Part shown: piece after piece, positions 1 through 18,962 of the stretch
How positions within the stretch are numbered: position 1 is the stretch's first letter
Layout of the letters: every line of letters begins with the position of its first letter
Position numbers and translations under genes: made by a program
Origin: a virus
Virus genome (UHGV): UHGV-0190812
Length of the DNA stretch: 18,962 bases
Direction: 5' to 3' (one strand)
The notes under the pieces: generated by a model
Seen by the model: only the letters and a program-made list of their open reading frames with translations
What the model was told of the DNA's origin: nothing
The model's database searches: none

Positions 1-61
1 AATATATATTCTAATCACACAGTGGCAGGAGGGGACCTCCTGCCACCTCAGGGTTGTCATA

Positions 62-592
62 ATGAGTTCTGTAATGAAATTTTCTGTTGTTAATGCAGTA
101 GTGCTGCTGTTGCTGATTGTACTTACTGGTGTTTTTTATATGAAAAAGTCAAAAGAAATTGCAGTTGTTAATATCGATACTATTTATAATCAGTCTACCG
201 CCGGAGACATGGCCAGAAAGCATCTGAATGAGGTTAAGAGTATTCTTGAAAAAGGATATGAGGATGCGCAAAAAGCATTCGCAGATAACGCGAATAAAGA
301 GGCGCTGCTTCTTGATGCCAGACAAAAACTGGAACGACAATATGTTATTGAGGAAAATAGCGCAAAAATGGTGTTATCCCGTGCGATAGATAATGCCATA
401 GGCACATGGAGAAAAGACAATCCTAAAAATATTGCCGTATTGTCTTCAGGTGTTGTGCTTGCGCATAACGAGTCAGCTGATATCACCAAAGAAGTCATGA
501 CTCTGGTTGAAAAAGAAAATCTGGTTTTTAATAAATTACCCAAAGTGGAAGTGCACAATAAGAATGAAGAGAAACCAGAACAAAGTAAGTAA
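62..592 (+). CDS. Skp/OmpH-like periplasmic chaperone family protein with N-terminal hydrophobic anchor
   Basis: 176-aa ORF. Hydrophobic N-terminus (VVNAVVLLLLIVLTGVF) followed by segments resembling E. coli Skp as recalled (IAVVNIDTIY vs IAIVNMGSLF; C-terminal AVLSSGVVLAHNESADITKEV vs [23 protein letters not shown]). Similarity judged by eye from memory, not searched. Confidence 0.55.
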   Translation: MSSVMKFSVVNAVVLLLLIVLTGVFYMKKSKEIAVVNIDTIYNQSTAGDMARKHLNEVKSILEKGYEDAQKAFADNANKEALLLDARQKLERQYVIEENSAKMVLSRAIDNAIGTWRKDNPKNIAVLSSGVVLAHNESADITKEVMTLVEKENLVFNKLPKVEVHNKNEEKPEQSK

Positions 593-1117
593 TCACTAGA
601 TTCTGACGATTTCCAGAAGGGAGATTCAGCAGGCCAGCATCTGTAATCATTCAGATTTGCTGGCTTGCTGCTAAATATGGTTGGTAAGAAAAATAGCAGG
701 CCAGTAATTTATTTAGATTACTGAATATAATAATTTTTCAGGAACGGTTATGCTGAAGGTAGTATGTTTAATCGACACAATTATTTGCTGTGTCTAATAT
801 GAGGTGACATTTTTATGATCACTGACCAGCAAGACTGACCCGTATTGATTAGCCTGATTATTGGCAACTTATTGGGGTAGTCATTTTGACATCCAATGGG
901 GGAGGTTTCCAGTTAAGTTCACGAATGCATGATGATTTGCGTTCACATATCGAAGTACTGGTTGACTATACTAAGGATTTTAAGATAACTCACTGATTGT
1001 AACTGGGTTATTGCGAGGGGGATGATAGATGGTGTCCCCTGCAGACATCTACTTGAAGCAGCAGGGGATTGATTGGAATGGTGTTTTTTAGATGTGAGAA
1101 ATATTTTACCCGCTATT

Positions 1118-1318
1118 TTACCCATTGGCGCGGCTTAAGAGCTTATTTTTGAATTCACAATGGTCACGATATAACCATCTTGCTCGCCCGTGGATAACTT
1201 TGGCTTTTGGCAGGTCGCCGGACTTAATCCGGTCATAGATGAAGGTTTTACCAAAGCCAGTATCAGCCATGATGAATTTCAAATCAACCAGTGAATCAGG
1301 CTGTAGTTCGTGTTGCAT
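1118..1318 (-). CDS. AlpA-family small DNA-binding protein (excisionase/regulator-like)
   Basis: 66-aa ORF; DLKFIMADTGFGKTFIYDRIKSGDLPKAKVIHGRARW is typical of the prophage AlpA/Xis-type helix-turn-helix family. GGAGA Shine-Dalgarno 8 nt upstream of the ATG. Confidence 0.7.
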   Translation of the reverse strand: MQHELQPDSLVDLKFIMADTGFGKTFIYDRIKSGDLPKAKVIHGRARWLYRDHCEFKNKLLSRANG

Positions 1319-1421
1319 GAGTGCTATCTCCGAATAGGGAATCGAACCTGCAAATCAGGTAATAAAAATACGCTCTATGACGGCGATGGTAGATCAGGAT
1401 ATTTTAAGAAACTGACAGGCC

Positions 1422-1700
1422 TCATCGAGTGTGAGGCTGTATGATTCCATGGTTACCTCTGCTTTTTGAACGCATGTCACGTAACTTCTTAATGTGTTCT
1501 GCCGTTTCGATCTCTTCTGCTATCCGATCTGCATCAGCTTTATTCACAGGTTCAAAGTCATGATTAAAGCGGAACATGCTGGCGATACATGTTCTGCCTT
1601 TTCGGATGTAGTGAACTTTGTTGTGGGTAGAACGCAGGATTTTGCAGGGAGTGCCGTGGTGGTCGACGTACCAGGTGTTAGGAAAAATGATTCTGAACAT
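1422..1700 (-). CDS. hypothetical phage early protein
   Basis: 92-aa ORF, co-oriented with the early-left operon; GAGGTG Shine-Dalgarno about 7 nt upstream of the ATG at 1700. No family recognised. Confidence 0.5.
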   Translation of the reverse strand: MFRIIFPNTWYVDHHGTPCKILRSTHNKVHYIRKGRTCIASMFRFNHDFEPVNKADADRIAEEIETAEHIKKLRDMRSKSRGNHGIIQPHTR

Positions 1701-1747
1701 TTTTACACCTCAGTTGGACGATGTTGAAATTTGCTGCTTTGAGGCCA

Positions 1748-1966
1748 TCACAGTCCCCATTGTTTGTTCTTAAGTTCGATCTCCTCCTGGCAACTTGCAC
1801 AAGTCCGACAACGCTGAACAGCCAGGCGTCTTCGCTCATCTATCGGATCGCCACACTCACAACAATGAGTTGCGGATACAGTCTGGTAGTTCTGACGACG
1901 CATTTTTATTGCTGTATTGCGCTGTAATTCTTCGATTTCTGATGCTGAATCAAAGATGTCTGCCAT
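1748..1966 (-). CDS. TraR/DksA-family C4 zinc-finger protein
   Basis: 72-aa ORF with CxxC-(17)-CxxC (CCECGDPIDERRRLAVQRCRTCASC), the usual spacing of phage/plasmid TraR-like proteins. Confidence 0.75.
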   Translation of the reverse strand: MADIFDSASEIEELQRNTAIKMRRQNYQTVSATHCCECGDPIDERRRLAVQRCRTCASCQEEIELKNKQWGL

Positions 1967-2064
1967 CTTCCATTAATCCCTGAATTGTTGGTTAATACGC
2001 TTGAGGATGAATGCGAACAATAAAAAAGGAGCCTGTAGCTCCCTGATGATTTTGCTTTTCATGT

Positions 2065-2280
2065 TCACCGTTCCTTAAAGACGCCGTTTAACATGCCGAT
2101 CGCCAGGCTTAAATGAGTCGGTGTGAATCCCATCAGCGTTACCGTTTCGCGGTGCTTCTTAAGTACGCTACGGCAAATGTCATCGACGTTTTTATCCGGA
2201 AACTGCTGTCTGGCTTTTTTGATTTCAGAATTAGCCTGACGGGCAATGCTGCGAAGGGCGTTTTCCTGCTGAGGTGTCAT
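2065..2280 (-). CDS. hypothetical small protein (start uncertain)
   Basis: ORF in the early-left operon; 71 aa from the ATG at 2280 (MTPQQENALRSIARQ...). In-frame upstream starts at 2346 (ATG) and 2379 (TTG) would overlap the end of the methylase gene. No family recognised. Confidence 0.45.
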   Translation of the reverse strand: MTPQQENALRSIARQANSEIKKARQQFPDKNVDDICRSVLKKHRETVTLMGFTPTHLSLAIGMLNGVFKER

Positions 2281-2356
2281 TGAACAAGTCCCATGTCGGC
2301 AAGCATAAGCACACAGAATATGAAGCCCGCTGCCAGAAAAATGCATTCCGTGGTTG

Positions 2357-2914
2357 TCATGCAGCCTCCCGACGGGCAAGAATCCTTGAGCCGAACGCCA
2401 TCAACTCTCCACGATCAACGGTCGTAAAGTGGCAGTGTGTACGGGGGTATGGGTGCCAGATAATGAGCATCGAGCCTTTATTATTTCCACTGACGGGTTT
2501 CTCAGTGAGTGGGTTAATAAATGCCAGTCGTCCTGCCGTGATGAATCTGACCTCACTGGCGGTTTGTATCGCTTCATGAAACCATCCGACAGATGTGTCA
2601 GCAGGCAATAACATTACACATCCCACACTACTGAATTTGTTTTCAGTGGCTGCCTTTTTCACAAAAGGGGAAATATTGCTGTATGGTGGATTCAACCAGA
2701 CATAACCAGAGGCATATCCCATTGCTTCAGGCCATGAAGTGGTTAATGTGTTCTGCTCCTGTGAGATAAAAAGCCGACATAGTCGGTTTTTTTCGCTGGC
2801 GGCAGCATCAAGTTGAAAAACGAACTCTGCATTAAGCGCAGCAAAAATCTCTGGTGGTGTGCGCCAGCTGTCGCGATGTTCGGCAGGAGTATTGCTTCCG
2901 GTGAAATCAGTCAT
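2357..2914 (-). CDS. phage-type DNA N6-adenine methyltransferase (Dam family)
   Basis: 185-aa ORF with WRTPPEIF, LDAAAS and NPPYS motifs characteristic of phage Dam-type MTases (motif I / motif IV DPPY-like). Confidence 0.85.
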   Translation of the reverse strand: MTDFTGSNTPAEHRDSWRTPPEIFAALNAEFVFQLDAAASEKNRLCRLFISQEQNTLTTSWPEAMGYASGYVWLNPPYSNISPFVKKAATENKFSSVGCVMLLPADTSVGWFHEAIQTASEVRFITAGRLAFINPLTEKPVSGNNKGSMLIIWHPYPRTHCHFTTVDRGELMAFGSRILARREAA

Positions 2915-3068
2915 ACAGCCCCCGTTTATTATTTATCGCCTCAGCCAGCCGCTGTGCTTTCAGTGGATTTCTGATAACAGAAAGGCCGGGAAATACCCAG
3001 CCTCGCTTTGTAACGGAGTAGATGAAAGTGATCGCGCCTACCCGGATATTATCGTGAGGATGCTTCAT
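2907..3068 (-). CDS. small hypothetical protein, translationally coupled between exo and the methylase gene
   Basis: 53-codon ORF below the ORF-track size cut-off. Its ATG overlaps the exo stop (ATGA) and its stop overlaps the methylase ATG (ATGACTGA), as read by hand from the sequence. Confidence 0.3.
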
Positions 3069-3745
3069 CGCCATTGCTCCCCAAATACAAAACCAATTTC
3101 AGCCAGTGCCACGTCCATTTTTTCGATGAACTCCGGCACCATCTCGTCAAAATTCGCCATGTACTTTTCATTCCGCTCAATCACGACATAATGCAGGCCT
3201 TCACGCTTCATACGCGGGTCATAGTTGGCAAAGTACCAGGCATCTTTTCGCGTCACCCACATGCTGTACTGCACCTGGGCCATGTAAGCCGATTTTATGG
3301 CCTCGAAACCACCGAGCCGGAACTTCATGAAATCCCGGGAGGTAAACGGGCATTTCAGTTCAAGGCCGTTGCCGTCACTGCATAAACCATCGGGAGAGCA
3401 GGCGGTGCGCATACTTTCGTCGCGATAGATGATCGGGGATTCAGTAACATTCACGCCGGAAGTGAATTCAAACAGGGTTCTGGCGTCGTTCTCGTACTGT
3501 TTTCCCCAGGCCAGCGCCTTAGCATTAACTTCCGGAGCCACACCGGTGCAAACCTCAGCCAGCAGGGTGTGGAAGTAGGACATTTTCATGTCAGGCCACT
3601 TCTTTCCTGAGCGGGGCTTTGCTATCACGTTGTGAACTTCTGAAGCGGTGATGACGCCGAGCCGTAATTTGTGCCATGCATCATCCCCCTGTTCGACAGC
3701 TCTCACGTCGATCCCGGTACGCTGCAGGATAATGTCCGGTATCAT
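3065..3745 (-). CDS. exo: Red-alpha 5'-3' exonuclease (lambda Exo)
   Basis: 226-aa translation is near-identical over its whole length to lambda Exo as recalled ([54 protein letters not shown]...). Stop/start overlap with bet. Confidence 0.95.
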
Positions 3746-4527
3746 GCTGCCACCTTCTGCTCAGTGGCTTTCTGTTTCAGGAATCCAAGAGCTTTCACTG
3801 CTTCGGCCTGTGTCAGTTCTGACGATGCGCGAATGTCGCGGCGAAATATCTGGGAACAGAGCGGCAATAAGTCGTCATCCCATGTTTTATCCAGGGCGAT
3901 CAGCAGAGTGTTAATCTCCTGCATGGTTTCATCGTTAACCGGAGTGATGTCGCGTTCTGGCTGACGTTCTGCAGTGTATGCAGTATTTTCGACAATGCGC
4001 TCGGCTTCATCCTTGTCATAGATACCAGCAAATCCGAAGGCCAGACGGGCACACTGAATCATGGCTTTATGCCGTAACATCCGTTTGGGATGCGACTGCC
4101 ACGGCCCCGTGATTTCTCTGCCTTCGCGGGTTTTGAATGGTTCGCGGCGGCATTCATCCATCCATTCGGTAACGCAGATCGGATGATTACGGTCCTTGCG
4201 GTAAATCCGGCATGTACAGGATTCATTGTCCTGCTCAAAGTCCATGCCATCAAACTGCTGGTTTTCATTGATGATGCGGGACCAGCCATCAACGCCCACC
4301 ACCGGAACAATGCCGTTCTGCTTATCAGGGAAGGCGTAAATTTCTTTCGTCCACGGATTAAGGCCGTACTGGTTGGCGACGATCAGCAATGCGATGAACT
4401 GCGCATCGCTGGCATCACCTTTAAATGCCGTCTGGCGAAGAGTGGTGATCAGTTCCTGTGGGTCGACAGAATCCATGCCGACACGTTCAGCCAGCTTCCC
4501 TGCCAGCGTTGCGAGTGCTGTACTCAT
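3742..4527 (-). CDS. bet: Red-beta single-strand annealing protein (lambda Bet)
   Basis: 261-aa translation matches lambda Bet as recalled ([66 protein letters not shown]...). Confidence 0.95.
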
Positions 4528-4532
4528 CCGTT

Positions 4533-4829
4533 TTATACCTCTGAATCAATATCAACCTGGTGGTGAGCAATGGTTTCAACCATGTACCGGATGTGTTCTG
4601 CCATGCGCTCCTGAAACTCAACATCGTCATCAAACGCACGGGTAATGGCTTTTTTGCTGGCCCCGTGGCGTTGCAAATGATCGATGCATAGCGATTCAAA
4701 CAGGTGCTGGGGCAGGCCTTTTTCCATGTCGTCTGCCAGTTCTGCCTCTTTCTCTTCACGGGCGATCTGCTGGTAGTGACGCGCCCAGCTCTGAGCCTCA
4801 AGACGATCCTGAATGTAATAAGCGTTCAT
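4533..4829 (-). CDS. gam: Gam, RecBCD inhibitor (short GamS form)
   Basis: 98-aa translation matches the C-terminal 98 residues of lambda Gam as recalled ([21 protein letters not shown]...[10 protein letters not shown]). AGGAG Shine-Dalgarno upstream. Confidence 0.95.
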
Positions 4830-4904
4830 GGCTGAACTCCTGAAAATGGCTGTGAAAAAATCGCCCGCGGAATGCCAGGCTGATTCGGAAAACAGGAAAG
4901 GGGA

Positions 4905-5111
4905 TTAGTGATTCAGACCGTTGCCGCGTCCGTCGAGAAAAACTTCCACGAGCAAGTCACGGGTATAAGTGCGCTCAATGCCGCGATGCAGATAAAGTCG
5001 TCCGCGTAAATTAGCTGATGCAGTCCAGGTACCATCTTTGCGTTTGACCAGCATTCCTGGCATGACCGCACCGCGATTAACGGTCTGCGTTCCGTAATGT
5101 TGATGAACCAT
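4905..5111 (-). CDS. Kil-family (KilR-like) cell-division inhibitor, putative
   Basis: In-frame ATG at 5111 preceded by AGGAG (5-6 nt spacer) gives 68 aa: MVHQHYGTQTVNRGAVMPGMLVKRKDGTWTASAN...VFLDGRG. This resembles Rac KilR as I recall it (HHFGTDE...TYIASAN...VFLGRDG). It is the first gene downstream of pL. The track ORF extends to 5195 with a weaker RBS. Confidence 0.5.
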   Translation of the reverse strand: MVHQHYGTQTVNRGAVMPGMLVKRKDGTWTASANLRGRLYLHRGIERTYTRDLLVEVFLDGRGNGLNH

Positions 5112-5388
5112 AAAAACTCCTGCCCGTAAGCTGGGCTGCTGAACATATAAAGACTTCTGCGCGTATTCAGGCGGTGGATGGCCGCCGGTTGTCATAACTA
5201 AGCCGCCTCGTTGAAGCGACTAAGGTATGAAATGTTGAGTTGATTTCAGCTGGTCACACCGACGTTCACGCGTCCGTTTCATCCCTCGCACTCCCCGAAG
5301 CCTGCTGAAATTCAAGCTGCGGATCTAAGCGGTCATCGCAACGGTGAATCAGGTGGTTGCCGTATCGTTGTGTTGTTGCGATATGGTG

Positions 5389-5431
5389 ATAATAGCTATT
5401 GCTATTGGTGATATCAATACTTATTGCTATT
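5389..5431 (-). promoter_or_regulatory. pL-like promoter with OL operator repeats
   Basis: Minus strand TTGATA (5412-5417), 17-nt spacer, TATTAT (5389-5394). TATTGCTATT copies at 5397-5406 and 5422-5431, the same motif seen at OR. Confidence 0.45.
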
Positions 5432-5556
5432 AGTTGATGTGTTTTGATATTAAATGTTTGATAGCAAAAAGAATTAATTTTGTGACTTGCATCGCATAGC
5501 GATAACTGAAGTGAGGTTATGGTGGTTTTTTTAACGGTGTGTGTGATGAGGGGAGG

Positions 5557-5594
5557 GCAAAAGAAAACCCGGCACGGTGGCCGGGGGCTTTTTA
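5557..5594 (-). terminator. rho-independent terminator closing the repressor operon (tImm-like; bidirectional)
   Basis: Perfect 6-bp GC stem CCCGGC/GCCGGG (5568-5585) with 6-nt loop. On the minus strand it is followed by TTTTCTTTTG, 24 nt downstream of the 5618 stop; on the plus strand by GGCTTTTTA. Confidence 0.6.
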
Positions 5595-5617
5595 TAGTGT
5601 GTTAGGTAAATAGAATA

Positions 5618-6475
5618 TCAGCCTACTGTTCTAAAGATGAGAAGTGGTGTCATCCCATACGAATCACTTCCTCTACCAGCTTGTACCTTGACCATATCCA
5701 GGAAGGATTGTAATCCTGACTTGAGATCGTGTTCAGGGAAATCAGGGTTATTGATATTCTGATCTTGTACAGAATCTGGCAAGGCATCAATCAATCCAAT
5801 GACATGCCAGGTACCCGGTATGGTGCCACCATATTTTAAGGCTAAGTCATCAGGATTAATTGTTAAATATTCTTTATCAATAGACATCCACATCAGGTTG
5901 CCATTCTCATCAATAAAATCAACCTGGAGGATGTTGGGAACGATATTAATGAGTTTCTTAACTACACCAATGGTAAGCCCTGGAGATATCTCAATTTCAT
6001 CTGGGGTGAGTTTTCCTTTAAGCTTCGCTTTGGCTTTTGGGGGAAGGTTGACCGTGTTTAATTGTGCTTGGGCTATCTCACCAAAAATAGGCATAATTTT
6101 CTGAATAGTTGACACATCAAAAATGCGCATTTTTCCAACAGAATGAACAACTGAACCAAGATTCTCACCATTAAGTCCAGTTTTAATCATTCCTGCTTCA
6201 TCTAATTTATCGAGAAAATTAATTGGTAATGACCATGAAGCGTCGAAAGTTTTCTCTTGCGAATGTGTTAAGGTGTCGTCAGTCCCCACTTTTCCTTTAA
6301 GAATCTTGACGCTCAATTCAACGGATTTATTAGATTTATCTGTGTCAGAAGTAGTTTGTTTTACGCTCGTCACTACACCAGCATTGTGAAGCTGGGCTGT
6401 GAGGGAGCTAACGCGTACACGGTCTATGTAAAGAAAATCAAATAGTGAATCTGTGCTTTGTTGTTCGAGCTCCAT
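5618..6475 (-). CDS. hypothetical protein, 285 aa (304 aa if started at 6532); repressor-linked cargo, function unknown
   Basis: Long minus-strand ORF between the cI-like gene and pL. ATG at 6475 with AGAGAGGA about 8 nt upstream; alternative ATG at 6532. Appears AT-rich by eye relative to flanking modules. No motif I can assign (no kinase, nuclease, ATPase or TM signatures noted). Confidence 0.6.
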   Translation of the reverse strand: MELEQQSTDSLFDFLYIDRVRVSSLTAQLHNAGVVTSVKQTTSDTDKSNKSVELSVKILKGKVGTDDTLTHSQEKTFDASWSLPINFLDKLDEAGMIKTGLNGENLGSVVHSVGKMRIFDVSTIQKIMPIFGEIAQAQLNTVNLPPKAKAKLKGKLTPDEIEISPGLTIGVVKKLINIVPNILQVDFIDENGNLMWMSIDKEYLTINPDDLALKYGGTIPGTWHVIGLIDALPDSVQDQNINNPDFPEHDLKSGLQSFLDMVKVQAGRGSDSYGMTPLLIFRTVG

Positions 6476-6617
6476 TTTGCCAATCCTCTCTAAATTTTTC
6501 TTTTTCCTCGCGAATTCTTTTTTGCTTTTCATCTATCTCATCGAAAAGTTGAATGAGTTCATCCACACCATGTGAAGGCGTCTCTGATTTCACTTTCTTC
6601 AAAATTTTCTTGAACAT
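6438..6617 (-). CDS. small charged hypothetical protein (59 aa), possible partner of the downstream 285-aa protein
   Basis: First ATG of the 6438-6695 ORF (MFKKILKKVKSETPSHGVDELIQLFDEIDEKQKRIREEKEKFREDWQNGARTTKHRFTI). Overlaps the 5' end of the next gene in another frame. No convincing Shine-Dalgarno. Confidence 0.3.
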   Translation of the reverse strand: MFKKILKKVKSETPSHGVDELIQLFDEIDEKQKRIREEKEKFREDWQNGARTTKHRFTI

Positions 6618-6766
6618 GATGATTTTCCATAGAGAACTGACTGTACAAATTATGTTCTCTTTGTCACATGAAAGCAACTGCACCAGGACAAGCAAAGTGT
6701 GTCTCCAAAGATCGCTTTAATCACATGTTACAGCTTTTTTGTCAGCTTTGGTCCCATGAAGACGCT

Positions 6767-7459
6767 TTACCCATGCTTCCTGTATGTCTGCGGCATGCTC
6801 CCAATAACCTTACCGAAGATGAACACCCGGTTCATCTCGTCTTTCTCGATCGGGTCCCACGGTGAGTAGCTCTTGTTATCAGAGATAACCAGCAGCTTAT
6901 CCTTCATCATTTGCAGGCGCTTTACATGGGCTGTGTCGTCGTACAGAAACGCATAGATACCATCACCGTCGAAAGATTTAACCGTGATATCAACGAACAG
7001 CAGATCACCTGGTTCGATCGTTCCTGACATGCTGTCACCACGCACGTTAATGATGCGGATATTTTCCGCCTTCCTGCCATCGAACATGTGACGAGCATCG
7101 TCAAACGAGTACTCAACCGAGCGTAGAACTTCTACAAACTCACGGTTGATTACACCCGGCCCGGCACTGACTTCTATATCAAGAACGTCAATCTTGAAGT
7201 ATTTTGAATGGCTGACAGCAGGCTTCCCTGATTGTTGACCGTCATTTCTCATCGGGCCTATGCCTGATGAGAGCCATTCTGTTCGAACACCCAATGCATT
7301 AGCTATTTCAACAATTTTTGTTGAGCCGCGCGCGTTGCCGCTTGTCAGTCTCCAGATTGTGGGTTGAGCTACGCCAGACGCCTTTGCAAGAGCGCCTTGA
7401 GACATTCCAGATTGTTCCATCGCTAGGTTTAAGCGATCAGCAAGAGTTTCTTTTTTCAT
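6767..7459 (-). CDS. cI: CI-like prophage repressor (HTH N-domain plus S24 LexA-like autopeptidase C-domain)
   Basis: HTH segment (MSQGALAKASGVAQPTIWRLTSG); Ala-Gly cleavage site (EVSAGPG), Ser in GDSMSG and Lys in HVKRL consistent with RecA-stimulated self-cleavage. ATG at 7459 sits right after a pRM-like promoter, giving a near-leaderless mRNA as in lambda; the track start at 7495 is a TTG inside the promoter. Confidence 0.85.
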   Translation of the reverse strand: MKKETLADRLNLAMEQSGMSQGALAKASGVAQPTIWRLTSGNARGSTKIVEIANALGVRTEWLSSGIGPMRNDGQQSGKPAVSHSKYFKIDVLDIEVSAGPGVINREFVEVLRSVEYSFDDARHMFDGRKAENIRIINVRGDSMSGTIEPGDLLFVDITVKSFDGDGIYAFLYDDTAHVKRLQMMKDKLLVISDNKSYSPWDPIEKDEMNRVFIFGKVIGSMPQTYRKHG

Positions 7460-7461
7460 AA

Positions 7462-7560
7462 GTTTTAATTTATACGCTTGCGTATTGATGGTCAAAACAC
7501 GTTTTGCTATTGCTTGAATTAATACGCATTGCTATTATTCATTCATTGCAATACCAATAG
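7462..7560. promoter_or_regulatory. OR region: divergent pRM-like and pR-like promoters with operator repeats
   Basis: pR (+): TTGCTT 7510-7515, 17-nt spacer, TATTAT 7533-7538. pRM (-): TTGACC (rc of 7490-7495), 16-nt spacer, ATAAAT (rc of 7468-7473). TTGCTATT motif at 7504-7511 and 7529-7536 overlaps pR -35/-10; a third palindromic site CATTGCAATA near 7544-7553. Confidence 0.5.
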
Positions 7561-7563
7561 GAA

Positions 7564-7797
7564 TTGATAATGACAAATCAAACCATTCAACTCGCAATCA
7601 GTATTACAGGTAGTCAAAAACGACTGGCAGATCTATGCGGTGTAGCCCAACCCACAGTTTGGCGTTGGCTACACGGTGGCGGAATTGATGCCCGCTATGT
7701 AATGAAAATTGTCTCAGCCACTGGTGGAAAGATTAAACCAGCAGATATTCGTCCCGACCTCGCACCATTGTTTAACGCGAGTAATTCTGCCGCCTAA
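7564..7797 (+). CDS. cro: Cro-like repressor (YdaS/Cro HTH family)
   Basis: 77-aa ORF immediately downstream of pR; HTH segment SQKRLADLCGVAQPTVWRWLHGG; AGGA Shine-Dalgarno. Confidence 0.75.
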   Translation: MIMTNQTIQLAISITGSQKRLADLCGVAQPTVWRWLHGGGIDARYVMKIVSATGGKIKPADIRPDLAPLFNASNSAA

Positions 7798-7821
7798 ACT
7801 GCGGCGTTAACTGATAAGGCA

Positions 7822-8367
7822 ATGACTATGCAACCACTTACATACCAACAGACTAGCGGATTTAGCCCGACTGCGGTGATAAATCGTTCTCAAACAAAAC
7901 AGGCGCCAGGCCACGAAAAAATCCGTGATGCCGTTCGCGCCTGGTCGGCTGCAGATAATCAGGATGTTGTTGCCGCACTCATTGTGAATGAGTATCGGGA
8001 GCAGGGCGGCGGCACCATCGATTTCCCTGATGATGTCAGCCGTGCACGCCAGAAGCTGTTCCGCTTCCTCGATAACAAATTCGATTCTGAAAAATACCGA
8101 AATAACGTGCGTGAACTGACCCCGGCAATTCTGGCGGTACTACCGCTGGAATATCGCGGCCACCTGGTTGAGCAGGATAGCTACATGGCTCGGCTGGCTG
8201 AAATGGAAAAGGAACTCAGTGAGGCAAAACAGGCTGTCATTCTCAACGCACCACGCCACCAGAAACTGAAGGAGATGAGTGAAGGCATTGTGTCGATGTT
8301 TCGTGTGGACCCGGATTTGGCTGGTCCACTGATGGCGATGGTCACCACCATGCTGGGGGCAATATGA
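7822..8367 (+). CDS. YdaT-family protein in the cII position (putative lysis-lysogeny regulator)
   Basis: 181-aa ORF between cro and O. EYREQGGG and PAILAVLPLEYRGHL segments resemble Rac YdaT as recalled from memory. Stop overlaps the next ORF (ATGA). Confidence 0.6.
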   Translation: MTMQPLTYQQTSGFSPTAVINRSQTKQAPGHEKIRDAVRAWSAADNQDVVAALIVNEYREQGGGTIDFPDDVSRARQKLFRFLDNKFDSEKYRNNVRELTPAILAVLPLEYRGHLVEQDSYMARLAEMEKELSEAKQAVILNAPRHQKLKEMSEGIVSMFRVDPDLAGPLMAMVTTMLGAI

Positions 8368-8453
8368 CAGGTTCGGAAATGGCGAAAGCCGGTCTGCGCG
8401 AACAGAACCGACTTTCAGGTGCAAATCGTAACACACTCATTGCGGGAGGAATT

Positions 8454-9383
8454 ATGGCAAACACTGCTGAGATATTCAATTTTCCAGTGCCGGATGTGGC
8501 ACAAAAGGAGCGGCGCGTGGCAGATCTCGACGATGGTTATACGCGCATTGCAAATGAGTTGCTGGAAGCTGTGATGCTGGCCGGATTAACACAGCACCAG
8601 CTTCTGGTCTTCCTGGCTGTCATGCGCAAAACATATGGCTTTAATAAAAGACTGGATTGGGTGAGCAACGAGCAACTTTCCGAATTGACCGGGATATTGC
8701 CGCACAAGTGTTCTGCTGCAAAAAGCGTTCTGGTAAAGCGTGGGATTCTTATTCAGAGCGGGCGGAATATCGGCATTAATAATGTGGTCAGTGAATGGTC
8801 AACATTACCCGAATCAGGTAAGAAAAATAAAGTTTACCTGAAAGAGGTAAATTTACCTGAATCAGGTAAGAAAAGTTTACCCAAATCAGGTAAAGGCGTT
8901 TACCCGAATCAGGTAAACACAAAAGACAAACTAACAAAAGACAATATAAAACCTTTTTCGTCCGAGAATTCTGGCGAATCCTCTGACCAACCAGAAAACG
9001 ATCTTCCTGTGGTGAAACCGGATGCTGCAATTCAGAGCGGCAGCAAGTGGGGGACAGCAGAAGACCTGACCGCCGCAGAGTGGATGTTTGACATGGTGAA
9101 GACCATCGCGCCATCAGCCAGAAAACCGAATTTTGCAGGGTGGGCTAACGATATCCGCCTGATGCGTGAACGTGACGGACGTAACCACCGCGACATGTGC
9201 GTGCTGTTCCGCTGGGCATGCCAGGACAACTTCTGGTCCGGTAACGTGCTAAGTCCGGCCAAACTCCGCGACAAGTGGACCCAGCTCGAAATCAACCGAA
9301 ACAAGCAACAGGCTGGCGTGACAGCCGGCAAACCAAAACTCGACCTGACGAACACTGACTGGATTTACGGGGTGGAGCTATGA
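8454..9383 (+). CDS. O: replication initiator O (lambda O family) containing the origin iterons
   Basis: From the ATG at 8454 (GGGAGGA Shine-Dalgarno) the N-terminus MANTAEIFNFP...RVADLDDGYTRIANELLEA...LLVFLAVMRKTYGFNK parallels lambda O (MTNTAKILNF...NVADLDDGYARL...VLLAILRKTYGWNK). An in-frame upstream start at 8364 is also possible. Confidence 0.85.
   Translation: MANTAEIFNFPVPDVAQKERRVADLDDGYTRIANELLEAVMLAGLTQHQLLVFLAVMRKTYGFNKRLDWVSNEQLSELTGILPHKCSAAKSVLVKRGILIQSGRNIGINNVVSEWSTLPESGKKNKVYLKEVNLPESGKKSLPKSGKGVYPNQVNTKDKLTKDNIKPFSSENSGESSDQPENDLPVVKPDAAIQSGSKWGTAEDLTAAEWMFDMVKTIAPSARKPNFAGWANDIRLMRERDGRNHRDMCVLFRWACQDNFWSGNVLSPAKLRDKWTQLEINRNKQQAGVTAGKPKLDLTNTDWIYGVEL
8805..8917. repeat. 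ori iterons: four to five ~18-bp internally palindromic repeats TTACC(C/T)GAATCAGGTAA(G/A) followed by an A/T-rich stretch
   Basis: Copies at about 8805, 8853, 8877 and 8900 (23-24 bp or multiples apart), plus a degenerate copy at about 8834. The A/T-rich run 8917-8955 lies immediately downstream. Same architecture as the lambda origin inside O. Confidence 0.7.
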
Positions 9384-10081
9384 AAAACATCGCCGCACAG
9401 ATGGTTAACTTTGACTGTGAGCAGATGCGCCGGATCGCCAACAACATGCCGGAACAGTACGACGAAAAGCCACAGGTACAGCAGGTAGCGCAGATCATCA
9501 ACGGTGTGTTCAGCCAGTTACTGGCAACTTTCCCGGCGAGCCTGGCTAACCGTGACCAGAATGAACTGAACGAAATCCGCCGCCAGTGGGTTCTGGCTTT
9601 CCGGGAAAACGGGATCACCACAATGGAACAGGTTAACGCTGGAATGCGCGTAGCCCGTCGGCAGAATCGACCATTCCTGCCATCACCCGGGCAGTTTGTC
9701 GCCTGGTGCCGGGAAGAAGCATCTGTTAACGCCGGGCTGCCAAACGTCAGCGAGCTGGTTGATATGGTTTACGAGTATTGCCGGAAGCGTGGCCTGTATC
9801 CGGATGCAGAGTCTTATCCGTGGAAATCGAACGCGCATTACTGGTTGGTTACCAACTTGTACCAGAACATGCGGGCCAATGCGCTGACTGACGCGGAATT
9901 ACGGCGCAAGGCTGCCGATGAACTGACCTGTATGACAGCGCGAATTAACCGTGGTGAGACGATACCTGAACCAGTAAAACAACTTCCTGTTATGGGCGGT
10001 AGACCTCTAAATCGTGCACAGGCTCTGGCGAAGATCGCAGAAATCAAAGCTAAGTTTGGGCTGAAAGGAGCAAGTGTATGA
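9380..10081 (+). CDS. P: replication protein P (DnaB helicase loader)
   Basis: 233-aa translation is near-identical to lambda P as recalled (MKNIAAQMVNFD.EQMRRIANNMPEQYDEKPQVQQVAQIINGVFSQLLATFPASLANRDQNE...). Confidence 0.95.
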   Translation: MKNIAAQMVNFDCEQMRRIANNMPEQYDEKPQVQQVAQIINGVFSQLLATFPASLANRDQNELNEIRRQWVLAFRENGITTMEQVNAGMRVARRQNRPFLPSPGQFVAWCREEASVNAGLPNVSELVDMVYEYCRKRGLYPDAESYPWKSNAHYWLVTNLYQNMRANALTDAELRRKAADELTCMTARINRGETIPEPVKQLPVMGGRPLNRAQALAKIAEIKAKFGLKGASV

Positions 10082-10262
10082 CGGGCAAAGAAAGATTCTT
10101 CGTTACTTGAAGAAATACAGTGTTTATTGTTCTTTTGAGATGTTGCGAAAACAGGAATTACCACGGTAAACATTTTGTAGCTGACCCATGCATTGATGAA
10201 ATATTGTGGGTATTTAATAGAGCATAATTATCAAGTTGCGTAAGATGTGGAGTAATGGTATG

Positions 10263-10288
10263 GGCGGTGTTAGCACCGCCTTTAATTA
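10263..10288. terminator. hairpin between P and the 115-aa gene (possible weak terminator)
   Basis: GGCGGTG-TTAG-CACCGCC perfect 7-bp stem followed on the plus strand by TTTAATT; weak U-tract. Confidence 0.3.
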
Positions 10289-10633
10289 AAGCTCAGAAAG
10301 CTGTAATAATATTTTTTCTGGAGTGGTTTCGTTGGAAATGCTAAATAATACAGCACCTTTGACTGATTCATCTCTCATTTCAATTTCACATGAATTATGG
10401 TTGTATGAGATTGCATAATTTTTTAATGTTCTTTCGCTTTGCCACCACACCATATTTGCAAGACTTCCGTTATACGTTCTTATCTCGATTGATCCGGGCA
10501 GGGCTTTCCAGATAACACCTCCTAGCAATGTAAGAGCGGCTGCACCAACATTTTTTGCATGATGGTTAGAACGTTCCATTACCCCTTCAGCATAACGATG
10601 AAGAATCTCTATGTCAGTCGCTTTGATAGTCAT
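10286..10633 (-). CDS. hypothetical protein, 115 aa; reverse-oriented AT-rich moron in the ren slot
   Basis: ORF opposite in orientation to the flanking replication and nin genes, with visibly lower GC and an AT-rich upstream region (10634-10860) containing an extended -10-like TGCTATATT on the minus strand. No family recognised. Confidence 0.55.
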   Translation of the reverse strand: MTIKATDIEILHRYAEGVMERSNHHAKNVGAAALTLLGGVIWKALPGSIEIRTYNGSLANMVWWQSERTLKNYAISYNHNSCEIEMRDESVKGAVLFSISNETTPEKILLQLSEL

Positions 10634-10862
10634 GTTATTTCCATGTAATTGCTGTGTGAAACGTAGTGTTAGTTAGGTGTTAGCAGAATATAGCATCAAA
10701 GTCGAAACCGGTAGAAAAAATATTGGTGATTATTTCGCTGCATTTGGAACTGGAACAACAATGATTATTAGCATGATTGCTTTTTCCAGTCATAAGAATG
10801 AGTCGTGTTAATTTTTTCTATTCAATAGGAAATTATCATGTCATCAGAATATGAACAACTAT

Positions 10863-10960
10863 GGTGACTTCTGCGCTAAACGGGGACGTTTATGCGCACA
10901 TACAATCCAAACTCTCTTCTCCCTCCACAGATGCAGAAATACACCTGCGATTTTTTGCAT
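10863..10960. repeat. ~98-bp direct repeat, copy A (tR2-like terminator module upstream of the cassette)
   Basis: About 95% identical by eye to 13348-13446 (GGTGACTTCTGCGCTAAACGGGGACGTTTATGCGCACA...CACCTGCG-T(7)-GCAT); contains a short GC stem plus T-run. Confidence 0.8.
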
Positions 10961-11111
10961 TCGGTGTTTTTGGCAGCCAAGAACAGGGAGTCTCTGTTTG
11001 TCTGGCGGCTAAAGGTGATATGGAAATCGTGATGTCTTAGCCTAAAGTAGTTGCAACAGTTGGAGCGATTATGGTGGTAGTAGTGATCATCGCGCCCCCC
11101 ATATGCAAGGG

Positions 11112-11224
11112 TTGACGACATTATTTATCCGGCGCTATATTCTGTGCGTTGCCGCAAAATCGGCACACGGGATTGGCGTCCCGGAATACTACTCAACGCA
11201 TACCGCGTTAAGCGGTTTTTTTAT
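11112..11224 (+). promoter_or_regulatory. promoter plus ~75-nt structured leader ending in an intrinsic terminator (attenuator or small RNA) upstream of the Bro-N gene
   Basis: TTGACG (11112-11117), 18-nt spacer, TATATT (11136-11141). Downstream stem-loops TGCCG/CGGCA and CGGGA/TCCCG, then ACCGC-GTTAA-GCGGT followed by T(7) at about 11202-11222. Confidence 0.35.
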
Positions 11225-11378
11225 GCGCTAAGCACGGCTACGCCCAAATTATGGTGGGCTGTGTGAGGGCTTCTTCGGGAGCGCCGGGTTTGAGTAGCCG
11301 GTTACGCCAACCTTGCACAGTTCACCACCAGTCGATTGGCGTCGTTGGTGGTGATGGTTAACCTGATGAGGTGATACT

Positions 11379-11939
11379 ATGACTACTCAATTAGCATTCC
11401 ACAAAACGACGTTTACCCCAATTTGCCACAATAACAGAATTTGGCTTACTGCCACTGAAGTTGGTTTAGCTCTGGAATATGCGGACGATAAAGCAGTTCA
11501 GCGCATTTACTCTCGTCACTCAGATGAATTTACAGATATGATGACAAGGGTGGTCAAAGTGACCACCCCTCGTGGAATGCAGGAGTCTCGAGTATTTAGC
11601 CTTCGCGGAGCCCATTTGATCGCCATGTTTGCACGAACTCCTGTAGCCAAAGAGTTCCGCCGCTGGGTTCTGGATATTCTCGATCGAGAAGTTCAACAAT
11701 CCCCAATCATAAAACAATTCACTGATAACGAACTTTGCACACTTGCTTGGTTATGGCGAGCAGGGGATGTGATGTTAACCGCCTGCCAGAATGTTACTCC
11801 ACTTCTTCAGGTTGCGGAGCACCGCGAAGCTGGTCGCTTTACTTCTATCGGGCAAGAATATCCCCAGATACTACATAAGGCGCGCGAAATCCTTGCCAGA
11901 GAAACGGCACCATGTAAAACTCCAGCCTTGGCAGGATAA
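11379..11939 (+). CDS. Bro-N domain protein (putative antirepressor-like)
   Basis: 186-aa ORF. N-terminal FHKTTFTPICHNNRIWLTATEVGLALEY...IYSRHSDEF...VFSLRGAHLIAMFARTPVAKEFRRWVLDIL fits the Bro-N fold motif pattern of phage antirepressors. GAGGTGA Shine-Dalgarno. Confidence 0.7.
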   Translation: MTTQLAFHKTTFTPICHNNRIWLTATEVGLALEYADDKAVQRIYSRHSDEFTDMMTRVVKVTTPRGMQESRVFSLRGAHLIAMFARTPVAKEFRRWVLDILDREVQQSPIIKQFTDNELCTLAWLWRAGDVMLTACQNVTPLLQVAEHREAGRFTSIGQEYPQILHKAREILARETAPCKTPALAG

Positions 11940-12150
11940 TAAGTGGAGCAGGGTGTTGCCACATTTGCGTCAGGATAGATTGCAATAGTTTTACATATTA
12001 GGCGCTGAATGGATGCAATCAGATAGCGCACTGGGCGGCAATGATTAAGGCTTCAGATAAGCCAAGTAAGCACTGAAAAAGTTCAATGTAATCAAATTCT
12101 CTTTATGGTATTTTCGTTAGACATCTCATACGCTTAGATGGAAATTTGAA

Positions 12151-12351
12151 ATGATGTATTCAGTAACTTTCGATGAAACTGGACGAGTAGAAGATATTGA
12201 ACTAGAGCGTGAGGTTAGAGCCGGAGATAGACTCTCGCTTAATATTGATGGTCTTGATGGTATTTATATAGTCATGACTGTTAGCGGCCCTATCTATGAA
12301 AATGTTTGTGTGCCAATGAATATCCGGGTTCAAAAGTATTGGAAGCAATGA
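12151..12351 (+). CDS. hypothetical small protein (66 aa)
   Basis: ORF within the repeat-flanked cassette, followed directly by a hairpin terminator. Weak Shine-Dalgarno; no family recognised. Confidence 0.3.
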   Translation: MMYSVTFDETGRVEDIELEREVRAGDRLSLNIDGLDGIYIVMTVSGPIYENVCVPMNIRVQKYWKQ

Positions 12352-12356
12352 TGTAT

Positions 12357-12385
12357 AATCCCCTCAGATGATCGAGGGGATTTTT
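12357..12385 (+). terminator. intrinsic terminator hairpin whose 3' arm contains the Shine-Dalgarno of the next ORF
   Basis: ATCCCCTC-AGATGAT-GAGGGGAT stem (8 bp) followed by TTTTT, then the ATG at 12386; the GAGGGGA in the 3' arm is the only Shine-Dalgarno for that ORF. Confidence 0.45.
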
Positions 12386-12559
12386 ATGTCAGATTGGAAC
12401 ATTGCAGCAAAACCGCAAGAGGAACGTGACAATGTTAACTTTGACCTTGCTGCGTCTGGTGTTGCATATAAAGAACGCTCCAAAATTCTCGTCATAGCCG
12501 AAGTGGTGATGTGCCAGCAACCAGAGCATCTTTGTGATTACTTCATGGAGCGCGTCTGA
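12386..12559 (+). CDS. hypothetical small protein (57 aa)
   Basis: ATG at 12386 with GAGGGGA 5 nt upstream; the track ORF starts 18 nt earlier at 12368. No family recognised. Confidence 0.35.
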   Translation: MSDWNIAAKPQEERDNVNFDLAASGVAYKERSKILVIAEVVMCQQPEHLCDYFMERV

Positions 12560-12631
12560 CTTCTCCATTGAGCATAGCATCACCCAGCCTAAAACATCTG
12601 ACCCTAGATATATGAAACAGGAGGAAGATAA

Positions 12632-13264
12632 ATGAAATTCTCTCGAATTGAACAAAGCCCAACAACGGATGAGGGTAATTACGTGAAAATCGATCATGAC
12701 TTTGGCTATTTTCTAGATCCTAATAAAATGGCCTCGATAGCTAACTATGAGGATGAGTCTGCCGCGCTATTAAAATTGATGCTAATTCATGAGGACTTTC
12801 TTCGGGTTGTTATTGAAAACTTACGACCTGATGGCTCTGAAAAATACAATTCGATAAGAAGCTATAAGTATTTTGCGTCAAAGCTGTCTGCCGCAGTTCT
12901 GTTAGGGCTTCCTGTCTCGCTTGCAGACGCTATGGCTGAGCTCAACACAATACGTAACAAGTACGCTCATAAAATTGAATATGTAATTACAAATGAAGAG
13001 GTTGATAAACTCGCAGAATCGATTAAAAACATAAAGTTAGAAGAGATTAACCATGGTGGCTACGTGCATCAAGTTGTTGAGCCAATTCTCAAGGATGGAA
13101 TCTACGCTATAGCGTTGATGAAAGAGCTACCTCCTGATCTTGAAGAAAATCGCATTCGTATTTGTAAGTTAGTCACTAGCGCGCATTGTATGTGTTTGCT
13201 CGGGGCCTTCTGGTTAATTAACACTCTGCACGTAAAGGGTAAGCTCAAGCTTTCCAAGGCCTGA
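12632..13264 (+). CDS. hypothetical protein (210 aa) with HEPN-like Rx4H motif; candidate abortive-infection or toxin RNase
   Basis: Strong AGGAGG Shine-Dalgarno. Markedly AT-rich by eye. Contains ELNTIRNKYAHK (R-x4-H in an RN..AH context, as in HEPN families such as Abi_2 or DUF4145). The assignment is inference from this one motif. Confidence 0.6.
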   Translation: MKFSRIEQSPTTDEGNYVKIDHDFGYFLDPNKMASIANYEDESAALLKLMLIHEDFLRVVIENLRPDGSEKYNSIRSYKYFASKLSAAVLLGLPVSLADAMAELNTIRNKYAHKIEYVITNEEVDKLAESIKNIKLEEINHGGYVHQVVEPILKDGIYAIALMKELPPDLEENRIRICKLVTSAHCMCLLGAFWLINTLHVKGKLKLSKA

Positions 13265-13347
13265 GTAGATCAATCGTATCATTTTCGCAAAATTGATTCT
13301 CCGTAATCAATTCGCCATAATTGTATCACCGGAGCCTGAACAACTTC

Positions 13348-13446
13348 GGTGACTTCTGCGCTAAACGGGGACGTTTATGCGCACACACAATCCAAACTCT
13401 CTTCTCCCTTCACAGATGCAGAAATGCACCTGCGTTTTTTTGCATC
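13348..13446. repeat. ~98-bp direct repeat, copy B (tR2-like module immediately upstream of ninB)
   Basis: Near-identical to 10863-10960 with about five mismatches. Confidence 0.8.
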
Positions 13447-13474
13447 CAGCGTCTGACCTCTACGGAGGTGAAGC

Positions 13475-13930
13475 GTGAACCTCCCACAAGACGGCATCAA
13501 ATTGCATCGCGGTAACTTCACCGCTATCGGTCGGCAGATCCAGCCTTATCTGGAGGACGGCAAATGCTTTCGCATGGTGCTTAAACCGTGGCGAGAGAGA
13601 CGCAGTCTTTCCCAGAATGCACTCAGCCACATGTGGTACAGCGAAATCAGTGAATACCTCATCAGTAGGGGTAAAACGTTCGCTACTGCAGCATGGGTAA
13701 AAGATGCTCTCAAACACACATACCTCGGTTATGAAACCAAAGAACTGGTTGATGTCGTAACTGGTGAAATCACTACTATCCAGTCGTTACGTCATACTTC
13801 CGATCTTGATACCGGAGAGATGTATGTCTTCCTGTGCAAGATTGAAGCCTGGGCGATGAATATTGGCTGTCACCTGACTATTCCGCAGAGCTGCGAGTTC
13901 CAGCTGCTGCGCGACAAGCAGGAGGCGTAA
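13475..13930 (+). CDS. ninB: NinB-family recombination protein
   Basis: 151-aa ORF (GTG start in the track, GGAGG upstream). [17 protein letters not shown] resembles the lambda NinB segment RSLDQNRKLWACLGDVS as recalled; position after the tR2-like element. Confidence 0.7.
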
Positions 13931-14100
13931 TGGCTACACCGCTTATTCGTGTCATGAACGGGCACATCTACAGAGTATCAAATCGTCGTAAGCGTAAGCC
14001 TGAGCTGAAACCATCCGAAATACCAACACTGCTCGGATATACCGCCAGCCTGGTTGATAAAAAATGGTTGCGACTGGCAGCAAGGAGGAATCATGGCTGA
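13930..14100 (+). CDS. ninE: NinE-like small protein
   Basis: 56-aa ORF below the track size cut-off. ATG overlaps the ninB stop (TAATG). C-terminus [24 protein letters not shown] resembles lambda NinE ([21 protein letters not shown]) as recalled. Confidence 0.45.
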   Translation: MATPLIRVMNGHIYRVSNRRKRKPELKPSEIPTLLGYTASLVDKKWLRLAARRNHG

Positions 14101-14383
14101 TTTGAGAAAAGCAGCGCGTGGTCGGGAATGCCAGGTAAGAATCCCTGGCGTATGTAATGGCAATCCTGAAACGTCAGTACTGGCACATATCCGGCTGGCT
14201 GGATTGTGCGGTACCGGTATCAAACCGCCAGACCTGATTGCCACCATTGCATGTTCTGCCTGCCACGACGAAATCGACCGTCGCACGCATTTTGTTGACG
14301 CTGGATATGCAAAAGAATGTGCGCTGGAAGGTATGGCGAGAACACAGGTTATCTGGCTGAAAGAGGGGGTAATTAAGGCGTGA
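14093..14383 (+). CDS. YbcO-like (DUF1364-type) Cys-rich nin-region protein
   Basis: 96 aa from the ATG at 14093 (AGGAGG Shine-Dalgarno); Cys cluster CQVRIPGVC...CSAC; lies between NinE-like and RusA as in the DLP12 gene order I recall. Confidence 0.55.
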
Positions 14384-14748
14384 ATACTTACTGCATCACA
14401 CTACCCTGGCCGCCGAGCAATAACCGCTATTACCGCCATAATCGCGGGCGCACGCACGTCAGTGCAGAGGGGCAGGCATACCGCGATAACGTCGCCCGAA
14501 TCATTAAAAACGCAATGCTGGATATCGGCCTGGCTATGCCTGTGAAAATCCGCATTGAGTGCCACATGCCGGATCGCCGTCGCCGTGACCTGGATAATCT
14601 GCAAAAAGCCGCTTTTGACGCACTCACTAAAGCAGGTTTCTGGCTGGATGATGCTCAGGTCGTTGATTACCGCGTTGTGAAGATGCCCGTTACCAAAGGT
14701 GGGAAGCTGGAGCTGACCATCACCGAACTGGGAATGAATGATGTTTGA
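14380..14748 (+). CDS. rusA: RusA Holliday-junction resolvase
   Basis: 122-aa translation is near-identical to E. coli DLP12 RusA as recalled ([91 protein letters not shown]...). Confidence 0.9.
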
Positions 14749-14878
14749 GTCTTATATGGCAGAACGTCTTCGCCACCGCAGGATGCGCCTGCGCTTATAT
14801 CGTTTCCCCGGTTCTGTTTTGACCGATTACCGGATACTGAAGAATTACGCCAAAACACTGAAAGGAGCTGCCGCATGA
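14741..14878 (+). CDS. ylcG: YlcG-like small protein
   Basis: 45-aa ORF below the track cut-off ([45 protein letters not shown]). Overlaps the rusA stop and the Q start (ATGA). Matches DLP12 YlcG as recalled. Confidence 0.5.
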
Positions 14879-15564
14879 ATACCCAATATTTACAGTATGT
14901 CCGCGAGCAACTCATTGTGGCTACTGCTGATTTGAGCGGAGCAACGAAAGGCCAGCTTGAAGCCTGGCTGGAGCATGCACAATTTGATACTGGTACATAT
15001 AAACGAAAGAAGCCGCGCATTCTGGATGAGGTAACGGGCAAGATGATTACGCTGGATAATCCGCCGATTTCCGGTAAGCAGTCGTACGCAAAAGGTTCAT
15101 CCATTGCACTGGTCAGCCAGGTTGAGTTCTCAACATCTTCATGGCGCCGCGCGGTTCTGTCTCTCGAAGAACATCAGAAAGCGTGGTTGCTGTGGAGTTA
15201 CAGTGAAAACATCAGCTTTGAATACCAGGTGGCGATCACCCAGTGGGCGTGGTCTGAATTCAGGGGGTATCTCGGCGCGAAGAGGGTGGCAGGCAAGACC
15301 ATGGAGCGCCTGAAGAAGCTGATATGGCTGGCAGCGCAGGATGTCAAAGCAGGGTTGGTCGGGAAAGATGCCTACGAATACCAGAAGCTGGCGGAACTGG
15401 TTGGCGTGGCGAAATCCACCTGGACAGAGACATACCTGCCTCACTGGTTGGCAATGCGTAGCTGCTTTATGCGACTCGATAGCGGTGCGCTTATCTCAGT
15501 AACGCGATCACGTTCACAACAAAAGGCGACAAGTTCGCACGTAAGTCTTGCAAAACCGAACTGA
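14875..15564 (+). CDS. late-gene antiterminator Q (QuuD-like)
   Basis: 229-aa ORF directly after rusA-ylcG, upstream of a candidate late promoter and the lysis cassette. Assignment by synteny and length; no motif independently verified. Confidence 0.6.
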   Translation: MNTQYLQYVREQLIVATADLSGATKGQLEAWLEHAQFDTGTYKRKKPRILDEVTGKMITLDNPPISGKQSYAKGSSIALVSQVEFSTSSWRRAVLSLEEHQKAWLLWSYSENISFEYQVAITQWAWSEFRGYLGAKRVAGKTMERLKKLIWLAAQDVKAGLVGKDAYEYQKLAELVGVAKSTWTETYLPHWLAMRSCFMRLDSGALISVTRSRSQQKATSSHVSLAKPN

Positions 15565-15693
15565 AACGCTTATATTTCATGTAAATCTGATATCGTCGCC
15601 ATAGCTTTGTTGGTCGACAAAGAATTAACAGCCTCGCCATCGTGCGGGGCTTTTACTTTACATGCTGTGAACACAAAAAAAGTAACTTTTATG

Positions 15694-15722
15694 TTGATGT
15701 AGAAGCACTTCATGCGTAATAT
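15694..15722 (+). promoter_or_regulatory. candidate late promoter pR'
   Basis: TTGATG (15694-15699), 17-nt spacer, TAATAT (15717-15722), about 130 bp downstream of the Q stop. Confidence 0.4.
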
Positions 15723-16367
15723 TTCGCGCCATCATGTTTACGAACAGATATCAAATTGAAATTAGCGCGAAAGACTTGTCATTCTGATCTACATTCGTTA
15801 GGTTGGATGAGCAGACAGTACTTATCGGACTGCTAAGGAAGCGAAATGCAAAACATTCAAGCAAAAGTTACTTATTTCATGGCCTTTGTCGTAGTACCCG
15901 TCTGGGGTGTATGGATGTGTTCGCTCGTTAAATAATCGATCAATCAGTTTCTTCTTAAAATTCCAAGGTTTTCTATTCCTTATCCAGTTACAATGTTGCC
16001 GAATCTAACGATCTGCGCAGACGTTGGGTAACTTTAACTGGCATAAGGTGCACTTTATCGACGAAACTCCAAACACTGCTTCCGGAACAAAAGTCTGGGT
16101 TCTCAACTTTATGGTTGGGATAACTATGTTAGTTGTAGGCTTTTTCGGTACACGCTTGATTAACCAAGTTGATGATATTGATAAGTCTCTCCAGACGACA
16201 CGAGAAGTACAGGCGGCCCAAACAGAAATTATTAAAGGTCTTCAGCGCGACCTTGATAAAAAAGGGCAAGACATTGAAAAACTTAAAAACGATGTTGATC
16301 GCCTGAAAGAAATCAACGCTGAATTGAAGGCGAAGCTGAAAGTATCCAGCACGCTAGATACCTCGAA

Positions 16368-16395
16368 GGTCGCCGATGGCGGCCTTTTTTTGTTT
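16368..16395 (+). terminator. intrinsic terminator (first of tandem pair, tR'-like)
   Basis: GGTCGCC-GAT-GGCGGCC stem (one G-U pair) followed by TTTTTTTGTTT. Confidence 0.55.
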
Positions 16396-16422
16396 CTAAG
16401 CACTTTGCGTTACCCTCACATT

Positions 16423-16448
16423 GCCAGCCTGTCGCTGGCTTTTTTATT
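16423..16448 (+). terminator. intrinsic terminator (second of tandem pair)
   Basis: GCCAGC-CTGTC-GCTGGC perfect 6-bp stem followed by TTTTTTATT. Confidence 0.65.
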
Positions 16449-16550
16449 CCAGGCTTGTGGGGATCTTCAACTCCGTGCTTTGTCGTTAAATTACCCCGTG
16501 AGTCTGTTCCCTATCATTTAGAGTCCCGATCATCCGTCGGCGGCAAAATC

Positions 16551-16868
16551 ATGGCTATTCATATGCACGAAAAAGAGAGCATTGCCGGGATGTCCTGGCT
16601 CGTTCTGCTGATCTTCGCGTGCTGGGGCGGGCTTGTCCGTTACCTGATTGATGTGAAGCAGAGCAAAGCAACATGGAGCTGGATTAATGCTCTGGCTCAG
16701 ATAGTGGTATCGGGTTTTACCGGTGTTATTGGTGGCCTGATAAGTATCGAAAGCGGATTTAGCATTTACATGATTCTCGCCACAGCAGGGATCAGCGGTG
16801 CAATGGGTTCAGTTGCGCTGACTTACTTCTGGGAACGACTGACAGGGGTGAAAAATGCAAAACCTTAA
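16551..16868 (+). CDS. putative holin (about 105 aa, multiple TM segments)
   Basis: Directly upstream of and overlapping the endolysin gene. Hydrophobic segments WLVLLIFACWGGLV, IVVSGFTGVIGGLISI, IYMILATAGISGAMGSVALTYF. Several in-frame Met codons near the start (M1, M5, M14), compatible with holin/antiholin dual starts. Not similar to lambda S as I recall it. Confidence 0.6.
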   Translation: MAIHMHEKESIAGMSWLVLLIFACWGGLVRYLIDVKQSKATWSWINALAQIVVSGFTGVIGGLISIESGFSIYMILATAGISGAMGSVALTYFWERLTGVKNAKP

Positions 16869-17331
16869 TCCTCAGCGTAAAGCCTTCCTCGATATGCTGG
16901 CGTGGTCAGAAGGAACTGATAACGGATGGCAGAAGACCAGAAATCATGGTTATGACGTTATCGTTGGTGGCGAACTGCTTACTGATTACTCCGATCATCC
17001 ACGTAAGCTGGTTACGCTTAACCCGAAACTGAAATCCACCGCCGCCGGGCGTTATCAACTGCTGTCGAAATGGTGGGACGCCTACCGTAAACAGCTTGGA
17101 CTGAAAGATTTCTCCCCGAAAAGCCAGGATGCGGTGGCGTTACAGCAGATTAAAGAACGCGGCGCGCTGCCGCTGATTGATCGGGGTGATATTCGTCAGG
17201 CTATTGATCGTTGCAGCAATATTTGGGCTTCATTGCCCGGTGCTGGCTACGGTCAGTATGAACACAAGATCGATAGTCTGATTGCCAAATTCAAAGAAGC
17301 TGGCGGGGTGGTTAATGAAACTTCGCTATAA
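16855..17331 (+). CDS. R: endolysin R (lambda-type lytic transglycosylase)
   Basis: 158-aa translation near-identical to lambda R as recalled (NQRKAFLDMLAWSEGTDNG.QKTRNHGYDVIVGGEL.TDYSDHPRKLVTLNPKLKST.AGRYQLLS.WWDAYRKQLGLKDFSPKSQDAVALQQIKERGALP...). Confidence 0.95.
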   Translation: MQNLNPQRKAFLDMLAWSEGTDNGWQKTRNHGYDVIVGGELLTDYSDHPRKLVTLNPKLKSTAAGRYQLLSKWWDAYRKQLGLKDFSPKSQDAVALQQIKERGALPLIDRGDIRQAIDRCSNIWASLPGAGYGQYEHKIDSLIAKFKEAGGVVNETSL

Positions 17332-17707
17332 GCTGGTTATTTCTGCTTTCCTCCTGACTTTATTCGGTTCTCTCGTCTGGTCAGCTAACCACTACCACAG
17401 CAAATACCAGCGCGAAAAGAAACGTGCTGATGAGGCTGTACAAAATGCCGAATCGGCAACCGCTATTACCAATAACGTCCTGCAATCACTGCAAATCGTC
17501 AATACAGTTCTGGAGGCTAACCAGCATGCAAAACAGCAGATCGCACTGGAGTCACAGAGAACCCAGGCTGATATCAAAGTGGCTGTTGCGGATGATGATT
17601 GTGCTGTACGCCCTGTGCCTGCTGCCGCTGCTGACCGGTTGCGAAAGTTCGCGGACAGTTTACGTGCCAGTTCCGGCTATACCGTTACCGGCGAGTCTGA
17701 CCGCTGA
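17315..17707 (+). CDS. Rz: Rz-like i-spanin
   Basis: ATG at 17315 with GGGGTGG Shine-Dalgarno, overlapping the R stop. N-terminal TM segment (LVISAFLLTLFGSLVWSANHY, compare lambda Rz ...CLSWAVNHY) followed by a charged helical periplasmic domain. Confidence 0.6.
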   Translation: MKLRYKLVISAFLLTLFGSLVWSANHYHSKYQREKKRADEAVQNAESATAITNNVLQSLQIVNTVLEANQHAKQQIALESQRTQADIKVAVADDDCAVRPVPAAAADRLRKFADSLRASSGYTVTGESDR

Positions 17708-17867
17708 AACCCCGCAACCAGCCATTTCTGAACCGCTGACTTATGCGGGTAGCCTAGATTTGAATGTCAGTCTGTTGTCGGCGCTAGGGCAGTGCAATCT
17801 GGATAAAGCGGGGATCAGAAGGATAGAGGCGAGCCGGTCAGGTAGAAGTGAATCAGGCTCAAAGTGA
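17592..17867 (+). CDS. Rz1: Rz1-like o-spanin lipoprotein (overlapped architecture)
   Basis: +1-frame ORF starting inside Rz. MMIVLYALCLLPLLTGC lipobox followed by a Pro-rich segment (VPVPAIPLPASLTAETPQP). Runs 160 nt past the Rz stop, hence overlapped rather than embedded. Confidence 0.5.
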   Translation: MMIVLYALCLLPLLTGCESSRTVYVPVPAIPLPASLTAETPQPAISEPLTYAGSLDLNVSLLSALGQCNLDKAGIRRIEASRSGRSESGSK

Positions 17868-18237
17868 AGCGGAAAAGGTCTTCGGCATAAGGTGACGTAG
17901 TAATAATTACAGTCAACTGACTTTTGGAACGAAGCATGTTGAACCTCCTTAATTGATGTTATTTGAGTGAGGAAGGCATTCTGTCCTTCTAAAGTGTCAC
18001 CTAAATCATGTAGGCAACTCGTCCAACGCGTTGGACATGCCTCCCCATTAGTGAGTCGTATTGATTGCGACTCTTCAAAGAATTCATTACTGGAGATATG
18101 AAAATGGTTTCACTACGTATGGAGGAGGCTGTGTTTATCAGTCCCGCAGGTATTCAATGGGTGCCTGCAATAATGTTTGTGGCGGTAAACGTGTCGTGAT
18201 GGGATTTTGGTGTCTCGAAAGCAAAGGAGACACCAAA

Positions 18238-18432
18238 ATGAACTATTCAAACATTATCTGCCCAACCAACCGTCTGCAGGTGACCATTCTGCATGAAAAA
18301 GATGTGCTGACTGGTATCGGTGATGCCATCGGCGAATTGCACACATACCAATGTTCACGGGAGCACGTGTGCAGCTATAGAGAAACGACGGAATGTATTG
18401 TAAGAAAGCGGGAGATTCTTCAAAACAGGTAA
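18238..18432 (+). CDS. hypothetical small Cys-containing protein (64 aa)
   Basis: ATG at 18238 with AAGGAG 8 nt upstream; followed by a strong terminator. The track ORF (18061) extends upstream without a Shine-Dalgarno. Confidence 0.4.
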   Translation: MNYSNIICPTNRLQVTILHEKDVLTGIGDAIGELHTYQCSREHVCSYRETTECIVRKREILQNR

Positions 18433-18443
18433 GAACAATCAAA

Positions 18444-18471
18444 GCCATCGGTTATCAACCGGTGGCTTTTT
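18444..18471 (+). terminator. rho-independent terminator
   Basis: About 10-bp stem GCCATCGGTT / AACCGGTGGC (one G-U pair) with a 3-nt loop, followed by TTTTT. Confidence 0.55.
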
Positions 18472-18484
18472 CATTGGAGTAGAT

Positions 18485-18835
18485 ATGCCGCCACGAACAC
18501 CAAAAGCCTGCCGCGTTCGCGGTTGCCGCAATACCACTACTGACCCGTCAGGCTATTGTGAAAGCCATAAAAGCGAAGGCTGGAAGCAATACAAGCCAGG
18601 ACAATCCCGTCATCAGCGCGGTTATGGTTCGAAGTGGGATGTTATCCGCGTGCGTGTCCTGAAGCGTGACAAAGGCCTGTGTCAGCTATGTCTGCGTGCT
18701 GGTGTGGTGCGTGAGGCGAAAACTGTTGACCACATCATCCCTAAAGCGCATGGCGGCACTGATGTTGACAGTAATCTGCAGAGTCTGTGCTGGCTGTGTC
18801 ATAAGACGAAGACGGCCCGTGAACGGTTGAAGTGA
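18485..18835 (+). CDS. HNH endonuclease (packaging-associated type found next to cos/terminase)
   Basis: 116-aa ORF with Cys pairs CRVRGC, CESH, CQLC, CWLCH and the VDHIIPKAHGG...N HNH core; GGAG Shine-Dalgarno. Location just before a cos-like region is as in HK97-type phages. Confidence 0.85.
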   Translation: MPPRTPKACRVRGCRNTTTDPSGYCESHKSEGWKQYKPGQSRHQRGYGSKWDVIRVRVLKRDKGLCQLCLRAGVVREAKTVDHIIPKAHGGTDVDSNLQSLCWLCHKTKTARERLK

Positions 18836-18854
18836 TAATAATTCTCAACTTCCT

Positions 18855-18925
18855 GAGGGGAGGGGCGGGTCAAATCCCTGCGGCCTGACGTCTTCCGGAC
18901 TGCCCGCCCCATCGTTTTTTTATAC
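18855..18925 (+). other. GC-rich inverted repeat with T-run: terminator and/or cos packaging-site candidate
   Basis: GGGGCGGG (18861-18868) and CCCGCCCC (18902-18909) flank a 33-nt loop containing a GACGTC palindrome, followed by T(7). GGGCGG recalls the start of the lambda cohesive end. AGGAG lies near the window end, as for a following terminase gene. Confidence 0.3.
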
Positions 18926-18962
18926 CCGCGAAAAATGAAATTTAACCAGGAGTGCCGCATAT

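Follow-up and report, generated by a model that had tools for sequence, protein, structure and literature searches.

The first 1,443 nucleotides of the window, by which we mean the whole stretch of 18,962 nucleotides analysed here (UHGV virus genome UHGV-0190812), are in all probability the right-hand junction (attR) of a lambdoid mosaic prophage that carries a KplE1/HK620-type module and is inserted in the 3' end of argW, the bacterial side being the distal end of the upaE island. Recombination crossed over at 1029-1044, which now fixes the exact boundary: the preceding 1-1028 are bacterial and 1045-1443 are phage DNA. A lone excisionase, a missing integrase and an AT-rich gap are the ordinary signature of an attR of this type at argW. 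The only part with some novelty is an OmpH paralogue linked to autotransporters, encoded on the bacterial side.

The prophage/host junction at argW

The boundary was located by the att core. A motif search of the window returned a single exact match to CTGCAGGGGACACCAT on the minus strand, compared with 0.01 expected. This sequence is identical to the 16-nt core of KplE1 (PMC2951348) and corresponds to the last 15 nt of the tRNA-Arg(CCU) gene argW plus 1 nt, present here as a duplicate. When aligned with K-12, the window is unrelated until about position 1028 and then 99.76% identical over 1028-1443. Chromosomes with an empty site carry the bacterial side without the prophage: strain MEI003 is 100% identical across 1-1029 and then runs directly into an intact argW and yfdC, and Nissle 1917 likewise has 1-1029 joined straight to intact argW-yfdC. 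A probe for the empty site, made of the flank fused to intact argW, was fully covered in 186 complete E. coli genomes, and the torI junction was found in 36. The left junction of the window recurs in strain 300033 (99.3% identity). From end to end the window, with its mosaic prophage, had no match in any of the 5426 complete E. coli genomes. A preliminary description of this DNA had considered a boundary within 600-1118, with the Skp-like gene as host DNA or cargo, and had suggested searching for att core repeats and comparing empty-site chromosomes; both approaches bear out the boundary and the host origin of the gene, one through the exact KplE1/argW core and the other through the fusion of 1-1029 to intact argW. 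The features of the region are collected in Table 1.

Table 1. Features at the left end of the window, with the evidence on which each assignment is based
Feature	Position	Strand	Evidence
3' end of upaE, phase-variable giant autotransporter adhesin; last codons Y-I-F and TAA at 12-14	1..14	+	RefSeq annotation of the identical junction (strain 300033, others)
Hairpin between upaE and the OmpH-like gene, 11-bp perfect stem, 3-nt loop	22..46	+	Inverted-repeat scan, fold
OmpH/Skp-family gene, 176 aa, N-terminal hydrophobic helix at about 7-27	62..592	+	Family, fold, gene neighbourhood
Imperfect inverted repeat in the 3' UTR, 13-nt arms, 18-nt loop; candidate 3' end/terminator structure	627..670	+	Inverted-repeat scan, fold, similarity ends
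AT-rich chromosomal non-coding spacer between cassette and argW; bacterial arm of attR	671..1028	.	37% GC, one copy per genome, unannotated
attR core, exact prophage/host boundary	1029..1044	-	Exact core match, K-12 alignment, core copies mapped in K-12 and empty-site loci
Phage arm of attR, overlapping the torI stop codon	1045..1141	-	K-12 arm active in vitro, primer site, repeats
torI, KplE1 recombination directionality factor (excisionase), also TorR inhibitor	1118..1318	-	TorI identity, PDB 1z4h, phrog_66, RefSeq
Region upstream of torI, still conserved KplE1-type module	1319..1443	-	K-12 identity to 1443

The gene immediately inside attR, 73 nt from the core and transcribed towards the junction, is torI. 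Its product is identical to K-12 TorI at 66 of 66 residues, matches PDB 1z4h (E 6.6e-43) and was assigned to the excisionase family phrog_66. This is the gene previously called AlpA-like and noted to have no integrase beside it; the absence stands, whereas the identity becomes torI, the Pfam AlpA match being weak (E 0.12). The phage arm matches the K-12 attR substrate, with at most one base different, up to the site of the published primer attR-IHF2, which maps to 1122-1141 and served as the reverse primer for an attR substrate active in vitro (PMC3509656). A repeat scan found direct repeats of TATTTTACCC at 1102-1111 and 1114-1123. The same motif recurs in K-12 attL, in the arm-site region upstream of intS, and TAAA is common to all P' arm sites (PMC3509656); the two repeats are putative IntS arm-type sites of attR. 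Upstream of torI, matches to other lambdoid prophages start only at 1377-1397, and the mosaic junctions to their DNA lie at about 1388-1443.

No integrase gene lies next to torI in the window, and the whole window is free of tRNA genes. The KplE1/HK620/Sf6/CUS-3 sub-family has an unusual module in which int and the gene for the recombination directionality factor (RDF) are transcribed separately and flank attP; in the integrated state IntS lies beside attL and argW and TorI beside attR, at opposite ends of the prophage (PMC2951348, PMC3509656). According to the literature on the KplE1 module, TorI binds attL, and IntS, IHF and TorI drive excision. Since int and the RDF gene flank attP, the lack of an integrase beside torI is normal. 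K-12 KplE1 has intS-argW at its far end, and strain 300033 has intS-tRNA-Arg-yfdC 32.5 kb beyond torI; the integrase of the prophage studied here is expected to lie to the right of the 18.9-kb window. Of the earlier suggestion that the integrase lies outside the window in an unusual arrangement, the first half thus holds, and the second gives way to the published KplE1/HK620/Sf6 layout, as seen in strain 300033.

The prophage shares with KplE1 (CPS-53) the identical 16-nt core, the TorI protein, the site in the argW 3' end, the torI-attR layout, the attR arm (save that one base at most) and an integrase expected at the other end, and this K-12 module is common to phages HK620, Sf6 and CUS-3. 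It differs from KplE1 in being another lambdoid mosaic, with bet, replication P, Q and lysis genes, and from K-12 in its bacterial flank, which is the upaE island as opposed to the dsdC-proximal 108 bp.

Two other readings of this end of the window were weighed. If the prophage were defective and had lost its integrase and attL, the window would likewise show no integrase; many argW prophages are degraded, including KplE1 of K-12 (PMC2951348), and the absence of a complete E. coli genome matching the whole window would also fit. However, a lone torI beside attR is the normal state of a KplE1-type module, intS-argW is retained at the opposite end in both K-12 and strain 300033, and the core, arm and torI of this attR are intact and match the recombination-proficient K-12 versions. 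We regard such a loss as unlikely, and a defective element is not indicated by the window's left end. Much less credible still, and in our judgement highly improbable, is that the prophage carries the Skp-like gene as cargo (a moron acting in lysogenic conversion) and that the true prophage end lies to the left of the window. The low GC content (37%) would suit this reading, as would a GenBank "phage" record, GER2, that carries the gene at 97% identity, and the P1-like phage-plasmids, in which an autotransporter is accompanied by a copy of the gene at 76-80% identity. Yet the att core separates the gene from the phage DNA, the Skp-like protein has no significant PHROG match, and in 186 genomes the region of the gene runs into an intact argW with no prophage between them, so the gene is not phage cargo. 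GER2 shares sequence with the window only as far as 1044, and since it also contains ipuA-ipuR-upaE, which it mis-annotates as tail fibre, the record over-extends into host DNA. The idea of a phage-borne Skp acting in lysogenic conversion, raised in the preliminary description, is abandoned, the gene lying outside the prophage in the upaE island; the phage association that had been proposed as a check does exist for the copies on P1-like phage-plasmids but not at the window's own locus, which is host DNA.

The upaE island and its third gene

On the bacterial side of attR lies the distal end of an accessory island, ipuB-ipuA-ipuR-upaE, which occupies the interval from dsdC to argW. The reverse primer published for upaE (PMC6083910) ends on the upaE 3' sequence of the window, and the RefSeq gene order is dsdC, ipuB, ipuA, an HTH regulator (ipuR), upaE (7.9 kb), an OmpH-family gene and the att site. 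Positions 1-1029 were found in 253 of the 5426 complete genomes, and all of the matches listed adjoin an UpaE or autotransporter annotation. The OmpH-like gene is accessory, being present in about 4.5% of genomes, and its left neighbour is upaE; the alternative envisaged beforehand, with an integrase directly to the left and the Skp-like gene as part of the host core, does not apply. K-12 lacks the island, and 108 unrelated bp lie between its core and a dsdC 3' end that differs slightly. We also considered the island itself as an argW-integrated element and rejected this, no second core being present at the dsdC side within 3 mismatches (L001).

In the uropathogenic strain CFT073, ipuR-upaE was described as a two-gene operon (Battaglioli et al. 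2018, PMC6083910). The CFT073 ipuS-ipuR-upaE locus is the same island with the same upaE 3' end as the window, but the downstream OmpH-like gene and the hairpin have no mention in that paper; ipuR-upaE is followed by a third gene, at 62-592, that had gone unreported. When upaE alone was cloned into K-12, UpaE was full-length and surface-exposed and mediated adhesion (PMC6083910). As K-12 does not have the OmpH-like gene, its product is not essential under overexpression, and it is at most auxiliary for UpaE.

Downstream of the third gene, the region 590-730 folds with -44.1 kcal/mol (z -4.65). The P1-like plasmid copies are similar up to 656, and strain S42, where the chromosomal context is different, up to 670; because both limits fall at the inverted repeat of 627-670, the repeat appears to mark the end of a mobile cassette. 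Judged from these alignments, the mobile unit probably comprises the autotransporter, the hairpin, the OmpH-like gene and the 627-670 structure. The spacer that follows (657-1028) is present as one unannotated chromosomal copy per genome in 233 of 5426 genomes. With about 37% GC, 593-1117 has no ORF of more than 60 aa, and 671-1028 has none of more than 36 aa wholly within it, and a 60-aa ORF at 943-1125 on the minus strand was discarded as a gene, since it spans the att junction. Rfam at a permissive setting gave no match over 1-1500, and the minus strand of 880-1044, downstream of argW, gave no significant fold. The AT-rich, non-coding character earlier ascribed to 600-1118 is thus confirmed, and its 358-bp AT-rich part at 671-1028 is simply a host intergenic spacer beside argW.

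An OmpH/Skp-family protein beside large autotransporters

The start of the third gene and the family of its product were examined through its relatives, of which an exhaustive search gave 167 clusters. The N-terminus MSSVMKF is kept in relatives down to 63% identity, supporting the ATG at 62. Against PF03938 (OmpH) the single protein scored 28.6 bits (E 1.9e-6), below the gathering score of 32.4, and 14 of 14 aligned relatives matched the profile at E <=0.01, the best at 1.7e-10. The top three matches in a PDB profile search, weak at E of about 0.02, were all OmpH structures. In the AlphaFold model (pLDDT 75.5) a helix (9-27) and a strand precede a long helical hairpin (38-119), which two more strands follow; this is the Skp topology, a small beta-sheet body with a long alpha-helical hairpin or "tentacle". 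A Foldseek search with this model returned nothing significant, and a pairwise comparison with E. coli Skp, using an approximate Skp sequence, aligned only 13 residues at a non-significant E of 0.059. On the strength of the profiles and the predicted structure, we accept membership of the OmpH/Skp family at the level of the fold.

The N-terminus has no obvious signal-peptidase site and is probably an uncleaved membrane anchor, so that the membrane-anchored Skp-like reading frame of the preliminary description is retained, with its anchor as a prediction. Which way the protein faces is uncertain: the KKSK stretch that follows the hydrophobic helix carries more positive charge than the flank on the N-terminal side, and under the positive-inside rule this would speak against a domain in the periplasm. 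Among distant relatives, some N-termini resemble, by eye, lipoprotein or secretory signal peptides. The family includes Skp (HlpA/OmpH), the periplasmic trimeric holdase of E. coli (PDB 1sg2, 1u2m), and the OmpH-like CC_1914 (4kqt). Skp is encoded in the bamA-skp-lpxD cluster and has a cleavable signal peptide, whereas the gene described here lies in an accessory island beside a single presumed client gene and its product apparently keeps an uncleaved anchor.

In Salmonella, on P1-like phage-plasmids and on Yersinia plasmids, genes for large autotransporters are followed by relatives of the gene at 30-80% identity, as seen in the contigs that encode the relatives and in a plasmid collection. 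In several unrelated settings the gap between autotransporter and relative is 24-57 nt. S. enterica diarizonae has an invertase, a GerE regulator, a 2632-aa autotransporter and, 48 nt further on, a homologue at 63% identity. Escherichia IncY P1-like phage-plasmids have PapI/PapB-like regulators, a 2641-aa autotransporter and a homologue at 76-80%, with phd/doc, the C1 repressor, terminases and a Cre-like integrase as neighbours. A relative likewise follows an autotransporter on a metagenomic contig (L010), and a relaxase-bearing contig (L017) pairs an autotransporter of at least 1894 aa with a homologue at 42%. On Y. ruckeri IncFII plasmids the homologues are at 30-33% identity; one lies 24 nt after a 1675-aa autotransporter (L022) and another about 1.6 kb downstream of a split SPATE autotransporter (L023). 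Altogether the pair is kept, at identities as low as 30-33%, in at least five regulatory and replicon contexts that are unrelated. No autotransporter link was seen for some relatives at about 30% identity, one from a Desulfovibrionaceae genome and others of unknown origin, and one relative at 43% has no autotransporter in 826 bp of flank. A profile scan of genome contigs with a closer alignment gave no confirmed locus, and literature searches returned no description of an autotransporter-linked OmpH paralogue.

The two genes of the pair are 47 nt apart in the window, and the hairpin sits between the upaE stop and the ATG of the OmpH-like gene, with arms at 22-32 and 36-46 (-21.9 kcal/mol, z -3.9). 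A hairpin had been noted here before, as a perfect 9-bp stem at 24-44 preceding the Skp-like gene; it is real, but its stem is 11 bp long and it lies between two genes and is not the promoter-side element of an isolated gene. The stem is kept and the loop varies in Salmonella diarizonae, in an Escherichia sp. and in L010. In the 42%-identical relative of L017 the 11 bp are kept with a different stem sequence (-22.5 kcal/mol), and for this reason the comparison argues for selection on the structure, the compensatory changes having been judged from individual folds. Five lineages have the hairpin at -19 to -23 kcal/mol, and folds of the Yersinia relatives lack it. No U-tract follows, the next sequence being CUCAGGGUUGUC, and the terminator scan made no call; 22-46 is therefore not a canonical rho-independent terminator, its stem being present and its U-tract lacking. 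Across the promoter and terminator scan, the number of sites was no higher than in shuffles.

Another account would make the OmpH-like gene product an independent accessory envelope protein, unrelated in function to UpaE and expressed from its own promoter, and the hairpin the terminator of ipuR-upaE. It agrees with the published operon of two genes, with the function of upaE alone in K-12, with a strong GC-rich stem directly after the upaE stop and with the distant family members that have no autotransporter link. We nevertheless hold it to be the less likely account, though by no means negligible: only 47 nt separate the genes, the promoter scan found no promoter-like site on the plus strand in 1-61, the hairpin has neither U-tract nor terminator call, the pairing with autotransporters persists across the contexts listed above, and among relatives the intergenic sequence is conserved more than the coding DNA.

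A possible private chaperone for UpaE

Taken as part of the upaE unit, the OmpH-like gene may be co-transcribed with upaE from the invertible ipuS promoter, and the 11-bp stem-loop could modulate relative mRNA stability or read-through. The protein would be tethered at the inner membrane, facing the periplasm, where it might act as an auxiliary holdase that keeps the 271-kDa, ESPR-bearing UpaE secretion-competent between Sec and the BAM/TAM machineries. Such a membrane-tethered auxiliary holdase, with the stem-loop tuning its expression, is suggested by the family, the neighbourhood and the conservation, and we judge the case for it to be about evenly balanced. A comparable partner is SadB, an inner-membrane lipoprotein that reportedly assists the trimeric autotransporter SadA; like the protein discussed here, it is said to be a small envelope protein encoded in the operon of an adhesin, improving display without being strictly required. 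SadB differs in belonging to another protein family and in being encoded upstream, whereas the OmpH-like gene is downstream and its presumed client is a classical type Va autotransporter.

We further propose, tentatively and with somewhat less assurance than the holdase role, that the gene at 62-592 founds an undescribed subgroup of membrane-anchored Skp/OmpH paralogues, each serving one giant type Va autotransporter. Adhesin and private chaperone would then form a mobile cassette, joined by a structurally conserved stem-loop in the Escherichia/Salmonella clade. In Enterobacterales this cassette would have spread among a phase-variable island on the chromosome, P1-like phage-plasmids and plasmids of conjugative type.

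The upaE locus is a kidney-colonisation factor of uropathogenic E. coli, and its conserved third gene was not discussed in the founding paper. The Skp-like protein that it encodes accompanies large autotransporters, be it on a chromosome, a plasmid or a phage-plasmid. Should this protein be a client-specific periplasmic chaperone, it would offer a tractable model for the periplasmic transit of autotransporters of more than 250 kDa and would also be relevant to the heterologous display of such adhesins.

Both sides of the att core at argW

Comparison of a upaE-positive locus (L001) with the K-12 locus (L002) showed that the two types of strain diverge immediately at the att core (window 1029), while the other breakpoint lies within the last codons of dsdC. 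Between these points, 108 bp of K-12 (L002 12601-12708) correspond to ~12.2 kb in upaE-positive strains (L001 8769-21028), a stretch spanning ipuB to the spacer. No repeat of the att core flanking the upaE island was found in this comparison.

On the prophage side, window 1377-1443, right of torI, is a mosaic joint. Identity to K-12 KplE1 stops at 1443. For other lambdoid prophages, which occupy other integration sites, the match to the window begins only at 1377-1397. Recombination has joined the attR-torI module to another lambdoid early region.

The 88-kb Stx-phage GenBank record 'Escherichia phage GER2' (MG710528.1) takes in host DNA at 2691-13227, comprising ipuA, ipuR, upaE (labelled 'long tail fiber proximal subunit') and the OmpH-like gene, and thus appears to over-extend into the chromosome. 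The window matches it at 98.7% as far as 1044, beyond which GER2 runs into a different prophage whose integrase adjoins the same argW core, showing that the site also serves another type of phage, one whose module is laid out differently.

The OmpH-like gene and its 3' flank

RefSeq annotations differ on the start of the OmpH-like gene, giving 531-nt and 519-nt versions (window 62 and 74, respectively). The N-terminal MSSVMKF is still conserved in homologues that are only 63% identical, which makes the ATG at 62 the more likely start. Within residues 1-31 (window 62-145), a single K precedes the hydrophobic helix and KKSK follows it, so the flanking charges conflict with the positive-inside rule for a periplasmic domain. 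In contrast, RR..K precedes the helix in a 43% identical relative (P0029), as expected.

Downstream, AGCAGGCCAG is present in two copies spaced 67 nt apart (window 628-637 and 695-704). A second AT-rich hairpin, with arms CAGTAATTTA/TAGATTACTG, lies at 702-723, just beyond the part common to the window and the plasmid copies, and is followed a few bases 3' by a T-run; this hairpin might be the real transcript 3' end.

Relatives on plasmids and phage-plasmids

In both copies on Yersinia ruckeri plasmids, the OmpH-like gene is followed by a SapC-family gene, which suggests that these plasmids hold a larger conserved accessory set. On two metagenomic contigs, ~30% identical OmpH relatives precede genes for proteins of 1770-1933 aa that had no Pfam match and are possibly large envelope proteins.

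Locations of OmpH-like genes and their neighbours
Feature	Replicon	Coordinates
OmpH-like/SapC-family genes	L022, Y. ruckeri plasmid	6985-7827
OmpH-like/SapC-family genes	L023, Y. ruckeri plasmid	9569-10039 and 865-1272
Large gene downstream of OmpH relative	L014, metagenomic contig	678-5990
Large gene downstream of OmpH relative	L015, metagenomic contig	3793-9594
Autotransporter/OmpH-like cargo	L008, IncY P1-like phage-plasmid	2028-10543
OmpH-like gene of the cargo pair	L019 (NZ_CP127299.1, pAPEC201602), IncY P1-like phage-plasmid	12013-12543
Autotransporter/OmpH-like cargo	L009, L011, IncY P1-like phage-plasmids	

An OmpH-like gene, 76-80% identical, and a 2641-aa UpaE-like autotransporter are cargo of IncY P1-like phage-plasmids, where PapI/PapB-type regulators and a GerE regulator flank the cassette. 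The same plasmids encode the C1 repressor, a Cre-like integrase, Lpa, terminases, phd/doc and Ref. A phage-borne Skp-like gene therefore does exist, on P1-like phage-plasmids, though not in the window.

Follow-up and report, generated by a model that had tools for sequence, protein, structure and literature searches.

The put RNAs, as found in HK022 and HK639, need no protein factors for their cis action on RNA polymerase, an action that is blocked by mutations in the zinc-binding domain of the β' subunit. To our knowledge, put is the sole phage RNA family that by itself makes bacterial RNA polymerase resistant to termination. Phage lambda passes the terminator-like hairpins of its Red region with the help of N. 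King et al. are said to have found in 2011 that putL of HK639 is required to pass the terminators downstream of it, which is the same architecture as in the phages with element X that are described below. When a lambdoid phage without N is found, the guess of specialists is that it "may use put" (PMC12315714).

The window, a stretch of 18,962 nucleotides from the UHGV virus genome UHGV-0190812, is the early region of a Bievrevirus-type lambdoid prophage (Table 1). Its pL leader is 99% identical to that of the ECOR phage PhiR68_2 and 95 to 97% identical to those of 4A7, Lambda_4C10, Perceval, 1W and 3W. The leftward order on the minus strand is cI, two accessory ORFs, a terminator, pL, the leader, kil, gam, bet and exo, followed past exo by a methyltransferase gene, a DksA-like gene and xis; the rightward order is cro, the YdaT/cII-slot gene, O, P, a c4/isrK-ant immunity module, the nin genes, Q and isrJ. 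The kil product belongs to PHROG 294 (E 1.5e-36, with residues 1-68 giving a full-length profile match), and its homologues carry PF27398. As in lambda, the genes downstream of the leader are kil, gam, bet and exo, and the gam-exo (Red) region is 97.7% identical between positions 2912-4911 of the window and 31194-33193 of lambda. The Rac kilR region and other lambdoid prophages of the YdaS/YdaT type resemble the window when considering the cI-type repressor, the cro-like/YdaT-like pair and the presence of kil in an early-left operon without N; the relatives in other genera whose sequences were read differ from it in having other, shorter leaders. Cardinale et al. are said to have reported in 2008 that Rac kilR is silenced by Rho.

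Table 1. Positions of the features of the early-left region in the window.
Feature	Position	Strand	Description
Intrinsic-terminator-like hairpin with U run	2017..2044	minus	z -2.3; upstream of the DksA-like gene and xis
Terminator-like hairpin just downstream of exo	2982..3004	minus	Terminator scan; identical to lambda 31265-31287
kil	4905..5111	minus	Cell-division inhibitor, 68 aa; first gene of the pL operon
Pre-kil untranslated segment	5112..5169	minus	Small hairpin GCCC (5136-5133) / GGGC (5125-5122), then Shine-Dalgarno
H3/H4 module (60 nt)	5170..5229	minus	CAUACC, H3, UUAUGACAAC, H4
Element X (99 nt)	5239..5337	minus	Two stem-loop domains; candidate antitermination element of the put/nut slot
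5'-terminal transcript hairpin	5334..5382	minus	AUCGCAAC ... GUUGCGAU; fold -8.6 kcal/mol, z -1.6
pL promoter and oL operators	5389..5434	minus	Promoter scan; operator motif shared with the cI-cro spacer
Bidirectional terminator	5568-5585		Upstream of pL
Two variable accessory ORFs	6441-6695, 5621-6532	minus	Leftward set
cI	6770-7495	minus	Leftward set

The pL promoter (-35 TTGATA at 5417-5412 and -10 TATTAT at 5394-5389) is the sole 10-of-12 sigma-70 match on the minus strand. Two copies of the operator motif TATTGCTATT flank it (5397-5409 and 5422-5434), and the same motif is found three times in the cI-cro spacer (at 7502, 7527 and 7553), giving five matches when 0.8 are expected, a count that is reached in none of 200 shuffles. 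Since the motif is common to the pL flanks and the cI-cro spacer above chance, this site is a repressor-controlled oL/pL. The homology with prophages of other immunity types starts at ATCGCAAC (5382), about 7 nt past the -10 hexamer, and because it begins exactly there, the transcript probably starts at about 5382, with a leader of 271 nt that extends to the kil ATG at 5111 and ends with the Shine-Dalgarno sequence AGGAG (5121-5117). The sequence-only reading of this DNA, in which a pL leader of about 270 nt runs straight into a Kil-like first gene, is borne out by this length and by the PHROG 294 assignment.

Four parts can be distinguished in the leader: a variable 5' hairpin, element X, a 60-nt hairpin module and the kil ribosome-binding region. 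The segment of the 5' hairpin is variable among the relatives, with breaks in homology at +1 and near +35; it is swapped out in the O157-type variant, and a kindred hairpin, ATCGACAAC..GTTGTC, is present in other genera. Both stem-loops that had been named earlier exist: the ATCGCAAC/GTTGCGAT pairing corresponds to 5382-5375 with 5341-5334, and GACG-CGTGAA-CGTC (5274-5261) is helix P3 of element X. The fold of the entire leader is no more stable than that of shuffled sequences (z -0.25). A 10-nt match between the leader and the ori iterons (ACCTGATTCA) is judged to be due to chance.

Neither N nor a nut or put site is present in the window. When 29 of its ORFs, reaching from xis to Q, are scanned against PHROG (one ORF with two alternative starts), no N-like family is identified, either at the first position of the pL operon, which is occupied by kil, or elsewhere among these ORFs. 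Sequences resembling boxA (YGCTCTTTA-like) are present at chance level, with seven one-mismatch matches versus 8.2 expected and none in 5112-5435 or near 7540-7830. The boxB pattern (a 5-bp stem with a GNRA-like pentaloop) has only two matches in the window, one being an ori iteron (8835) and the other a late terminator (16438). On the rightward side, the gap between cro and the cII-slot gene is 24 nt, which leaves no room for nutR. These results agree with the earlier claims that the N gene and the nut sites are both missing here. For put, sequences were gathered from viral contigs by a degenerate pattern, and a covariance model (R1) was built from 11 putL-type sequences. This model gives 102 bits for HK022 putL and 93.5 bits for HK639 putL (both in the training set), 93 to 96 bits for further putL variants of the put-type prophages L227 and L230, and 39.5 bits (E 5e-7) for HK022 putR, which is absent from the training set. 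In the window, its best match has 10 bits (E 0.45) and is found inside bet on the plus strand, which is the wrong strand, and a cmscan of the entire window against Rfam, with E values up to 5, gives no match in 5112-5435. From the low R1 score and the empty Rfam scan of the leader, it is concluded that the window has no member of the put family.

It has also been considered that the leader is translated, either as an N-terminal extension of Kil or as a 20-residue, arginine-rich "mini-N" peptide resembling the arginine-rich motif of lambda N. The reading frame of kil is open upstream of its start, from the ATG at 5195 in the window and from 5324 in most relatives, in which the TAG at 5222-5220 of the window is a CAG. 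The frame runs unbroken into kil in the 4A7-type relatives, and a Kil of 96 residues is often predicted by gene callers. In the same frame there is a mini-ORF of 20 codons (5282-5220, MKRTRERRCDQLKSTQHFIP, MKRTRERR...), with a GGGGAG Shine-Dalgarno sequence 8 nt upstream of it. The pattern of polymorphism among 59 to 64 distinct haplotypes from viral contigs argues against such a coding function: in kil, 19 synonymous and three nonsynonymous polymorphisms are found, whereas the leader, when read in the kil frame, has seven synonymous and eight nonsynonymous ones, which is no better than in the other frames. Moreover, the stop at 5222-5220 is polymorphic, being present in 22 of 59 haplotypes; the divergent copies of X read GTG TAA at the position of the mini-ORF; the arginine codons coincide with the arms of hairpin P3; and a protein search returns nothing but this same sequence and frameshifted copies, the latter being the only longer predicted homologues. 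Translation of the leader is therefore very unlikely, and, as judged from these patterns of substitution, the leader is not protein-coding. The earlier statement that it encodes no protein thus holds when considering selection, with the qualification that small ORFs and the in-frame extension of kil do exist.

The density of polymorphic sites is 0.070 in the leader, when compared with 0.25, 0.235 and 0.215 at the third codon positions of kil, gam and bet, respectively, and 0.187 in the kil-gam spacer. The leader has therefore about 3.5-fold fewer polymorphic sites than the neighbouring third codon positions (Fisher p from 1e-4 to 1e-6 for the comparisons with each of the three third-position sets). 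The same is seen for its separate parts when each is compared with 97 polymorphic sites at 427 third codon positions: element X has seven such sites in 99 positions (p 2e-4), the H3/H4 module two in 60 (p 1e-4) and the pre-kil segment one in 57 (p 3e-5). By this measure, the leader is under purifying selection.

Element X begins at about +46 of the transcript. Its first domain is predicted to consist of helices P1a, P1b and P2 (5331-5287), and the second domain holds helix P3 (5277-5258). A covariance model of these helices (R2), built from 19 sequences that include the window copy, matches all 99 positions of 5337-5239 with 120.5 bits (E 8e-29), and the independent subtypes of X score 115 to 119 bits. 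The alignment of X has 99 columns without gaps and comprises three subtypes. In P2, a double change converts AGCUUG/CAGGCU into CACUUG/CAGGUG, and in P3 two A-U pairs are replaced by G-C pairs; the loop sequences of P3 are unrelated across the subtypes. P2 and P3 keep their pairing through these double changes, 94.3% of the alignment cells are paired, versus 26 to 41% in slid controls, and the same two-domain fold is obtained independently with RNAalifold. As there are only three subtypes, the independent covariation events are few, and most paired columns never vary. The thermodynamic stability of X is unexceptional (z from 0.39 to -1.5), the values for real put elements being -0.68 and -0.50. 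As a separate observation, the loop of P2 (AAUUUCAG) can pair with a downstream CUGAAAU, where the changes seen are wobble-compatible only; a pseudoknot formed in this way is a suggestion from the sequence.

A search with nhmmer (5382-5233 against all fetched loci) recovers the close relatives and a divergent copy of X in one further prophage (E 6e-14). A pattern scan adds 18 more copies (one extra match being a chance match), and a scan of metagenomes for the X subtypes adds two, both of known subtypes. The divergent copies are about 82% identical and are found in prophages whose flanking sequences are unrelated to those of the window. Each phage has one copy according to R2, with no second copy of X or of the leader on the pR side in these scans, and R2 finds no X in the loci of lambda, HK022, HK639, phi80 and HK225 or in the loci from other genera. 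Of 5426 complete E. coli genomes, 2210 (about 40%) have a match to the leader stretch that contains X, and this stretch is also found in plaque-forming phages. In GenBank, 16 phages carry X, and it is annotated in none of them. No published account of X was found in a literature check that covered sources other than King et al. 2011, which could mention an X-like sequence. The prophage sRNAs svsR and Pas, which are described in the literature, lie elsewhere, at the 3' end of cI and in the late region, and were discarded.

The position of X is best seen in the prophages with divergent copies, which have the initial pL leader of HK639 and phi80 (ATCGAAACGAAACATCGACAGCTGAGCGAAGTTAGCCAGCGGCG). In one of these (L424), the HK639 leader, its flanks (GGCGAAGTGGAG ... 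TTTACCAGCAGCTCTTTGCGAGGGGCTGACGG) and its first gene are all preserved, and 105 nt of X replace putL. This prophage and a second one (L414) have the promoter and operators of phi80, which itself has nutL and N at this site; X occupies the nutL site of phi80 and HK225, and in some prophages the promoter and initial leader upstream of it are identical to theirs. Among 141 copies of the shared initial leader, a sample that is biased by the way in which the loci were fetched, the slot holds a boxA-type nut site in 77, put in 48, X in 16 and nothing else. The H3/H4 module comes immediately after putL in L227 and L230, just as it comes after X in the window. In the X prophages, a GC-rich hairpin of 7 to 8 bp with a T run is found 0.7 to 1.9 kb downstream of X, directly 5' of the module and of kil-gam-recT, in all eight loci with enough downstream sequence. 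The genes that follow X vary (HNH endonuclease, TerB-like, unknown genes or kil), and X is always promoter-proximal. No put is detected in these prophages with the put covariance model, and no N-like family among their first ORFs. The sequence-only reading had offered RNA-based antitermination as one option and a scan for put-like RNAs as a check: put itself drops out, with R1 reaching at most 10 bits, and the RNA-based idea is the best supported one, by way of a different structured element, X, which takes the putL/nutL slot upstream of strong terminators in related phages.

When compared with the put elements of HK022 and HK639, X has the same promoter-proximal place in the pL leader and the slot and flanks of HK639 putL, in phages that lack N and have terminators downstream. 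Its size (about 75 to 100 nt for this type of element), its two irregular stem-loop domains and its unexceptional predicted stability are also similar. It differs from put in that no homology is detectable: the put model does not exceed 10 bits in the window and has no match in the X loci, the X model has none in the put loci, and the helices and loops are different. Unlike in HK022, there is no copy on the pR side. A short likeness is seen between CGGGGAG(U/C)GCGA of X and UCGGGAGCGCGG at the stem I/II junction of put, and this is noted as an observation only. The lambda-type N/nutL systems (lambda, phi80 and P22) differ from the window, which has no N-like protein, boxA, boxB or tL1.

There is, in our view, about an even chance that X works in cis as a processive-antitermination element; it would then be the functional counterpart of HK022 and HK639 putL or of nutL, while forming a separate family. 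We infer all functional steps of this proposal from the position, the conservation and the architecture. X would be transcribed about 45 nt after the start and would fold into its two stem-loop domains, and the folded RNA would then make the transcribing RNA polymerase resistant to termination; X would thereby act on RNA polymerase or on termination without needing a protein. In this phage, X would cover Rho, should it act in the last 130 untranslated nt upstream of kil, as well as the hairpin at 3004-2982 and the terminator at 2044-2026, and in the relatives it would cover the strong tL1 between X and kil. As no phage protein consistently accompanies X, we lean, by analogy with put, towards a mechanism that involves RNA only. 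A stronger form of this proposal is tentative and somewhat doubtful, namely that X represents a new, self-sufficient class of antiterminator RNA, unrelated in structure to put, which binds elongating E. coli RNA polymerase and reads through both intrinsic and Rho-dependent terminators; it would then be a third interchangeable solution beside N/nut and put, present in about 40% of sequenced E. coli.

It is rather unlikely, when all evidence is considered, that no processive antitermination occurs at all. The pL transcripts would then cross a terminator-free kil-gam-bet-exo region and stop at the hairpin that follows exo, the leader, together with X, would serve as a plain 5' UTR (for mRNA stability, processing or the translation of toxic kil), and xis and the other distal genes would be expressed by leaky read-through or from their own promoters. 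In agreement with this possibility, there is no intrinsic terminator on the minus strand from pL (5382) to exo, with weak matches only at 4880-4863 and 4962-4946, a stretch that in lambda falls within or next to the gam reading frame. X is therefore not obviously needed for kil and the Red genes here, and antitermination may be unnecessary for kil-gam-bet-exo in this phage, which was another of the options raised earlier; the third of these, provision in trans, is conceivable as well. The homology with the N- and put-type phages starts exactly after the tL1 hairpin, so tL1 is simply missing here, and hairpins such as those at the 5' end and before kil are typical of a UTR. Furthermore, a Kil-based search of species-representative genomes finds N-less relatives in Citrobacter, Kluyvera, Enterobacter and Silvania in which kil follows directly after pL, with different leaders of about 75 to 230 nt that lack X, which shows that an arrangement without N and without X exists. 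In favour of the main reading, on the other hand, terminator-like sites of the kind that lambda passes with N are still present further down the operon: the hairpin just after exo lies in the lambda stretch that carries tL3 (pKD46 fragment), and the segment with the terminator at 2044-2026 is 95 to 97% identical in the N-dependent phages lambda, 933W and 21. A function as a UTR only leaves unexplained that X is found upstream of unrelated first genes, always promoter-proximal, and that it is swapped precisely with putL or nutL; it also does not account for the strong intrinsic terminator that the other X phages have between X and kil, gam and recT, without having N or put.

A variant of the antitermination proposal is that X is a nut-like loading site for a trans-acting protein, which could be an unrecognised phage protein, for example from a small nin ORF, or for the host Nus factors alone, as in rrn antitermination. 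The presence of nutL in the same slot of phi80-type phages would fit with this, as would the unannotated small proteins of the window, such as that of the arginine-rich 46-residue ORF at 14738-14875 (phrog_2705) just before Q, and antitermination by RNA alone is rare. We regard this variant as distinctly unlikely, because X and the leader have no boxA-like sequence, neither the window nor the set of first genes in the X phages includes an N-like family, and the genes downstream of X vary, so that no partner gene is linked to it. In addition, the backbone flanks of X match those of put-type, not nut-type, leaders.

The coliphages without N and without put are a large and viable group, and the 99-nt element X, as discussed above, is a concrete candidate in their nut/put slot. 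If X works like put, RNA polymerase would be reprogrammed by RNA in a second, independent way, which would help to understand the RNA exit channel and the surface of the zinc-binding domain and would also offer a compact part for synthetic biology; X would then explain the expression of kil, the Red genes and the excision genes in very common E. coli prophages, including those of O157:H7. If X is not put-like, two conserved noncoding modules that are not annotated as such are still defined, one of them being the strongly covarying module found after tL1.

This second module is found at 5229-5170 of the window, where CATACC is followed by a covarying hairpin of 9 bp, with GAG on the 3' side, and then by TTATGACAACCGGCGGCCATCCACCGCC. 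The arms of H3 are at 5221-5213 and 5209-5201, with an outer helix at 5229-5223 and 5199-5193, and H4 is formed by 5186-5182 and 5174-5170. Distant BLAST matches to 5232-5170 are found in phi80, HK225, HK639 and phages of Enterobacter and Salmonella. The matching segment is located just after N and the terminator tL1A in phi80, just before kil in HK225, and after the put-controlled genes and their terminator in HK639. Two pattern scans yield 44 distinct variants of 59 to 62 nt, of which the window version is the commonest, and these have the order CATACC, H3, TTATGACAAC and a second hairpin inside a nearly invariant 26-mer. For H3, 98.5% of the cells in these 44 variants are paired, compared with 86.5% in shuffled alignments and 34 to 50% in slid controls, and there are 94 double-change cells versus 27 in the shuffled alignments, none of 500 shuffles reaching 94. 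The fold of the module has a z of -4.4. The G-U pairs in H3 indicate that the sense strand is the structured strand; an antisense promoter in the module was also considered and set aside, as no convincing hexamers are seen by eye and the G-U pairs of H3 fit the sense strand only.

In nearly all other phages, the module is directly 3' of tL1, a GC-rich hairpin with a T run. In the window, tL1 is absent and the homology begins at the final Ts of the tL1 tail; X adjoins the module here because the accessory genes and tL1 are missing; this is also the difference with phi80, HK225 and HK639, in which a module of the same 59 to 62 nt type follows an intrinsic terminator. The leader is a composite of conserved modules, with a 3' half that shares homology with the segment after tL1 in N- and put-type phages, and both of these points had escaped the sequence-only reading, in which the leader was a noncoding stretch with several stem-loops. 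A 3' half of this kind is what a deletion of the N/nut or put region would leave, and the leader could in principle be a nonfunctional scar of such an event. This is extremely unlikely in view of the strong purifying selection that all parts of the leader show, the identity of about 82% between copies of X in unrelated backbones and the occurrence of the X-containing stretch in plaque-forming phages as well as in 2210 of the 5426 complete E. coli genomes.

In HK639, the second hairpin of the module is annotated as a terminator. In the window phage, H4 is not followed by a U run and is therefore no intrinsic terminator. A short ORF that starts from the ATG of the module continues in frame into kil in the window, whereas elsewhere it stops before the next gene. 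As roles of the module, an RNase III site, a part of a Rho-dependent barrier before kil and the start of a short MTTGGHPPP frame have been considered. In phi80, a Rho-dependent terminator, tL1B, is annotated about 110 nt downstream of the module.

The H3/H4 module, a conserved 60-nt part of the pL leader that folds into the hairpins H3 and H4, contains a nearly invariant 26-mer, ATGACAACCGGCGGCCATCCACCGCC, with which a short MTTGGHPPP reading frame also opens; the start codon (ATG) of this frame is base-paired at the foot of H3, and an invariant GAG is found 14 nt 5' of it. In other phages the frame stops ahead of the next gene; in the window it continues in frame into kil. The absence of synonymous variation speaks for a role at the RNA level. 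Conceivable candidates are a polyproline (EF-P-sensitive) leader peptide or a Rho loading site.

Upstream of this module, the conserved RNA cassette of the leader (element X) overlaps an arginine-rich mini-ORF, which resembles the arginine-rich motif of lambda N. The arms of P3, a hairpin in domain 2 of element X, are the arginine codons of this mini-ORF, and the divergent copies of element X are without it. Another arginine-rich ORF lies at the junction of rusA and Q, overlapping the last part of the former and the first part of the latter. In the variable 5' part of the leader, the core of the ori iterons is matched over 10 nt (ACCTGATTCA, 5347-5356, minus strand), which is probably a chance match.

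Features of the window discussed in this part, with their positions
Feature	Position	Strand	Remarks
H3/H4 module	5170-5229	-	counterparts include L004 2490-2552, L005 2505-2565 (prophage/phage loci used for comparison)
Arginine-rich mini-ORF	5220-5282	-	20 codons (MKRTRERRCDQLKSTQHFIP); plausible Shine-Dalgarno
Two low-GC ORFs	5618-6695	-	between cI and pL, rexAB position
12-bp hairpin	7246-7273	+	within cI coding region, strand opposite cI
Five ori iterons	8805-8921	+	TTACCYGAATCAGGTAA; inside O gene
Promoter-like site of c4/isrK/Ant module	11112-11141
c4-a1b1, isrK, C4 antisense RNA	11135-11332	+	Rfam matches
Terminator in c4/isrK/Ant module	11202-11216
Anti-repressor gene (Ant)	11379-11936	+	after c4-a1b1/isrK/C4 matches
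Arginine-rich ORF	14738-14878	+	46 aa, phrog_2705
isrJ	15580-15653	+	match, 64.9 bits
Two more strong terminators	16365-16387; 16423-16439		after isrJ

Loci from Citrobacter, Silvania, Enterobacter, Kluyvera and Pseudocitrobacter (L130-L137) were compared as well: in most of these genera, too, a pL-like promoter is followed first by kil, and N is absent. The leaders of these loci differ from that of the window, being about 75-230 nt long and having the hairpin CCGCCAGCCTGGCG in common, and some of them also carry a conserved 100-nt insert.

The two ORFs between cI and pL belong to phrog_9699 (304 aa) and phrog_29688 (85 aa). In relatives this slot is occupied by SIR2, DUF6932, ASCH or other genes, and from this varied content the slot seems to be a hot spot where accessory or defence genes are exchanged. 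For related prophages, a 2026 paper describes a prophage sRNA, svsR (co293-like), located at the cI 3' end.

The c4-a1b1, isrK and C4 matches, together with Ant, are a P1/P7-type immI module, located within the pR operon and having its own promoter-like site. Since isrJ lies directly 3' of the Q-like gene and of a promoter-like site (15548-15576), it looks like a pR' leader or terminated transcript.

Both gam-bet-exo-orf60a and the orf61 region (1771-2360 and 2912-4911) are 95.6-97.7% identical to lambda itself; no such identity is seen for kil, for the leader or for the immunity region. The DNA methyltransferase insert of the window (2360-2914) is absent from lambda, and the N-terminal part of the long lambda Gam corresponds to the kil-gam spacer of the window.

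Follow-up and report, generated by a model that had tools for sequence, protein, structure and literature searches.

Sixteen-base-pair dyads as probable CI operators in a lambda-type immunity region of ST104/BTP1 specificity

The immunity region of the window (the whole stretch of 18,962 bp analysed here) carries 16-bp dyads on both sides of a cI-like gene. Most probably, these dyads are operators for dimers of the cI-like repressor encoded at 6767-7459, in a lambda-type OR/OL switch. The sites, their symmetry, spacing and conservation, and their co-variation with the recognition helix are observed directly in the sequences compared. Cro (7570-7797) very probably recognises the same operators too. 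The initial annotation had described short direct repeats as the operator; since these words are halves of ordinary 16-bp symmetric repressor sites, the region reads as a standard lambda-type genetic switch.

The words themselves can be read directly: TATTGCTATT at 5397-5406 and 5422-5431 (OL), TTGCTATT at 7504-7511 and 7529-7536 (OR), and CATTGCAATA at 7544-7553. Exactly four matches to TTGCTATT occur in the window, all on the plus strand, against a chance mean of 0.95, a count reached in 3 of 200 shuffles. A word-independent test asked which 8-mers form two pairs of equal spacing (8-40 bp) that lie more than 200 bp from each other: TTGCTATT was the sole 8-mer in the window to pass, and none of 500 first-order Markov simulations gave any. 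The pairs flank the cI-like repressor gene, one on each side, and both spacings are 25 bp. With four copies in two 25-bp pairs, the repetition first reported is real and non-random, and its assignment to OL and OR operators around the cI-like gene holds.

Sites and promoters around the cI-like gene

The genes of the immunity region and the terminator before OL are as follows.

5568-5585, minus strand: intrinsic terminator, a bidirectional hairpin ending the cI-cargo operon before OL
5618-6532, minus strand: cargo gene downstream of cI, DUF6414 / phrog_9699 (Pfam DUF6414, E 2.4e-10)
6438-6617, minus strand: small ORF of 59 aa between cI and the DUF6414 gene (phrog_29688, E 3.1e-19, full length)
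6767-7459, minus strand: cI repressor, 230 aa, with an N-terminal 434-like HTH (Pfam Peptidase_S24 1.3e-18, HTH_3 1.8e-6)
7570-7797, plus strand: cro, YdaS family, 75 aa (Pfam YdaS_toxin 9.6e-15)

CI carries the recognition helix Q32-P-T-I-W-R37, a predicted Ala99-Gly100 cleavage site, and Ser143 and Lys180; G100, S143 and K180 are invariant in the alignment of CI proteins (A3). When compared with PDB by phmmer, its N-terminal domain (residues 6-67) matched 1sq8, 2r63, 1per and 1r63, with E from 1.6e-5 to 1.2e-4. The recognition helices of the two regulators are near-identical, GVAQPTVWRW in Cro and GVAQPTIWRL in CI (alignment A4). The DUF6414 gene matches phrog_9699 with E 3.6e-73 from residue 21 onwards, and its true start is likely the ATG at 6475; neither PADLOC nor NCBIfam gave a match for it. 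The terminator hairpin has 6 G-C pairs, with a T-run after it on each strand (terminator scan), and is conserved in ST104, a Klebsiella phage and PhiR34_1.

The sites and promoters lie on either side of this block.

5389-5417, minus strand: predicted PL promoter, leftward; -35 TTGATA (5417-5412), 17-bp spacer, -10 TATTAT (5394-5389)
5391-5406: OL1 AATAGCTATTGCTATT, overlapping the PL -10 by 4 bp; PWM score 21.8 bits, best in the window
5416-5431: OL2 AATACTTATTGCTATT, 25 bp from OL1, overlapping the PL -35 by 2 bp; PWM 19.7
5436-5451: candidate, degenerate OL3 slot GATGTGTTTTGATATT, 20 bp from OL2; only its right half is site-like
5460-5475: conserved block GATAGCAAAAAGAATT; PWM 7.9
7467-7495, minus strand: putative PRM promoter from the promoter scan; -35 TTGACC (7495-7490), 17-bp spacer, -10 TAAATT (7472-7467)
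7471-7486: OR3 TATACGCTTGCGTATT, overlapping the PRM -10 and spacer, 25 bp from OR2; PWM 13.3
7496-7511: OR2 AACACGTTTTGCTATT, abutting the PRM -35 and overlapping the PR -35 by 2 bp; PWM 15.0
7510-7538, plus strand: putative PR promoter; -35 TTGCTT (7510-7515), 17-bp spacer, extended -10 TGcTATTAT (7530-7538)
7521-7536: OR1 AATACGCATTGCTATT, overlapping the PR -10, 25 bp from OR2; PWM 20.9
7550-7565: candidate fourth right-hand site AATACCAATAGGAATT, an (A/T)ATAC half-site joined to the cro Shine-Dalgarno sequence; PWM 14.3, ranking fifth in the window

The cI-cro intergenic region (7460-7569, 110 bp) thus holds three 16-bp dyads, 25 bp apart, over the predicted PRM and PR. The repeats had been said to overlap the hexamers of the outward promoters. 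This is true of the full 16-bp sites, but the 10-mers at OL are clear of the PL hexamers. PL matches the consensus at 10 of 12 positions (promoter scan), and its TTGAT and -10 are kept among homoimmune prophages. PR was missed by the scan because its -35 matches at only 3 of 6 positions, and was read from the sequence; the TTG of its -35 and the whole of TGCTATTAT are conserved, and homoimmune prophages vary most at 7512-7518. The PRM hexamers show no variation among phages of E. coli, Salmonella and Klebsiella, while 7460-7466 does vary. No Shine-Dalgarno sequence precedes the cI ATG at 7459, and the cI mRNA is predicted to be leaderless, since the predicted PRM start falls at about 7460.

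At OL, the third slot of the window is weak, ranking lower than the 15 best PWM matches, and reads GCTATT in two IMG/VR variants. The same offset in relatives holds a strong site, for example AATAGCAATTGCTATT (Enterobacter) or GATAGCAATGGCTATT (Klebsiella phage). On the 25-bp register, a third OL site would fall at 5441-5456; no match was found there. OL2 can be read in two overlapping registers, 5410-5425 and 5416-5431. ST104, BTP1 and the Klebsiella phage also keep the GATAGCAAAAAGAATT block, followed there by a small rightward ORF; the block is a candidate for either a weak operator-like site or a rightward-promoter remnant (TTGATA...). In the PL leader (5196-5383, minus strand), a search for put-like or nut-like RNA found a fold no better than shuffles (z -0.70), and Rfam gave no match.

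Operator unit and conservation

The operator unit is a 16-bp imperfect inverted repeat, AATAsN-N4-NsTATT, with the conserved core ATAs-N6-sTAT. The 8-10 bp direct repeat proposed as the unit does not survive this comparison: TTGCTATT is merely the right half of the dyad plus two central bases. OR3 does not contain TTGCTATT, yet its ATACGC-TT-GCGTAT is a perfect inverted repeat, and OR1 of Fraca is the perfect palindrome AATAGCAATTGCTATT. Base counts over 20 sites from relatives give A, T, A and G/C at positions 2-5, mirrored at 12-15, and variation at 6-11; this pattern of four fixed outer bases and six variable central bases also holds in 29 genomes of different species. A PWM was trained only on relatives and used to score about 19,000 positions of the window. 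The six best positions were, in order, OL1, OR1, OL2, OR2, 7550-7565 and OR3, against null maxima with a mean of 11.3 bits, a test that is not fully independent because the training set shares the OR2 and OR3 sequences with the window.

Conservation was followed at two depths. The homoimmune set consists of IMG/VR loci whose CI residues 1-74 are 100% identical, 77 of them usable at OR and 66 at OL. Here the outer operator bases are essentially invariant, and substitutions cluster in the spacers (7512-7518, 7539-7541, 5407-5412 and 5432-5437) and at central site positions. OR2 is nearly invariant, as are the outer bases of OL1 in the 66 loci (40 distinct sequences including the window); variation in OL2 is mostly confined to central bases. 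At the wider depth, the helix AQPTIWR is accompanied in 29 species-level genomes of Enterobacterales, from Kluyvera to Morganella, by three sites 24-25 bp apart at a fixed distance from the cI start. Among these genomes, OR1 occurs in six near-identical versions, all 12 distinct versions of OR3 keep TATA....GTAT, and the 14 distinct versions of OR2 have an invariant right half (GCTATT) and a variable left half; in OR3, in the OR2 flank and in the right half of OR1, conservation is confounded with that of the overlapping PRM and PR elements. OR2 may be a neighbour-dependent half-site, because its left half is poorly conserved. The 25-bp spacing between O1 and O2 is kept in ST104, BTP1, the Klebsiella phage, Fraca and ASU11. 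The immunity type was found in 719 of 5,426 complete E. coli genomes.

A third OR site had been placed at CATTGCAATA. Such a site does exist, but on the cI side over PRM, at 7471-7486. CATTGCAATA was rejected as an operator: it varies among homoimmune prophages (CATTGTAATA, CGTTGCAATA, CATTTCAATA) and ST104, BTP1 and the Klebsiella phage do not keep it. Its overlap with a conserved ATAC half-site, beside the cro ribosome-binding site, is limited to its last bases. This half-site belongs to the candidate at 7550-7565, at a distance of 29 bp from the OR1 centre. The candidate closely follows the predicted PR start and spans +6 to +21 of the predicted PR transcript. Of the 29 genomes, 28 have (A/T)ATAC at 28-30 bp from OR1, where the locus reaches that far; the central bases vary, and the right half cannot be separated from the ribosome-binding site. 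That this is a functional fourth right-hand site is a tentative suggestion, unlikely on balance; if it were, it would give CI or Cro a possible means of blocking early elongation or the translation of cro. An equally doubtful and separate suggestion is that selection for different PR strengths underlies the hypervariability of the OR2-OR1 spacer. This spacer, which holds the PR -35 region, might give otherwise homoimmune prophages differing induction set-points.

Covariation with the recognition helix and alternative readings

The link between the sites and CI comes from natural exchanges. CI of PhiR34_1 is identical to that of the window from about residue 85 onwards and over the stretch 47-59, and has the helix SQAAIQK instead. 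Its OL and OR carry AACAAC/GTTGTT repeats; the exchanged OL segment runs from 5384 to about 5473, with identical flanks and an ambiguous right junction (about 5470-5477), so that the GATAGCAAAAAGAATT block is inside it or at its right edge. Conversely, CI of ASU11 combines an unrelated C-terminal domain with the same helix, the same AATAG...CTATT sites and the 25-bp O1-O2 spacing. The operators and the DNA-binding domain are exchanged together as an immunity-specific module. The link of the repeats to immunity specificity is borne out to the extent that they follow it: they are exchanged together with the recognition helix in the heteroimmune PhiR34_1.

It could be argued that the operator is simply the 8-10 bp direct repeat (TA)TTGCTATT, read as tandem words in the same orientation, with CATTGCAATA as the third OR site. 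The four words are indeed exact, on one strand and equally spaced, and in the window the central TATT of OL1 and OL2 stretches the identity to 10 bp. However, this TATT varies in homoimmune prophages (TATC, TATA, CACT, TGTT), and ST104, BTP1 and the Klebsiella phage carry AGTATT or GATATT in place of the word, with its reverse complement kept in the other half; their OL1, for example, has AGTATT as its right half on that strand and keeps AATAGC on the left. OR3 is conserved on the 25-bp register without the word, and CATTGCAATA fails as described above. Moreover, HTH + S24 repressors of the 434/lambda type bind as symmetric dimers. The direct-repeat reading is highly improbable. An extremely improbable reading would reduce the likeness of OL and OR to duplicated or convergent promoter sequence with no separate protein-binding role. 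PL and PR share GCTATTAT at the -10, the right half-sites of both O1 sites are embedded in these -10 regions, and AT-rich promoter DNA readily gives ATA/TAT words. Promoter sequence nevertheless leaves unexplained the distal half-sites, the O2 sites upstream of the -35, OR3, the exact 25-bp register and the strong OL3 palindromes of relatives, and PhiR34_1 has replaced the whole set together with the recognition helix, though the sigma-70 host is kept.

The sites might also be bound mainly or only by Cro (YdaS) or by a YdaT-like regulator, with CI acting elsewhere. The Cro helix is almost the same as that of CI, and in CP-933P the footprints of PaaR2 and YdaS fall in the same intergenic region (PMC8630535). 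At 7564-7581 there is a YdaT-type repeat, TTGATAATGACAAATCAA, with a single mismatch; at the cro/ydaT junction, where CP-933P has a YdaT operator, no match was found with up to 3 mismatches. Nevertheless, where the CI N-terminal domain is swapped, the half-sites change along with the CI recognition helix, and the YdaT consensus TTGATT-N6-AATCAA (PMC9986795) is unrelated to AATAs-N6-sTATT. Exclusive or predominant binding by these regulators is very unlikely; binding by Cro is more a complement than a rival to CI dimers on the 16-bp dyads, because lambdoid CI and Cro share their operators as a rule.

Comparison with known lambdoid switches

The resemblance to lambda is extensive. In both, divergent cI and cro genes surround a tripartite OR, and a second operator cluster covers PL about 2 kb away (2.1 kb here), accessory genes lying between it and cI. 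The lytic promoters have O1 on their -10 and O2 at their -35; PRM is bordered at its -35 by OR2 and covered by OR3. The cI mRNA is leaderless (predicted here), and the repressor is of the self-cleaving S24 type. The centre-to-centre distances are also alike: 25/25 bp at OR here and 25/20 bp at OL in relatives with an intact OL3, compared with about 24/23 and 24/20 in lambda. The operators, however, are of 16 rather than 17 bp and unrelated in sequence; the DNA-binding domain is 434-like, not lambda-like; Cro is of the YdaS family, with a YdaT-family protein in the cII position. There is no N-like gene after PL, OL3 is degenerate in the window, and an extra conserved half-site lies by the cro ribosome-binding site.

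From this arrangement we infer binding, occupancy order, cooperativity, activation, looping and transcription starts. By analogy with lambda, repressor on O1 and O2 would cover the -10 and -35 of PR and PL and keep the prophage silent, and repressor on OR2, which adjoins the PRM -35, could stimulate leaderless cI transcription. OR3, over the PRM -10, would serve negative autoregulation or Cro-mediated shut-off of cI. A repressor octamer could bridge the OL and OR groups, and RecA-stimulated self-cleavage at Ala99-Gly100 would lead to prophage induction.

Among solved structures, the 434 repressor comes closest to the CI N-terminal domain (1sq8, 2r63, 1per; E 1.6e-5 to 6.8e-5). The 434 operator is a 14-bp sequence, ACAA-N6-TTGT, with a 4+6+4 geometry; four conserved outer bases per half around six less-conserved central bases, and a similar recognition helix in CI and Cro, are common to both systems. 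Here the helix is QPTIWR instead of QQSIEQ, the half-site is ATA(G/C) instead of ACAA, and one further conserved flanking A/T extends the site to 16 bp. By its sequence, the switch is one of 434-like working, not of 434 immunity.

Comparison with the operators of known immunity groups, suggested in the initial annotation, had two outcomes. A pattern search found none of the 933W, HK022, CP-933P, lambda or P22 operator types in OL or OR. The ST104/BTP1/SE1/ST160 type of Salmonella P22-like phages, on the other hand, matches in helix and operator sequences. The HTH segment MSQGALAKASGVAQPTIWRLTSGNARGSTKIVEIANALGV is identical; OR3 and OR2 are identical in ST104, with OR1 differing at one central base; BTP1 has an identical OR2, with one difference in OR3 and two in OR1. 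OL1 and OL2 of ST104, where the OL1 counterpart is AATAGCATTGAGTATT (AATAGCAATGAGTATT in the Klebsiella phage), are homologous and have the same 25-bp spacing. By helix and operator sequences, the window prophage is thus of ST104/BTP1-type immunity. It differs in its CI (86% identical overall) and Cro (69% identical to that of ST104), in an E. coli phage backbone that is lambda-like (exo-bet-gam, O-P-ren) and not P22-like, and in the cargo after cI, which is BstA in BTP1 and orf23 (annotated as 933W-gene-like) in ST104. ST104 has been listed as a repressor specificity type of its own (PMC2629481).

CP-933P of E. coli O157:H7 has the same module architecture, with a YdaS-type Cro and a YdaT-type CII equivalent. 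Its repressor mRNA is leaderless, OL copies are present, and its OR is reported to hold four equally spaced palindromes (PMC8630535), a parallel to the candidate fourth site described here. Its half-site, GTTTAGTAA in 18-bp palindromes (PMC8630535), is nevertheless unrelated to that of the window, and this immunity was rejected on account of the half-site.

933W and HK022 likewise have CI repressors of the lambdoid kind, with several dyad operators each. In 933W there are three sites at OR and two at OL. Its immunity, considered in view of the three-OR/two-OL layout and the 933W-like gene of ST104, was rejected: the 933W operator is of 15 bp with a different consensus and other conserved bases, and the repressor binds non-cooperatively (PMC3317979). 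HK022 immunity, considered because of the ST104 annotation, was likewise set aside, since its CI resembles that of the window (by eye) in the C-terminal domain only, and the N-terminal domain and operators are unrelated.

This immunity type is common and apparently uncharacterised. Neither a published account of the operators of the ST104/BTP1 type nor anything relevant on the motif was found in the literature; a paper mentioning PhiR68.2 concerns nuclease defence, not operators. Conceptually, nothing is added to the lambda paradigm. The type is common to Salmonella phages ST104, SE1 and BTP1 and to prophages of many Enterobacterales, and it offers another natural variant of the 434-type recognition problem, in which the helix QPTIWR is paired with the half-site ATAs. 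With a precise symmetric consensus and the coordinates of its sites, the switch can be tested directly and homoimmunity predicted from sequence.

Layout of the early control region

The early control region described here belongs to a lambda-like prophage; its predicted 16-bp operators lie left (OL) and right (OR) of a cI-like repressor gene.

Predicted features, from left to right (PL, PR and PRM, leftward, rightward and cI promoters)
Left end, minus strand: exo-bet-gam and a small ORF
Intergenic region to the right of these: predicted strong leftward promoter, PL (next entry)
5417-5389, minus strand: PL, TTGATA-17-TATTAT, 10/12 matches
5391-5406: OL1, AATAGC-TATT-GCTATT
5416-5431: OL2, AATACT-TATT-GCTATT
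5585-5568, minus strand: bidirectional terminator closing the cI-cargo operon
Between terminator and cI, minus strand: two cargo ORFs
6767-7459, minus strand: cI-like gene, 230 aa
Between cI and cro: intergenic region of 110 bp
7495-7467, minus strand: PRM, TTGACC-17-TAAATT, invariant in all lineages compared
7471-7486: OR3, TATACG-CTTG-CGTATT
7496-7511: OR2, AACACG-TTTT-GCTATT
7521-7536: OR1, AATACG-CATT-GCTATT
7510-7515 and 7533-7538, plus strand: PR, predicted, -35 TTGCTT and -10 TATTAT with a 17-bp spacer
7570-7797, plus strand: cro, 75 aa
7822-8367, plus strand: YdaT-family gene in the cII position
Right of the YdaT-family gene, plus strand: O and P replication genes

The repressor carries HTH_3 and Peptidase_S24 domains, with A99-G100, S143 and K180 all present, and its nearest solved structures are 434 repressor N-terminal domains. 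OL1 covers 4 bp of the PL -10 and OL2 2 bp of its -35; OR1 and OR2 overlap PR in exactly the same way. At PRM, OR2 adjoins the -35, and OR3 lies over the -10 and spacer. Since TGc precedes TATTAT, PR is read as an extended -10 promoter, a feature that may let its -35 region vary so freely. The predicted PRM start (~7460) and the lack of a Shine-Dalgarno sequence imply that the cI mRNA would be leaderless, and that of lambda cI is leaderless. So is the CP-933P repressor mRNA (PMC8630535). For PR and PL, transcription is predicted to begin near 7545 and near 5382.

Downstream of PL, no N-like antiterminator was found in 4905-5383 (minus strand), and the first ORF (4913-5146 or 4905-5195) is without an arginine-rich motif or a Pfam, PHROG or NCBIfam match. 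Homoimmune as well as heteroimmune phages conserve the 190-nt PL leader; it folds no better than shuffled sequences (z -0.70) and matches nothing in Rfam. Terminator-like hairpins occur past PL at 4962-4946 and 4880-4863. Elsewhere in the window, Rfam matches above gathering score are isrK (11150-11222), C4 antisense RNA (11247-11332) and isrJ (15580-15653).

The slot between cI and OL (5618-6617, minus strand) holds a DUF6414/phrog_9699 gene (likely start 6475) and a 59-aa phrog_29688 ORF. For these two genes PADLOC gave no significant match (the 59-aa ORF was marginal, E 0.008) and NCBIfam none, and megablast of the region against INPHARED phage records matched the flanks only, not the cargo. 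The same slot holds BstA in BTP1, orf23 (by annotation similar to a 933W gene) in ST104, a ParA-like gene in a Klebsiella phage, and HipA or GevT genes in PhiR5_1 and PhiR47_2. The OL-OR distance, 2.13 kb in the window, spans ~1.35-2.7 kb across homoimmune prophages (CI residues 1-74 identical to those of the window) because the cargo differs. Given these differing contents and distances, the slot appears to be a hotspot for defence or cargo genes, and the DUF6414/phrog_29688 cargo is a candidate defence gene.

The operator unit

The initial annotation described the operators as 8-10 bp direct repeats, at coordinates that all agree with the window sequence. The word TTGCTATT occurs four times in the 18,962 bp, only at 5399, 5424, 7504 and 7529 (0.95 copies expected). 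Because this word had been picked after looking, a word-independent test was run for any 8-mer with two equally spaced pairs (spacing 8-40 bp) more than 200 bp apart. TTGCTATT was the sole 8-mer to pass, and none of 500 first-order Markov simulations gave any, so the repetition is genuine and chance does not account for it.

Seen with its flanks, each copy of TTGCTATT forms the right-hand portion of an imperfect 16-bp inverted repeat. The OL1 sequence is AATAGC-ATTG-AGTATT or AATAGC-AATG-AGTATT in ST104, BTP1 and Klebsiella phage ST11-VIM1phi8.2: there the same-strand word is gone and the dyad symmetry is retained, which settles the choice between direct and inverted repeats. The OR1 of Fraca is the perfect palindrome AATAGCAATTGCTATT. 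These relatives thus show a dyad unit, and the direct-repeat definition does not hold. Nor does the proposed number of sites, since a third OR site on the cI side had been overlooked. OR3 lacks TTGCTATT, yet its ATACGC-TT-GCGTAT is a perfect palindrome, and as it stands exactly 25 bp left of OR2, OR consists of three sites at a 25-bp pitch. The third site originally proposed, CATTGCAATA, lies in a variable stretch (CATTGTAATA, CGTTGCAATA, CATTTCAATA); ST104, BTP1 and the Klebsiella phage do not preserve it.

Counting bases at 20 sites from relatives gives the consensus AATAGCAATTGCTATT, with positions 2-5 and 12-15 near-invariant and the centre free. A PWM trained solely on those 20 sites gives its six highest scores in the window to OL1 (21.8 bits), OR1 (20.9), OL2 (19.7), OR2 (15.0), 7550-7565 (14.3) and OR3 (13.3), against a mean best score of 11.3 in shuffled sequence. 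At OL2 the operator can also be read in two overlapping registers offset by 6 bp, GATATCAATACTTATT and AATACTTATTGCTATT (5410-5431), which gives possible alternative spacings to OL1 of 25 bp and 19 bp; in Enterobacter-type relatives both registers score highly (AATATCAATACGTATT and AATACGTATTGCTATA; L096 4982-5003).

The segment 7550-7565 (AATACCAATAGGAATT), scoring on a par with OR2 and OR3, is a candidate fourth OR site. Its left half, (A/T)ATAC, lies 28-30 bp from OR1 in 28 of the 29 Enterobacterales genomes described below (the 29th locus stops short of it) and the bases that follow vary; conservation of the segment is confounded, because the right half is the cro Shine-Dalgarno sequence. 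The CP-933P OR is reported to have four palindromes (PMC8630535). Over the cro start codon, TTGATAATGACAAATCAA (7564-7581) differs at a single position from TTGATT-N6-AATCAA, the YdaT operator of CP-933P, and TTGATTCTCCGTAATCAA (13293-13310) is a perfect copy; no YdaT-type repeat was found at the window's cro/ydaT junction, its place in CP-933P.

Next to OL, 5477-5567 holds the remnant of a small rightward ORF, with only the 5' and 3' ends left in the window and in PhiR34_1. The ORF is intact in relatives, as a gene annotated FumD-like (BTP1), a 67-aa hypothetical protein (Klebsiella phage) or an unannotated ORF (ST104). A conserved block at 5460-5475 (GATAGCAAAAAGAATT), located inside the immunity-specific part of OL or on its right-hand boundary, resembles in relatives the -35 element of a promoter reading rightward into this ORF, and the conserved block TTGATAGCAAAA(A/T)GAATT upstream of 5477-5567 may be its former promoter.

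Variation among relatives

A scan of IMG/VR with CI residues 1-74 gave more than 561 relatives, from which 80 loci 100% identical over that segment were kept; 77 were usable at OR and 66 at OL (37 and 40 different sequences, with the window counted in). These loci show essentially no change in the outer operator bases, the PRM hexamers or the PR -10. Substitutions cluster in the OR2-OR1 spacer (7512-7518), just past OR1 (7539-7541, 7549) and in the OR1 central bases and, at OL, in the OL1-OL2 spacer (5407-5412), just past OL2 (5432-5437) and in the OL2 central bases. Such a pattern would be expected for 16-bp dyad operators; Degnan et al. in 2007 reportedly observed a comparable one for wild lambda-immunity phages. 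Variation peaks by a wide margin at 7512-7518, in the PR -35 region (GCTTGAA, GCTTGGA, GATTGGA, GTTATGA, GCCATGG and others), beside a fixed TTG and extended -10 TGCTATTAT. Through this variability, PR strength could be set differently in prophages that otherwise share the same immunity.

Species-representative genomes yielded 31 Enterobacterales loci (Kluyvera, Citrobacter, Enterobacter, Yokenella, Pluralibacter, Raoultella, Buttiauxella, Proteus, Providencia, Serratia, Morganella and others), all with the repressor helix AQPTIWR. Three sites, 24-25 bp apart and at a constant offset from the start of cI, were present in 29 of them. There, OR3 is always TATA....GTAT (12 distinct versions) and OR1 is near-constant; OR2 (14 versions) keeps only its right half, GCTATT, so that, by analogy with lambda, it is probably intrinsically weak and dependent on a neighbouring site. 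OL3 is strong in many of these relatives, often as the perfect palindrome AATAGCAATTGCTATT 20 bp from OL2. The corresponding slot in the window (5436-5451) is degenerate, leaving two good OL sites.

Operators and immunity specificity

Two natural mosaics amount to a double dissociation. The CI of PhiR34_1 matches that of the window from about residue 85 on, and at 47-59, with a different helix-turn-helix, SQAAIQKIETG. Its DNA follows that of the window collinearly as far as 5383 and resumes at ~5474; the OL segment between these points, and OR, are exchanged for AACAAC/GTTGTT-type repeats. ASU11 has the recognition helix of the window in a CI with an unrelated C-terminal domain (39% overall identity), and both its OR and OL retain AATAG-N6-CTATT sites with an O1-O2 spacing of 25 bp. 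The repeats belong to operators and, being replaced with a new helix and kept with the same one, follow immunity; this part of the initial annotation stands, apart from its site definition, site number and third site.

The Cro proteins co-vary like CI, with almost the same recognition helices (GVAQPTVWRW in the window-type Cro, GVAQPTIWRL in CI); those of 434 Cro and CI are also alike. The operator core ATAs-N6-sTAT shares the 4+6+4 geometry of the 434 operator ACAA-N6-TTGT, and the switch combines a lambda layout with 434-type recognition. Among known immunity groups, its specificity falls with ST104, BTP1, SE1 and ST160, with an identical HTH segment; HK022, 933W and CP-933P immunity were rejected on comparison of operators and, for HK022, of the repressor too. 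At OR3 and OR2, ST104 is identical to the window, with a single base changed in OR1; the BTP1 differences are one base in OR3 and two in OR1. ST104 is listed as a repressor specificity type of its own by Villafane et al. (PMC2629481).

No published description of these operators was found in the literature searched, which is not proof of absence. The immunity region is present in 719 of 5,426 complete E. coli genomes. CI binding, cooperativity, activation and looping are predicted at these sites, which, judged by their sequence, make up a standard lambdoid set of operators for a widespread and apparently uncharacterised immunity type.

Follow-up and report, generated by a model that had tools for sequence, protein, structure and literature searches.

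A mobile two-gene cassette with a DUF6414 protein in the repressor-OL hotspot of a lambda-like prophage as a candidate phage-defence module

The window analysed here, which is the whole stretch of 18,962 nucleotides, derives from a lambda-like, N-less prophage with a cargo hotspot between the repressor gene and OL. In this prophage, the hotspot contains two overlapping genes for a small basic protein and a larger acidic protein, of which the latter is distantly related to DolA, a component of the Dodola defence system. The pair makes a credible candidate for a phage-defence module, and we lean towards the explanation that it is a lysogen-expressed, autoregulated anti-phage module with a toxin-antitoxin-like logic, related to Dodola. 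A literature search returned no paper on the pair, which may have been named earlier among the defence systems of E. coli prophages. The slot and its borders are defined by the following features:

5383..5480, minus strand, OL/pL region downstream of the cargo (operator repeats common to OR, promoter scan)
5417->5389, minus strand, pL-like promoter TTGATA-17-TATTAT (promoter scan)
5596..6766, minus strand, swapped cargo cassette with its own promoter, a small ORF and a DUF6414 ORF (BLASTN against IAI1, GC content)
6767..7459, minus strand, cI-like repressor with HTH_3 and Peptidase_S24 domains, the co-oriented upstream neighbour (Pfam, PGAP annotation WP_001295669.1)
7495->7467, minus strand, pRM-like promoter (promoter scan)

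The AT-rich cassette (5596-6766, -) is flanked by the cI-like repressor (6767-7459, -) on one side and by OL/pL (about 5383-5480) on the other, in agreement with a sequence-only reading that had placed the pair in a slot equivalent to that of rexAB, and both ORFs are on the same strand as the HTH and S24 domain repressor (6767-7459/7495), as that reading had also stated. OL was assigned to positions 5383-5432 because this 50-nt block recurs in OR at 7488-7537 (direct repeat D1, 74%), and the OL/pL region additionally contains the inverted repeats I2, I5 and I9. No RNA family was identified between positions 5150 and 6800 in a search against Rfam, and the structure of the pL leader (5196-5385) was not unusual (z = -0.66).

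The GC content of segment 5596-6766 is 0.390, as compared to 0.508 in segment 3065-5595 and 0.509 in segment 7564-10081. In a BLASTN comparison with the IAI1 prophage, whose backbone and repressor protein are the same, homology was lost exactly between positions 5595 and 6768, and the swapped segment corresponds to 5596-6766/6767. Horizontal acquisition of the cassette is supported by the difference in GC content from its flanks (0.39 versus 0.51) and by the exchange of exactly this segment in IAI1, which bears out the earlier description of an AT-rich, acquired region. The cassette is a discrete insertion that varies among otherwise collinear phages and deviates in base composition.

Cargo genes in the immunity regions of lambdoid phages include rexAB of lambda, sieB and the gene for the Stk kinase of 933W. 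Like rexAB, the pair follows the repressor on the same strand ahead of OL, could be expressed in the lysogen and occupies a slot that varies among related phages. In contrast to rexAB, it has a promoter of its own and is also found far from repressors. Neither protein of the pair matches RexA or RexB in Pfam, nor is there a relationship in sequence or domains, and whereas RexB is a polytopic membrane protein, the pair includes no membrane protein.

The repressor family was identified in 2209 of 5426 E. coli genomes, and the repressor-OL hotspot is present in about 40% of the complete genomes. The sampled slots contained a HipA kinase with DUF3037, ImmA/IrrE with DUF4411, a 353-aa protein with ASCH, or one of two distinct hypothetical protein pairs, or were empty. 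With at least six alternative cargos, the slot is a hotspot. The pair studied here is a rare occupant (9 of the 5426 complete E. coli genomes). In TUM9868, the repressor protein is identical, yet the large and small proteins of the pair are 52% and 41% identical, respectively, to those encoded in the window. On the OL side, the slot is bordered by one further feature:

5558..5595, minus strand, intrinsic terminator with a stem at 5585-5568 and a T-run at 5567-5558 (terminator scan)

The hairpin (5585->5568, -) reads CCCGGCCACCGTGCCGGG then TTTTCTTTTG. The GC hairpin terminator that had been described as closing the pair is indeed present ahead of OL, but it is not part of the cargo, since it is common to sister prophages with other cargo: segment 5400-5595 recurs at 93-97% in about 2000 E. 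coli genomes in which the slot is filled differently. The terminator belongs to the phage backbone and closes whichever cargo fills the slot. The coding features of the cassette are:

6438..6617, minus strand, 59-aa ORF for a basic (pI 9.4), helical protein, present in 28/28 unique pairs (translation)
6484..6490, minus strand, Shine-Dalgarno sequence GAGAGGA of the large ORF, embedded in the small ORF (read from the sequence)
5618..6475, minus strand, 285-aa ORF for an acidic protein (pI 5.1) that lacks a transmembrane segment, a divergent DUF6414/DolA-family member in which one domain is OB-fold-like

A charged 59-aa ORF overlapping an ORF of 285-304 aa had been noted before and was recovered here at 6438-6617 (-), with an overlap of 38 nt and its TGA stop within codons 12-13 of the large ORF. 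When opened at the first ATG, the large ORF covers 5618-6532 (-) and encodes 304 aa, but this start at 6532 was rejected because the conserved start is a codon further downstream that is accompanied by a Shine-Dalgarno sequence. An ATG or GTG is located exactly 12 codons ahead of the conserved Asp13 in 22 of the 28 unique homologous pairs, most of these starts have a Shine-Dalgarno sequence of the GAGGA/AGGAG type 8-10 nt upstream, and in six lineages this codon is the sole possible start. These pairs place the real start at the ATG at 6475, giving a product of 285 aa and 31 kDa. The location of the Shine-Dalgarno sequence inside the small ORF implies that initiation of the large ORF would be independent but coupled.

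In each of the 28 unique pairs, the small ORF is retained and overlaps the large one by the same 38 nt, and its product has kept the C-terminal motif. The codons for this motif, G-[AS]-R-x-x-[KN]-[HN]-R-F-x-[ILV] (GARTTKHRFTI in the window), lie in the overlap, and the motif is conserved across phyla. The small ORF evolves under purifying selection, with a median dN/dS of 0.28 on its non-overlapping part (36 pairs compared) and with stops in its two other frames in 36/36 of these pairs. Its 7 kDa product was modelled by AlphaFold2 as two helices (residues 2-12 and 16-58, pLDDT 72). Searches of the small protein (6441-6617) against Pfam and PADLOC gave sub-threshold matches alone, to DUF7399 (E 0.076) and PDC-S46 (E 0.008), which we treated as coiled-coil noise. 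A programmed frameshift that fuses the two ORFs was also considered and rejected, since the large ORF lies in the +1 frame and is preceded by a Shine-Dalgarno sequence of its own that, like the start codon, is conserved; the conserved stop and the C-terminal motif of the small ORF likewise oppose it.

Upstream of the small ORF, two control elements were recognised:

6649..6677, minus strand, sigma-70-type promoter of the module, with -35 TTGCTT (6677-6672), a 17-nt spacer and -10 CATAAT (6654-6649)
6631..6660, minus strand, palindrome AGAGAAC-N16-GTTCTCT across the -10 box and the probable transcription start, a candidate operator

When six distant loci are aligned, among them pairs located in tail modules, the TTG and CATA.T columns of the promoter do not vary, and the pattern TTGnnn-N16-18-[CT]ATA[AC]T is present in 19 of 25 unique upstream regions. 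The palindrome has a single match in the window, as compared to 0.01 expected by chance, and perfect palindromes with arms of 7-12 bp were found in 15 of the 25 regions. Its variants are symmetric (AAGGAAC/GTTCCTT, AGAACAT/ATGTTCT), and a different palindrome of 12 bp is present in Agrobacterium. Promoter and palindrome move together with the pair. We infer that the palindrome is most likely an operator for autoregulation, and that the protein binding to it would be a product of the module.

Expression of the pair had been predicted from pRM or from a local promoter, in co-transcription with cI. A terminator scan between cI and the pair revealed no terminator-like site, and co-transcription is therefore possible, but the pair is also preceded by a conserved promoter of its own. 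This promoter, which is conserved even inside tail modules, makes dependence on pRM unnecessary. In the lysogen, the module would be transcribed from its own sigma-70 promoter, probably with additional read-through from pRM or pRE, and transcription would end at the backbone terminator ahead of OL.

The family of the pair comprises about 800 clusters at 50% identity in several proteobacterial classes and the Myxococcota. Hosts include Enterobacteriaceae, Bordetella, Moraxella, Acinetobacter, Methylobacterium, Agrobacterium, Pseudochrobactrum and a Myxococcota MAG; they extend to the Alphaproteobacteria, and the location is nearly always a cargo position of a prophage. The pair was found in the genomes of isolated temperate phages as well as in prophages, and it was absent from true plasmids. 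The prediction that it would recur beside repressors proved correct: a repressor is the co-oriented gene directly upstream of the pair in 34 of 44 loci, including Bordetella phages, and these repressors are of at least five types. Elsewhere, the pair follows tail fibre genes, is embedded in tail modules with the opposite orientation, closes a Mu-like prophage, or follows lysis genes next to TIR genes. Alignment-based locus searches found no stretch that was conserved enough, and a scan of genome contigs with a single protein returned one locus. These distributions show a conserved, mobile unit.

The sequence-only reading had left the large protein without a family. This was not confirmed, as the protein matched the Pfam family DUF6414 (PF19952) above the curated cut-off (41.1-41.3 bits, cut-off 25, E 2e-10, residues 12-240 of 285), and 87 of 112 clade members matched the same profile at E<=1e-3. 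The large protein is thus a divergent member of the family to which DolA belongs. Even the best E-value among the 112 members is no lower than 3e-14, a weak Pfam match that makes functional DolA a distant homologue. No match was obtained with PADLOC-DB 2.0, which includes DolA, for the large protein of the window at E<=1 or for the 112 clade members at E<=0.01. The earlier claim that no transmembrane motifs are present holds, with a highest 19-residue hydropathy of 1.33 and no transmembrane segment predicted.

AlphaFold modelled the large protein with confidence (pLDDT 91), and the model includes an OB-fold-like domain. Foldseek searches of the model against PDB and BFVD yielded nothing at E<=1e-3, and a profile search of PDB sequences yielded nothing meaningful. 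The matches to OB-fold proteins (RPA14/32, Ten1/Stn1 and the anticodon-binding domains of AsnRS/AspRS) cover one domain at a sequence identity of 6-16%, and the modelled resemblance is one of fold only, with no family membership shown. Pfam, Foldseek and structure comparison revealed neither a catalytic motif nor a known toxin fold, and no DNA-binding domain.

We compared the pair to the validated Dodola system (Millman et al. 2022), which consists of DolA and DolB and in which DolA has a documented link to DUF6414/PF19952. Dodola is a broad-spectrum defence system for which the mechanism is listed as unknown (PMC12322248), and its non-ATPase component has weak structural matches to DNA- and RNA-binding proteins (PMC11514479). 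The pair resembles Dodola in being a two-gene module with a DolA-like protein of similar size (about 280-300 aa), and the OB fold predicted here parallels the weak matches of the Dodola component to nucleic-acid binders. It differs in that DolB, a ClpB-like AAA+ ATPase, was found neither in the window nor within 5-6 kb in about 15 distinct contexts, and in that a conserved 59-aa ORF, upstream and overlapping, is present in its place. The clade is also centred on Proteobacteria and phage-borne, with low Pfam scores and with 112 members that do not match the PADLOC models. The known logic of Dodola may not transfer to the pair, given that DolB is absent.

A defence role is made more plausible by the membership in the DolA family together with the hotspot context and the allelic diversity. 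The module would be anti-phage, of the superinfection or abortive-infection type, with the AAA+ partner DolB replaced by the small protein. The small basic helical protein, translationally coupled to the 31-kDa acidic DUF6414 protein, may restrain or regulate it in the manner of an antitoxin. Infection would then perturb the complex, upon which the DolA-like protein could act on nucleic acid or on a phage protein.

The organisation of the module recalls type II toxin-antitoxin pairs: the first gene is small and overlaps the larger second gene, with an internal Shine-Dalgarno sequence, so that translation is probably coupled; the products are oppositely charged, and the palindrome over the promoter and its -10 box is suggestive of autoregulation. 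In contrast to type II systems, the overlap is unusually long (38 nt), and the most conserved part of the small protein is encoded there. Combined with movement as an autonomous unit, the toxin-antitoxin-like architecture would also suit a selfish addiction module that serves to stabilise the prophage or the cassette and not to act against other phages. We regard this as unlikely. No toxin or antitoxin domain was found in the large protein (Pfam, NCBIfam, PHROGs, PADLOC) or in the small protein (Pfam, PADLOC). Moreover, the pair is almost confined to phage cargo positions, with none on plasmids, where addiction modules are common, and two divergent alleles in the same slot of the same backbone fit an arms race better. 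The addiction explanation overlaps with a defence role, because many toxin-antitoxin pairs also defend.

Similarly improbable is a role in lysogenic conversion or as a regulatory accessory without relation to immunity, such as a nucleic-acid-binding factor that adjusts prophage maintenance, induction or host physiology. The modelled OB-fold-like domain would suit binding of nucleic acid or protein, no effector activity is obvious, the pair mostly adjoins a repressor, and the defence models gave no match. However, the pair is also present in tail and lysis modules and beside unrelated repressors of phages with different immunity regions, which makes a role tied to the regulatory circuit of one phage unlikely, and sister prophages with the same repressor lack the pair or contain other cargo. 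Least probable, and by our estimate very unlikely, is a counter-defence function in which the DolA-like protein is a decoy that poisons or sequesters Dodola-like or other immune components of the host. Such a function would suit a phage-borne homologue of a defence component without its ATPase partner, as the large protein is, and the pair does occur in isolated phage genomes. Against this, the pair is upstream of pL and co-oriented with the repressor, so that the early lytic promoters do not transcribe it; the housekeeping-type promoter and the probable autoregulatory operator would fit expression in the lysogen, and no DolB was found in the window or in any examined locus.

The module is a minimal relative of Dodola, of 1.2 kb and without ATPase, in a lambda-like prophage of E. 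coli. Its parts (promoter, candidate operator, microprotein and candidate effector) are clearly delimited, which makes it directly testable with standard panels of coliphages. Should the module be protective, it would represent a new two-gene system in phage-borne immunity, show which component of Dodola is active, and extend the catalogue of cargos in the repressor-OL hotspot. More tentatively, and with some doubt, the pair could be a widespread, previously uncharacterised phage-borne immune module in which an ATPase-free, DolA-type OB-fold core is the sensor or effector under the control of a microprotein. DolA rather than DolB would then carry the essential activity of Dodola, and the minimal E. 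coli version would offer a tractable route to its mechanism. With such an arrangement, the conserved tail of the microprotein would be encoded within the start region of its own effector.

The two genes that fill the cargo slot between the cI-like repressor and OL/pL lie on the minus strand within 5557-6766 and overlap by 38 nt, and both are co-oriented with the repressor, in agreement with the sequence-only reading. OL/pL was identified from a repeated operator block and a promoter of the form TTGATA-17-TATTAT.

Features of the repressor-OL/pL region in the window.
5383-5432: operator-containing block of 50 nt, repeated at 7488-7537 beside cro
5417->5389: pL-like promoter (promoter scan)
5585->5568, minus strand: intrinsic terminator hairpin with six GC pairs and a T-run, 3' of both ORFs (terminator scan)
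5618-6532, minus strand: large ORF, 304 amino acids if counted from the first ATG (ORF call)
6475-5618, minus strand: large ORF, accepted model of 285 amino acids (conserved start; same model in PGAP)
6438-6617, minus strand: small ORF of 59 amino acids, MFKKILKK...KHRFTI (translation)
6677-6672 and 6654-6649, minus strand: -35 and -10 boxes of the predicted promoter of the pair (upstream alignment of distant loci)
6660-6654 and 6637-6631, minus strand: arms of the palindrome AGAGAAC-N16-GTTCTCT, which flank the -10 box together with the probable start of transcription
6767-7459/7495, minus strand: repressor with HTH_3 and Peptidase_S24 domains

The GC content is 0.390 in 5596-6766, as compared to 0.508 and 0.509 in the flanks. 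The prophage of E. coli IAI1 encodes a repressor protein identical to that in the window (WP_001295669.1), but homology is lost exactly at 5595/5596 and 6767/6768, and its slot contains genes for ImmA/IrrE and DUF4411 proteins. The AT-richness that had been proposed for this segment is thus upheld, as is its acquisition by horizontal transfer. The GC hairpin that was thought to close the cargo is present, but since homology to IAI1 breaks at 5595/5596, it belongs to the backbone and not to the cargo; the terminator segment is common to about 2000 E. coli genomes. The repressor family was identified in 2209 of 5426 complete E. coli genomes, and the cargo of the slot differs in nearly every sampled E. 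coli prophage (loci L002 and L052-L056). Five further sampled genomes contained a HipA kinase with a DUF3037 protein, an empty slot, a 353-aa protein with an ASCH protein, and two different hypothetical pairs, several of these cargos being uncharacterised candidates in their own right. The slot is a genuine cargo hotspot and the positional equivalent of lambda rexAB, as suggested previously, with the repressor upstream, OL/pL downstream and proteins unrelated to RexAB. That a prophage hotspot should contain defence-like cargo is in itself no surprise.

The DUF6414 pair is rare in this slot, with the window allele present in seven E. coli genomes and a divergent allele in two. One of the latter, TUM9868 (L057, 4359-5340), has the same backbone, the same slot and an identical repressor protein, while its large and small proteins are 52% and 41% identical to those in the window. 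Such divergence beside an identical repressor is typical for genes exposed to diversifying or replacement pressure. The other of the two, strain B1S11, likewise has a divergent allele in the same slot and backbone as in TUM9868, with the identical repressor protein.

Start codons and overlaps were compared across 28 unique pairs of homologues. The large ORF of 22 pairs has an ATG or GTG exactly 12 codons ahead of the nearly invariant Asp13, mostly preceded at 8-10 nt by a Shine-Dalgarno sequence of the GAGGA type, and in six lineages this is the sole candidate start. The conserved position and the Shine-Dalgarno sequence identify the 285-aa model as the correct one. The small ORF always stops at a TGA that straddles the junction of codons 12 (F/Y) and 13 (D) in the large ORF, so that all lineages examined have the same 38-nt overlap. 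The 46 non-overlapping codons of the small ORF have median dN and dS values of 0.34 and 1.19 (dN/dS 0.28), and both other frames contain stops in 36 of 36 pairwise comparisons. The best-conserved piece of the small protein, the C-terminal motif G-[AS]-R-x-x-[KN]-[HN]-R-F-x-[ILV], is retained in lineages as far apart as E. coli, Methylobacterium, Agrobacterium and a Myxococcota MAG. Judged by this conservation, the small ORF is a genuine gene. A frameshift fusion of the two ORFs was ruled out, as each has its own conserved start and stop signals.

The large protein had not been assigned to a family by eye, but it matches Pfam DUF6414 (PF19952) over residues 12-240 with 41 bits, as compared to a gathering score of 25 (E 2e-10), as well as PHROG 9699 of unknown function (E 4e-73). 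In the Dodola defence system, DUF6414 is represented by the DolA component (bioRxiv 10.1101/2024.10.26.620412), a link also made in the DefensePredictor supplement (PMC13092281), and the mechanism of Dodola is listed as unknown (PMC12322248). By sequence comparison, the kinship to DolA is distant: the lowest PF19952 E-value across 112 clade members was 3e-14, and no PADLOC model, DolA included, matched the large protein or any of its 111 relatives. An exhaustive search for relatives yielded 819 clusters at 50% identity (E<=1e-3), of which the best 150 are nearly all stand-alone proteins of about 250-330 amino acids, with a few fragments and none longer than 357 amino acids. The AlphaFold2 model, built from a 112-sequence alignment, is confident (pLDDT 91.4, pTM 0.83), yet the suggested Foldseek search retrieved nothing from PDB or BFVD at E<=1e-3, and a profile search for solved relatives found none. 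With a pI of 5.06 the large protein is acidic, and no transmembrane segment is predicted in it.

The small protein has a basic pI of 9.4 and is predicted to consist of two helices, first a short and then a long one, with a low-confidence tail (pLDDT 72). No family match was obtained for it in Pfam or PADLOC, nor was a catalytic or DNA-binding motif recognised for the pair. The PGAP name of the 59-aa ORF varies by RefSeq genome (L001, 7039-7218, being one with the ORF) between "hypothetical protein" and "regulator of G-protein signaling domain-containing protein", the latter of which has no Pfam support and appears spurious.

Homologous pairs were identified in a broad range of hosts.

Genomic context of homologous pairs.
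Klebsiella and other Enterobacteriaceae: Rac-like prophages, adjoining a short HTH-only repressor
Kluyvera: adjoining a related cI
Serratia: 3' of tail-fibre genes
Rosenbergiella: within a myovirus tail/baseplate module, on the opposite strand
Bordetella avium phages IFTN1-9: directly 3' of the annotated repressor
Moraxella phages Mcat13 and Mcat17, and an Acinetobacter phage: within tail modules
Methylobacterium and Myxococcota: prophage-like regions
Agrobacterium leguminum (L017, 5001-8582): 3' of lysis genes, adjoining ThsB_TIR, LD_cluster3 and TIR_2
Martelella: end of a Mu-like prophage
One metagenome contig: adjoining an IS1595 transposase
Pseudochrobactrum: chromosomal site with 5-kb flanks without phage genes

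Partial matches were obtained in phages Mcat15 and Mcat16, and 26 viral contigs in IMG/VR contained the pair; no true plasmid matches were found. The Agrobacterium region looks like a small defence cluster at a prophage end. The expected co-occurrence with repressors was recovered: the co-oriented gene upstream of the pair is a repressor in 34 of 44 informative loci, and these repressors are of at least five unrelated or divergent types. By this distribution, the two genes move together as a unit among temperate phages.

A motif located 5' of the small ORF, TTG(C/A)TT-N17-CATAAT, is common to distant loci and was found in 19 of the 25 unique regions upstream of the pair. Its TTG and CATA.T columns do not vary, not even in the pairs of Serratia and Rosenbergiella, which are located in tail modules. 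This argues that the module brings its own promoter. The palindrome occurs once in the window, as compared to 0.01 occurrences expected by chance, and perfect arms of 7-12 bp are present in 15 of the 25 regions. Symmetric variants include AAGGAAC/GTTCCTT and AGAACAT/ATGTTCT, while the Agrobacterium locus has an unrelated palindrome with 12-bp arms, CAAAAGTTAACA-N18-TGTTAACTTTTG. The left arm is located upstream of the -10 box. The palindrome looks like a candidate DNA operator, which may co-evolve with a module-encoded regulator, rather than an RNA hairpin. Co-transcription with cI, as claimed from the sequence, is possible by read-through from pRM or pRE, since the terminator scan identified no terminator-like site between cI and the pair, but the pair also has a predicted promoter of its own. 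The early lytic promoter pL is downstream of the pair and points away, and thus does not transcribe it.

We somewhat favour the interpretation that the pair is a putative anti-phage module, which would be expressed in the lysogen, autoregulated and related to Dodola. This is suggested by the membership of the large protein in the DolA family, the nearly exclusive carriage by temperate phages in cargo positions, the kinase and toxin-antitoxin-like pairs among the other cargos of the hotspot, the TIR genes nearby in one prophage, the diversity of alleles and a promoter independent of the lytic programme. Both the large protein and DolA belong to DUF6414, but the window pair has no DolB neighbour, nor was a DolB-like ATPase adjacent to the pair in any locus examined. 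For this reason, and because the large protein does not match the curated DolA HMM, the pair should not be filed as Dodola; the AAA+ partner would be replaced by a microprotein.

More tentatively, the small protein may restrain or regulate the large protein, the model of which has an OB-fold-like domain, in a toxin-antitoxin-like manner, as the order and coupling of the genes, the opposite charges of their products and the candidate operator suggest. The resemblance to type II toxin-antitoxin systems is in layout only, and we consider a pure addiction module unlikely. An accessory with a non-immune function is about equally improbable, and a counter-defence decoy even more so. A literature search found no description of the pair, with Brenes & Laub 2025 outside its reach. 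The putative anti-phage pair is well delimited and directly testable, and could give access to the mechanism of the DolA family.

Several other features of the window were recorded. The phage has a Q gene and no obvious N: no N-like ORF was identified between pL and the kil-like gene (4905-5111), in region 5112-5617, which PGAP annotates as non-coding in sister prophages. The pL leader (5196-5385) shows no unusual degree of structure (z -0.66). A Dam-family N6-adenine methyltransferase in the early-left region (2357-2914, minus strand; Pfam E 2e-56; PADLOC orphan MTase) is missing from the sister prophage of strain 2022CK-00450. An Rfam isrJ match (15580-15653, plus strand; 64.9 bits), directly 3' of the Q antiterminator gene (14875-15564), probably corresponds to the pR' leader region. 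Rfam matches to isrK (60.7 bits) and C4 antisense RNA (72.7 bits) at 11150-11332 (plus strand) are located directly 5' of an antirepressor-like ORF with Bro-N/P22AR-C domains (11379-11939, plus strand), and together these resemble an antirepressor unit under sRNA control, of the P1/P7 or Gifsy type, within this lambdoid prophage. A gene of the VCH_CASS14 (integron-cassette protein) family (10286-10633, minus strand) in the AT-rich segment 10000-11000 (GC 0.38) looks like a further inserted cargo gene; it has replication gene P on one side and the antirepressor region on the other, and is encoded on the opposite strand. Finally, a 210-aa ORF (12632-13264, plus strand) inside the AT-rich segment 12000-13200, with weak HEPN-type matches only (DUF4145, E 0.011; HEPN_RiboL-PSP, 0.038; Swt1-like HEPN, 0.05; PADLOC Csm6, 0.011), could represent a second candidate for cargo or defence.

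What the first reader, a model, noticed from the sequence alone, without database searches (positions are those of the whole stretch)
8805..8955. Replication origin embedded in the O gene: five iterons plus A/T-rich unwinding region
Four good and one degenerate copy of an 18-bp internally palindromic repeat (TTACCCGAATCAGGTAAG type), with about 24-bp phasing, are followed by an A/T-rich stretch, all within the linker-coding part of O. The O N-terminal DNA-binding domain should recognise these; the iteron sequence appears to differ from lambda while P is lambda-identical, consistent with modular O-N/ori and O-C/P specificity.
Basis: partly seen in the sequence, partly recalled or inferred. Interest (0 to 1): 0.4.

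Follow-up and report, generated by a model that had tools for sequence, protein, structure and literature searches.

The report
Lambda-type phage origin, non-lambda iterons
This is an ordinary replication origin of a lambda-like prophage, sitting inside its initiator gene O, with five initiator-binding repeats that differ from lambda's but belong to a very common, so far unstudied specificity type.

Summary
Five copies of a 17-bp palindromic repeat, TTACC-N7-GGTAA, lie at 8805, 8834, 8853, 8877 and 8900 (0.04 expected by chance). They are followed by the most A/T-rich stretch of the early-right operon, 8917-8957. All of this lies in the linker-coding part of an O-family initiator gene, directly upstream of a lambda-type P gene.

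Across enterobacterial genera, the repeat arms are 99.6% identical while synonymous sites of the adjacent coding sequence are 54% identical. The repeats are read in two reading frames. The repeat sequence changes whenever the O N-terminal domain changes class. The same O-N/iteron cassette is naturally joined to lambda P, to DnaC-like loaders and to a DnaB-like helicase.

Corrections:
- Spacing is 29/19/24/23. The last four sites copy lambda's 20/24/23, and the first is an extra upstream site.
- P is 227/233 identical to lambda P, not identical.
- O probably starts at 8454.

The allele occurs in about 42% of complete E. coli genomes and at least 120 viral contigs. It is a new member of a textbook kind. 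It could be the classical phage 82 origin, which I could not check. Interest is low.

The parts
8454..9383 (+). O-family replication initiator gene (309 aa). The open frame extends upstream to an ATG at 8364 (339 aa), but 8454 is the probable start.
   Evidence: Pfam Phage_rep_O, E = 4e-34. Met at 8454 aligns with Met1 of lambda/434 O and of the Klebsiella-phage O. GGAGG lies 5 nt upstream of 8454. Both the 309-aa and 339-aa forms are in public databases as 'replication protein (O)'.
8514..8798 (+). Coding sequence of the O N-terminal origin-binding domain. The segment LTGILPHKCSAAKS (O residues 78-91) is the candidate specificity helix.
   Evidence: Pfam match covers residues 51-145 of the long ORF. 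It is 50% identical to lambda O-N, 58% to P22 gp18, 84% to Klebsiella phage GZ7. The residues fixed in this iteron class and absent from all other classes (L82, H84, A88, S91) cluster in this segment.
8805..8821 (.). Iteron 1, TTACCCGAATCAGGTAA. An accessory upstream site, 29 bp before iteron 2, with no counterpart in lambda.
   Evidence: It corresponds to the 30-bp gap in the alignment with 434. It is absent from the Xenorhabdus, Pantoea and Providencia relatives, which have four sites.
8834..8850 (.). Iteron 2, TTACCTGAAAGAGGTAA. Arms are perfect and the centre is variant. Positional equivalent of lambda ITN1.
8853..8869 (.). Iteron 3, TTACCTGAATCAGGTAA. Self-complementary at 16 of 17 positions. 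Positional equivalent of lambda ITN2.
8877..8893 (.). Iteron 4, TTACCCAAATCAGGTAA. Positional equivalent of lambda ITN3.
8900..8916 (.). Iteron 5, TTACCCGAATCAGGTAA. Positional equivalent of lambda ITN4; it abuts the A/T-rich tract.
8917..8957 (.). A/T-rich, A-strand-biased tract, the presumed DNA unwinding element. It contains the direct repeat ACAAAAGACAA(A/T) and is homologous to the lambda, P22 and Klebsiella-phage tracts. It is also the junction where modules are exchanged.
   Evidence: 75.6% A+T and the lowest-GC 40-mer of the operon. Aligned with lambda 39119-39160. Homology to lambda-type phages begins at 8904-8917. Homology to Klebsiella phages ends near 8947. One viral contig carries a hybrid tract.
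8958..9383 (+). Coding sequence of the lambda-type O C-terminal (P-interacting) domain.
   Evidence: 408/426 nt identical to lambda. 96.5% aa identity over 144 residues.
9380..10081 (+). P gene (lambda-type DnaB helicase loader), overlapping the O stop codon.
   Evidence: Pfam Phage_lambda_P, E = 8e-62. 229/233 aa identical to 434 P. 227/233 aa and 94.2% nt identical to lambda P.

Best explanation
This is the theta-replication origin of a lambdoid prophage, built like ori-lambda but with a different initiator/iteron specificity.

Dimers of the O protein's N-terminal domain bind the five palindromic TTACC-N7-GGTAA iterons. The four sites next to the A/T-rich tract form the core, and the fifth, upstream site is accessory. 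The resulting O-some stresses and opens the adjacent A/T-rich tract at 8917-8957. The lambda-type C-terminal domain of O then recruits the P-DnaB complex encoded and loaded by the downstream P gene.

Shown here: the anatomy, the homology, selection acting on the DNA of the repeats, covariation of initiator class with iteron class, and natural module swapping.

Inferred from the lambda paradigm: binding, bending, unwinding and P-DnaB recruitment.
For: 1. **The repeats are real and clustered.** Five sites in 112 bp against 0.04 expected, with none elsewhere in the window.
2. **Position is homologous to curated origins.** The array lies between the Phage_rep_O domain and the O C-terminal domain. 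The spacing of its four A/T-proximal sites, 19/24/23, matches lambda/434's 20/24/23, and a homologous A/T-rich tract follows.
3. **Selection acts on the DNA, not the peptide.** The repeats are read in frames 0, 2, 0, 0, 2, giving LPESGK, YLKEVN, LPESGK, LPKSGK and YPNQVN. I compared 12 loci that were found through the O-N protein, so independently of the repeats. They come from Escherichia, Klebsiella, Enterobacter, Pseudocitrobacter, Xenorhabdus, Pantoea and Providencia. Across them:
   - the arms are 99.6% identical (39 of 40 columns invariant);
   - the centres are 88% identical;
   - the spacers are 59% identical;
   - O-N third codon positions are 54% identical.
4. **Initiator and site co-vary.** O-N at 64% identity or more carries TTACC-N7-GGTAA. 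O-N at 55-58% identity carries TTAGC-N7-GCTAA. O-N at 50% or less carries the lambda type. The one exception, L012, has a different putative recognition segment and different repeats.
5. **The module is functional in real phages.** It is 99.7% identical in phage PhiR70_1, whose record gives E. coli C as host, and 97-99% identical in 15 other phage records. The whole of 8805-8957 is identical in 18 of 80 viral contigs.
6. **The cassette is swapped naturally.** The same O-N/iteron cassette is joined to lambda O-C plus P (52 contigs), to another O-C plus a DnaC-like loader (16 contigs), and to a DnaB-like helicase (1 contig).
7. **The mechanism of the paradigm is established.** This covers O dimers on each iteron, the O-some, A/T-rich unwinding, and the N-terminal DNA-binding and C-terminal P-binding domains (PMC6022878, PMC7466680, PMC3349717).
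Against: - There is no experimental evidence for this allele: no binding, footprint or origin mapping. I found no paper that mentions the iteron sequence.
- By nearest-neighbour energy, the least stable 40-mer of the operon starts at 8816, inside the iteron array, rather than in the A/T-rich tract. The exact unwinding site is therefore not pinned down by sequence.
- The arms are invariant in the viral-contig set by construction, because the search pattern fixed them. Only the protein-seeded genome set is an unbiased test.
- This particular prophage may or may not be inducible.
Confidence: 0.9

Rival explanations
1. The sequence is a genuine origin type, but in this particular prophage it is an inactive relic. 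The prophage would be cryptic and the origin would no longer fire.
For: This allele is in 2,297 of 5,426 complete E. coli genomes, and many resident lambdoid prophages are defective. The window shows accessory or replaced genes around the module.
Against: O and P are intact ORFs. The repeats and the A/T-rich tract are identical to those of 18 viral contigs and 99.7% identical to the module of phage PhiR70_1. The immunity, replication, nin and Q genes are all present in the window.
Confidence: 0.06
2. The repeats are O-binding sites whose main role is regulatory, and initiation occurs elsewhere. Possible roles are autoregulation, titration or exclusion of co-resident phages of the same replication type, or handcuffing.
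For: In lambda, cloned iterons (with oop) inhibit replication of rep-lambda phages independently of the A/T-rich tract (PMC3349717). Copy number in this family ranges from 4 to 9.
Against: The array is position-for-position equivalent to lambda's, sits directly next to a conserved A/T-rich tract, and no other site cluster exists in the window. These roles would add to origin function rather than replace it.
Confidence: 0.03
3. The repeats merely reflect a repetitive peptide linker (LPESGK-like units) under protein-level selection, or recent slippage. They would have no function as DNA sites.
For: The region encodes a low-complexity, Lys/Ser/Gly/Pro-rich linker.
Against: Copies lie in two reading frames and encode different peptides. 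Each copy is an inverted repeat. Arm positions that fall on third codon positions are invariant across genera, while ordinary third positions are 54% identical and the spacers 59% identical. The sequence co-varies with the O-N class.
Confidence: 0.01

Closest known systems
ori-lambda (also used by phages 434 and 21): four 18-bp iterons plus a 38-bp A/T-rich tract inside gene O, lambda 39034-39160
   Same: Intragenic position between O-N and O-C. Palindromic 17-19 bp iterons. Core spacing 19/24/23 against 20/24/23. A homologous A/T-rich tract (ACACAAAAGACA...ACAAAAGA). O-C 96.5% and P 97% identical. A leftward pO-like promoter overlapping the O start (PMC3349717).
   Different: The iteron sequence is TTACC-N7-GGTAA rather than TCCCTC-N5-GAGGGA. 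There are five sites rather than four. O-N is only 50% identical. It is therefore a different replication specificity.
Salmonella phage P22 ori in gene 18
   Same: Closest classically studied iteron. It has the same TTACC/GGTAA arms (e.g. TTTACCAGATCGGTAAA) and nearly the same A/T-rich tract (ACACAAAAGACAATATACAAAAGACAAT). O-N is 58% identical.
   Different: The P22 centre is 5 nt rather than 7, and P22 has four less regular copies. gp18 has a different C-terminal domain and works with gp12, a DnaB-type helicase, rather than P. The putative recognition segment differs: APTKCSTAKN against LPHKCSAAKS.
Shiga-toxin phage origins (933W, P27): lambda-type ori with six iterons
   Same: Extra iterons are added on the side away from the A/T-rich tract. 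In P27 plasmids they are bound weakly but are required (PMC7466680). This is the best precedent for accessory iteron 1 in the window.
   Different: Stx-phage iterons and O-N are of lambda specificity, and they have two extra sites rather than one.
phi80 ori in gene 15
   Same: Four annotated gp15 sites, TTCCCGAAAACGGGAA, followed by an A/T-rich tract inside the initiator gene. In form it is the iteron closest to the window's.
   Different: The arms are TTCCCG/CGGGAA. O-N is 38% and O-C 47% identical, and the loader gp14 is diverged.
Phage 82 ori (classical lambda-82 hybrid partner)
   Same: From the literature title cited in PMC6022878 (Furth and Yates 1978), and from my own recollection, phage 82 forms hybrid O proteins with lambda. 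That implies a different O-N/ori with a lambda-compatible O-C/P, which is the layout seen here. The window's rusA-Q segment is 96% identical to the only phage 82 record held (X92588).
   Different: Unknown. No phage 82 O/ori sequence was available in any collection or paper I could read, so identity with this allele is neither shown nor excluded.

Membership tests
Lambdoid intragenic origin (ori-lambda architecture) | Lies inside an O-family initiator gene, between the N-terminal DNA-binding domain and the C-terminal domain | tested here: met
   Phage_rep_O domain ends at nt 8798, iterons occupy 8805-8916, and the lambda-like O-C begins at about 8958.
Lambdoid intragenic origin (ori-lambda architecture) | Array of at least four 17-19 bp iterons with internal dyad symmetry at about two-helical-turn spacing | tested here: met
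   Five TTACC-N7-GGTAA sites at spacing 29/19/24/23, against 0.04 expected by chance.
Lambdoid intragenic origin (ori-lambda architecture) | An A/T-rich tract of about 40 bp directly adjoining the last iteron | tested here: met
   8917-8957 is 75.6% A+T, holds the lowest-GC 40-mer of the operon, and is homologous to the lambda tract.
Lambdoid intragenic origin (ori-lambda architecture) | A helicase-loader or helicase gene immediately downstream of the initiator gene | tested here: met
   P at 9380-10081 overlaps the O stop codon; Pfam Phage_lambda_P, E = 8e-62.
Lambdoid intragenic origin (ori-lambda architecture) | Iterons are bound by the cognate O protein, and replication initiates here | not testable with these tools
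   Only indirect support is available: DNA-level purifying selection and covariation of O-N class with iteron class.
rep-lambda specificity group (lambda, 434, 21, Stx phages) | Iterons of the ATCCCTCAAAACGAGGGA type recognised by lambda O-N | tested here: not met
   The arms differ completely and O-N is 50% identical. The window is not a member of this specificity group.
P22 gene 18 ori specificity group | P22-type iterons (TTACC-N5-GGTAA) with a gp18-like N-terminal domain | tested here: not met
   The arms are the same, but the centre is 7 nt against 5. O-N is 58% identical and its putative recognition segment differs. It is related, but cross-recognition cannot be assumed.
Phage 82 ori specificity group | Iteron sequence and O-N identical or near-identical to phage 82 | not testable with these tools
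   No phage 82 O/ori sequence is held; only X92588 (rus-Q) is present.

The most novel reading that the evidence does not exclude
The TTACC-N7-GGTAA O-N/ori cassette is a distinct replication-specificity group that has not been studied experimentally, and it is the commonest one among E. coli lambdoid prophages (about 42% of complete genomes).

It is loader-agnostic: it works with P, with DnaC-like loaders and with a DnaB-like helicase, through exchange at the conserved A/T-rich tract.

Its variable iteron number (4, 5, 7 or 9) would tune initiation, or cross-exclusion between co-resident prophages.

Specificity would be set by a handful of residues in one helix (L82, H84, A88, S91).
Probability: 0.3. 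Interest if true: 0.35.

Novelty: new member of a known kind. Interest (0 to 1): 0.15.

Why it matters
Practically, it allows correct rep_origin annotation for a very large set of E. coli, Klebsiella and Enterobacter prophages. The PhiR70_1 record, the one record of this allele whose annotation I inspected, has no origin feature.

It also defines a replication-specificity (incompatibility/exclusion) group separate from rep-lambda.

Conceptually, it is a clean natural illustration of the classical modular model, in which O-N and the iterons travel together while O-C and the loader are swapped at the A/T-rich tract. It also offers a short candidate specificity helix for engineering orthogonal lambda-type replicons.

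None of this changes the current understanding of lambdoid replication.

Tried and rejected
- **Phage 82 comparison.** Neighbouring accessions OL657225 and OL657229 are not in the collection. X92588 is only a 2.3-kb rus-Q fragment. PMC326803 is not held. Text searches for ori82, rep82 and lambda-82 gave only a reference title. Lambda, 434, 21, phi80 and P22 were compared.
- **Phage 21.** The phage 21 record carries lambda-type iterons, so it is not a separate type.
- **Literature search for the iteron string.** CCGAATCAGGTAA gave 0 papers.
- **Sequence search of the PDB with O-N.** No significant match (best E = 0.26). I did not run structure prediction, because the Pfam assignment already identifies the domain and a fold match would not change the verdict.
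- **Lambda-like inverted repeat right of the A/T-rich tract.** In this window it is weakened by a mismatch (GTCCGAG/CTCTGAC against lambda's GTCAGAG/CTCTGAC). I did not count it as part of the origin.
- **PADLOC scan of accessory genes flanking the module.** No hits.
- **Rejected readings.** I rejected a peptide-repeat artefact (two reading frames, invariant third positions). I also rejected membership of the rep-lambda specificity group (different arms).

Full report
**1. Observation**

The window holds five direct copies of a palindromic repeat at 8805-8821, 8834-8850, 8853-8869, 8877-8893 and 8900-8916. Start-to-start spacing is 29, 19, 24 and 23 bp. Searching the whole 18,962-bp window, both strands, for TTACCCGAATCAGGTAA with up to three mismatches finds only these five + strand sites. 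The minus-strand matches are the same palindromes read backwards. The expected number is 0.04, and none of 200 dinucleotide-preserving shuffles reaches the observed count.

All five copies have perfect inverted arms, TTACC...GGTAA. The 'degenerate' copy at 8834 deviates only in the 7-nt centre, and copy 8853 is self-complementary at 16 of 17 positions.

Immediately to the right, 8917-8957 (ACACAAAAGACAAACTAACAAAAGACAATATAAAACCTTTT) is 75.6% A+T with a strong A bias on the top strand. It contains the lowest-GC 40-mer of the whole cro-to-P operon (22.5%). Only 0.6% of all 40-mers in the window are that low.

The only descriptive correction is that 'about 24-bp phasing' is an average of irregular spacings.

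**2. Context**

The repeats lie in an ORF (8364-9383) whose product matches Pfam Phage_rep_O (E = 4e-34, residues 51-145 of the long ORF). The next gene (9380-10081) matches Phage_lambda_P (E = 8e-62). Upstream are an S24/HTH repressor, a YdaS-like Cro and a YdaT-like gene in the cII position.

O probably starts at 8454 rather than 8364, for four reasons:
- Met 8454 aligns with Met1 of lambda and 434 O.
- It also aligns with Met1 of the O genes of related Klebsiella phages, which have non-coding DNA upstream.
- GGAGG sits 5 nt upstream.
- The sequence context GGAG..ATTATG.CAAA is shared with lambda.

**3. Comparison with curated origins**

In the alignment with phage 434, whose record annotates 'ori lambda 4 iterons for gpO binding', the window differs along its length as follows:
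- The O N-terminal half has diverged.
- The iteron block has diverged and contains one extra 30-bp unit.
- The sequence becomes about 97% identical from the A/T-rich tract to the end of O.

Numerically:

| Segment | Identity to lambda |
|---|---|
| O-N | 49.6% aa |
| O-C | 96.5% aa (408/426 nt) |
| P | 227/233 aa, 661/702 nt |

P is also 229/233 aa identical to 434 P. P is therefore lambda-type, not 'lambda-identical'.

The last four window repeats are spaced 19/24/23, against 20/24/23 for lambda and 434. Repeats 2-5 are thus positional equivalents of ITN1-4, and repeat 1 is an additional upstream site. The Stx-phage origins provide a precedent: they carry two extra upstream iterons that are weakly bound but required for plasmid replication (PMC7466680).

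The iteron sequences compare as follows:

| Phage | Iteron |
|---|---|
| Window | TTACC-YRAAWSA-GGTAA |
| Lambda, 434, 21 | ATCCCTCAAAACGAGGGA type |
| phi80 | TTCCCGAAAACGGGAA |
| P22 | TTACC-N5-GGTAA type, e.g. TTTACCAGATCGGTAAA |
| SEN34 | TTAGC-N7-GCTAA |

The P22 array is followed by almost the same A/T-rich sequence as the window's. P22 gene 18 is the closest classically studied relative, with O-N 58% identical.

**4. Evidence that the repeats are selected as DNA sites for the O N-terminal domain**

(a) The five copies are read in two frames (0, 2, 0, 0, 2). They encode LPESGK, YLKEVN, LPESGK, LPKSGK and YPNQVN.

(b) A protein-seeded scan of one genome per bacterial species returned 49 loci. 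I compared 12 loci carrying this iteron class: the window, two Klebsiella phages fetched from the phage collection, and nine of the scan loci. They come from Escherichia, Klebsiella, Enterobacter, Pseudocitrobacter, Xenorhabdus, Pantoea and Providencia. Mean pairwise identity across them:

| Region | Identity |
|---|---|
| 40 arm positions | 99.6% (39 invariant columns) |
| Iteron centres | 88% |
| A/T-rich tract | 78% |
| Inter-iteron spacers | 59% |
| O-N codon positions 1+2 | 89% |
| O-N third codon positions | 54% |

(c) The iteron class tracks the initiator class. Every O-N at 64% identity or more to the window carries TTACC-N7-GGTAA with the 19/24/23 core. O-N at 55-58% identity carries TTAGC-N7-GCTAA. 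O-N at 50% or less carries the lambda type.

(d) The single exception is L012 (Enterobacter sichuanensis). It is family-like for the first 77 or so residues, but it has a P22/SEN34-like segment afterwards (LAATRCSTAKNELIRK) and correspondingly different repeats.

(e) The residues fixed within the TTACC-N7-GGTAA class and absent from every other class are L82, H84, A88 and S91. All lie within LTGILPHKCSAAKS, a plausible recognition helix. This last step is inference from covariation only.

**5. Modularity**

The same O-N/iteron/A/T-rich cassette is joined in nature to different partners:
- Klebsiella phages GZ7 and ST11-VIM1phi8.2 have all five iterons at identical spacing and the same start of the A/T-rich tract. 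They then diverge into an unrelated O C-terminus followed by a DnaC/AAA+ loader.
- Pantoea loci have a diverged lambda-like O-C plus P. Other loci have further O-C types.
- Among 69 viral contigs with enough downstream sequence, 52 carry lambda O-C plus P, 16 carry the GZ7-type O-C plus a DnaC-like loader, and one carries another O-C plus a P22 gp12-like DnaB helicase.

The exchange point is the A/T-rich tract. Homology with lambda-type phages starts at 8904-8917. Homology with Klebsiella phages ends near 8947. One contig has a hybrid tract. [quoted passage not shown]

**6. Distribution**

- The O/P module is 97-99.7% identical in 16 phage records, including PhiR70_1, Turner, 4A7, Lambda_4C10 and Perceval.
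- The PhiR70_1 record annotates O and P but no origin.
- The O-N plus ori segment is found, at 80% coverage or more, in 2,297 of 5,426 complete E. coli genomes.
- The window's exact O protein is on more than 1,000 contigs, in a 90%-identity cluster of 7,825 sequences, all named simply 'replication protein (O)'.
- Of 77 contigs that could be evaluated, 73 have five copies at 29/19/24/23, three have four copies and one has nine.
- An Arsenophonus locus has seven copies.

**7. Mechanism**

The following is inferred from the lambda paradigm (PMC6022878, PMC7466680, PMC3349717). O dimers bind each palindromic iteron, and the O-some bends the DNA and stresses it. The adjoining A/T-rich tract opens on supercoiled, transcriptionally activated DNA. 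O-C then recruits P-DnaB.

Shown here are the parts, their homology, DNA-level selection and protein/site covariation. Not shown are binding, unwinding and firing.

One nuance: by nearest-neighbour energy, the least stable 40-mer of the operon starts at 8816, inside the iteron array. Sequence alone therefore does not fix the melting point.

**8. Novelty and verdict**

The kind of element is textbook. This specificity variant is extremely common, and its protein is routinely annotated. I found no paper containing the iteron sequence.

It may be the classical phage 82 origin. The window's rusA-Q region is 96% identical to the only phage 82 fragment held, and phage 82 is the historical lambda-compatible hybrid partner. 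No phage 82 O/ori sequence was accessible, however.

I file it as a new member of a known kind, of low interest.

Noticed in passing
window 8378-8479, minus strand: A leftward sigma-70-like promoter (TTGAAT-17-CATAAT, TG-extended) has a -10 that overlaps the O ATG at 8454, the same layout as lambda pO. A stable minus-strand hairpin lies at about 8380-8417 (z = -3.0) but lacks a good U-tail. This may be an oop-like antisense RNA against the 3' end of the YdaT-like gene.
   Followed up: partly
window 7564-8367: The cro and cII positions are occupied by YdaS-like (Pfam YdaS_toxin) and YdaT-like (YdaT_toxin) proteins, as in the Rac prophage, not by lambda-type Cro and CII.
   Followed up: no
window 11150-11939 and 15580-15653: Rfam finds isrK (11150-11222) and C4 antisense RNA (11247-11332) directly upstream of a Bro-N/P22_AR_C antirepressor gene (11379-11939). 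It also finds isrJ (15580-15653) just downstream of the Q gene. Together these look like an isrK-antirepressor island of the Gifsy/P1 immI type inside the nin region.
   Followed up: partly
window 5618-6532 (-) and 10286-10633 (-): Two oppositely oriented accessory genes flank the replication and immunity module. One is a DUF6414 protein next to the repressor, in the position where lambda has rexAB. The other is a VCH_CASS14 (integron-cassette protein family) gene just after P, where lambda has ren. Neither matches a PADLOC defence model.
   Followed up: partly
window 14380-15208: The rusA-orf45-Q(5') segment is 96% identical to the classical phage 82 fragment X92588. The Q protein is of the Phage_antiter_Q (82-type) family.
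   Followed up: partly
L012 2840-3230 (Enterobacter sichuanensis NZ_POVL01000015.1): This O gene has a T5orf172/MUG113 (GIY-YIG-like) domain of about 100 aa inserted in frame where iterons 1-3 would be. It has a P22/SEN34-like putative recognition segment, and its remaining repeats differ (TTTCAACCGTCAGGGAA, TTTACACCGTGTGGGAA).
   Followed up: partly
L099 (IMGVR_UViG_2910596823_000013) and L019 (Arsenophonus nasoniae): Iteron copy number is expanded. L099 has nine copies through triplication of the 48-bp iteron 1+2 unit (spacing 29, 19, 29, 19, 29, 19, 24, 23). Arsenophonus has seven copies.
   Followed up: partly
L025-L037, L039, L043 and L053-L057 (genome-contig hits): Lambda-type O, at a uniform 50% identity to the query, appears in assemblies of implausible hosts such as Bradyrhizobium, Pseudomonas, Neobacillus, Oceanobacillus, Shewanella, Ruminococcus and Segatella MAGs. 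The contigs are often about 48 kb or tiny, and have low coverage. This is most simply lambda DNA contamination of those assemblies.
   Followed up: no

Follow-up and report, generated by a model that had tools for sequence, protein, structure and literature searches.

A minus-strand Vch_cass14-family gene with moron-like features between P and the nin region of an Escherichia coli lambdoid prophage

In phage lambda, the interval between P and the nin region holds ren, an accessory gene on the plus strand that is read from pR and counters Rex exclusion. In the viral DNA analysed here, an 18,962-bp stretch (hereafter the window) that comprises the immunity, replication and nin regions of an E. 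coli lambdoid prophage, the same map slot is occupied by a gene on the minus strand. What is this gene, and what could it do for a prophage? It is unrelated to ren, and its only significant Pfam match is PF18315, the Vch_cass14 family (VCH_CASS14). A first-pass annotation had read it as a moron with a promoter region of its own and had left its function as unknown.

The gene was found exactly where it had been annotated, as a 115-aa ORF with an ATG start on the minus strand of the window sequence (Table 1). The position claimed for it, between P and a tR2-like module, held as well. P (9380..10081, plus strand), whose name is taken from the 'replication protein P' of RefSeq prophages that are 99.5% identical to the window over 10082-11378, lies 204 bp away on the opposite strand. 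On the right-hand side, a terminator-like hairpin with a T-run (10932-10949) sits inside a nin-leader module that is present twice. The module was identified by alignment to the phage 82 record X92588 and by comparison of its two copies: copy B occupies 13293-13452, and the core at 10852-10962 is ~95% identical (repeat family D1). The annotated contrast in base composition proved real, with a GC content of 0.382 (GC3 0.30) in the gene and 0.326 in the upstream stretch 10634-10860, versus 0.534 in P and 0.467 in the whole window. The gene is foreign in base composition relative to the surrounding phage genes.

Because 45 ORFs in the window reach at least 90 aa, the length of the ORF is uninformative about whether the gene is real. 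That the gene is real follows from its homology to Pfam, PHROG and PDB entries together with a pN far below pS. The first-pass annotation had set beforehand that an ORF not conserved as coding would speak against the gene; the ORF is clearly conserved as coding, with a pN of 0.15 versus a pS of 0.72-0.80 against the Citrobacter orthologues. When the orthologues from Citrobacter (73-78% identical) and Serratia (64% identical) were both considered, non-synonymous divergence was 0.15-0.23 and synonymous divergence was saturated at 0.66-0.86, and the full 115-codon frame is kept in both genera at 64-78% identity. These values indicate that the gene is under strong purifying selection.

The Vch_cass14 family is small: a search of 1.84 billion representatives gave 469 clusters from many phyla (E up to 1e-3), and the typical member is a stand-alone protein of ~113 aa. 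The E. coli allele is present in 181 of 5426 complete genomes (~3%), always chromosomal and in single copy. All 181 copies are at least 99% identical over at least 80% of the gene length, which is a measure of similarity only, as the frames were not read individually. The carriers include O157:H7, O26, O103, O111, porcine ETEC and other strains; the chromosomal positions differ, and 178 E. coli genomes share at least 80% of the context 10082-11378. None of the 50,697 cultured phage records encodes the gene, and in IMG/VR a relative was found on 23 viral contigs.

Table 1. Coordinates of the gene and of the elements around it in the window
Feature	Position	Strand	Remarks
Low-GC DNA specific to the cassette (GC ~0.37), putative inserted moron unit	10082..10807		From the P stop codon to the start of the nin-leader repeat
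GC-rich hairpin, 20 nt, 7-8 bp stem, 4-nt loop	10262..10281		5 nt beyond the stop codon
CDS, Vch_cass14-family (PF18315) protein, 115 aa	10286..10633	-	No N-terminal hydrophobic segment
Shine-Dalgarno-like GGAAA	10638..10642	-	7 nt upstream of the ATG
Putative extended -10, TGcTATATT	10687..10695	-	Weak -35 TCTACC at 10715-10710; predicted start near 10680
Direct repeat copy A, 160 nt, phage-82 'orf33'/nin-leader module	10808..10967	+	Bounds the cassette on the right

The statement that the function is unknown can be sharpened to membership of PF18315 and kinship with PDB 3IMO. The 115-aa protein matched PF18315 with 71.7 bits (cut-off, 26.7; E 5.8e-20) over profile positions 2-92 of 97, PHROG 5959 at E 1e-79 and PDB 3IMO at E 1.4e-17 (phmmer), with 35% identity across 104 aligned residues. 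It also has the two-layer alpha+beta sandwich of the family in the order beta1-alpha1-alpha2-beta2..beta6-alpha3. Judged by its profile match and predicted topology, it is a bona fide PF18315 member, and the name 'Vch_cass14 family protein' is already used in some RefSeq records. The protein had no match in NCBIfam or among the BFVD viral structures, 0 families were hit among the PADLOC-DB v2 defence models at E up to 1, and the search for fold relatives returned nothing informative beyond 3IMO. A literature search with Vch_cass14, 3IMO, PF18315, phrog_5959 and WP_000152742 yielded the 2013 structure paper alone.

In that paper, Vch_cass14 (3IMO), a Vibrio cholerae integron-cassette protein, was shown to be a dimer, as confirmed in solution (Sureshan et al. 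2013, PMC3548836). Its deep hydrophobic cavity, ~15 A long, contained a linear aliphatic molecule of undefined identity, and Tyr14, Arg21 and Asn60 at the cavity mouth bound acetate (PMC3548836). The sheet surface was described as strongly basic, and the authors proposed that the protein acts as an enzyme, as a sequestering protein or in carriage or transport (PMC3548836). The aliphatic ligand could be a crystallisation artefact. When the pocket of the window protein was compared with that of 3IMO, 12 of the 20 residues were identical, including the gate residues Y14, R21 and N60, and the remaining eight were conservative changes. Y14, H25, N60, W63 and Y77 are conserved in at least 90% of 68 diverse family members, and an invariant polar cluster comprises Y14, R21, H24, H25, N60, Y77, H79, E85 and R87. 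The strongly basic surface of 3IMO is not general: the median net charge of the family is -1 and that of the window protein is -2 (pI 6.1). No signal peptide or membrane segment was found in the 115-aa sequence, and its sole hydrophobic run (residues 31-42) corresponds to the buried helix alpha2 of 3IMO; the protein is therefore predicted to be cytoplasmic. Domain fusions in the family consist of five with low-complexity, basic tails rich in Lys, Ala and Pro, one with Clp_N and one with an unclassified repeat, and none of the fused domains matched the 165-aa alphaproteobacterial partner described below. In one subfamily, the basic tails may point to association with the nucleoid, although basicity is not a general property of the family.

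How the gene sits in its prophage was analysed by comparison with other prophages and phages. The nearly identical RefSeq prophages carry, in order, an integrase at tRNA-Thr, exo-bet-gam-kil, an S24 repressor, a cro-like gene, YdaT, O, P, the Vch_cass14-family gene, an antirepressor module, variable cargo and ybcN-ninE-ybcO-rusA-ylcG-Q. In cultured lambdoid phages with shared flanking modules, the DNA matched from ~10822 rightward, and the 740 bp at 10082-10821 were absent. Between the replication genes and ybcN/ninB, the cargo was different in each prophage and phage compared; in phage IdasGreatGrand, for example, other genes follow P. In prophages of C. koseri and the C. freundii complex, the orthologue is likewise a single gene that runs against the early operon, with the replication genes on one side and ninB/rusA/Q on the other; the replication modules themselves differ (DnaB-type, O plus DnaC-type, or DnaT plus DnaC-type). 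The reverse orientation was seen in at least three other prophage backbones of Citrobacter, and IMG/VR contigs of enterobacterial type (L076-L079 and L081) have the same lone, reverse-oriented, low-GC layout. The GC content in the Citrobacter-type viral contigs was 0.40-0.43 for the gene copies versus 0.52-0.54. In distant phage contigs, including one of 206 kb, the gene points the same way as the phage genes around it; expression confined to lysogens is therefore not characteristic of the family.

Classical lambdoid morons, in the definition of Hendrix and co-workers, are exemplified by bor/lom and rexAB of lambda, sieB of P22 and genes of HK97-type phages. Like them, the unit in the window is an extra gene between conserved genes, with deviant composition, with promoter-like elements and a hairpin of its own, and oriented so as to allow expression from the repressed prophage; unlike them, it has a promoter and a terminator that are predicted, and it shares neither sequence nor fold with them. 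The moron reading of the first-pass annotation is borne out in part, by the absence of the cassette from cultured phages that share its flanks, by its foreign composition and by its reverse orientation in other backbones. With regard to signals of its own, the outcome is mixed: the -10 block and the hairpin are conserved, but the former is partly coding in Citrobacter and the U-tract of the latter lies on the opposite strand. Given its presence or absence between conserved flanking genes and its distinct base composition, the unit fits the classical moron definition on those features that a sequence can test. It does not appear to belong to the integron cassettes, given that its surroundings are those of a lambdoid prophage, that it brings its own promoter-like element and that only a simple 20-nt hairpin, and no attC-like structure, follows it.

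The upstream sequence had been described as a 230-bp AT-rich region that contains an extended -10-like element. The region is AT-rich and the element exists, but the rightmost ~50 bp (10808-10860) are part of the duplicated phage-82-type 'orf33'/nin-leader module and do not form part of the leader of the gene. The element, TGCTATATT at 10695-10687 on the minus strand, lies 53 nt upstream of the ATG and is the sole TGNTAWAWT match on both strands of the 18,962-bp window. Since ~3.2 matches are expected by chance, the count is unremarkable and the position alone is telling. A generic sigma-70 scan missed the site because of its poor -35, and the minus-strand calls of that scan were weak or overlapped the start codon. 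The 22-nt block that contains the extended -10 is identical to the C. freundii copies at 19 of 22 nt, and its flanks barely align. Closer to the gene, the Citrobacter and Serratia copies retain the AAGGAAAT / AAGGGGAT / AAGGATAC block ahead of the ATG. The Shine-Dalgarno block, the -10 block and the post-stop hairpin all survive despite saturated synonymous sites. In Citrobacter, the -10 block also encodes the N-terminus (MSDFNIAAK) of the product of a theta-like gene that points away from the cassette, and some of its conservation may reflect this coding role and not a promoter; in C. koseri, an intact theta-like gene abuts the cassette. That 10677-10811 of the window is a frameshifted relic of such a divergent theta (HolE)-like gene is a weak lead, with only a 7-residue match (NIASKS, E 0.2). 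The gene probably carries its own extended -10 promoter, a call based on one consensus match with a poor -35.

The hairpin beyond the stop codon has a predicted folding energy of -13.6 kcal/mol (z -3.8) on the minus strand and -19.5 kcal/mol (z -3.5) on the plus strand. A U-rich tail follows it on the plus strand only and is missing on the gene's own strand. Hairpins at the same place in the C. koseri and C. freundii copies show compensatory changes in the stem (GGCGGTG/CACCGCC, GGCGGCA/TGCCGCC and GCGGCA/TGCCGC). Because the U-tract is on the early (plus) strand, the hairpin may shield the cassette from pR read-through instead of ending the transcript of the gene. From its strand asymmetry, we consider the stopping of pR read-through from P at least as likely a role for the hairpin as the termination of the gene's own transcript.

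To place the prophage gene within its family, a genome-wide locus search was made with an 11-sequence alignment, and the neighbouring ORFs of 45 loci from GTDB (Alphaproteobacteria, Cyanobacteria, Bacteroidota, Acidobacteriota, Planctomycetota, Myxococcota and others) were clustered. A 165-aa protein of unassigned family is translationally coupled downstream of the family gene in 14 alphaproteobacterial loci; Fic/DOC, DUF932 and ParB-like genes often come next, in ICE or plasmid/conjugative DNA. In four loci, a tyrosine recombinase overlaps the stop codon of the family gene. An AIPR/AbiU gene was found 35 nt upstream of the family gene in Serratia and, independently, adjacent to it in a Bacteroidaceae MAG. 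A Sphingomonas locus has an anti-restriction gene, ArdC, that ends 9 nt short of the family gene; the Sorangium copy is followed by an MtlR-like neighbour with an R-x4-H motif; and in one metagenomic locus, DUF6530 stands beside an MmeI-type enzyme and TacAT. HsdS, DruA, HNH, PD-(D/E)xK, NucS-like and PIN-DUF3368 neighbours occurred as single cases.

Within 2.2 kb of the family gene, 149 non-redundant neighbours were collected from 47 loci. They include phage integrases (6), AIPR (2), ArdC (2), TIR (2), HigB-like (2), N6-methylase (2) and PIN (2) proteins, as well as transposases, Thoeris ThsA, Druantia DruA and components of type IIG and type I R-M systems. Some of the 149 neighbours are housekeeping genes. 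As a raw and uncontrolled count, the content of defence and mobile-element genes annotated around the family is far above that of an ordinary chromosome. At the prophage locus itself, the interval 10082-10860 contains no credible ORF of 20 aa or more that could be a coupled partner of the gene; the adjacent co-oriented partner of a toxin-antitoxin system is therefore absent here, and coupled partners were found only in other taxa. Further along, the prophage has a weak HEPN-like ORF (12632..13264), and a HEPN gene of PF05168 is present in its sister prophages. A fixed pairing of Vch_cass14 with HEPN-like cargo was considered and rejected, as the genes in the slot are unrelated in the window, at locus L002 and at Citrobacter locus L004.

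From these observations, we put at about an even chance the explanation that the gene is a moron expressed in the lysogen, whose product is a cytoplasmic ligand-binding dimer that acts in conflicts with phages or other mobile elements. The cassette would be a foreign, low-GC transcription unit of a single gene, inserted between P and the nin leader and read against the direction of the pR early operon. The extended -10 promoter would drive a leftward monocistronic transcript in the lysogen, and the hairpin at 10262-10281 would bound the unit and face the incoming pR transcript. During lytic growth, N-antiterminated transcription from pR would run antisense through the gene and oppose its expression. 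The product would be a small soluble homodimer of the Vch_cass14 fold, joined through its helix faces, that binds either a small amphipathic ligand or a partner with an extended hydrophobic moiety. Because the gate and the pocket are conserved, binding of such a ligand or moiety seems most likely, rather than regulation through DNA binding or a function in the membrane. As to its role, the protein may cause superinfection exclusion or modulate an abortive-infection or toxin module, from which both lysogen and prophage would profit. Its selective value would lie where phages, other mobile elements and host immunity contend. A role in phage or mobile-element conflict appears the most likely one because the family occurs almost only on mobile elements, beside defence, anti-defence and toxin genes.

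Several other explanations can be set against this one. If the gene were a functionless hitch-hiker, it would be a decaying remnant of horizontal acquisition whose ORF is intact only because the insertion is recent. The uniformity of the E. coli copies (all at least 99% identical) would indeed leave little time for decay within E. coli, and the adjacent upstream DNA resembles a decayed relic. However, in the Citrobacter and Serratia orthologues, at 64-78% identity, all 115 codons remain in frame and pN is much lower than pS; the pocket has also been conserved, and the 469 clusters of the family span many phyla. The pN/pS values and the conservation across genera effectively refute this explanation, which we consider highly improbable. 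A function in lysogenic conversion, for example as a cytoplasmic binder of fatty-acid- or lipid-like molecules that alters signalling or stress tolerance in STEC/ETEC, agrees with the aliphatic ligand and the carboxylate-binding mouth of 3IMO and with the sequestering, transport or enzymatic function proposed by its authors (PMC3548836). The invariant polar cluster could be catalytic, and the carriers are mainly O157, O26, O103, O111 and porcine ETEC. This distribution may simply track the load of lambdoid prophages, however, and the neighbours across phyla are genes of defence and mobile elements and not of lipid metabolism; the protein also lacks a signal peptide or membrane segment. We regard a conversion factor as distinctly unlikely, a degree less so than the hitch-hiker.

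Two further explanations share the field of conflict with the preferred one, and each is unlikely in our estimate, if somewhat less so than a conversion factor. The protein may counter defence, by sequestering a signalling molecule or blocking a host defence component in the manner of sponge proteins or anti-restriction factors. Consistent with this are the ArdC gene just ahead of the Sphingomonas copy, the DUF932 and ParB-like genes of the alphaproteobacterial loci, which are typical of conjugative transfer regions, the co-orientation with phage genes in distant contigs, and a small predicted dimer whose gated pocket is conserved. On the other hand, all enterobacterial prophage copies are antisense to the early lytic operon and have a promoter-like element of their own, a geometry that fits expression in the lysogen and not early in infection; in addition, the protein resembles no known anti-defence fold, and a hydrophobic, linear pocket would poorly accommodate nucleotide messengers. 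Alternatively, it may be an orphan antitoxin or regulator of abortive-infection nucleases of the HEPN/AIPR type, in which case family members elsewhere would be the small partners of nuclease toxins, and the solitary prophage copy would neutralise or tune a HEPN/Abi module of the host or of a prophage. The adjacency to AIPR/AbiU in two distant phyla, the MtlR-like neighbour in Sorangium, the operonic PD-(D/E)xK, NucS-like and HNH nucleases at other loci and the HEPN-like genes of this prophage and its sisters all point in that direction. They are offset by the missing partner ORF beside the gene in the window, by the unrelated downstream cargo in the variable slot of different prophages, and by the solitary state of most of the family, in integron cassettes as in prophages. 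Moreover, the 165-aa partner resembles HEPN proteins no more closely than it resembles generic helical bundles, and neither sequence nor profile comparison supports a kinship.

The comparison with known systems places the gene in familiar territory. The family is already known and its fold is solved, and the prophage unit is of a standard accessory kind, not a new system. The closest characterised relative, 3IMO, is encoded by a promoterless attC cassette in an integron, whereas the prophage gene is a reverse-oriented moron with a promoter-like element; 3IMO has a pronounced basic sheet surface, whereas the prophage protein has a net charge of -2, and its dimer and ligand are predicted from the relative. 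Among small partners of HEPN/AIPR Abi nucleases, such as the MNT antitoxins, there is a likeness in that the Vch_cass14 family lies repeatedly in operon-like arrangements with AIPR/AbiU, MtlR-like and other nuclease genes. The Vch_cass14 fold is not a nucleotidyltransferase, however, the prophage copy is without an adjacent partner, and the link is one of association. A broader proposal is that Vch_cass14-fold proteins form an unrecognised class of mobile-element conflict factor, namely small ligand-gated dimers that either act alone, by sequestering an amphipathic signal or a lipid-like molecule, or switch HEPN/AIPR-type abortive-infection nucleases on and off, with the solitary prophage copy, expressed in the lysogen, serving superinfection exclusion or shielding the prophage from an Abi module of the host. 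We offer this generalisation tentatively and consider it rather unlikely.

The prophage gene provides a tractable E. coli entry to a functionally orphan family whose crystal structure dates from 2009. It is a candidate for screens of phage exclusion and anti-defence and a genetic handle on an orphan fold. If it has no phenotype in such conflicts, it would be an ordinary hypothetical moron. If an exclusion or Abi-modulating phenotype proves true, the slot from P to nin in lambdoid phages would be another hotspot of defence cargo, and the finding would assign a role to PF18315 as a whole, integron cassettes included.

The isrK-ant-theta-HEPN-like cargo block (10968-13292) is flanked on both sides by copies of the nin-leader module that bounds the cassette on its right (Table). 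The two copies share a core of ~110 nt with ~95% identity. Because they bracket the block, these repeats suggest that it was acquired, or can be lost, via recombination between leader copies. Directly right of the cassette, the plus strand (window 11112-11939) carries a module resembling P1/P7 immI or the Gifsy-1 IsrK module. From its sequence, this combination of promoter, isrK/C4 RNAs and antirepressor-like gene looks like an RNA-controlled antirepressor switch within the nin region.

Table. Features of the window and Vch_cass14 pairs at other loci.
Feature	Position	Strand	Details
DUF6414 family protein (RefSeq)	5618-6532	-	304 aa; rexAB-equivalent slot adjoining S24 repressor
Phage-82 'orf33'/nin-leader module	10808-10967 and 13293-13452		160-nt direct repeat; includes terminator-like hairpin
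Predicted near-consensus promoter	11112-11141	+	TTGACG-18-TATATT; sequence motif
c4-a1b1 targets	11135-11187	+	Rfam match
isrK	11150-11222	+	Rfam match, 60.7 bits
C4 antisense RNA	11247-11332	+	Rfam match, 72.7 bits
Bro-N/P22AR-C antirepressor-like gene	11379..11939	+	3′ of isrK/C4 RNA matches
DNA polymerase III theta (HolE)-like gene	12368-12559	+	PF06440, E 6e-20
210-aa ORF	12632-13264	+	3′ of theta-like gene; R-N-x-x-A-H motif
isrJ Hfq-binding sRNA	15580-15653	+	Rfam match, 64.9 bits vs gathering score 37
Vch_cass14 + AIPR/AbiU-like pair	L009-L011 (Serratia marcescens), 6218-8348		gap 35 nt
Vch_cass14 + AIPR/AbiU-like pair	L040 (Bacteroidaceae MAG), 6001-8512		gap 383 nt

The position 3′ of the theta gene is a variable cargo slot. 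The window's 210-aa ORF matched HEPN families (DUF4145, RiboL-PSP and Swt1) only below threshold. In sister prophages this position is filled by unrelated genes: ETEC1720 and O157 have a HEPN PF05168 pair there, and L002 and Citrobacter have others. The rexAB-equivalent slot beside the repressor is likely another defence-cargo position, since in sister prophages it is occupied by BamE-like genes, by PP2C together with a Ser/Thr kinase, or by SIR2. Among 5426 complete E. coli genomes, only 7 carry its occupant in the window, the DUF6414-annotated gene, whose product has no sequence relative in the PDB. Farther right, the isrJ match lies closely 3′ of a 229-aa ORF (14875..15564), in the part of the map where sister prophages have the Q antiterminator.

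One subfamily of Vch_cass14 domains (P0130, P0136, P0138, P0109 and P0106) is extended at the C terminus by low-complexity tails that are rich in Lys/Ala/Pro and resemble histone H1. In P0159 the domains are fused as Clp_N-Vch_cass14, and P0034 contains a duplicated N-terminal domain of no recognised type. In Alphaproteobacteria (loci L017-L033; for example, L032 7-846), Vch_cass14 forms a conserved operon with a 165-aa protein, the stop and start of the two genes overlapping or lying 3-4 nt apart. This partner matched no Pfam family; its R43, G46, H47 and EPxRN motif are invariant, and its predicted fold is a helical bundle (pLDDT 93). At six loci, in ICE or plasmid DNA, the operon is followed by Fic/DOC and then by DUF932 and ParB-like genes. 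In two distant phyla, represented by Serratia marcescens and a Bacteroidaceae MAG, a Vch_cass14 homologue lies beside an AIPR/AbiU-like gene, and this pair may constitute a two-gene abortive-infection module that has no description in PADLOC.

Follow-up and report, generated by a model that had tools for sequence, protein, structure and literature searches.

We found two directly repeated segments that enclose a 2.4-kb stretch of accessory genes ahead of the ninB-position gene in the viral genome UHGV-0190812 (hereafter the window, meaning the whole 18,962-nt stretch of DNA that was analysed). Within the window, blastn pairs positions 10852-10960 with 13337-13445 over 109 nt at 94.5% identity (E 1.9e-45), a similarity that is far above chance and bears out the significant match on which the first-pass annotation of this DNA had relied. 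That annotation had described a repeat of about 98 bp with about five mismatches and a right end at 13446; the repeat itself stands, but its right end is at 13445, and pairwise alignment of 10863-10960 with 13348-13445 (98 nt, gap-free) leaves four mismatches (left/right: 10901 T/C, 10925 C/T, 10941 A/G and 10950 A/T), the longest perfect run being the 38 nt at 10863-10900. Weaker similarity between the copies extends upstream to 10808 and 13293, respectively (160 nt at 83%), and this part spans a promoter-like −35/−10 pair in which the elements are conserved but the sequence is not. At the other end the homology stops directly 3′ of a T-run, where GCAT is followed by TCGG in the left copy and by CCAG in the right. 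Since many finished genomes have the same arrangement, an assembly artefact is excluded. The contents that had been listed for the block, namely a structured leader, a Bro-N gene, two small ORFs and an AT-rich HEPN-like gene, are all present, the last with 40% GC versus 47% for the window. All features described below lie on the plus strand.

The left copy (10808-10961, in register with the right copy and scoring 125 bits with our covariance model R1) begins with a degenerate promoter-like site recognized by alignment with the right copy (TTAATT at 10808-10813 and AATTAT at 10831-10836), followed by a weakened hairpin 1 (10842-10866), an intact hairpin 2 (10872-10898) and an A/U-tract hairpin 3 (10930-10961). 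Its RNAfold structure (−26.1 kcal/mol, z −1.6) is not better than that of shuffled sequence. A 46-codon ORF (10892-11032) starts with ~23 codons from the 5′ end of the leader ORF described below and continues into an unrelated tail; it has no coupled following gene and yielded no Pfam match; a similar tail is present in other left copies, and PGAP annotates the left copy in relatives as a small ORF without the C-terminus. Directly after hairpin 3, the left copy is joined to a 139-nt linker (10961-11099), which always accompanies left copies, is confined to loci with two copies of the module and shows 81-100% identity.

Downstream of the linker is a promoter-like site (11112-11141; TTGACG, 18-nt spacer, TATATT) called from 10/12 consensus matches only, and such matches occur in this region at the chance rate (8 found versus 8.0 expected). 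It precedes the sRNA isrK (11150-11222; Rfam RF01394, 60.7 bits against a gathering score of 50), which has its own terminator in the terminator scan (stem 11202-11216, then a T-run) and is overlapped by a match to the c4-a1b1 target family (RF03163, 11135-11187) that at 40.6 bits falls below the gathering score of 46.7. Next comes a C4-type antisense RNA (11247-11332; RF01695, 72.7 bits against a gathering score of 45, full length). Going by these family matches, isrK and the C4-type RNA are what had been recorded as a structured leader, in which a tRNA/tmRNA search found none. The following gene, ant (11379-11939), codes for a predicted phage antirepressor of 186 aa that combines a Bro-N domain (PF02498, 40.6 bits, cut-off 25.6) with a P22AR C-terminal domain (PF10548, 57 bits, cut-off 22.4) and matches the PHROG anti-repressor Ant families. 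Each of two segments of the C4-type RNA has a complementary site in isrK and another at the ant start: 11290-11297 to 11189-11196 and 11383-11390, and 11304-11310 to 11173-11179 and 11336-11342, respectively. Homology predicts that the C4-type RNA base-pairs with the ant start and silences the antirepressor; IsrK, since it carries both C4 target sequences, could act by titrating the C4-type RNA or by opening the mRNA. For the Gifsy-1 homologue, the isrK promoter has been shown to drive expression (PMC4825925).

The order isrK, C4-type RNA, Bro-N-type antirepressor is that of the Gifsy-1 isrK-orf45(STnc1160)-anrP unit (PMC4825925), and all the Rfam and Pfam matches are shared with it, although we did not find a clear orf45 equivalent in the window block. 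Unlike the window unit, the Gifsy-1 unit sits between Q and isrJ, with neither an orf33 module nor flanking direct repeats around it. A like logic is seen in immI of P1/P7 (c4-icd-ant) and in the P4 CI RNA with seqA/seqC, where an antisense RNA is likewise processed from the transcript of its own targets and has two short complementarities, each both upstream and downstream of the RNA; these RNAs and the C4 RNA of the window belong to Rfam clan CL00128. The window unit differs from them in residing in a lambdoid genome and in that its upstream target copy is released additionally in the form of a terminated sRNA (IsrK); an icd-like gene was not found in it.

The remaining cargo starts with orf66 (12151-12351), a small phage ORF (phrog_38858, E 6e-50) also present in loci L007, L008 and L037 of our survey, 3′ of which the terminator scan finds a terminator-like hairpin of 9 pairs with a T-run (12357-12382). 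It is followed by a gene for a 57-aa theta (HolE)/P1 Hot-like protein (12386-12559; PF06440, 71 bits, cut-off 34.6), for which the mechanical ORF call starts at 12368 and the 57-aa gene is called at the corresponding position of an identical relative. The HEPN-like gene (12632-13264) encodes a 210-aa protein that, on sequence comparison, is a homologue of HepS: phmmer aligns its residues 1-208 with residues 3-203 of 9oij_A (HepS, PDB 9oij; E 6.9e-62), and a profile of its homologues matches HepS at E 4.7e-105. Identity to the Gifsy-1 HepS (PMC13043305) is ~50% over the full length, and the RNKYAH motif at residues 108-113 aligns with the HepS RNKYAH and its catalytic R100-H105; R108 and H113 are invariant in 11 homologues, and weak HEPN-family Pfam matches surround the motif. 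PADLOC returned a marginal Csm6 HEPN match only (E 0.011) because its 2023 library predates HepS, and the AF2 model of the protein had a mean pLDDT of 55, the identification coming instead from the PDB sequence search. HepS is a HEPN solo abortive-infection nuclease that forms a tetramer, is activated by a siphovirus tail-tip protein and cleaves tRNA anticodon loops (PMC13043305); the prediction from homology is that the HepS-like nuclease of the window shields the lysogen from other siphoviruses. Both genes lie in an accessory region adjoining replication and antirepressor genes, but that of the window is 3′ of the antirepressor and 5′ of the leader module, unlike the Gifsy-1 hepS.

The right copy (13293-13446) is intact and 98% identical over 118 nt to the orf33 and upstream region of phage 82 (X92588). 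It displays a promoter-like site in the promoter scan (TTGATT at 13293-13298 and CATAAT at 13316-13321), hairpin 1 (13327-13351), hairpin 2 (13357-13383, with a GGGA loop and the AUG in the stem) and hairpin 3 (13415-13446), and folds to −38.6 kcal/mol (RNAfold, z −4.4). Its 33-codon leader ORF (13377-13478), annotated as orf33 in X92588 and corresponding to ylcH, has a stop codon that shares the sequence GTGA with the GTG start of the overlapping downstream gene, orf151/ybcN (13475-13930), which occupies the ninB position in the right flank outside the cassette; YbcN has been placed in the Orf family (PMC4118853). The X92588 record annotates a −35, a −10 and a 'possible regulator-binding site' in the region matching the right copy, and phage 82 and the DLP12 ylcH-ybcN region share the same putative −35/−10, inverted repeat and ribosome-binding site, likewise with a 33-codon ORF overlapping orf151. 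Whereas the phage 82 record has one leader copy and no block, the window has a second, truncated copy 2.5 kb upstream. On this evidence, the repeat unit is the phage-82 orf33/ylcH leader, a conserved, structured element of ~150 nt; we know of no functional test of the region upstream of phage 82 orf33-orf151.

Among relatives, this leader consists of a promoter-like site, two covarying hairpins, a C-rich ORF of 31-33 codons whose stop overlaps the start of the next gene, and the GC-poor A/U-tract hairpin 3. Hairpin 1, the 5′ hairpin, has a conserved CCUGAACAA loop, and in hairpin 2 the loop contains the Shine-Dalgarno sequence and the stem the start codon. The ORF and its overlap with the next gene are kept in 94 of 101 module variants, with coupling via ATGA/GTGA to ybcN-type genes (85 loci), true NinB (PF05772; 37 loci) or Q (one locus). 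In the covariance-model alignment of relatives, 7/8 pairs of helix 1 and 10/11 pairs of helix 2 show changes on both sides, and 94.8% of cells are paired; this alignment is fitted to the model (R1, from an ungapped seed followed by realignment), which favours structure, and the slid-partner controls still stay at or below 51% paired. RNAalifold on a MAFFT alignment recovered hairpin 1, with hairpin 2 out of register. Covariation is absent from helix 3 in the module alignment, and the near-invariance of hairpin 3 is partly ascertainment, as its sequence served as the search pattern. The compensatory changes in helices 1 and 2 point to a structured cis-regulatory RNA leader without a named family: the module has no Rfam match at E≤1, a search of the literature on ylcH/ybcN regulation found nothing on the leader, and the region of this block is not discussed in PMC12315714 or PMC9836094.

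Each copy had been taken for a tR2-type terminator module with a GC stem and a T-run. The stem and T-run are present in both copies, but the stem is GC-poor, with only three G-C pairs in each of the two hairpins 3 that the terminator scan flags. RNAfold pairs the T/U-run of hairpin 3 with an upstream A-run (−13.5 and −9.2 kcal/mol), and the T-run is interrupted in most relatives, reading GAUUUUCUGCAU. Lambda tR2 occupies the same map position, from the replication genes to the Orf/NinB gene ahead of the nin region, but its stem, as read in locus L006, is strong and GC-rich and comes with a T-run, and it is without the promoter-like site, leader ORF and 5′ hairpins. Homology to tR2 was rejected: the module has no similarity to the lambda ren-ninB gap that holds tR2, and its comparison with lambda 39500-41500 gave only 10-nt chance matches. 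A terminator function of the module is plausible by position and remains putative: both leader copies would probably be weak or regulated stops for transcription of the block, keeping it out of ant on the left and of nin/Q on the right, which is the least certain step of the mechanism proposed here.

Another reading is that both copies are selected as working regulatory units, the left one controlling or insulating the antirepressor unit, so that the duplication would be functional and not mainly a recombination substrate. Diverged left copies keep hairpins 1-3 and the promoter-like elements, in locus L004 the left copy has exchanged a G-C pair of hairpin 1 for C-G, a compensatory change, and neither the interval from the hepS stop (13264) to ybcN nor that from the upstream genes to the isrK promoter has another terminator-like site in the scan. 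Yet hairpin 1 of the window's left copy is degenerate, with the z of −1.6 given above, the left-copy leader ORF is no longer coupled, and locus L106 has isrK-C4-ant without a left module copy. We regard this explanation as a real possibility, though one that we would not bet on; it is compatible with the recombinational origin favoured below.

The module had been described as a conserved intergenic element that normally occurs once, before the ninB-position gene, and this agrees with our survey: it is single-copy in 27 of 29 phage records, the other two having two copies, and in nearly all of 120 IMG/VR loci. Queries containing the module had matches in ~2,900 E. coli genomes. Direct repeats flanking a block could also be the target duplication or att sites of a discrete mobile element, be it a transposon, an integron-type cassette or an integrase-borne island, and the gene next to the block falls in VCH_CASS14, a Pfam family that takes its name from an integron cassette protein. 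This is highly improbable: no transposase, integrase or other recombinase gene occurs in or adjoining the block (10100-13500), attC-like architecture is absent, at 109-160 nt (629 nt or more in locus L117) the repeat is far too long and too variable, and its copies too unlike, for a target duplication, and it is a resident regulatory leader found once in most surveyed prophages carrying it. We rejected the mobile-element and attC reading for its missing recombinase gene and for these repeat properties.

An empty site does exist. A synthetic junction of 10300-10851 with 13337-13800 matches two E. coli genomes (NZ_CP114130 and NZ_CP173115) as a single contiguous piece at 100% cover and 96.9% identity, giving the exact single-module junction that the first-pass annotation had proposed to seek in related genomes. 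The module of this empty allele has a 5′ end of the left type and a 3′ end identical to that of the right copy in E. coli O26 strain 11368; with a right flank only 93% identical to that of the occupied relative, the allele may be either ancestral or a deletion product. Empty alleles with the window-type left flank are rare, at two genomes versus 178 whose left junction is ≥95% identical to that of the window. Different cargo between the same repeats, likewise to be sought, was found in other prophages. All ten isrK-type two-copy loci have the order left module, linker, isrK, C4; the orf66-theta-HepS cargo is shared by the window and L007, a HEPN protein with a partner is found in L009, L013 and L104, other cargo in L001, L004, L008 and L037, and a bacteriocin cassette in L093. 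Sampled O26 and ETEC relatives have the isrK/C4/ant unit with different downstream cargo. In L117 the repeat extends over at least 629 nt at 98.6% with the same right end, which speaks for recent or ongoing events. Mosaic breakpoints also occur inside the block: between O26 strain 11368 and the window, the isrK region is 90% identical and Ant only 74%.

The block of the window is present or absent among otherwise collinear relatives (the two empty sites and the single-copy relatives), a trait that it shares, along with border homology, with the morons and other homology-flanked mosaic segments of lambdoid phages; its promoter-like and terminator-like sites, which are consensus matches, would be a further parallel. 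Both of its borders are copies of one structured leader, which yields direct repeats within one genome and sets it apart from these segments.

We consider it probable that the interval represents a mosaic block of accessory genes, located at the replication-to-nin hot-spot of a lambdoid prophage of the phage-82 type and bracketed by two leader copies, and the empty site and varied cargo support the earlier suggestion that it was inserted by recombination at a conserved intergenic module. The leader normally stands once, directly before the first nin gene, and, as it ends exactly where alternative downstream gene sets begin, would act as a shared homology 'linker'. The linker-isrK-C4-antirepressor unit would be one such set, and its placement with trailing cargo before the resident leader-ybcN junction would produce the direct repeats that flank the block. 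As the comparisons suggest, homologous recombination in the leader may add, remove or swap the block, either by RecA or by phage RecT/YqaJ with Orf and RusA; the window encodes RecT, YqaJ, an Orf-family protein and RusA. Such mosaics are the work of Rad52-like recombinases, which act on diverged homology with the aid of orf and rap (PMC3945230). In most loci the divergence between left and right copies is 5-20%, so that exchange between the two is too infrequent to homogenise them.

The same divergence would also suit a view of the repeats as the passive scar of one old rearrangement, in which the two copies play no special part today in gain, loss or regulation and the region varies via other homologies. 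In keeping with it, all isrK-type loci have one and the same left junction (the module followed by TCGGTG...), pointing to a single origin, some breakpoints fall within the block, and the empty allele, with its 93% identical right flank, is not near-isogenic to the occupied one. We think this rather unlikely. The empty site falls exactly at the module, and the copy found there is a left/right chimera; upstream of the shared left junction lie at least four different contexts (ren plus a hypothetical gene, a VCH_CASS14-family gene, PD-lambda-1 and small ORFs), which places crossovers in or near the left copy. Moreover, the L117 repeat is nearly identical over its at least 629 nt, L093 has an independent block between module copies, and left copies stay folded, with covariance-model scores of 80-126 bits at 80-95% identity. 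The preferred reading remains recombination in the leader, by which the cassette would be an ordinary product of phage mosaic recombination, with cargo from known families.

As a more speculative and, to our minds, doubtful extension, the orf33/ylcH module might be a dedicated, portable control-and-docking element of lambdoid phages that is at once an RNA attenuator and a DNA crossover site. As RNA, it would be a leader-peptide-dependent attenuator gating transcription into the nin/Q operon, with translation of orf33 determining whether the polymerase is stopped by hairpin 3 or by Rho loading at the C-rich tract; as DNA, the invariant 3′ portion of the module would offer the RecT/Orf machinery of the phage a preferred crossover point. 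If true, insulated defence, antirepressor and bacteriocin blocks would be swapped at a homologous-recombination analogue of an integron attachment site. The leader is in any case the least understood part of the locus, being widespread, structured, equipped with a conserved coupled mini-ORF and missing from Rfam, and it stands at the entrance to an operon that ends in Q.

The block offers a well-delimited example of accessory-gene trade among lambda-like prophages, the traded genes being those for an abortive-infection nuclease of the HepS type and for an antirepressor under RNA control, of the kind by which Gifsy-1 is induced. A query with the left junction and linker (10930-11120) has matches in 301 of 5,426 complete E. 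coli genomes, among them many O157:H7, O26, O103 and O111 strains; with this segment in ~300 genomes, Shiga-toxin-producing lineages that acquire or lose the block could be altered in their phage resistance and induction behaviour.

The accessory block of about 2.4 kb in this early region of a phage-82-like lambdoid phage is bracketed by a direct repeat whose near-identity, first noticed from the sequence alone, was borne out by alignment (10863-10960 against 13348-13445; 98 nt, ungapped, four mismatches). The high-identity repeat spans 109 nt (10852-10960 and 13337-13445; 94.5% identity, blastn E 1.9e-45), with a longest perfect run of 38 nt, and weaker similarity extends upstream to 10808 and 13293 (160 nt, 83%), while the right limit of the homology falls immediately 3′ of a T-run. 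The same arrangement is found in many finished genomes, which rules out both chance similarity and an assembly error. In phage 82, the sequence upstream of and extending into orf33 matches the right copy at 98% identity, and there the depositors of X92588 annotated putative -35 and -10 elements, a ribosome-binding site and a 33-codon ORF overlapping orf151, as well as an inverted repeat labelled a "possible regulator-binding site".

Using a 24-nt pattern from this module, we collected 120 further IMG/VR loci and, together with annotated phages and E. coli prophages, obtained an alignment of 101 non-redundant variants, in which the architecture is constant and the background sequence variable. 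It comprises a promoter-like site (TTGAT(T), a 17-nt spacer and nATAAT); a first hairpin that retains the loop CCUGAACAA on stems wholly different between lineages; a second whose loop contains GGGGA(C) and whose 3′ arm supplies the ATG or GTG, also on varying stems (TAAACG/CGTTTA, ATTTAA/TTAAAT, TTTGAG/CTCAAA); a segment rich in C and poor in G (39% and 10%, respectively); and an A/U-tract hairpin formed by about 35 nearly invariant nucleotides. The promoter-like -35 is overlapped in 64 of the 101 variants by a TTGAT-N8-ATCAA palindrome (13293-13312 and 10808-10827 in the window; alignment columns ~23-41), which may serve as the operator of a regulator that is probably encoded by the host. 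The spacer between the palindrome arms varies across variants, and in a subset the palindrome is replaced by TGATAATCATTTTTCA, which is Fur-box-like by eye.

When 109 module copies were realigned with a covariance model built on an ungapped seed, both-sided changes were seen at 7 of 8 pairs in helix 1 and 10 of 11 in helix 2, and 94.8% of all cells were paired versus at most 51% with the partners slid, figures from an alignment fitted to the model and hence biased towards structure. Helix 3 displayed no compensatory change among these copies, an invariance that is partly an ascertainment effect. A small ORF of 29-34 codons is kept in 94 of the 101 variants and ends in an overlap with the start codon of the following gene (ATGA in 68, GTGA in 26), which is of the ybcN/orf151 type at 85 loci, a true NinB (PF05772) at 37 and a Q gene once. 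Neither copy in the window matches any Rfam family at E<=1. The module thus represents a conserved and transcribed leader belonging to the first nin gene.

The first-pass annotation had instead read each repeat as a tR2-type terminator module. The short GC stem and T-run on which that reading was based are present, but they are merely the last, weak element of the module, and homology to lambda tR2 was rejected, as the repeat is unrelated to the lambda ren-ninB gap where tR2 lies. This third hairpin has only three G-C pairs; folding predictions place its U-run opposite an A-run, and most variants have an interruption in the U-run. Terminator activity is plausible from its position, albeit unproven, and the tR2-type label for the module is not established.

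The two copies of the leader differ in their integrity. The right one is complete (RNAfold -38.6 kcal/mol, z -4.4), whereas the left one has degenerate promoter-like elements and a weakened hairpin 1, with hairpins 2 and 3 intact (z -1.6), and is cut directly 3′ of hairpin 3. Its ORF continues into unrelated sequence for a total of 46 codons without coupling to the next gene; in the E. coli relatives, PGAP annotates the left copy as a small ORF lacking its C-terminus. Since the module ends exactly where the ybcN-, ninB- and Q-type contexts diverge, the left junction is best seen as one more "downstream allele" joined to it.

The module is normally single-copy, as seen in 27 of 29 phage records and almost every IMG/VR locus. 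The order left module, linker, isrK, C4 is shared by ten two-copy loci, namely the window, PhiR26_1, IdasGreatGrand, four E. coli prophages (including that of O26 strain 11368) and three IMG/VR contigs. Across these, the 5′ neighbors vary (a VCH_CASS14-family gene, ren with a hypothetical gene, PD-lambda-1 or small ORFs), as does the gene content from ant up to the right copy (orf66-theta-HepS; a HEPN protein with a partner; orf66 with a 225-aa protein; and others). A synthetic "empty site" query, joining 10300-10851 to 13337-13800, found one contiguous match in two E. coli genomes (100% cover, 96.9% identity). In this empty allele the 5′ end of the module is of the left type, and its 3′ end shows complete identity to the right copy in the O26 prophage. 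Since identity is only 93% in the flank beyond, the allele is a mosaic relative to which no polarity can be assigned. Different cargo was also found in other prophages: in one IMG/VR locus (L093, IMGVR_UViG_2609459941_000002, 6818-11107), two module copies, 83% identical, enclose an unrelated 4.1-kb block encoding a tail-fibre-like protein, an S-pyocin/cloacin-type toxin and a cloacin immunity protein; the gene directly coupled to the second copy encodes a Q antiterminator. In another (L117), the isrK-C4-ant block is flanked by a direct repeat of at least 629 nt (1-629 and 2464-3092; 98.6%) that shares its right end with that of the window and on the left runs past the start of the stored locus, indicating a recent event or gene conversion. 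The empty site and the alternative cargo thus support the initial proposal of recombination at a conserved intergenic module. Rad52-like recombinases make such mosaics on diverged homology, aided by orf and rap (PMC3945230), and the window itself encodes RecT, YqaJ, an Orf-family protein and RusA. However, there are counter-points: breakpoints fall within the block as well, the left copy usually differs from the right one by 5-20%, empty alleles with the left flank of the window are rare, and in a further IMG/VR locus (L106, 8739-9916) isrK-C4-ant directly follows ren without left module or linker, and therefore the antirepressor unit also exists outside the repeat-bracketed form.

Every cargo gene of the block belongs to a described family, and the functions given here are predicted by homology. 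The left copy is followed by a linker of 139 nt, seen exclusively at loci with two copies, a promoter-like site (11112-11141; 10 of 12 consensus matches), isrK with its own terminator (11150-11222; RF01394, 60.7 bits), which is overlapped by a below-threshold hit to the C4 target family (RF03163, 40.6 bits), a C4-type antisense RNA (11247-11332; RF01695, 72.7 bits) and ant, a Bro-N/P22AR_C antirepressor gene (11379-11939). Within the C4-type RNA are two segments, each with one complementary site in isrK and another at ant: for TTGAGTAG these are CTACTCAA at 11189-11196 and over ant codons 2-4, and for ACGCCAA they are TTGGCGT at 11173-11179 and 11336-11342. P1 immI and P4 CI/seqA/seqC have the same complementarity layout, which is also matched by the Gifsy-1 isrK-orf45(STnc1160)-anrP locus, where IsrK in trans turns on antirepressor translation and promotes induction (PMC4825925). 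The antirepressor has 186 aa in the window versus 202 aa in two close relatives (L007 and L136), differing at the C-terminus, which may reflect a frameshift or an alternative end. Downstream of ant lie orf66 (phrog_38858), a terminator-like hairpin (12357-12382) and, after orf66, a 57-aa theta/P1 Hot-like gene (PF06440). The last gene encodes a 210-aa HepS homologue (phmmer E 6.9e-62 over the full length against PDB 9oij), about 50% identical to Salmonella homologues, with RNKYAH aligned to the HepS catalytic motif. Siphovirus tail-tip proteins activate HepS, the HEPN abortive-infection nuclease of Gifsy-1, which cleaves tRNAs in their anticodon loops (PMC13043305).

Searching with the left junction plus linker (10930-11120) gave matches in 301 of 5,426 complete E. 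coli genomes, 174 at no less than 99% (including O157:H7, O26, O103 and O111) and 118 at 60-80%; queries with the module and the ybcN start match about 2,900. Homology-bordered mosaic blocks are already a known feature of lambdoid phages, and the main interest lies in the leader module, which is widespread and structured, with a coupled mini-ORF and no described function. The block in turn offers a clean picture of a HepS-type defense gene and an antirepressor switch traveling together.

Elsewhere in the window, the minus strand carries genes for a Dam methylase, a YqaJ-type exonuclease, RecT, a DUF6414 protein and a CI-like repressor, and the plus strand YdaS/YdaT-type genes followed by O and P; ren is absent from the window. 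The 304-aa DUF6414 protein gene (5618-6532, minus strand), between the recombination genes and the repressor gene, occupies another lambdoid-phage slot for accessory genes. The YdaS- and YdaT-family genes (7564-8367) stand where cro and cII would lie, an arrangement shared with many 82/DLP12-like prophages; both families are labelled "toxins" in Pfam and PGAP. A minus-strand gene (10286-10633; phrog_5959) situated between P and the left repeat belongs to VCH_CASS14, a Pfam family that takes its name from a Vibrio integron cassette protein; it fills, on the opposite strand, the slot that ren has in relatives. The run 3′ of the right repeat, orf33, orf151/ybcN, ninE, orf96/ybcO, rusA, orf45/ylcG and the Q82-type Q, matches GenBank X92588 at about 95%. 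An Rfam match to isrJ (15580-15653) lies 16 nt 3′ of Q and is preceded by TTGCAA-N17-TATATT; Gifsy-1 (L135, 33406-33480, minus strand) has the same promoter and isrJ, with the isrK-C4-anrP unit between Q and isrJ. From this comparison, "IsrJ" looks like a short leader transcript of the 82-type late promoter, and the isrK-ant unit sits in different slots in different prophages.

Follow-up and report, generated by a model that had tools for sequence, protein, structure and literature searches.

The region described here lies in a window of 18,962 nt, the whole stretch of the virus genome UHGV-0190812 that was analysed, and consists of a promoter, two structured RNAs and a set of repeated short words ahead of and at the start of an antirepressor gene. 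These features, together with three landmarks elsewhere in the window, are as follows:

11112-11141, plus strand: sigma-70-type promoter from the promoter scan, with -35 TTGACG (11112-17), an 18-nt spacer and -10 TATATT (11136-41)
near G11148, plus strand: predicted transcription start, placed 7 nt past the -10 by analogy with the 5' end of Gifsy-1 IsrK
11148-11222, plus strand: IsrK-family sRNA of about 75 nt, comprising an a1b1 element and an intrinsic terminator (Rfam RF01394, fold)
11150-11165, plus strand: IsrK hairpin 1 (UGCCG / CAAAAU / CGGCA; MFE fold and Rfam alignment)
11168-11183, plus strand: IsrK hairpin 2, with a1 in its loop (MFE fold and Rfam alignment)
11173-11179, plus strand: site a1 (TTGGCGT), in the loop of IsrK hairpin 2
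11189-11196, plus strand: site b1 (CTACTCAA), in the single-stranded IsrK spacer, complementary to the C4 b' loop
11202-11222, plus strand: intrinsic terminator, ACCGC-GTTAA-GCGGT and then seven T (sequence scan)
11223-11252, plus strand: 5' leader spacer of the C4 precursor, up to the predicted RNase P cut U11252/G11253
11247-11332, plus strand: C4-type antisense RNA of 86 nt, between the terminator and the ribosome-binding site (Rfam RF01695, fold)
11251-11361, plus strand: 36-codon ORF at the position of Gifsy-1 orf45, overlapping C4 (ORF list)
11253-11329, plus strand: predicted mature C4 of 77 nt, in which a 7-bp acceptor-like stem precedes ACCA
11290-11297, plus strand: b' (TTGAGTAG), in the loop of C4 hairpin 2
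11304-11310, plus strand: a' (ACGCCAA), in the single-stranded C4 junction
11336-11342, plus strand: target site a2 (TTGGCGT), 7 nt past the C4 3' arm
11347-11354, plus strand: alternative partner GGTGGTGA of the C4 3' arm, pairing with TCACCACC at 11322-29
11368-11381, plus strand: Shine-Dalgarno GAGGTG (11368-73) and antirepressor ATG (11379-81; sequence, ORF list)
11379-11939, plus strand: antirepressor gene, 186 aa, Bro-N and P22AR_C domains (Pfam PF02498, PF10548)
11383-11390, plus strand: target site b2 (CTACTCAA), antirepressor codons 2-4, complement of b'
6767-7495: CI-like repressor
14875-15564: Q gene
15580-15653: isrJ leader, directly after Q, in a 6S-like position

The promoter, which a sequence-only reading of the window had already picked out, is present as described and matches the consensus at 10 of 12 positions. 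Taken alone it does not rise above chance level, because a 2.5-kb scan returned 6 promoter-like sites against 6.6 expected. Judging from the sequences of the relatives, its position is kept: the best -10 ends 107-112 nt upstream of C4 in 73 of 83 distinct upstream segments, and 51 of the 83 score at least 9/12, as against 10/81 in the coding control.

The RNA predicted to start from this promoter was assigned by an Rfam scan, one of the checks proposed earlier, to the isrK family (RF01394), with a full-length match at 11150-11222 scoring 60.7 bits against a cut-off of 50. Its architecture, two hairpins at the 5' end, then an unpaired spacer and an intrinsic terminator, is seen in the fold, in the covariation and in the terminator scan, with a predicted promoter of its own upstream and an antirepressor gene downstream (from sequence, Pfam and PHROG). 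The hairpins are the two short stem-loops of the sequence-only reading; both appear in the MFE fold and in the Rfam alignment, and among 70 relatives hairpin 1 shows compensatory changes at four of its five pairs, while the stem of hairpin 2 is 100% paired. The leader, estimated before at about 75 nt, measures 75 nt (11148-11222). On the c4-a1b1 model (RF03163; Weinberg et al. 2010) the window falls short, with 40.6 bits at 11135-11187, covering the 5' half of isrK (cut-off 46.7; E = 5e-9 in a 401-nt search), although the a1 and b1 words are present; the same cut-off is passed by 7 of 16 phage relatives, and also by P1. Even at E values of up to 1, the only Rfam matches in the region were isrK, C4 and c4-a1b1, with no riboswitch or cis-regulatory leader, and a scan for tRNA and tmRNA found none. 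Two ORFs, 11103-11231 and 11144-11266, overlap IsrK, a stretch that evolves by compensatory base-pair changes.

The terminator had likewise been read correctly, as had its distance to the Bro-N start codon, given before as about 155 nt and amounting to 157 nt from the terminator end to the ATG at 11379. In the MAFFT alignment its columns are misaligned and 40% paired, so a per-sequence scan for a hairpin and U-run was used instead, which located such a structure at the equivalent place in 76 of 78 distinct relatives. By analogy with its orthologue in Gifsy-1, for which read-through was demonstrated by experiment (PMC4825925), the terminator is probably leaky.

Between this terminator and the ribosome-binding site lies a complete C4 RNA that the sequence-only reading had overlooked. 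The C4 model (RF01695) matches full-length at 11247-11332 with 72.7 bits (cut-off 45), and the segment folds at -41.4 kcal/mol (z = -4.2) into the C4 architecture, a long closing stem around two hairpins. Covariation accompanies the fold: the closing stem pairs at 100% among the 70 relatives and contains 8 covarying pairs, and hairpin 1 covaries at each of its five pairs. By homology, this C4-type antisense RNA would be the central regulator of the locus. A cut by RNase P between U11252 and G11253 is predicted by analogy with P1 C4, whose annotated mature 5' end (position 2344 of the P1 sequence, L017) was used to place it.

The further GC-rich pairing that had been noted past the terminator, CACCACC (11323-29) with GGTGGTG (11347-53), is indeed present and its two strands can pair, but it is not a separate structure: CACCACC is the 3' closing strand of C4, and GGTGGTG repeats, further downstream and in conserved form, the strand with which it pairs in C4. 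The resulting hairpin, TCACCACC / GGTGGTGA, carries a2 in its loop. This alternative helix is 97% paired among the 70 relatives; a single pair covaries, changing from A-U to G-C in 3 sequences. Its variation is limited by design, since the 3' arm is fixed by the pattern with which the relatives were collected.

The two RNAs and the translation start are connected by the words a and b. On the plus strand of the window CTACTCAA occurs at b1 and b2 only, with 0.28 occurrences expected, and its complement at b' only; within the translation start region the best partner of b' is uniquely 11383-90, at -10.4 kcal/mol. Short-duplex energies come to about -10.3 kcal/mol per site, and were relied upon because RNAcofold is uninformative on such contacts: loop-loop contacts are pseudoknot-like and barred by its model, and co-folding mature C4 with either IsrK or the translation start region gave a ddG of 0.0. 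The a' junction has a weaker look-alike partner at 11343-11351 that includes a G-U pair; 11336-42 is preferred because co-variation supports it. In most relatives b2 lies over the Shine-Dalgarno sequence at -20 to -10, whereas in one subtype (the window, L104, L109, L062, L063 and L091) it occupies +4 to +11, and its placement within the coding sequence instead of over the Shine-Dalgarno is a local peculiarity.

We sought co-variation in a collection of related modules, gathered by a pattern that fixes both C4 arms, so that diversity in these arms and in the alternative helix is under-sampled. The alignment comprises 70 distinct modules, in which 21 a' types and 45 b' types form 58 a'/b' combinations. 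Over the 70 modules the intramolecular structure is 92.7% paired, with compensatory change at 23 pairs, a result reached by none of 500 shuffles. Pairing between a1 and a' is 99%, with compensatory changes at six of seven pairs, and the a2-a' pairs are 86-91% paired, with such changes at five of seven. Column counting in the MAFFT alignment gives only 48.6% for b1-b', a figure kept low by the variable length of the b' loop, which MAFFT fails to hold in register; an alignment-free test was therefore used, in which the longest complementary word was compared between cognate and non-cognate partners. It measured 6.7 versus 3.8 nt for a1, 6.8 versus 4.3 nt for b1, 7.0 versus 3.6 nt for a2 and 8.2 versus 4.4 nt for b2. 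What the analysis shows for this locus is that both RNAs belong to their families and fold accordingly, and that the pairing words co-vary three ways. In all 16 phage relatives isrK is followed by C4 22-27 nt further on, and in the annotated ones a Bro-N, Ant or ORF6N antirepressor-type gene lies downstream; up to three cassettes occur in tandem among the relatives.

The protein encoded downstream in the window matches PHROG 245 "anti-repressor Ant" (E = 3e-49). An icd-type upstream ORF is absent, and the start codon past the target sites is the antirepressor's own; icd was not treated as defining for the Rfam family, because most members examined do not have it. The earlier statement that no ORF explains the segment was borne out, in that short ORFs are not conserved as frames, as tested for 11251-11361. 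In 14 of 70 relatives a stop interrupts the frame of this 36-codon ORF after 3-17 codons, and in L063, whose a'/b' type matches that of the window, it reads MVGCVRAS and stops at codon 9. On account of the early stops we rejected it as a conserved gene, which the sequence comparison indicates it probably is not. The IsrK/C4 element as a whole is situated 3.5 kb upstream of Q, and a Q-dependent late leader of the lambda 6S type was rejected for it by position, that place being filled by isrJ.

The same order and spacing of the two RNAs is found in Gifsy-1 (Hershko-Shalev et al. 2016, PMC4825925), where isrK scores 79 bits and C4 69 bits (L001). Shared with the window are the conserved promoter and -10, a terminator that is read through in Gifsy-1, an antirepressor gene directly downstream, identical a1 and a' (TTGGCGT / ACGCCAA), and a prophage that has a 67%-identical Q (AntQ) and an isrJ. 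The differences begin with the DNA itself, which is about 68% identical over the RNA region, and with the b specificity, TCACCG in Gifsy-1 versus CTACTCAA in the window. Gifsy-1 b2 lies at -19 to -13, over the Shine-Dalgarno, instead of in codons 2-4; the Gifsy-1 small ORF has 45 codons and an AUGA overlap, whereas that of the window has 36 and stops 17 nt short of the ATG; and the antirepressor is of the ORF6N type versus Bro-N/P22AR_C, with marginal similarity (E = 0.004). The cassette is located between Q and isrJ in Gifsy-1, but after P in the nin region in the window.

The element order a1, b1, c4, a2, b2 is also that of P1 immI (Citron & Schuster 1990; NC_005856 annotation), and the C4 of P1/P7 immI belongs to the same family, with a mature length of 77 nt annotated in P1 and 77 nt predicted in the window. 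In P1, too, the a sites lie in the loop of an upstream hairpin and immediately 3' of C4, the b sites are single-stranded, a terminator-like hairpin separates b1 from c4, the C4 3' arm forms an alternative hairpin with downstream sequence around a2 (CCTGCCACC / GGTAGCAGG), and the regulated product is an antirepressor. The P1 target sites are on the icd-ant mRNA and are annotated for repression of icd ant translation (NC_005856). In P1 the icd ORF separates the target sites from ant, and b2 lies over the icd Shine-Dalgarno, whereas C4 of the window would target the antirepressor gene itself, without icd; moreover, the P1 promoter carries a C1 operator, and P1 reaches only 35 bits on the isrK model. 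We know of no discrete a1b1 sRNA described for P1.

The CI RNA of P4 (seqA/seqB/seqC) is similarly a tRNA-like immunity RNA released by processing, whose transcript carries complementary sites both upstream and downstream of it, and the Gifsy-1 authors considered IsrK a structural homologue of SeqA (PMC4825925); unlike the element described here, CI does not control an antirepressor but causes premature transcription termination of replication genes (as summarised in PMC4825925). At immI of P22 (sar - ant) an antirepressor of a lambdoid phage is likewise held down by an antisense RNA, and the window protein bears the P22AR C-terminal domain. The antisense transcript sar of P22 is encoded in cis and complementary to its target over its whole length, and is not a tRNA-like same-strand RNA with two short target words; the protein regulators there are Mnt and Arc. 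A literature search for C4-like RNA in Stx or lambdoid phages yielded only a paper on the APSE phages of Hamiltonella (Rouil et al. 2020, PMC7313666), which reports sRNAs of the c4 and isrK families and matches to a' and b' in the non-coding region upstream of the adjacent Bro-N gene; the host and phage type are different, and isrK and a1/b1 are not linked mechanistically there.

We believe, with a probability of roughly 0.8, that the locus is a P1-immI-type RNA switch guarding the prophage antirepressor, and kin to isrK-STnc1160/orf45-anrP of Gifsy-1. The promoter, small RNA and terminator form the upstream part of a phage control unit that has been described before. The sigma-70 promoter (11112-41) would fire and transcription would begin near 11148; the intrinsic terminator would end most transcripts, giving the 75-nt IsrK sRNA, which presents a1 in a loop and b1 in single-stranded form. 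RNA that reads through would hold the tRNA-like C4, from which, on the P1 analogy, RNase P would excise a 77-nt RNA by cutting before G11253. Pairing of C4 a' and b' with a2 and b2 would occlude the ribosome-binding region, keeping the antirepressor silent and the lysogen stable; we assume here that b2 can mediate a translational block from within codons 2-4. IsrK, in which both words recur at matched spacing and with extra flanking complementarity, would presumably act as a decoy and compete for C4, and when it exceeds free C4 the antirepressor would be made and inactivate the CI-like repressor (6767-7495), resulting in RecA-independent induction. The sequences thus compared suggest a simple logic of decoy, antisense RNA and target with a large repertoire of specificities.

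Several of these steps have counterparts in Gifsy-1, where the orthologous promoter yields both a terminated IsrK sRNA and a read-through antirepressor mRNA, a processed RNA of about 80 nt was reported, and anrP translation increases by a factor of more than 100 when IsrK is supplied in trans (PMC4825925). The variants IsrK-G28A and IsrK-G31A are inactive, and C159U and C162U derepress (PMC4825925); by our numbering G28 and G31 fall in a1, and C159 and C162 in a'. Compensatory double mutants gave 224 and 327 units versus a repressed level of 4 (PMC4825925), and such persistent derepression is expected if a' must also match a2. In cis, the a1 mutations G28A and G31A increase basal expression (PMC4825925), which a pure decoy model does not predict, and which suggests that cis a1-a' pairing also aids repression or C4 maturation. 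Counting against the decoy model are the findings that extra STnc1160 (orf45) strengthened, rather than weakened, the growth arrest mediated by IsrK, and that orf45 is translated and coupled to anrP, according to mutational and Western evidence (PMC4825925).

A rival is the structural-switch and upstream-ORF model published for Gifsy-1, in which IsrK in cis pairs downstream and hides the ribosome-binding site of the small ORF, IsrK in trans opens the structure, and translation of the small ORF carries ribosomes into the antirepressor gene. The C4-like region would then contribute through mRNA structure and its small ORF instead of acting as an antisense RNA in its own right. The model is backed by genetic and in-vitro binding data obtained directly in Gifsy-1 (PMC4825925), and the window offers both a 36-codon ORF at the equivalent place and an MFE fold (11148-11400) in which the middle of IsrK pairs in cis with the a' region of C4. 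That it should also be the main mechanism here nevertheless appears unlikely to us: the ORF is not conserved, as described above, and lacks the AUGA overlap of Gifsy-1, its end lying 17 nt from the ATG; the predicted RNase P cut splits its AUG; and neither the co-variation of a2/b2 with a'/b' nor the persistent derepression of the a'/a1 compensatory double mutants is explained. The structural-switch and C4-decoy models are compatible and not mutually exclusive.

We give little credence to the idea that host core-genome mRNAs, regulated in trans, are the main targets of this IsrK-like sRNA and that it is next to the antirepressor incidentally, though it may have an additional role of that kind. 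The Rfam family label "Hfq binding RNA" and the host targets of other prophage sRNAs (review PMC12197685) would fit it, but Gifsy-1 IsrK acts on its own locus and independently of Hfq (PMC4825925), and the variable parts of IsrK follow the cognate C4, not host sequence.

The sequence-only reading had offered a choice between a discrete small RNA and a transcription attenuator; by homology with Gifsy-1 (PMC4825925) the element is both, but the control logic suggested for it, antitermination by Q or another factor, was wrong, Q's target in the window being the isrJ leader. A cis attenuator alone, overridden by Q or another phage factor and leaving the short RNA as a by-product, is the least probable of all the readings: the order of promoter, hairpins and terminator ahead of a gene would suit it, as would the need for read-through in Gifsy-1 downstream expression (PMC4825925), but a by-product would have no reason to keep the a1/b1 complementarity to C4 that selection has maintained across 58 specificity types, IsrK acts in trans in Gifsy-1 (PMC4825925), the Q-type leader of this prophage is isrJ (15580-15653), and the region matches no Rfam riboswitch or leader family.

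Returning to the C4 switch, a wider proposition, on which we find the arguments evenly balanced, is that IsrK-type sRNAs in general are released a1b1 decoys of P1-type C4 switches, the Gifsy-1 "orf45" region being primarily a C4. One promoter would then feed a three-RNA circuit of decoy sRNA, antisense RNA and mRNA, with the outcome set by terminator leakiness and relative RNA stability. The words, of at least 21 a' and at least 45 b' types that are freely recombined, would serve as private address codes against cross-triggering of co-resident prophages, and in the subtype of the window the second address would have moved from the Shine-Dalgarno to codons 2-4.

The locus represents a rediscovery of a documented phage regulatory unit and no new kind of element. 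Its value is in part one of annotation, as nearly identical phage and E. coli records show the stretch as hypothetical proteins or as the antirepressor gene only, and the comparative data join Gifsy-1 IsrK, the c4-a1b1 motif and P1 C4, which were kept apart in the literature searched. E. coli strains S21 and H14 carry this prophage with 99.3% identity over the region, and phage IdasGreatGrand is a further source of it. It also bears on RecA-independent induction of lambdoid prophages, including the Stx phages, in which sequence comparison reveals the same cassette. In SfV-like phages, an annotated CDS spans both RNAs.

We sought to determine what RNA elements precede the Bro-N gene, and an Rfam scan, as suggested in the sequence-only reading, gave three matches in the window above curated thresholds, to isrK, C4 and isrJ. 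The promoter, two hairpins, terminator, Bro-N ATG and CACCACC/GGTGGTG words described in that reading are all present. Since Rfam matches isrK at its 75-nt leader and terminator, these correspond to an IsrK-family small RNA, and a complete C4-type antisense RNA lies within the 157 nt for which that reading gave no account. The reading is partly right: by homology its two alternatives, a small RNA or an attenuator, both apply, as a small RNA and as a probably leaky terminator before a controlled gene, but the antisense RNA that probably exerts the control had been missed. Such systems are known from earlier work (Rfam families RF01394, RF01695, RF03163; Gifsy-1 IsrK; P1/P7 C4; Weinberg et al. 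2010; APSE phages, PMC7313666). The features are as follows, with pairing words named as in P1 immI.

11112-11141, + strand: promoter, TTGACG-18-TATATT
11150-11222, + strand: isrK (RF01394, 60.7 bits, cut-off 50)
11150-11165 and 11168-11183, + strand: two hairpins
11173-11179: a1, TTGGCGT, loop of IsrK hairpin 2
11189-11196: b1, CTACTCAA, IsrK spacer
11202-11222, + strand: terminator, ACCGC-GTTAA-GCGGT plus T7
11247-11332, + strand: C4 antisense RNA (RF01695, 72.7 bits, cut-off 45)
11290-11297: b', TTGAGTAG, loop of C4 hairpin 2
11304-11310: a', ACGCCAA, C4 junction
11336-11342: a2, TTGGCGT, 7 nt past the C4 3' arm
11379, + strand: ATG of the Bro-N gene
11383-11390: b2, CTACTCAA, antirepressor codons 2-4
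15580-15653: isrJ (Rfam, 64.9 bits)

A relaxed scan added c4-a1b1 (RF03163; in Rfam, "a1, b1 targets of C4 antisense RNA") at 11135-11187, overlapping the 5' half of isrK, with 40.6 bits, below its cut-off of 46.7. At this locus, most transcripts would end as IsrK, while read-through would yield a 77-nt C4 (11253-11329), predicted to carry ACCA after a 7-bp acceptor-like stem; C4 would bind a2 and b2, blocking initiation at the SD (11368-11373) and AUG (11379), and IsrK would titrate C4. On its own, C4 folds at -41.4 kcal/mol (z = -4.2). Across the 19-kb window, b1 and b2 are the sole + strand occurrences of CTACTCAA, and b' is the sole occurrence of its complement (expected 0.28 per strand). 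The four short duplexes contribute about -10.3 kcal/mol apiece, and the b2 site is the unique best partner of the b' loop within the translation start region. In IsrK both words are spaced to match C4 and are flanked by further complementarity to it, and the C4 core pairs with IsrK at -33.2 kcal/mol, a value matched by only 1 of 500 shuffles, indicating that IsrK could titrate C4. In the minimum free energy fold, a small hairpin (11354-11380) is predicted to take in the SD (AGGU) and two initial bases of the AUG; its position directly between the a2 hairpin and b2 would draw both C4 target sites together (z = -2.35 for the 81-nt segment).

A distant BLAST search found the same stretch in 266 phage records, mostly Stx-converting phages, but also Gifsy-1, phiV10, SfV-like, Klebsiella, Yersinia and Actinobacillus phages. 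In all 16 loci fetched, isrK is followed 22-27 nt later by C4, with an Ant, Bro-N or ORF6N gene downstream wherever the record carries annotation; seven pass the c4-a1b1 cut-off. A pattern scan of viral contigs added 120 loci, giving 137 modules (111 unique) with 70 distinct C4 sequences, in which 21 a' types and 45 b' types form 58 combinations. In co-variation tests on the 70-sequence alignment, the intramolecular structure was 92.7% paired, with 23 pairs changed on both sides, a pairing level reached by none of 500 shuffles (slid controls, 36-48%). Pairing in the a1-a' duplex reached 99%, and compensatory changes were seen in 6 of its 7 pairs and in 5 of the 7 a2-a' pairs. Because the b sites differ in length, we also compared, without alignment, the longest complementary word in cognate versus non-cognate combinations: 6.7 vs 3.8 nt for a1, 6.8 vs 4.3 for b1, 7.0 vs 3.6 for a2 and 8.2 vs 4.4 for b2. 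Of 78 distinct upstream segments, 76 have a terminator separating b1 from C4, and a promoter-like -10 is found at a fixed distance in 73 of 83. Overall, these results indicate that the pairing scheme is under selection at all three places.

The CACCACC/GGTGGTG pairing involves TCACCACC (11322-11329), which forms the 3' side of the stem that closes C4, and GGTGGTGA (11347-11354), its conserved second partner. This helix is 97% paired across the 70 sequences with one covarying pair, a weak test, as the collection pattern fixed the C4 arm; its P1 counterpart is CCTGCCACC / GGTAGCAGG. The alternative hairpin would keep a2 in its loop and exclude the mature C4 fold; it could act as a switch in folding or processing, or serve to present a2.

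The P1 GenBank record, in which the annotated order is promoter, a1, b1, c4, a2, b2, icd, ant, provides the reference layout, and gives a2 and b2 as C4 target sites in icd-ant mRNA for repressing icd ant translation. P1 scores 68.8 bits for C4, 51 for c4-a1b1 and 35 for isrK, and has a terminator-like hairpin and T-run between b1 and c4. The IsrK-like front end is thus general to the C4 family rather than a Salmonella novelty. P1 C4 is reportedly cut from its precursor by RNase P, and the translational block in P1 leads to Rho-dependent polarity on ant.

In the Salmonella prophage Gifsy-1, the isrK promoter gives rise to short IsrK and to a read-through mRNA, which is made but goes untranslated and is processed to ~180-nt and ~80-nt species; IsrK in trans raises translation of the antirepressor gene anrP >100-fold and its transcription 8-fold, and deletion of the promoter abolishes stationary-phase phage release (PMC4825925). 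Mapping the Gifsy-1 numbering onto the sequence places the mutated bases G28 and G31 in a1, and C159 and C162 in a', so that the authors' "helix b-I" is the a1-a' pairing. IsrK-G28A and IsrK-G31A are inactive in trans (PMC4825925), which fits a decoy that needs to bind a', and a1/a' compensatory double mutants remain derepressed (224 and 327 units vs 4; PMC4825925), as expected if a' must match a2 too. The cassette follows P in the window, but lies between Q and isrJ in Gifsy-1, where the antirepressor is of ORF6N rather than Bro-N/P22AR_C type. In most relatives b2 is at -20 to -10, overlapping the SD; in the window's subtype (with loci L104, L109, L062, L063 and L091) it is at +4 to +11.

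Three Gifsy-1 observations agree less well with this scheme: a1 mutations in cis raise basal expression, IsrK toxicity is enhanced by extra STnc1160, and the authors present evidence for orf45 translation (PMC4825925). Pairing of a1 with a' in cis may therefore have a further part in repression or in the maturation of C4, and in Gifsy-1 coupling to the upstream ORF may play a role. The small upstream ORF was rejected as a conserved gene, its frame not being conserved across the 70 modules: starting at the AUG conserved in the 5' arm of C4, it stops after 3-17 codons in 14 of them, at codon 9 in L063, which shares the window's a'/b' type, and runs 27-45 codons in about 20, while in about half of the modules it is fused in frame to ant. 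The window's own copy terminates 17 nt short of the antirepressor ATG. In SfV-like phages (cdtI gp44, mEp460 gp41, ST64B sb41, Ayreon "immunity region"), an annotated CDS spans isrK and C4 (L012 621-1769, L014 575-1726, L015 592-1749, L010 621-1457); these calls are probably over-extended, since the frame from the same AUG continues without a stop as far as the antirepressor gene.

The window represents an E. coli lambdoid prophage: Escherichia phage IdasGreatGrand is 99.3-99.7% identical to the region, which is present in 308 of 5,426 complete E. coli genomes (identity at least 90%). The antirepressor downstream of the element combines a Bro-N with a P22AR_C domain, and its PHROG match is "anti-repressor Ant" (E = 3e-49). 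Its neighbourhood comprises:

5618-6532, - strand: moron-like gene, DUF6414 protein adjoining the repressor in the early region
6767-7495, - strand: CI-like S24 repressor
next in gene order: Cro-like gene
7822-8367: YdaT-domain ORF in the cII position (YdaT_toxin, 102 bits)
8364-9383: O
9380-10081: P
10286-10633, - strand: moron-like gene separating P from the isrK cassette, VCH_CASS14 integron-cassette-family protein
after the element, before Q: NinB, RusA
14875-15564: Q antiterminator

Involvement of Q in the Bro-N leader, as proposed from sequence, is unsupported. The isrJ RNA starts 16 nt past the Q stop; its promoter-like site (TTGCAA-17-TATATT; isrJ region 15548-15653) overlaps that stop codon, and it has its own terminator (15630-15651). 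Promoter and RNA are conserved with Gifsy-1, and because they are arranged like the lambda pR'-6S-tR' late leader, IsrJ looks like a Q antitermination substrate and not an independent virulence sRNA.

Tandem arrays of two or three isrK-C4-ant cassettes occur in some viral contigs (L048 9637-11211, with cassettes 656 nt apart; also L088, L068, L112 and L124), each with a different a'/b' combination, suggesting modular duplication with diversified RNA specificity. Two distant modules, L102 and L136, have a variant spacer architecture, with a1 and b1 ~40 nt further upstream and an extra hairpin (GUGCGGCUUCGGCACA) after the terminator T-run, before C4. In Stx-phage relatives, an sRNA-Xcc1 family RNA (RF02221, 73-76 bits) lies 3' of the first antirepressor gene (L006 1753-1836, L007 1788-1871), and in L006 directly before a second one; it would be a second, different RNA element preceding an antirepressor.

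Follow-up and report, generated by a model that had tools for sequence, protein, structure and literature searches.

A Bro-N/P22_AR_C antirepressor-family gene behind a C4/IsrK-type RNA leader in the nin region of a lambdoid E. coli prophage

The ant gene and its setting

We analyzed a stretch of 18,962 nt (hereafter the window; all coordinates refer to it, and features lie on the + strand unless the - strand is given) that represents the early-right, nin and lysis regions of a lambdoid E. coli prophage. The repressor gene cI (6767-7495, - strand), whose product contains HTH_3 and Peptidase_S24 domains, is followed by cro (7564-7797), cII (7822-8367), O (8364-9383), P (9380-10081) and a VCH_CASS14-family ORF on the - strand (10286-10633). 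An ant-family ORF (11379-11939) comes next, followed by three small or unknown ORFs, ninB (encoding NinB; 13475-13930), YbcO, RusA and Q (14875-15564), with the lysis genes downstream. The ant ORF runs from an ATG at 11379-11381 to a TAA at 11937-11939, encodes 186 aa, and is preceded by the Shine-Dalgarno sequence GAGGTGA at 11368-11374. An earlier reading, made from the letters alone (the sequence-only reading), had described this ORF as a Bro-N gene in a nin-region cassette, located outside the immunity region. Our analysis agrees on the ORF and on its position: it lies 3.9 kb from cI, O and P separate it from cI, cro and cII, and it stands after O and P and before NinB, YbcO, RusA and Q.

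A repeat search identified two copies of a 160-nt direct repeat around the gene. The left copy lies at 10808-10967 and contains a terminator-like hairpin (10932-10949), and the right copy lies at 13293-13452, directly upstream of ninB; the two are 83% identical and 2485 nt apart. The ant cassette and the three ORFs that follow it thus form an insert of approximately 2.5 kb between the repeats. Part of the left repeat (window positions ~10822-10960) also occurs alone in lambdoid phages that have no ant cassette. Given that the cassette is bracketed by repeats and that part of the left repeat stands alone in cassette-less phages, we regard the cassette as a mosaic insert. The same applies to the window as a whole: some segment matching it was present in 4998 of 5426 complete E. 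coli genomes, yet a match spanning more than 80% of the window was found in 0 of the 5426, which indicates a mosaic. The leader and the ant gene together had matches of at least 80% identity in 620 of these genomes, 135 of which matched over at least 80% of the length.

Pfam searches at the curated gathering scores assigned two domains to the ant protein. Bro-N (PF02498) spans aa 17-100 (nt 11427-11678) with 40.6 bits against a cut-off of 25.6 (E 4e-10), as the sequence-only reading had claimed. The C-terminal half, for which that reading had proposed a domain search, proved to be P22_AR_C (PF10548; aa 112-179, nt 11712-11915; 57 bits against a cut-off of 22.4, E 2e-15), and the match covers positions 5-72 of the 73 in the profile. 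P22_AR_C is common to this protein and P22 Ant, which favors the idea of an antirepressor, and P22 Ant is a proven antirepressor. The best PHROGs match was phrog_245, ‘anti-repressor Ant’ (E 3e-49), and 4199 homologues were found at E <= 1e-5. The AlphaFold2 model (pLDDT 78) has an N-domain of alpha/beta type and a pair of long antiparallel helices (aa 116-145 and 151-179). A search of PDB chain sequences with the ant protein gave no relative (best E 0.81), and a fold comparison gave no informative match.

The leader and its pairing sites

The sequence-only reading also placed ant behind its own regulated leader. This is supported by Rfam matches to an IsrK-like sRNA and a C4-like antisense RNA, together with pairing sites that are backed by covariation. 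The IsrK-like sRNA (73 nt, 11150-11222) matches RF01394 with 60.7 bits against a cut-off of 50 and has an intrinsic terminator (stem 11202-11216 and a T run). The C4-like RNA (11247-11332) matches RF01695 over its full length with 72.7 bits against a cut-off of 45, and is of the type that includes P1/P7 C4, P4 CI and Salmonella STnc1160. Its 3' arm, TCACCACC at 11322-11329, ends in ...CACCACCA, and the RNA ends 46 nt before the ant ATG, on the same strand. A 36-codon leader ORF (11251-11361, from translation) overlaps C4 and stops 17 nt short of the ant ATG, and is the positional equivalent of Gifsy-1 orf45. Its ATG sits in the conserved C4 5' arm. Because the length and end point of this ORF vary widely among loci (15 to >123 codons), a coding role or translational coupling is uncertain.

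A sigma-70-like promoter, the putative PisrK equivalent, lies at 11112-11141 (TTGACG, 18-nt spacer, TATATT). With 10 of 12 consensus matches it is the best promoter-like site in the region; it ends 9 nt upstream of the isrK match, and most related loci have a promoter-like sequence at the equivalent position. In general, promoter and terminator consensus matches are no commoner than in shuffled sequences. We also examined whether the SOS response or cI could act on this promoter. No LexA box (CTGT-N8-ACAG with up to one mismatch) was found within 9939-18962, and so none lies near 11112-11141; a LexA-controlled antirepressor of the Gifsy type was rejected on this ground. In addition, no repeat resembling the OR-like repeats of the cI operator region was seen by eye at the cassette promoter. 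With neither a LexA box nor an obvious cI operator at the promoter, control of the cassette independently of cI cleavage appears plausible.

The cI protein encoded in the window has the motifs expected for autocleavage (Ala111-Gly112, Ser155 and Lys192) and is a candidate target of Ant. The ant cassette is missing from phages whose cI is 100% identical, so that the cassette is dispensable for that immunity type. PhiR26_1, a phage that has the cassette, encodes a cI whose C-terminal domain is identical to that in the window and whose HTH is different, and the cassette is therefore not bound to one operator specificity. This single case is suggestive of a link between the cassette and the shared cI C-terminal domain.

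The leader contains short complementary sites of the kind named a and b in C4 systems. Within C4, a' (TTGAGTAG, RNA UUGAGUAG; 11290-11297) occupies the loop of hairpin 2, and b' (ACGCCAA, 11304-11310) a single-stranded joint. Exact complements of both occur upstream in IsrK as decoy sites, with b1 (TTGGCGT, 11173-11179) in the loop of hairpin 2 and a1 (CTACTCAA, RNA CUACUCAA; 11189-11196) in the linker. Downstream, b2 (TTGGCGT, 11336-11342), again an exact 7-nt complement of b', follows directly after C4, and the proposed target a2 (CTACTCAA, RNA CUACUCAA; 11383-11390) is an exact 8-mer on ant codons 2-4. The sequence CTACTCAA is found three times in the 18,962 nt (as a1, as the complement of a' and as a2), all in the leader, against an expectation of 0.47, and GATTGGCGTC is found twice, at 11171 and 11334, that is, at b1 and b2, against an expectation of 0.03. 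A further segment, GGTGGTGA at 11347-11354, can pair with the C4 3' arm, which would put b2 in a loop.

To evaluate these sites, we fetched 17 leader loci from other phages, including Gifsy-1, VT2/Stx2-II-type and other Stx phages, phage 2851, phiV10, a Klebsiella phage, cdtI, mEp460 and ST64B. Sixteen of them (L001 and L005-L020 except L006) and the window made up alignment A5, a MAFFT alignment of 17 sequences that was fitted to no structure. Aaphi23 (L006) was left out because its upstream sRNA belongs to another family, and the pair counts of a second alignment, A6, were set aside in favor of A5 because the A6 segments had been chosen by complementarity, which is circular. Rfam found the pair of isrK and C4 in all 16 aligned phage loci, and in Aaphi23 a C4 behind a different sRNA; RF03163 (‘a1, b1 targets of C4’) overlaps isrK in four of the aligned loci.

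On A5, pairing in the three C4 helices amounts to 100%, 100% and 95%, and compensatory changes occur at 11 pairs. The b1-b' interaction is 100% paired, with compensatory changes in 6 of 7 pairs, a result reached by 0 of 500 shuffles, and pairing falls to 25-57% when the segments are slid against each other. For b'-b2, 95% of cells are paired, with five compensatory pairs (0 of 500 shuffles), and the unpaired cells trace to two misaligned sequences. The b sites thus co-vary three ways across the 17 loci, in which six b types occur; the b' type of the window, ACGCCAA, is common to 12 of the 17, including Gifsy-1, Stx phages and phiV10. The a' loops are far more diverse, with 13 distinct types among the 17 loci, and the a' key of the window is private to it. 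For cognate combinations, the complement to a' averaged 6.8 nt within IsrK and 7.9 nt around the start codon; the corresponding values for non-cognate ones were 4.0 and 4.6 nt. The alternative helix between GGTGGTGA and the C4 3' arm is 97% paired with one compensatory change only.

Energy calculations were also performed. The C4-IsrK duplex has a predicted energy of -34.7 kcal/mol, which was equalled by 1 of 500 shuffles, and in the MFE fold predicted for the read-through RNA (253 nt), b1 and a1 of IsrK are paired in cis with b' and a' of C4 (z = -3.9). Shuffle tests of duplex energy were not significant for C4 against the downstream region (59 of 500) or for a' against the ant initiation region (81 of 1000). 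Since the latter test alone is not significant, we infer a2 as a target of C4 from the exact 8-mer triple and from the comparison with other loci. Where the leader sequence is a different one (15 loci), a2 covers the Shine-Dalgarno sequence at -22 to -8; in the window and the near-identical PhiR26_1 it lies at +4 to +11, a position still inside the ribosome footprint. Taken together, the RNA arm of the putative switch is well supported by covariation.

It could still be asked whether the ORF and its ‘leader’ arose by chance and lack dedicated regulation. The promoter and terminator matches, which shuffled sequences reproduce as often, would fit this notion, but the two Pfam and two Rfam matches above their cut-offs, the 4199 homologues and the covariation across 17 loci speak so strongly against it that we count it as refuted.

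Related loci and the function of the payload

The genes that stand behind these leaders differ in their domains. The Gifsy-1 leader is followed by AnrP, which has ORF6N only, the Stx-phage leaders by proteins with ORF6N and P22_AR_C, and the phiV10 leader by a protein with Bro-N only. The combination of Bro-N and P22_AR_C was found in the window, PhiR26_1 and Aaphi23.

Gifsy-1 offers the closest functional precedent. Its homologous promoter, PisrK, transcribes isrK-orf45-anrP; IsrK supplied in trans raises anrP translation ~140-fold from the read-through isrK-orf45-anrP mRNA; and AnrP brings about both higher antQ transcription and prophage induction (Hershko-Shalev et al. 2016; PMC4825925). 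The authors of that study noted that IsrK resembles P4 seqA and that the processed RNA STnc1160 resembles P4 CI (PMC4825925), and a later paper stated that the Rfam C4 and isrK profiles pick up CI/seqA relatives beside ‘Bro network’ genes. The leader in the window is homologous to that of Gifsy-1 in its promoter, its IsrK with terminator and its C4-like STnc1160/orf45 region, and both match the same Rfam models. They have an identical b' (ACGCCAA), the IsrK-C4 cis pairing predicted for the window matches ‘structure A’ of Gifsy-1, and in both the payload begins 46-54 nt past C4 and starts with MTTQ. However, there are also clear differences. AnrP contains only ORF6N, whereas the window protein contains Bro-N and P22_AR_C; BLASTP aligned the two with an E of 0.004 over the first 59 residues, and with domains that differ in this way we rejected the possibility that ant is an AnrP orthologue. 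The Gifsy-1 cassette is located between Q and the isrJ/lysis region, whereas that in the window is located between P and ninB, with isrJ separate and downstream of Q. The a' loop is another one, and a2 lies on the Shine-Dalgarno sequence in Gifsy-1 but on codons 2-4 in the window. Finally, orf45 overlaps the anrP start (AUGA), whereas the leader ORF in the window ends before ant.

The Stx phages (VT2-Sakai/933W-type, Phi24B and 2851) resemble the window in the nin-region position of the gene, between the replication genes and Q, in the isrK and C4 leader (L008, L009 and L013) and in the C-terminal P22_AR_C domain of their Ant. Their Ant assists derepression after induction: in an ant knock-out of Phi24B, late-promoter activity was ~30-55% of wild type after norfloxacin, and the Ant of phage 2851, whose leader is one of the 17 fetched here, was reported to have the same role as the nin-region Ant of Phi24B (Fogg et al. 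2011; PMC3064807). The proteins differ in the N-terminal domain, which is ORF6N in the Stx phages and Bro-N in the window, and also in the C-terminal one: the last 104 residues of the Stx-phage Ant are 82.7% identical to P22 Ant, whereas P22_AR_C in the window family is 22% identical to that of the Stx Ant.

In the c4-icd-ant system of P1 and P7, C4 represses ant by pairing with a2 and b2. The window shares with P1/P7 immI (c4-icd-ant1/ant2) and P4 CI/seqA a C4-family RNA in the transcript of its own target, upstream of the antirepressor gene, complementary sites both upstream (a1/b1) and downstream (b2 and the proposed a2) of the C4 RNA, and a specificity that comes from short, variable, co-varying segments. 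Unlike P1, the host element is a lambdoid prophage whose immunity region is of the cI/cro kind; it has no icd-like gene, and its upstream target region sits in a separate, terminated sRNA.

With P22 immI (mnt-arc-ant-sar), the common element is the P22_AR_C domain. Pfam found no P22_AR_N domain in the ant protein, Rfam found no sar RNA in the window, and no Arc/Mnt ORFs occur there; we rejected orthology to P22 Ant on these three grounds. Control in the window would lie with the C4 and IsrK RNAs, where P22 uses protein repressors. SPN3UB, a Salmonella phage, and the Klebsiella phage ST11-VIM1phi8.1 nevertheless have homologues of the window protein (39-51% identity) at the place of ant within P22-type immI regions, the classical setting of an antirepressor. 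Both of these regions carry Arc/Mnt-like genes, and that of SPN3UB also carries a sar RNA. This suggests that one Ant family has come under two control systems, one based on protein repressors and the other on antisense RNA.

These comparisons also bear on whether the ant protein might do something else, for example as a DNA-binding regulator of the Bro network, or as a growth or exclusion factor with a target on DNA or in the host. We consider this improbable. Its C-terminal domain is the one in P22 Ant, all precedents of known function behind such leaders are antirepressors or act in induction, the ant slot of P22-type immI is where SPN3UB and the Klebsiella phage have their close homologues, and a PADLOC search with Ant and four neighboring ORFs gave no defense-system match. 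The sequence-only reading had assigned the gene to the antirepressors, and domain homology, genomic context and the precedents from homologous leaders and cassettes all point to that family. The action on a CI-type repressor is likewise suggested by domain homology and by the precedents in related cassettes.

The frameshifted copy and the proposed switch

The ant gene in the window differs from its relatives at the 3' end, a feature that had escaped the sequence-only reading. The closest relatives, which are 92-94% identical in protein sequence, occur in three E. coli chromosomes (CP104681, CP027461 and CP010230) and in phage PhiR26_1; the four are annotated with 200-202 aa, and three of them share the same tail end. 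At 11910-11911 the window has CC where these relatives have a single C, and the DNA alignment reads GGCACCATG in the window and GGCA-CATG or GGCG-CATG in the relatives. The family frame is left after Ala177, and nine foreign residues follow before the stop codon at 11937-11939. The remnant of the tail, HVKLQPWQDNKWSRVLPHLRQDRLQ*, can be read out of frame at 11911-11988, within a +1-frame ORF at 11791-11988. As a result, the 186-aa protein is without the conserved family tail (…QPWxDxxW…), which is kept in homologues down to 51% identity and in which W, D and W are nearly invariant among 30 family members.

We considered whether the frameshift might be a sequencing error. The exact 186-aa product, named ‘BRO family protein’, is found on 18 public contigs, which speaks against an error and indicates that the allele is probably real, although these contigs may not be independent. 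In addition, a second truncated allele of 184 aa, which carries a nonsense codon after ...FQPW, is found on 141 contigs. Because this allele arose independently of the frameshift, loss of the tail is recurrent. Since the frameshift deletes the conserved tail containing W, D and W, the activity of Ant may be impaired; the two Pfam domains and the two long helices in the AlphaFold2 model are retained despite the truncation.

On the basis of P1/P7 c4-icd-ant, of Gifsy-1 (PMC4825925) and of domain homology, we propose that ant is the payload of an antisense-RNA switch of the P1-immI/Gifsy-1 isrK type and encodes an antirepressor that acts on a CI-type repressor, in a copy that is perhaps weakened by the frameshift. 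We regard this as the probable explanation, with some reserve. In the lysogen, most transcripts would end at the IsrK terminator, and those that read through would yield C4, probably by processing. C4 would pair with a2 and b2 and thereby shut off ant translation. Surplus IsrK would serve as a decoy for C4, so that ant translation would open, and strong rightward transcription after induction would also outpace C4. The Bro-N and P22_AR_C protein would then bind a CI-type repressor non-covalently and would reinforce or trigger derepression without RecA-mediated cleavage. In the copy studied here, the 1-nt insertion ends the family sequence at aa 177, with the nine foreign residues in place of the tail, and the protein arm of the switch may therefore be weakened or inactive, whereas the RNA arm looks intact.

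If the protein arm were entirely dead, the gene would in effect be a pseudogene in decay, and the only activity left would be that of IsrK and C4, which might serve, for instance, as RNAs for immunity or for cross-talk with other prophages that have matching sites. The 1-nt insertion, which none of the four closest relatives has and which removes a tail with nearly invariant W/D/W residues, is in line with this alternative, and so are the recurrence of truncation in the 184-aa allele on 141 contigs, the RNA elements, which score as high as in intact loci, and the b' sequence ACGCCAA, which is shared with Gifsy-1, Stx phages and phiV10 among the 12 of 17 loci. However, both Pfam domains are complete, the model retains both long helices, the 186-aa allele persists on 18 contigs, and repeated truncation would be just as compatible with a dispensable tail. 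On balance we consider a dead protein arm somewhat unlikely, and we retain the antirepressor switch, perhaps with a weakened protein, as our preferred reading.

The shared b' key introduces a further speculation, to which we assign a low likelihood. If this key suffices for partial pairing, then prophages in the same host could, through their IsrK and C4 RNAs, cross-activate or cross-silence one another's antirepressors, and the recurrent loss of the Ant tail (in the 186-aa and 184-aa alleles) could represent a host-favored disarming of one node whose RNAs are still active on other prophages. If this were true, a two-key (b' and a') network at the RNA level would coordinate induction in polylysogens.

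The ant locus belongs to a known system, an antirepressor gene under a C4/IsrK RNA switch, and it is nothing new in kind; because this copy is frameshifted, a working switch should not be taken for granted at this locus. Annotation pipelines do not mark the two RNAs, IsrK and C4, and the C4/IsrK switch explains what had been noted as the ‘leader’ of ant. Antirepressors allow induction without RecA cleavage of cI, and in Stx phages their effects extend to toxin-linked late expression. The switch connects the lambdoid prophages of E. coli to the paradigms of P1, P4 and Gifsy-1.

Repeat-bracketed insert carrying the ant cassette

Two copies of a 160-nt direct repeat on the plus strand (10808-10967 and 13293-13452), which share 83% identity and lie 2485 nt apart, enclose the ant cassette together with three more ORFs. 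Both copies contain a terminator-like hairpin, at 10932-10949 in the left copy and at 13414-13437 in the right. Part of the left copy (approximately 10822-10960) was also found alone in phages without the insert, among them phage 82, where this segment is labelled a 'possible regulator-binding site'. Within the same insert, we identified a homologue of the DNA polymerase III theta subunit (63 aa; 12368-12559, plus strand; Pfam E-value 6e-20), the counterpart of which in E. coli 95-3322 is annotated as frameshifted. The ORF that follows it (210 aa; 12632-13264, plus strand) belongs to phrog_5712, a group of unknown function, and gave no match in Pfam and PADLOC searches.

Truncated Ant alleles and cassette arrangement in other phages

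The 186-aa Ant of the window (11379-11939, plus strand) falls in the same 90% cluster as a second truncated allele, P0123, which has 184 aa and ends in ...HVKFQPW. This 184-aa allele was found in 141 contigs, against 18 for the 186-aa allele. The two distinct truncated forms imply that the C-terminal tail of Ant has been lost at least twice.

We also observed a tandem pair of antirepressor cassettes in phage phiSTEC1589-Stx1c (locus L005, 1844-3645). The first consists of isrK, C4 and an ORF6N/P22_AR_C gene; in the second, an RNA of the sRNA-Xcc1 family (2868-2958) is followed directly by a Bro-N/P22_AR_C gene, whose product shows 39% identity to the window Ant. In phages of the SfV/cdtI type (leader loci L012 and L015-L020; Ayreon, cdtI, mEp460, ST64B and others), isrK and C4 lie directly behind cro/cII in the early-right operon. 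The annotated records of these loci place both RNAs within long CDSs ('immunity region', 'transcriptional regulator' or 'peptidase'), and therefore these CDS calls probably extend through non-coding RNA genes.

Neighboring genes and the isrJ RNA

Between P and the ant cassette, the opposite strand carries an ORF (115 aa; 10286-10633, minus strand) that Pfam assigns to VCH_CASS14, a family of integron-cassette proteins (E-value 6e-20), and that had no PADLOC match. In relatives this slot is occupied instead by ren, or, in PhiR26_1, which also carries the ant cassette, by a PD-lambda-1 defence gene. A DUF6414 protein (304 aa; 5618-6532, minus strand), also with no PADLOC match, has its gene downstream of cI and in the same orientation, where lambda has rexAB. 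At the right end of the window, beyond the lysis genes, is an HNH endonuclease gene (116 aa; 18485-18835, plus strand; Pfam E-value 4e-16). In some lambdoid phages, the HNH protein that partners terminase is usually encoded at this position.

Immediately 3' of the Q gene (14875-15564), we found an isrJ-family RNA (15580-15653, plus strand; score 64.9 bits, cut-off 37) with a terminator hairpin at its end. Whereas isrJ directly follows Q in the window, it comes after anrP in the Salmonella prophage Gifsy-1, because the ant cassette there is placed between Q and isrJ. The window isrJ resembles a short leader transcript made from the late promoter, on which Q would act as antiterminator.
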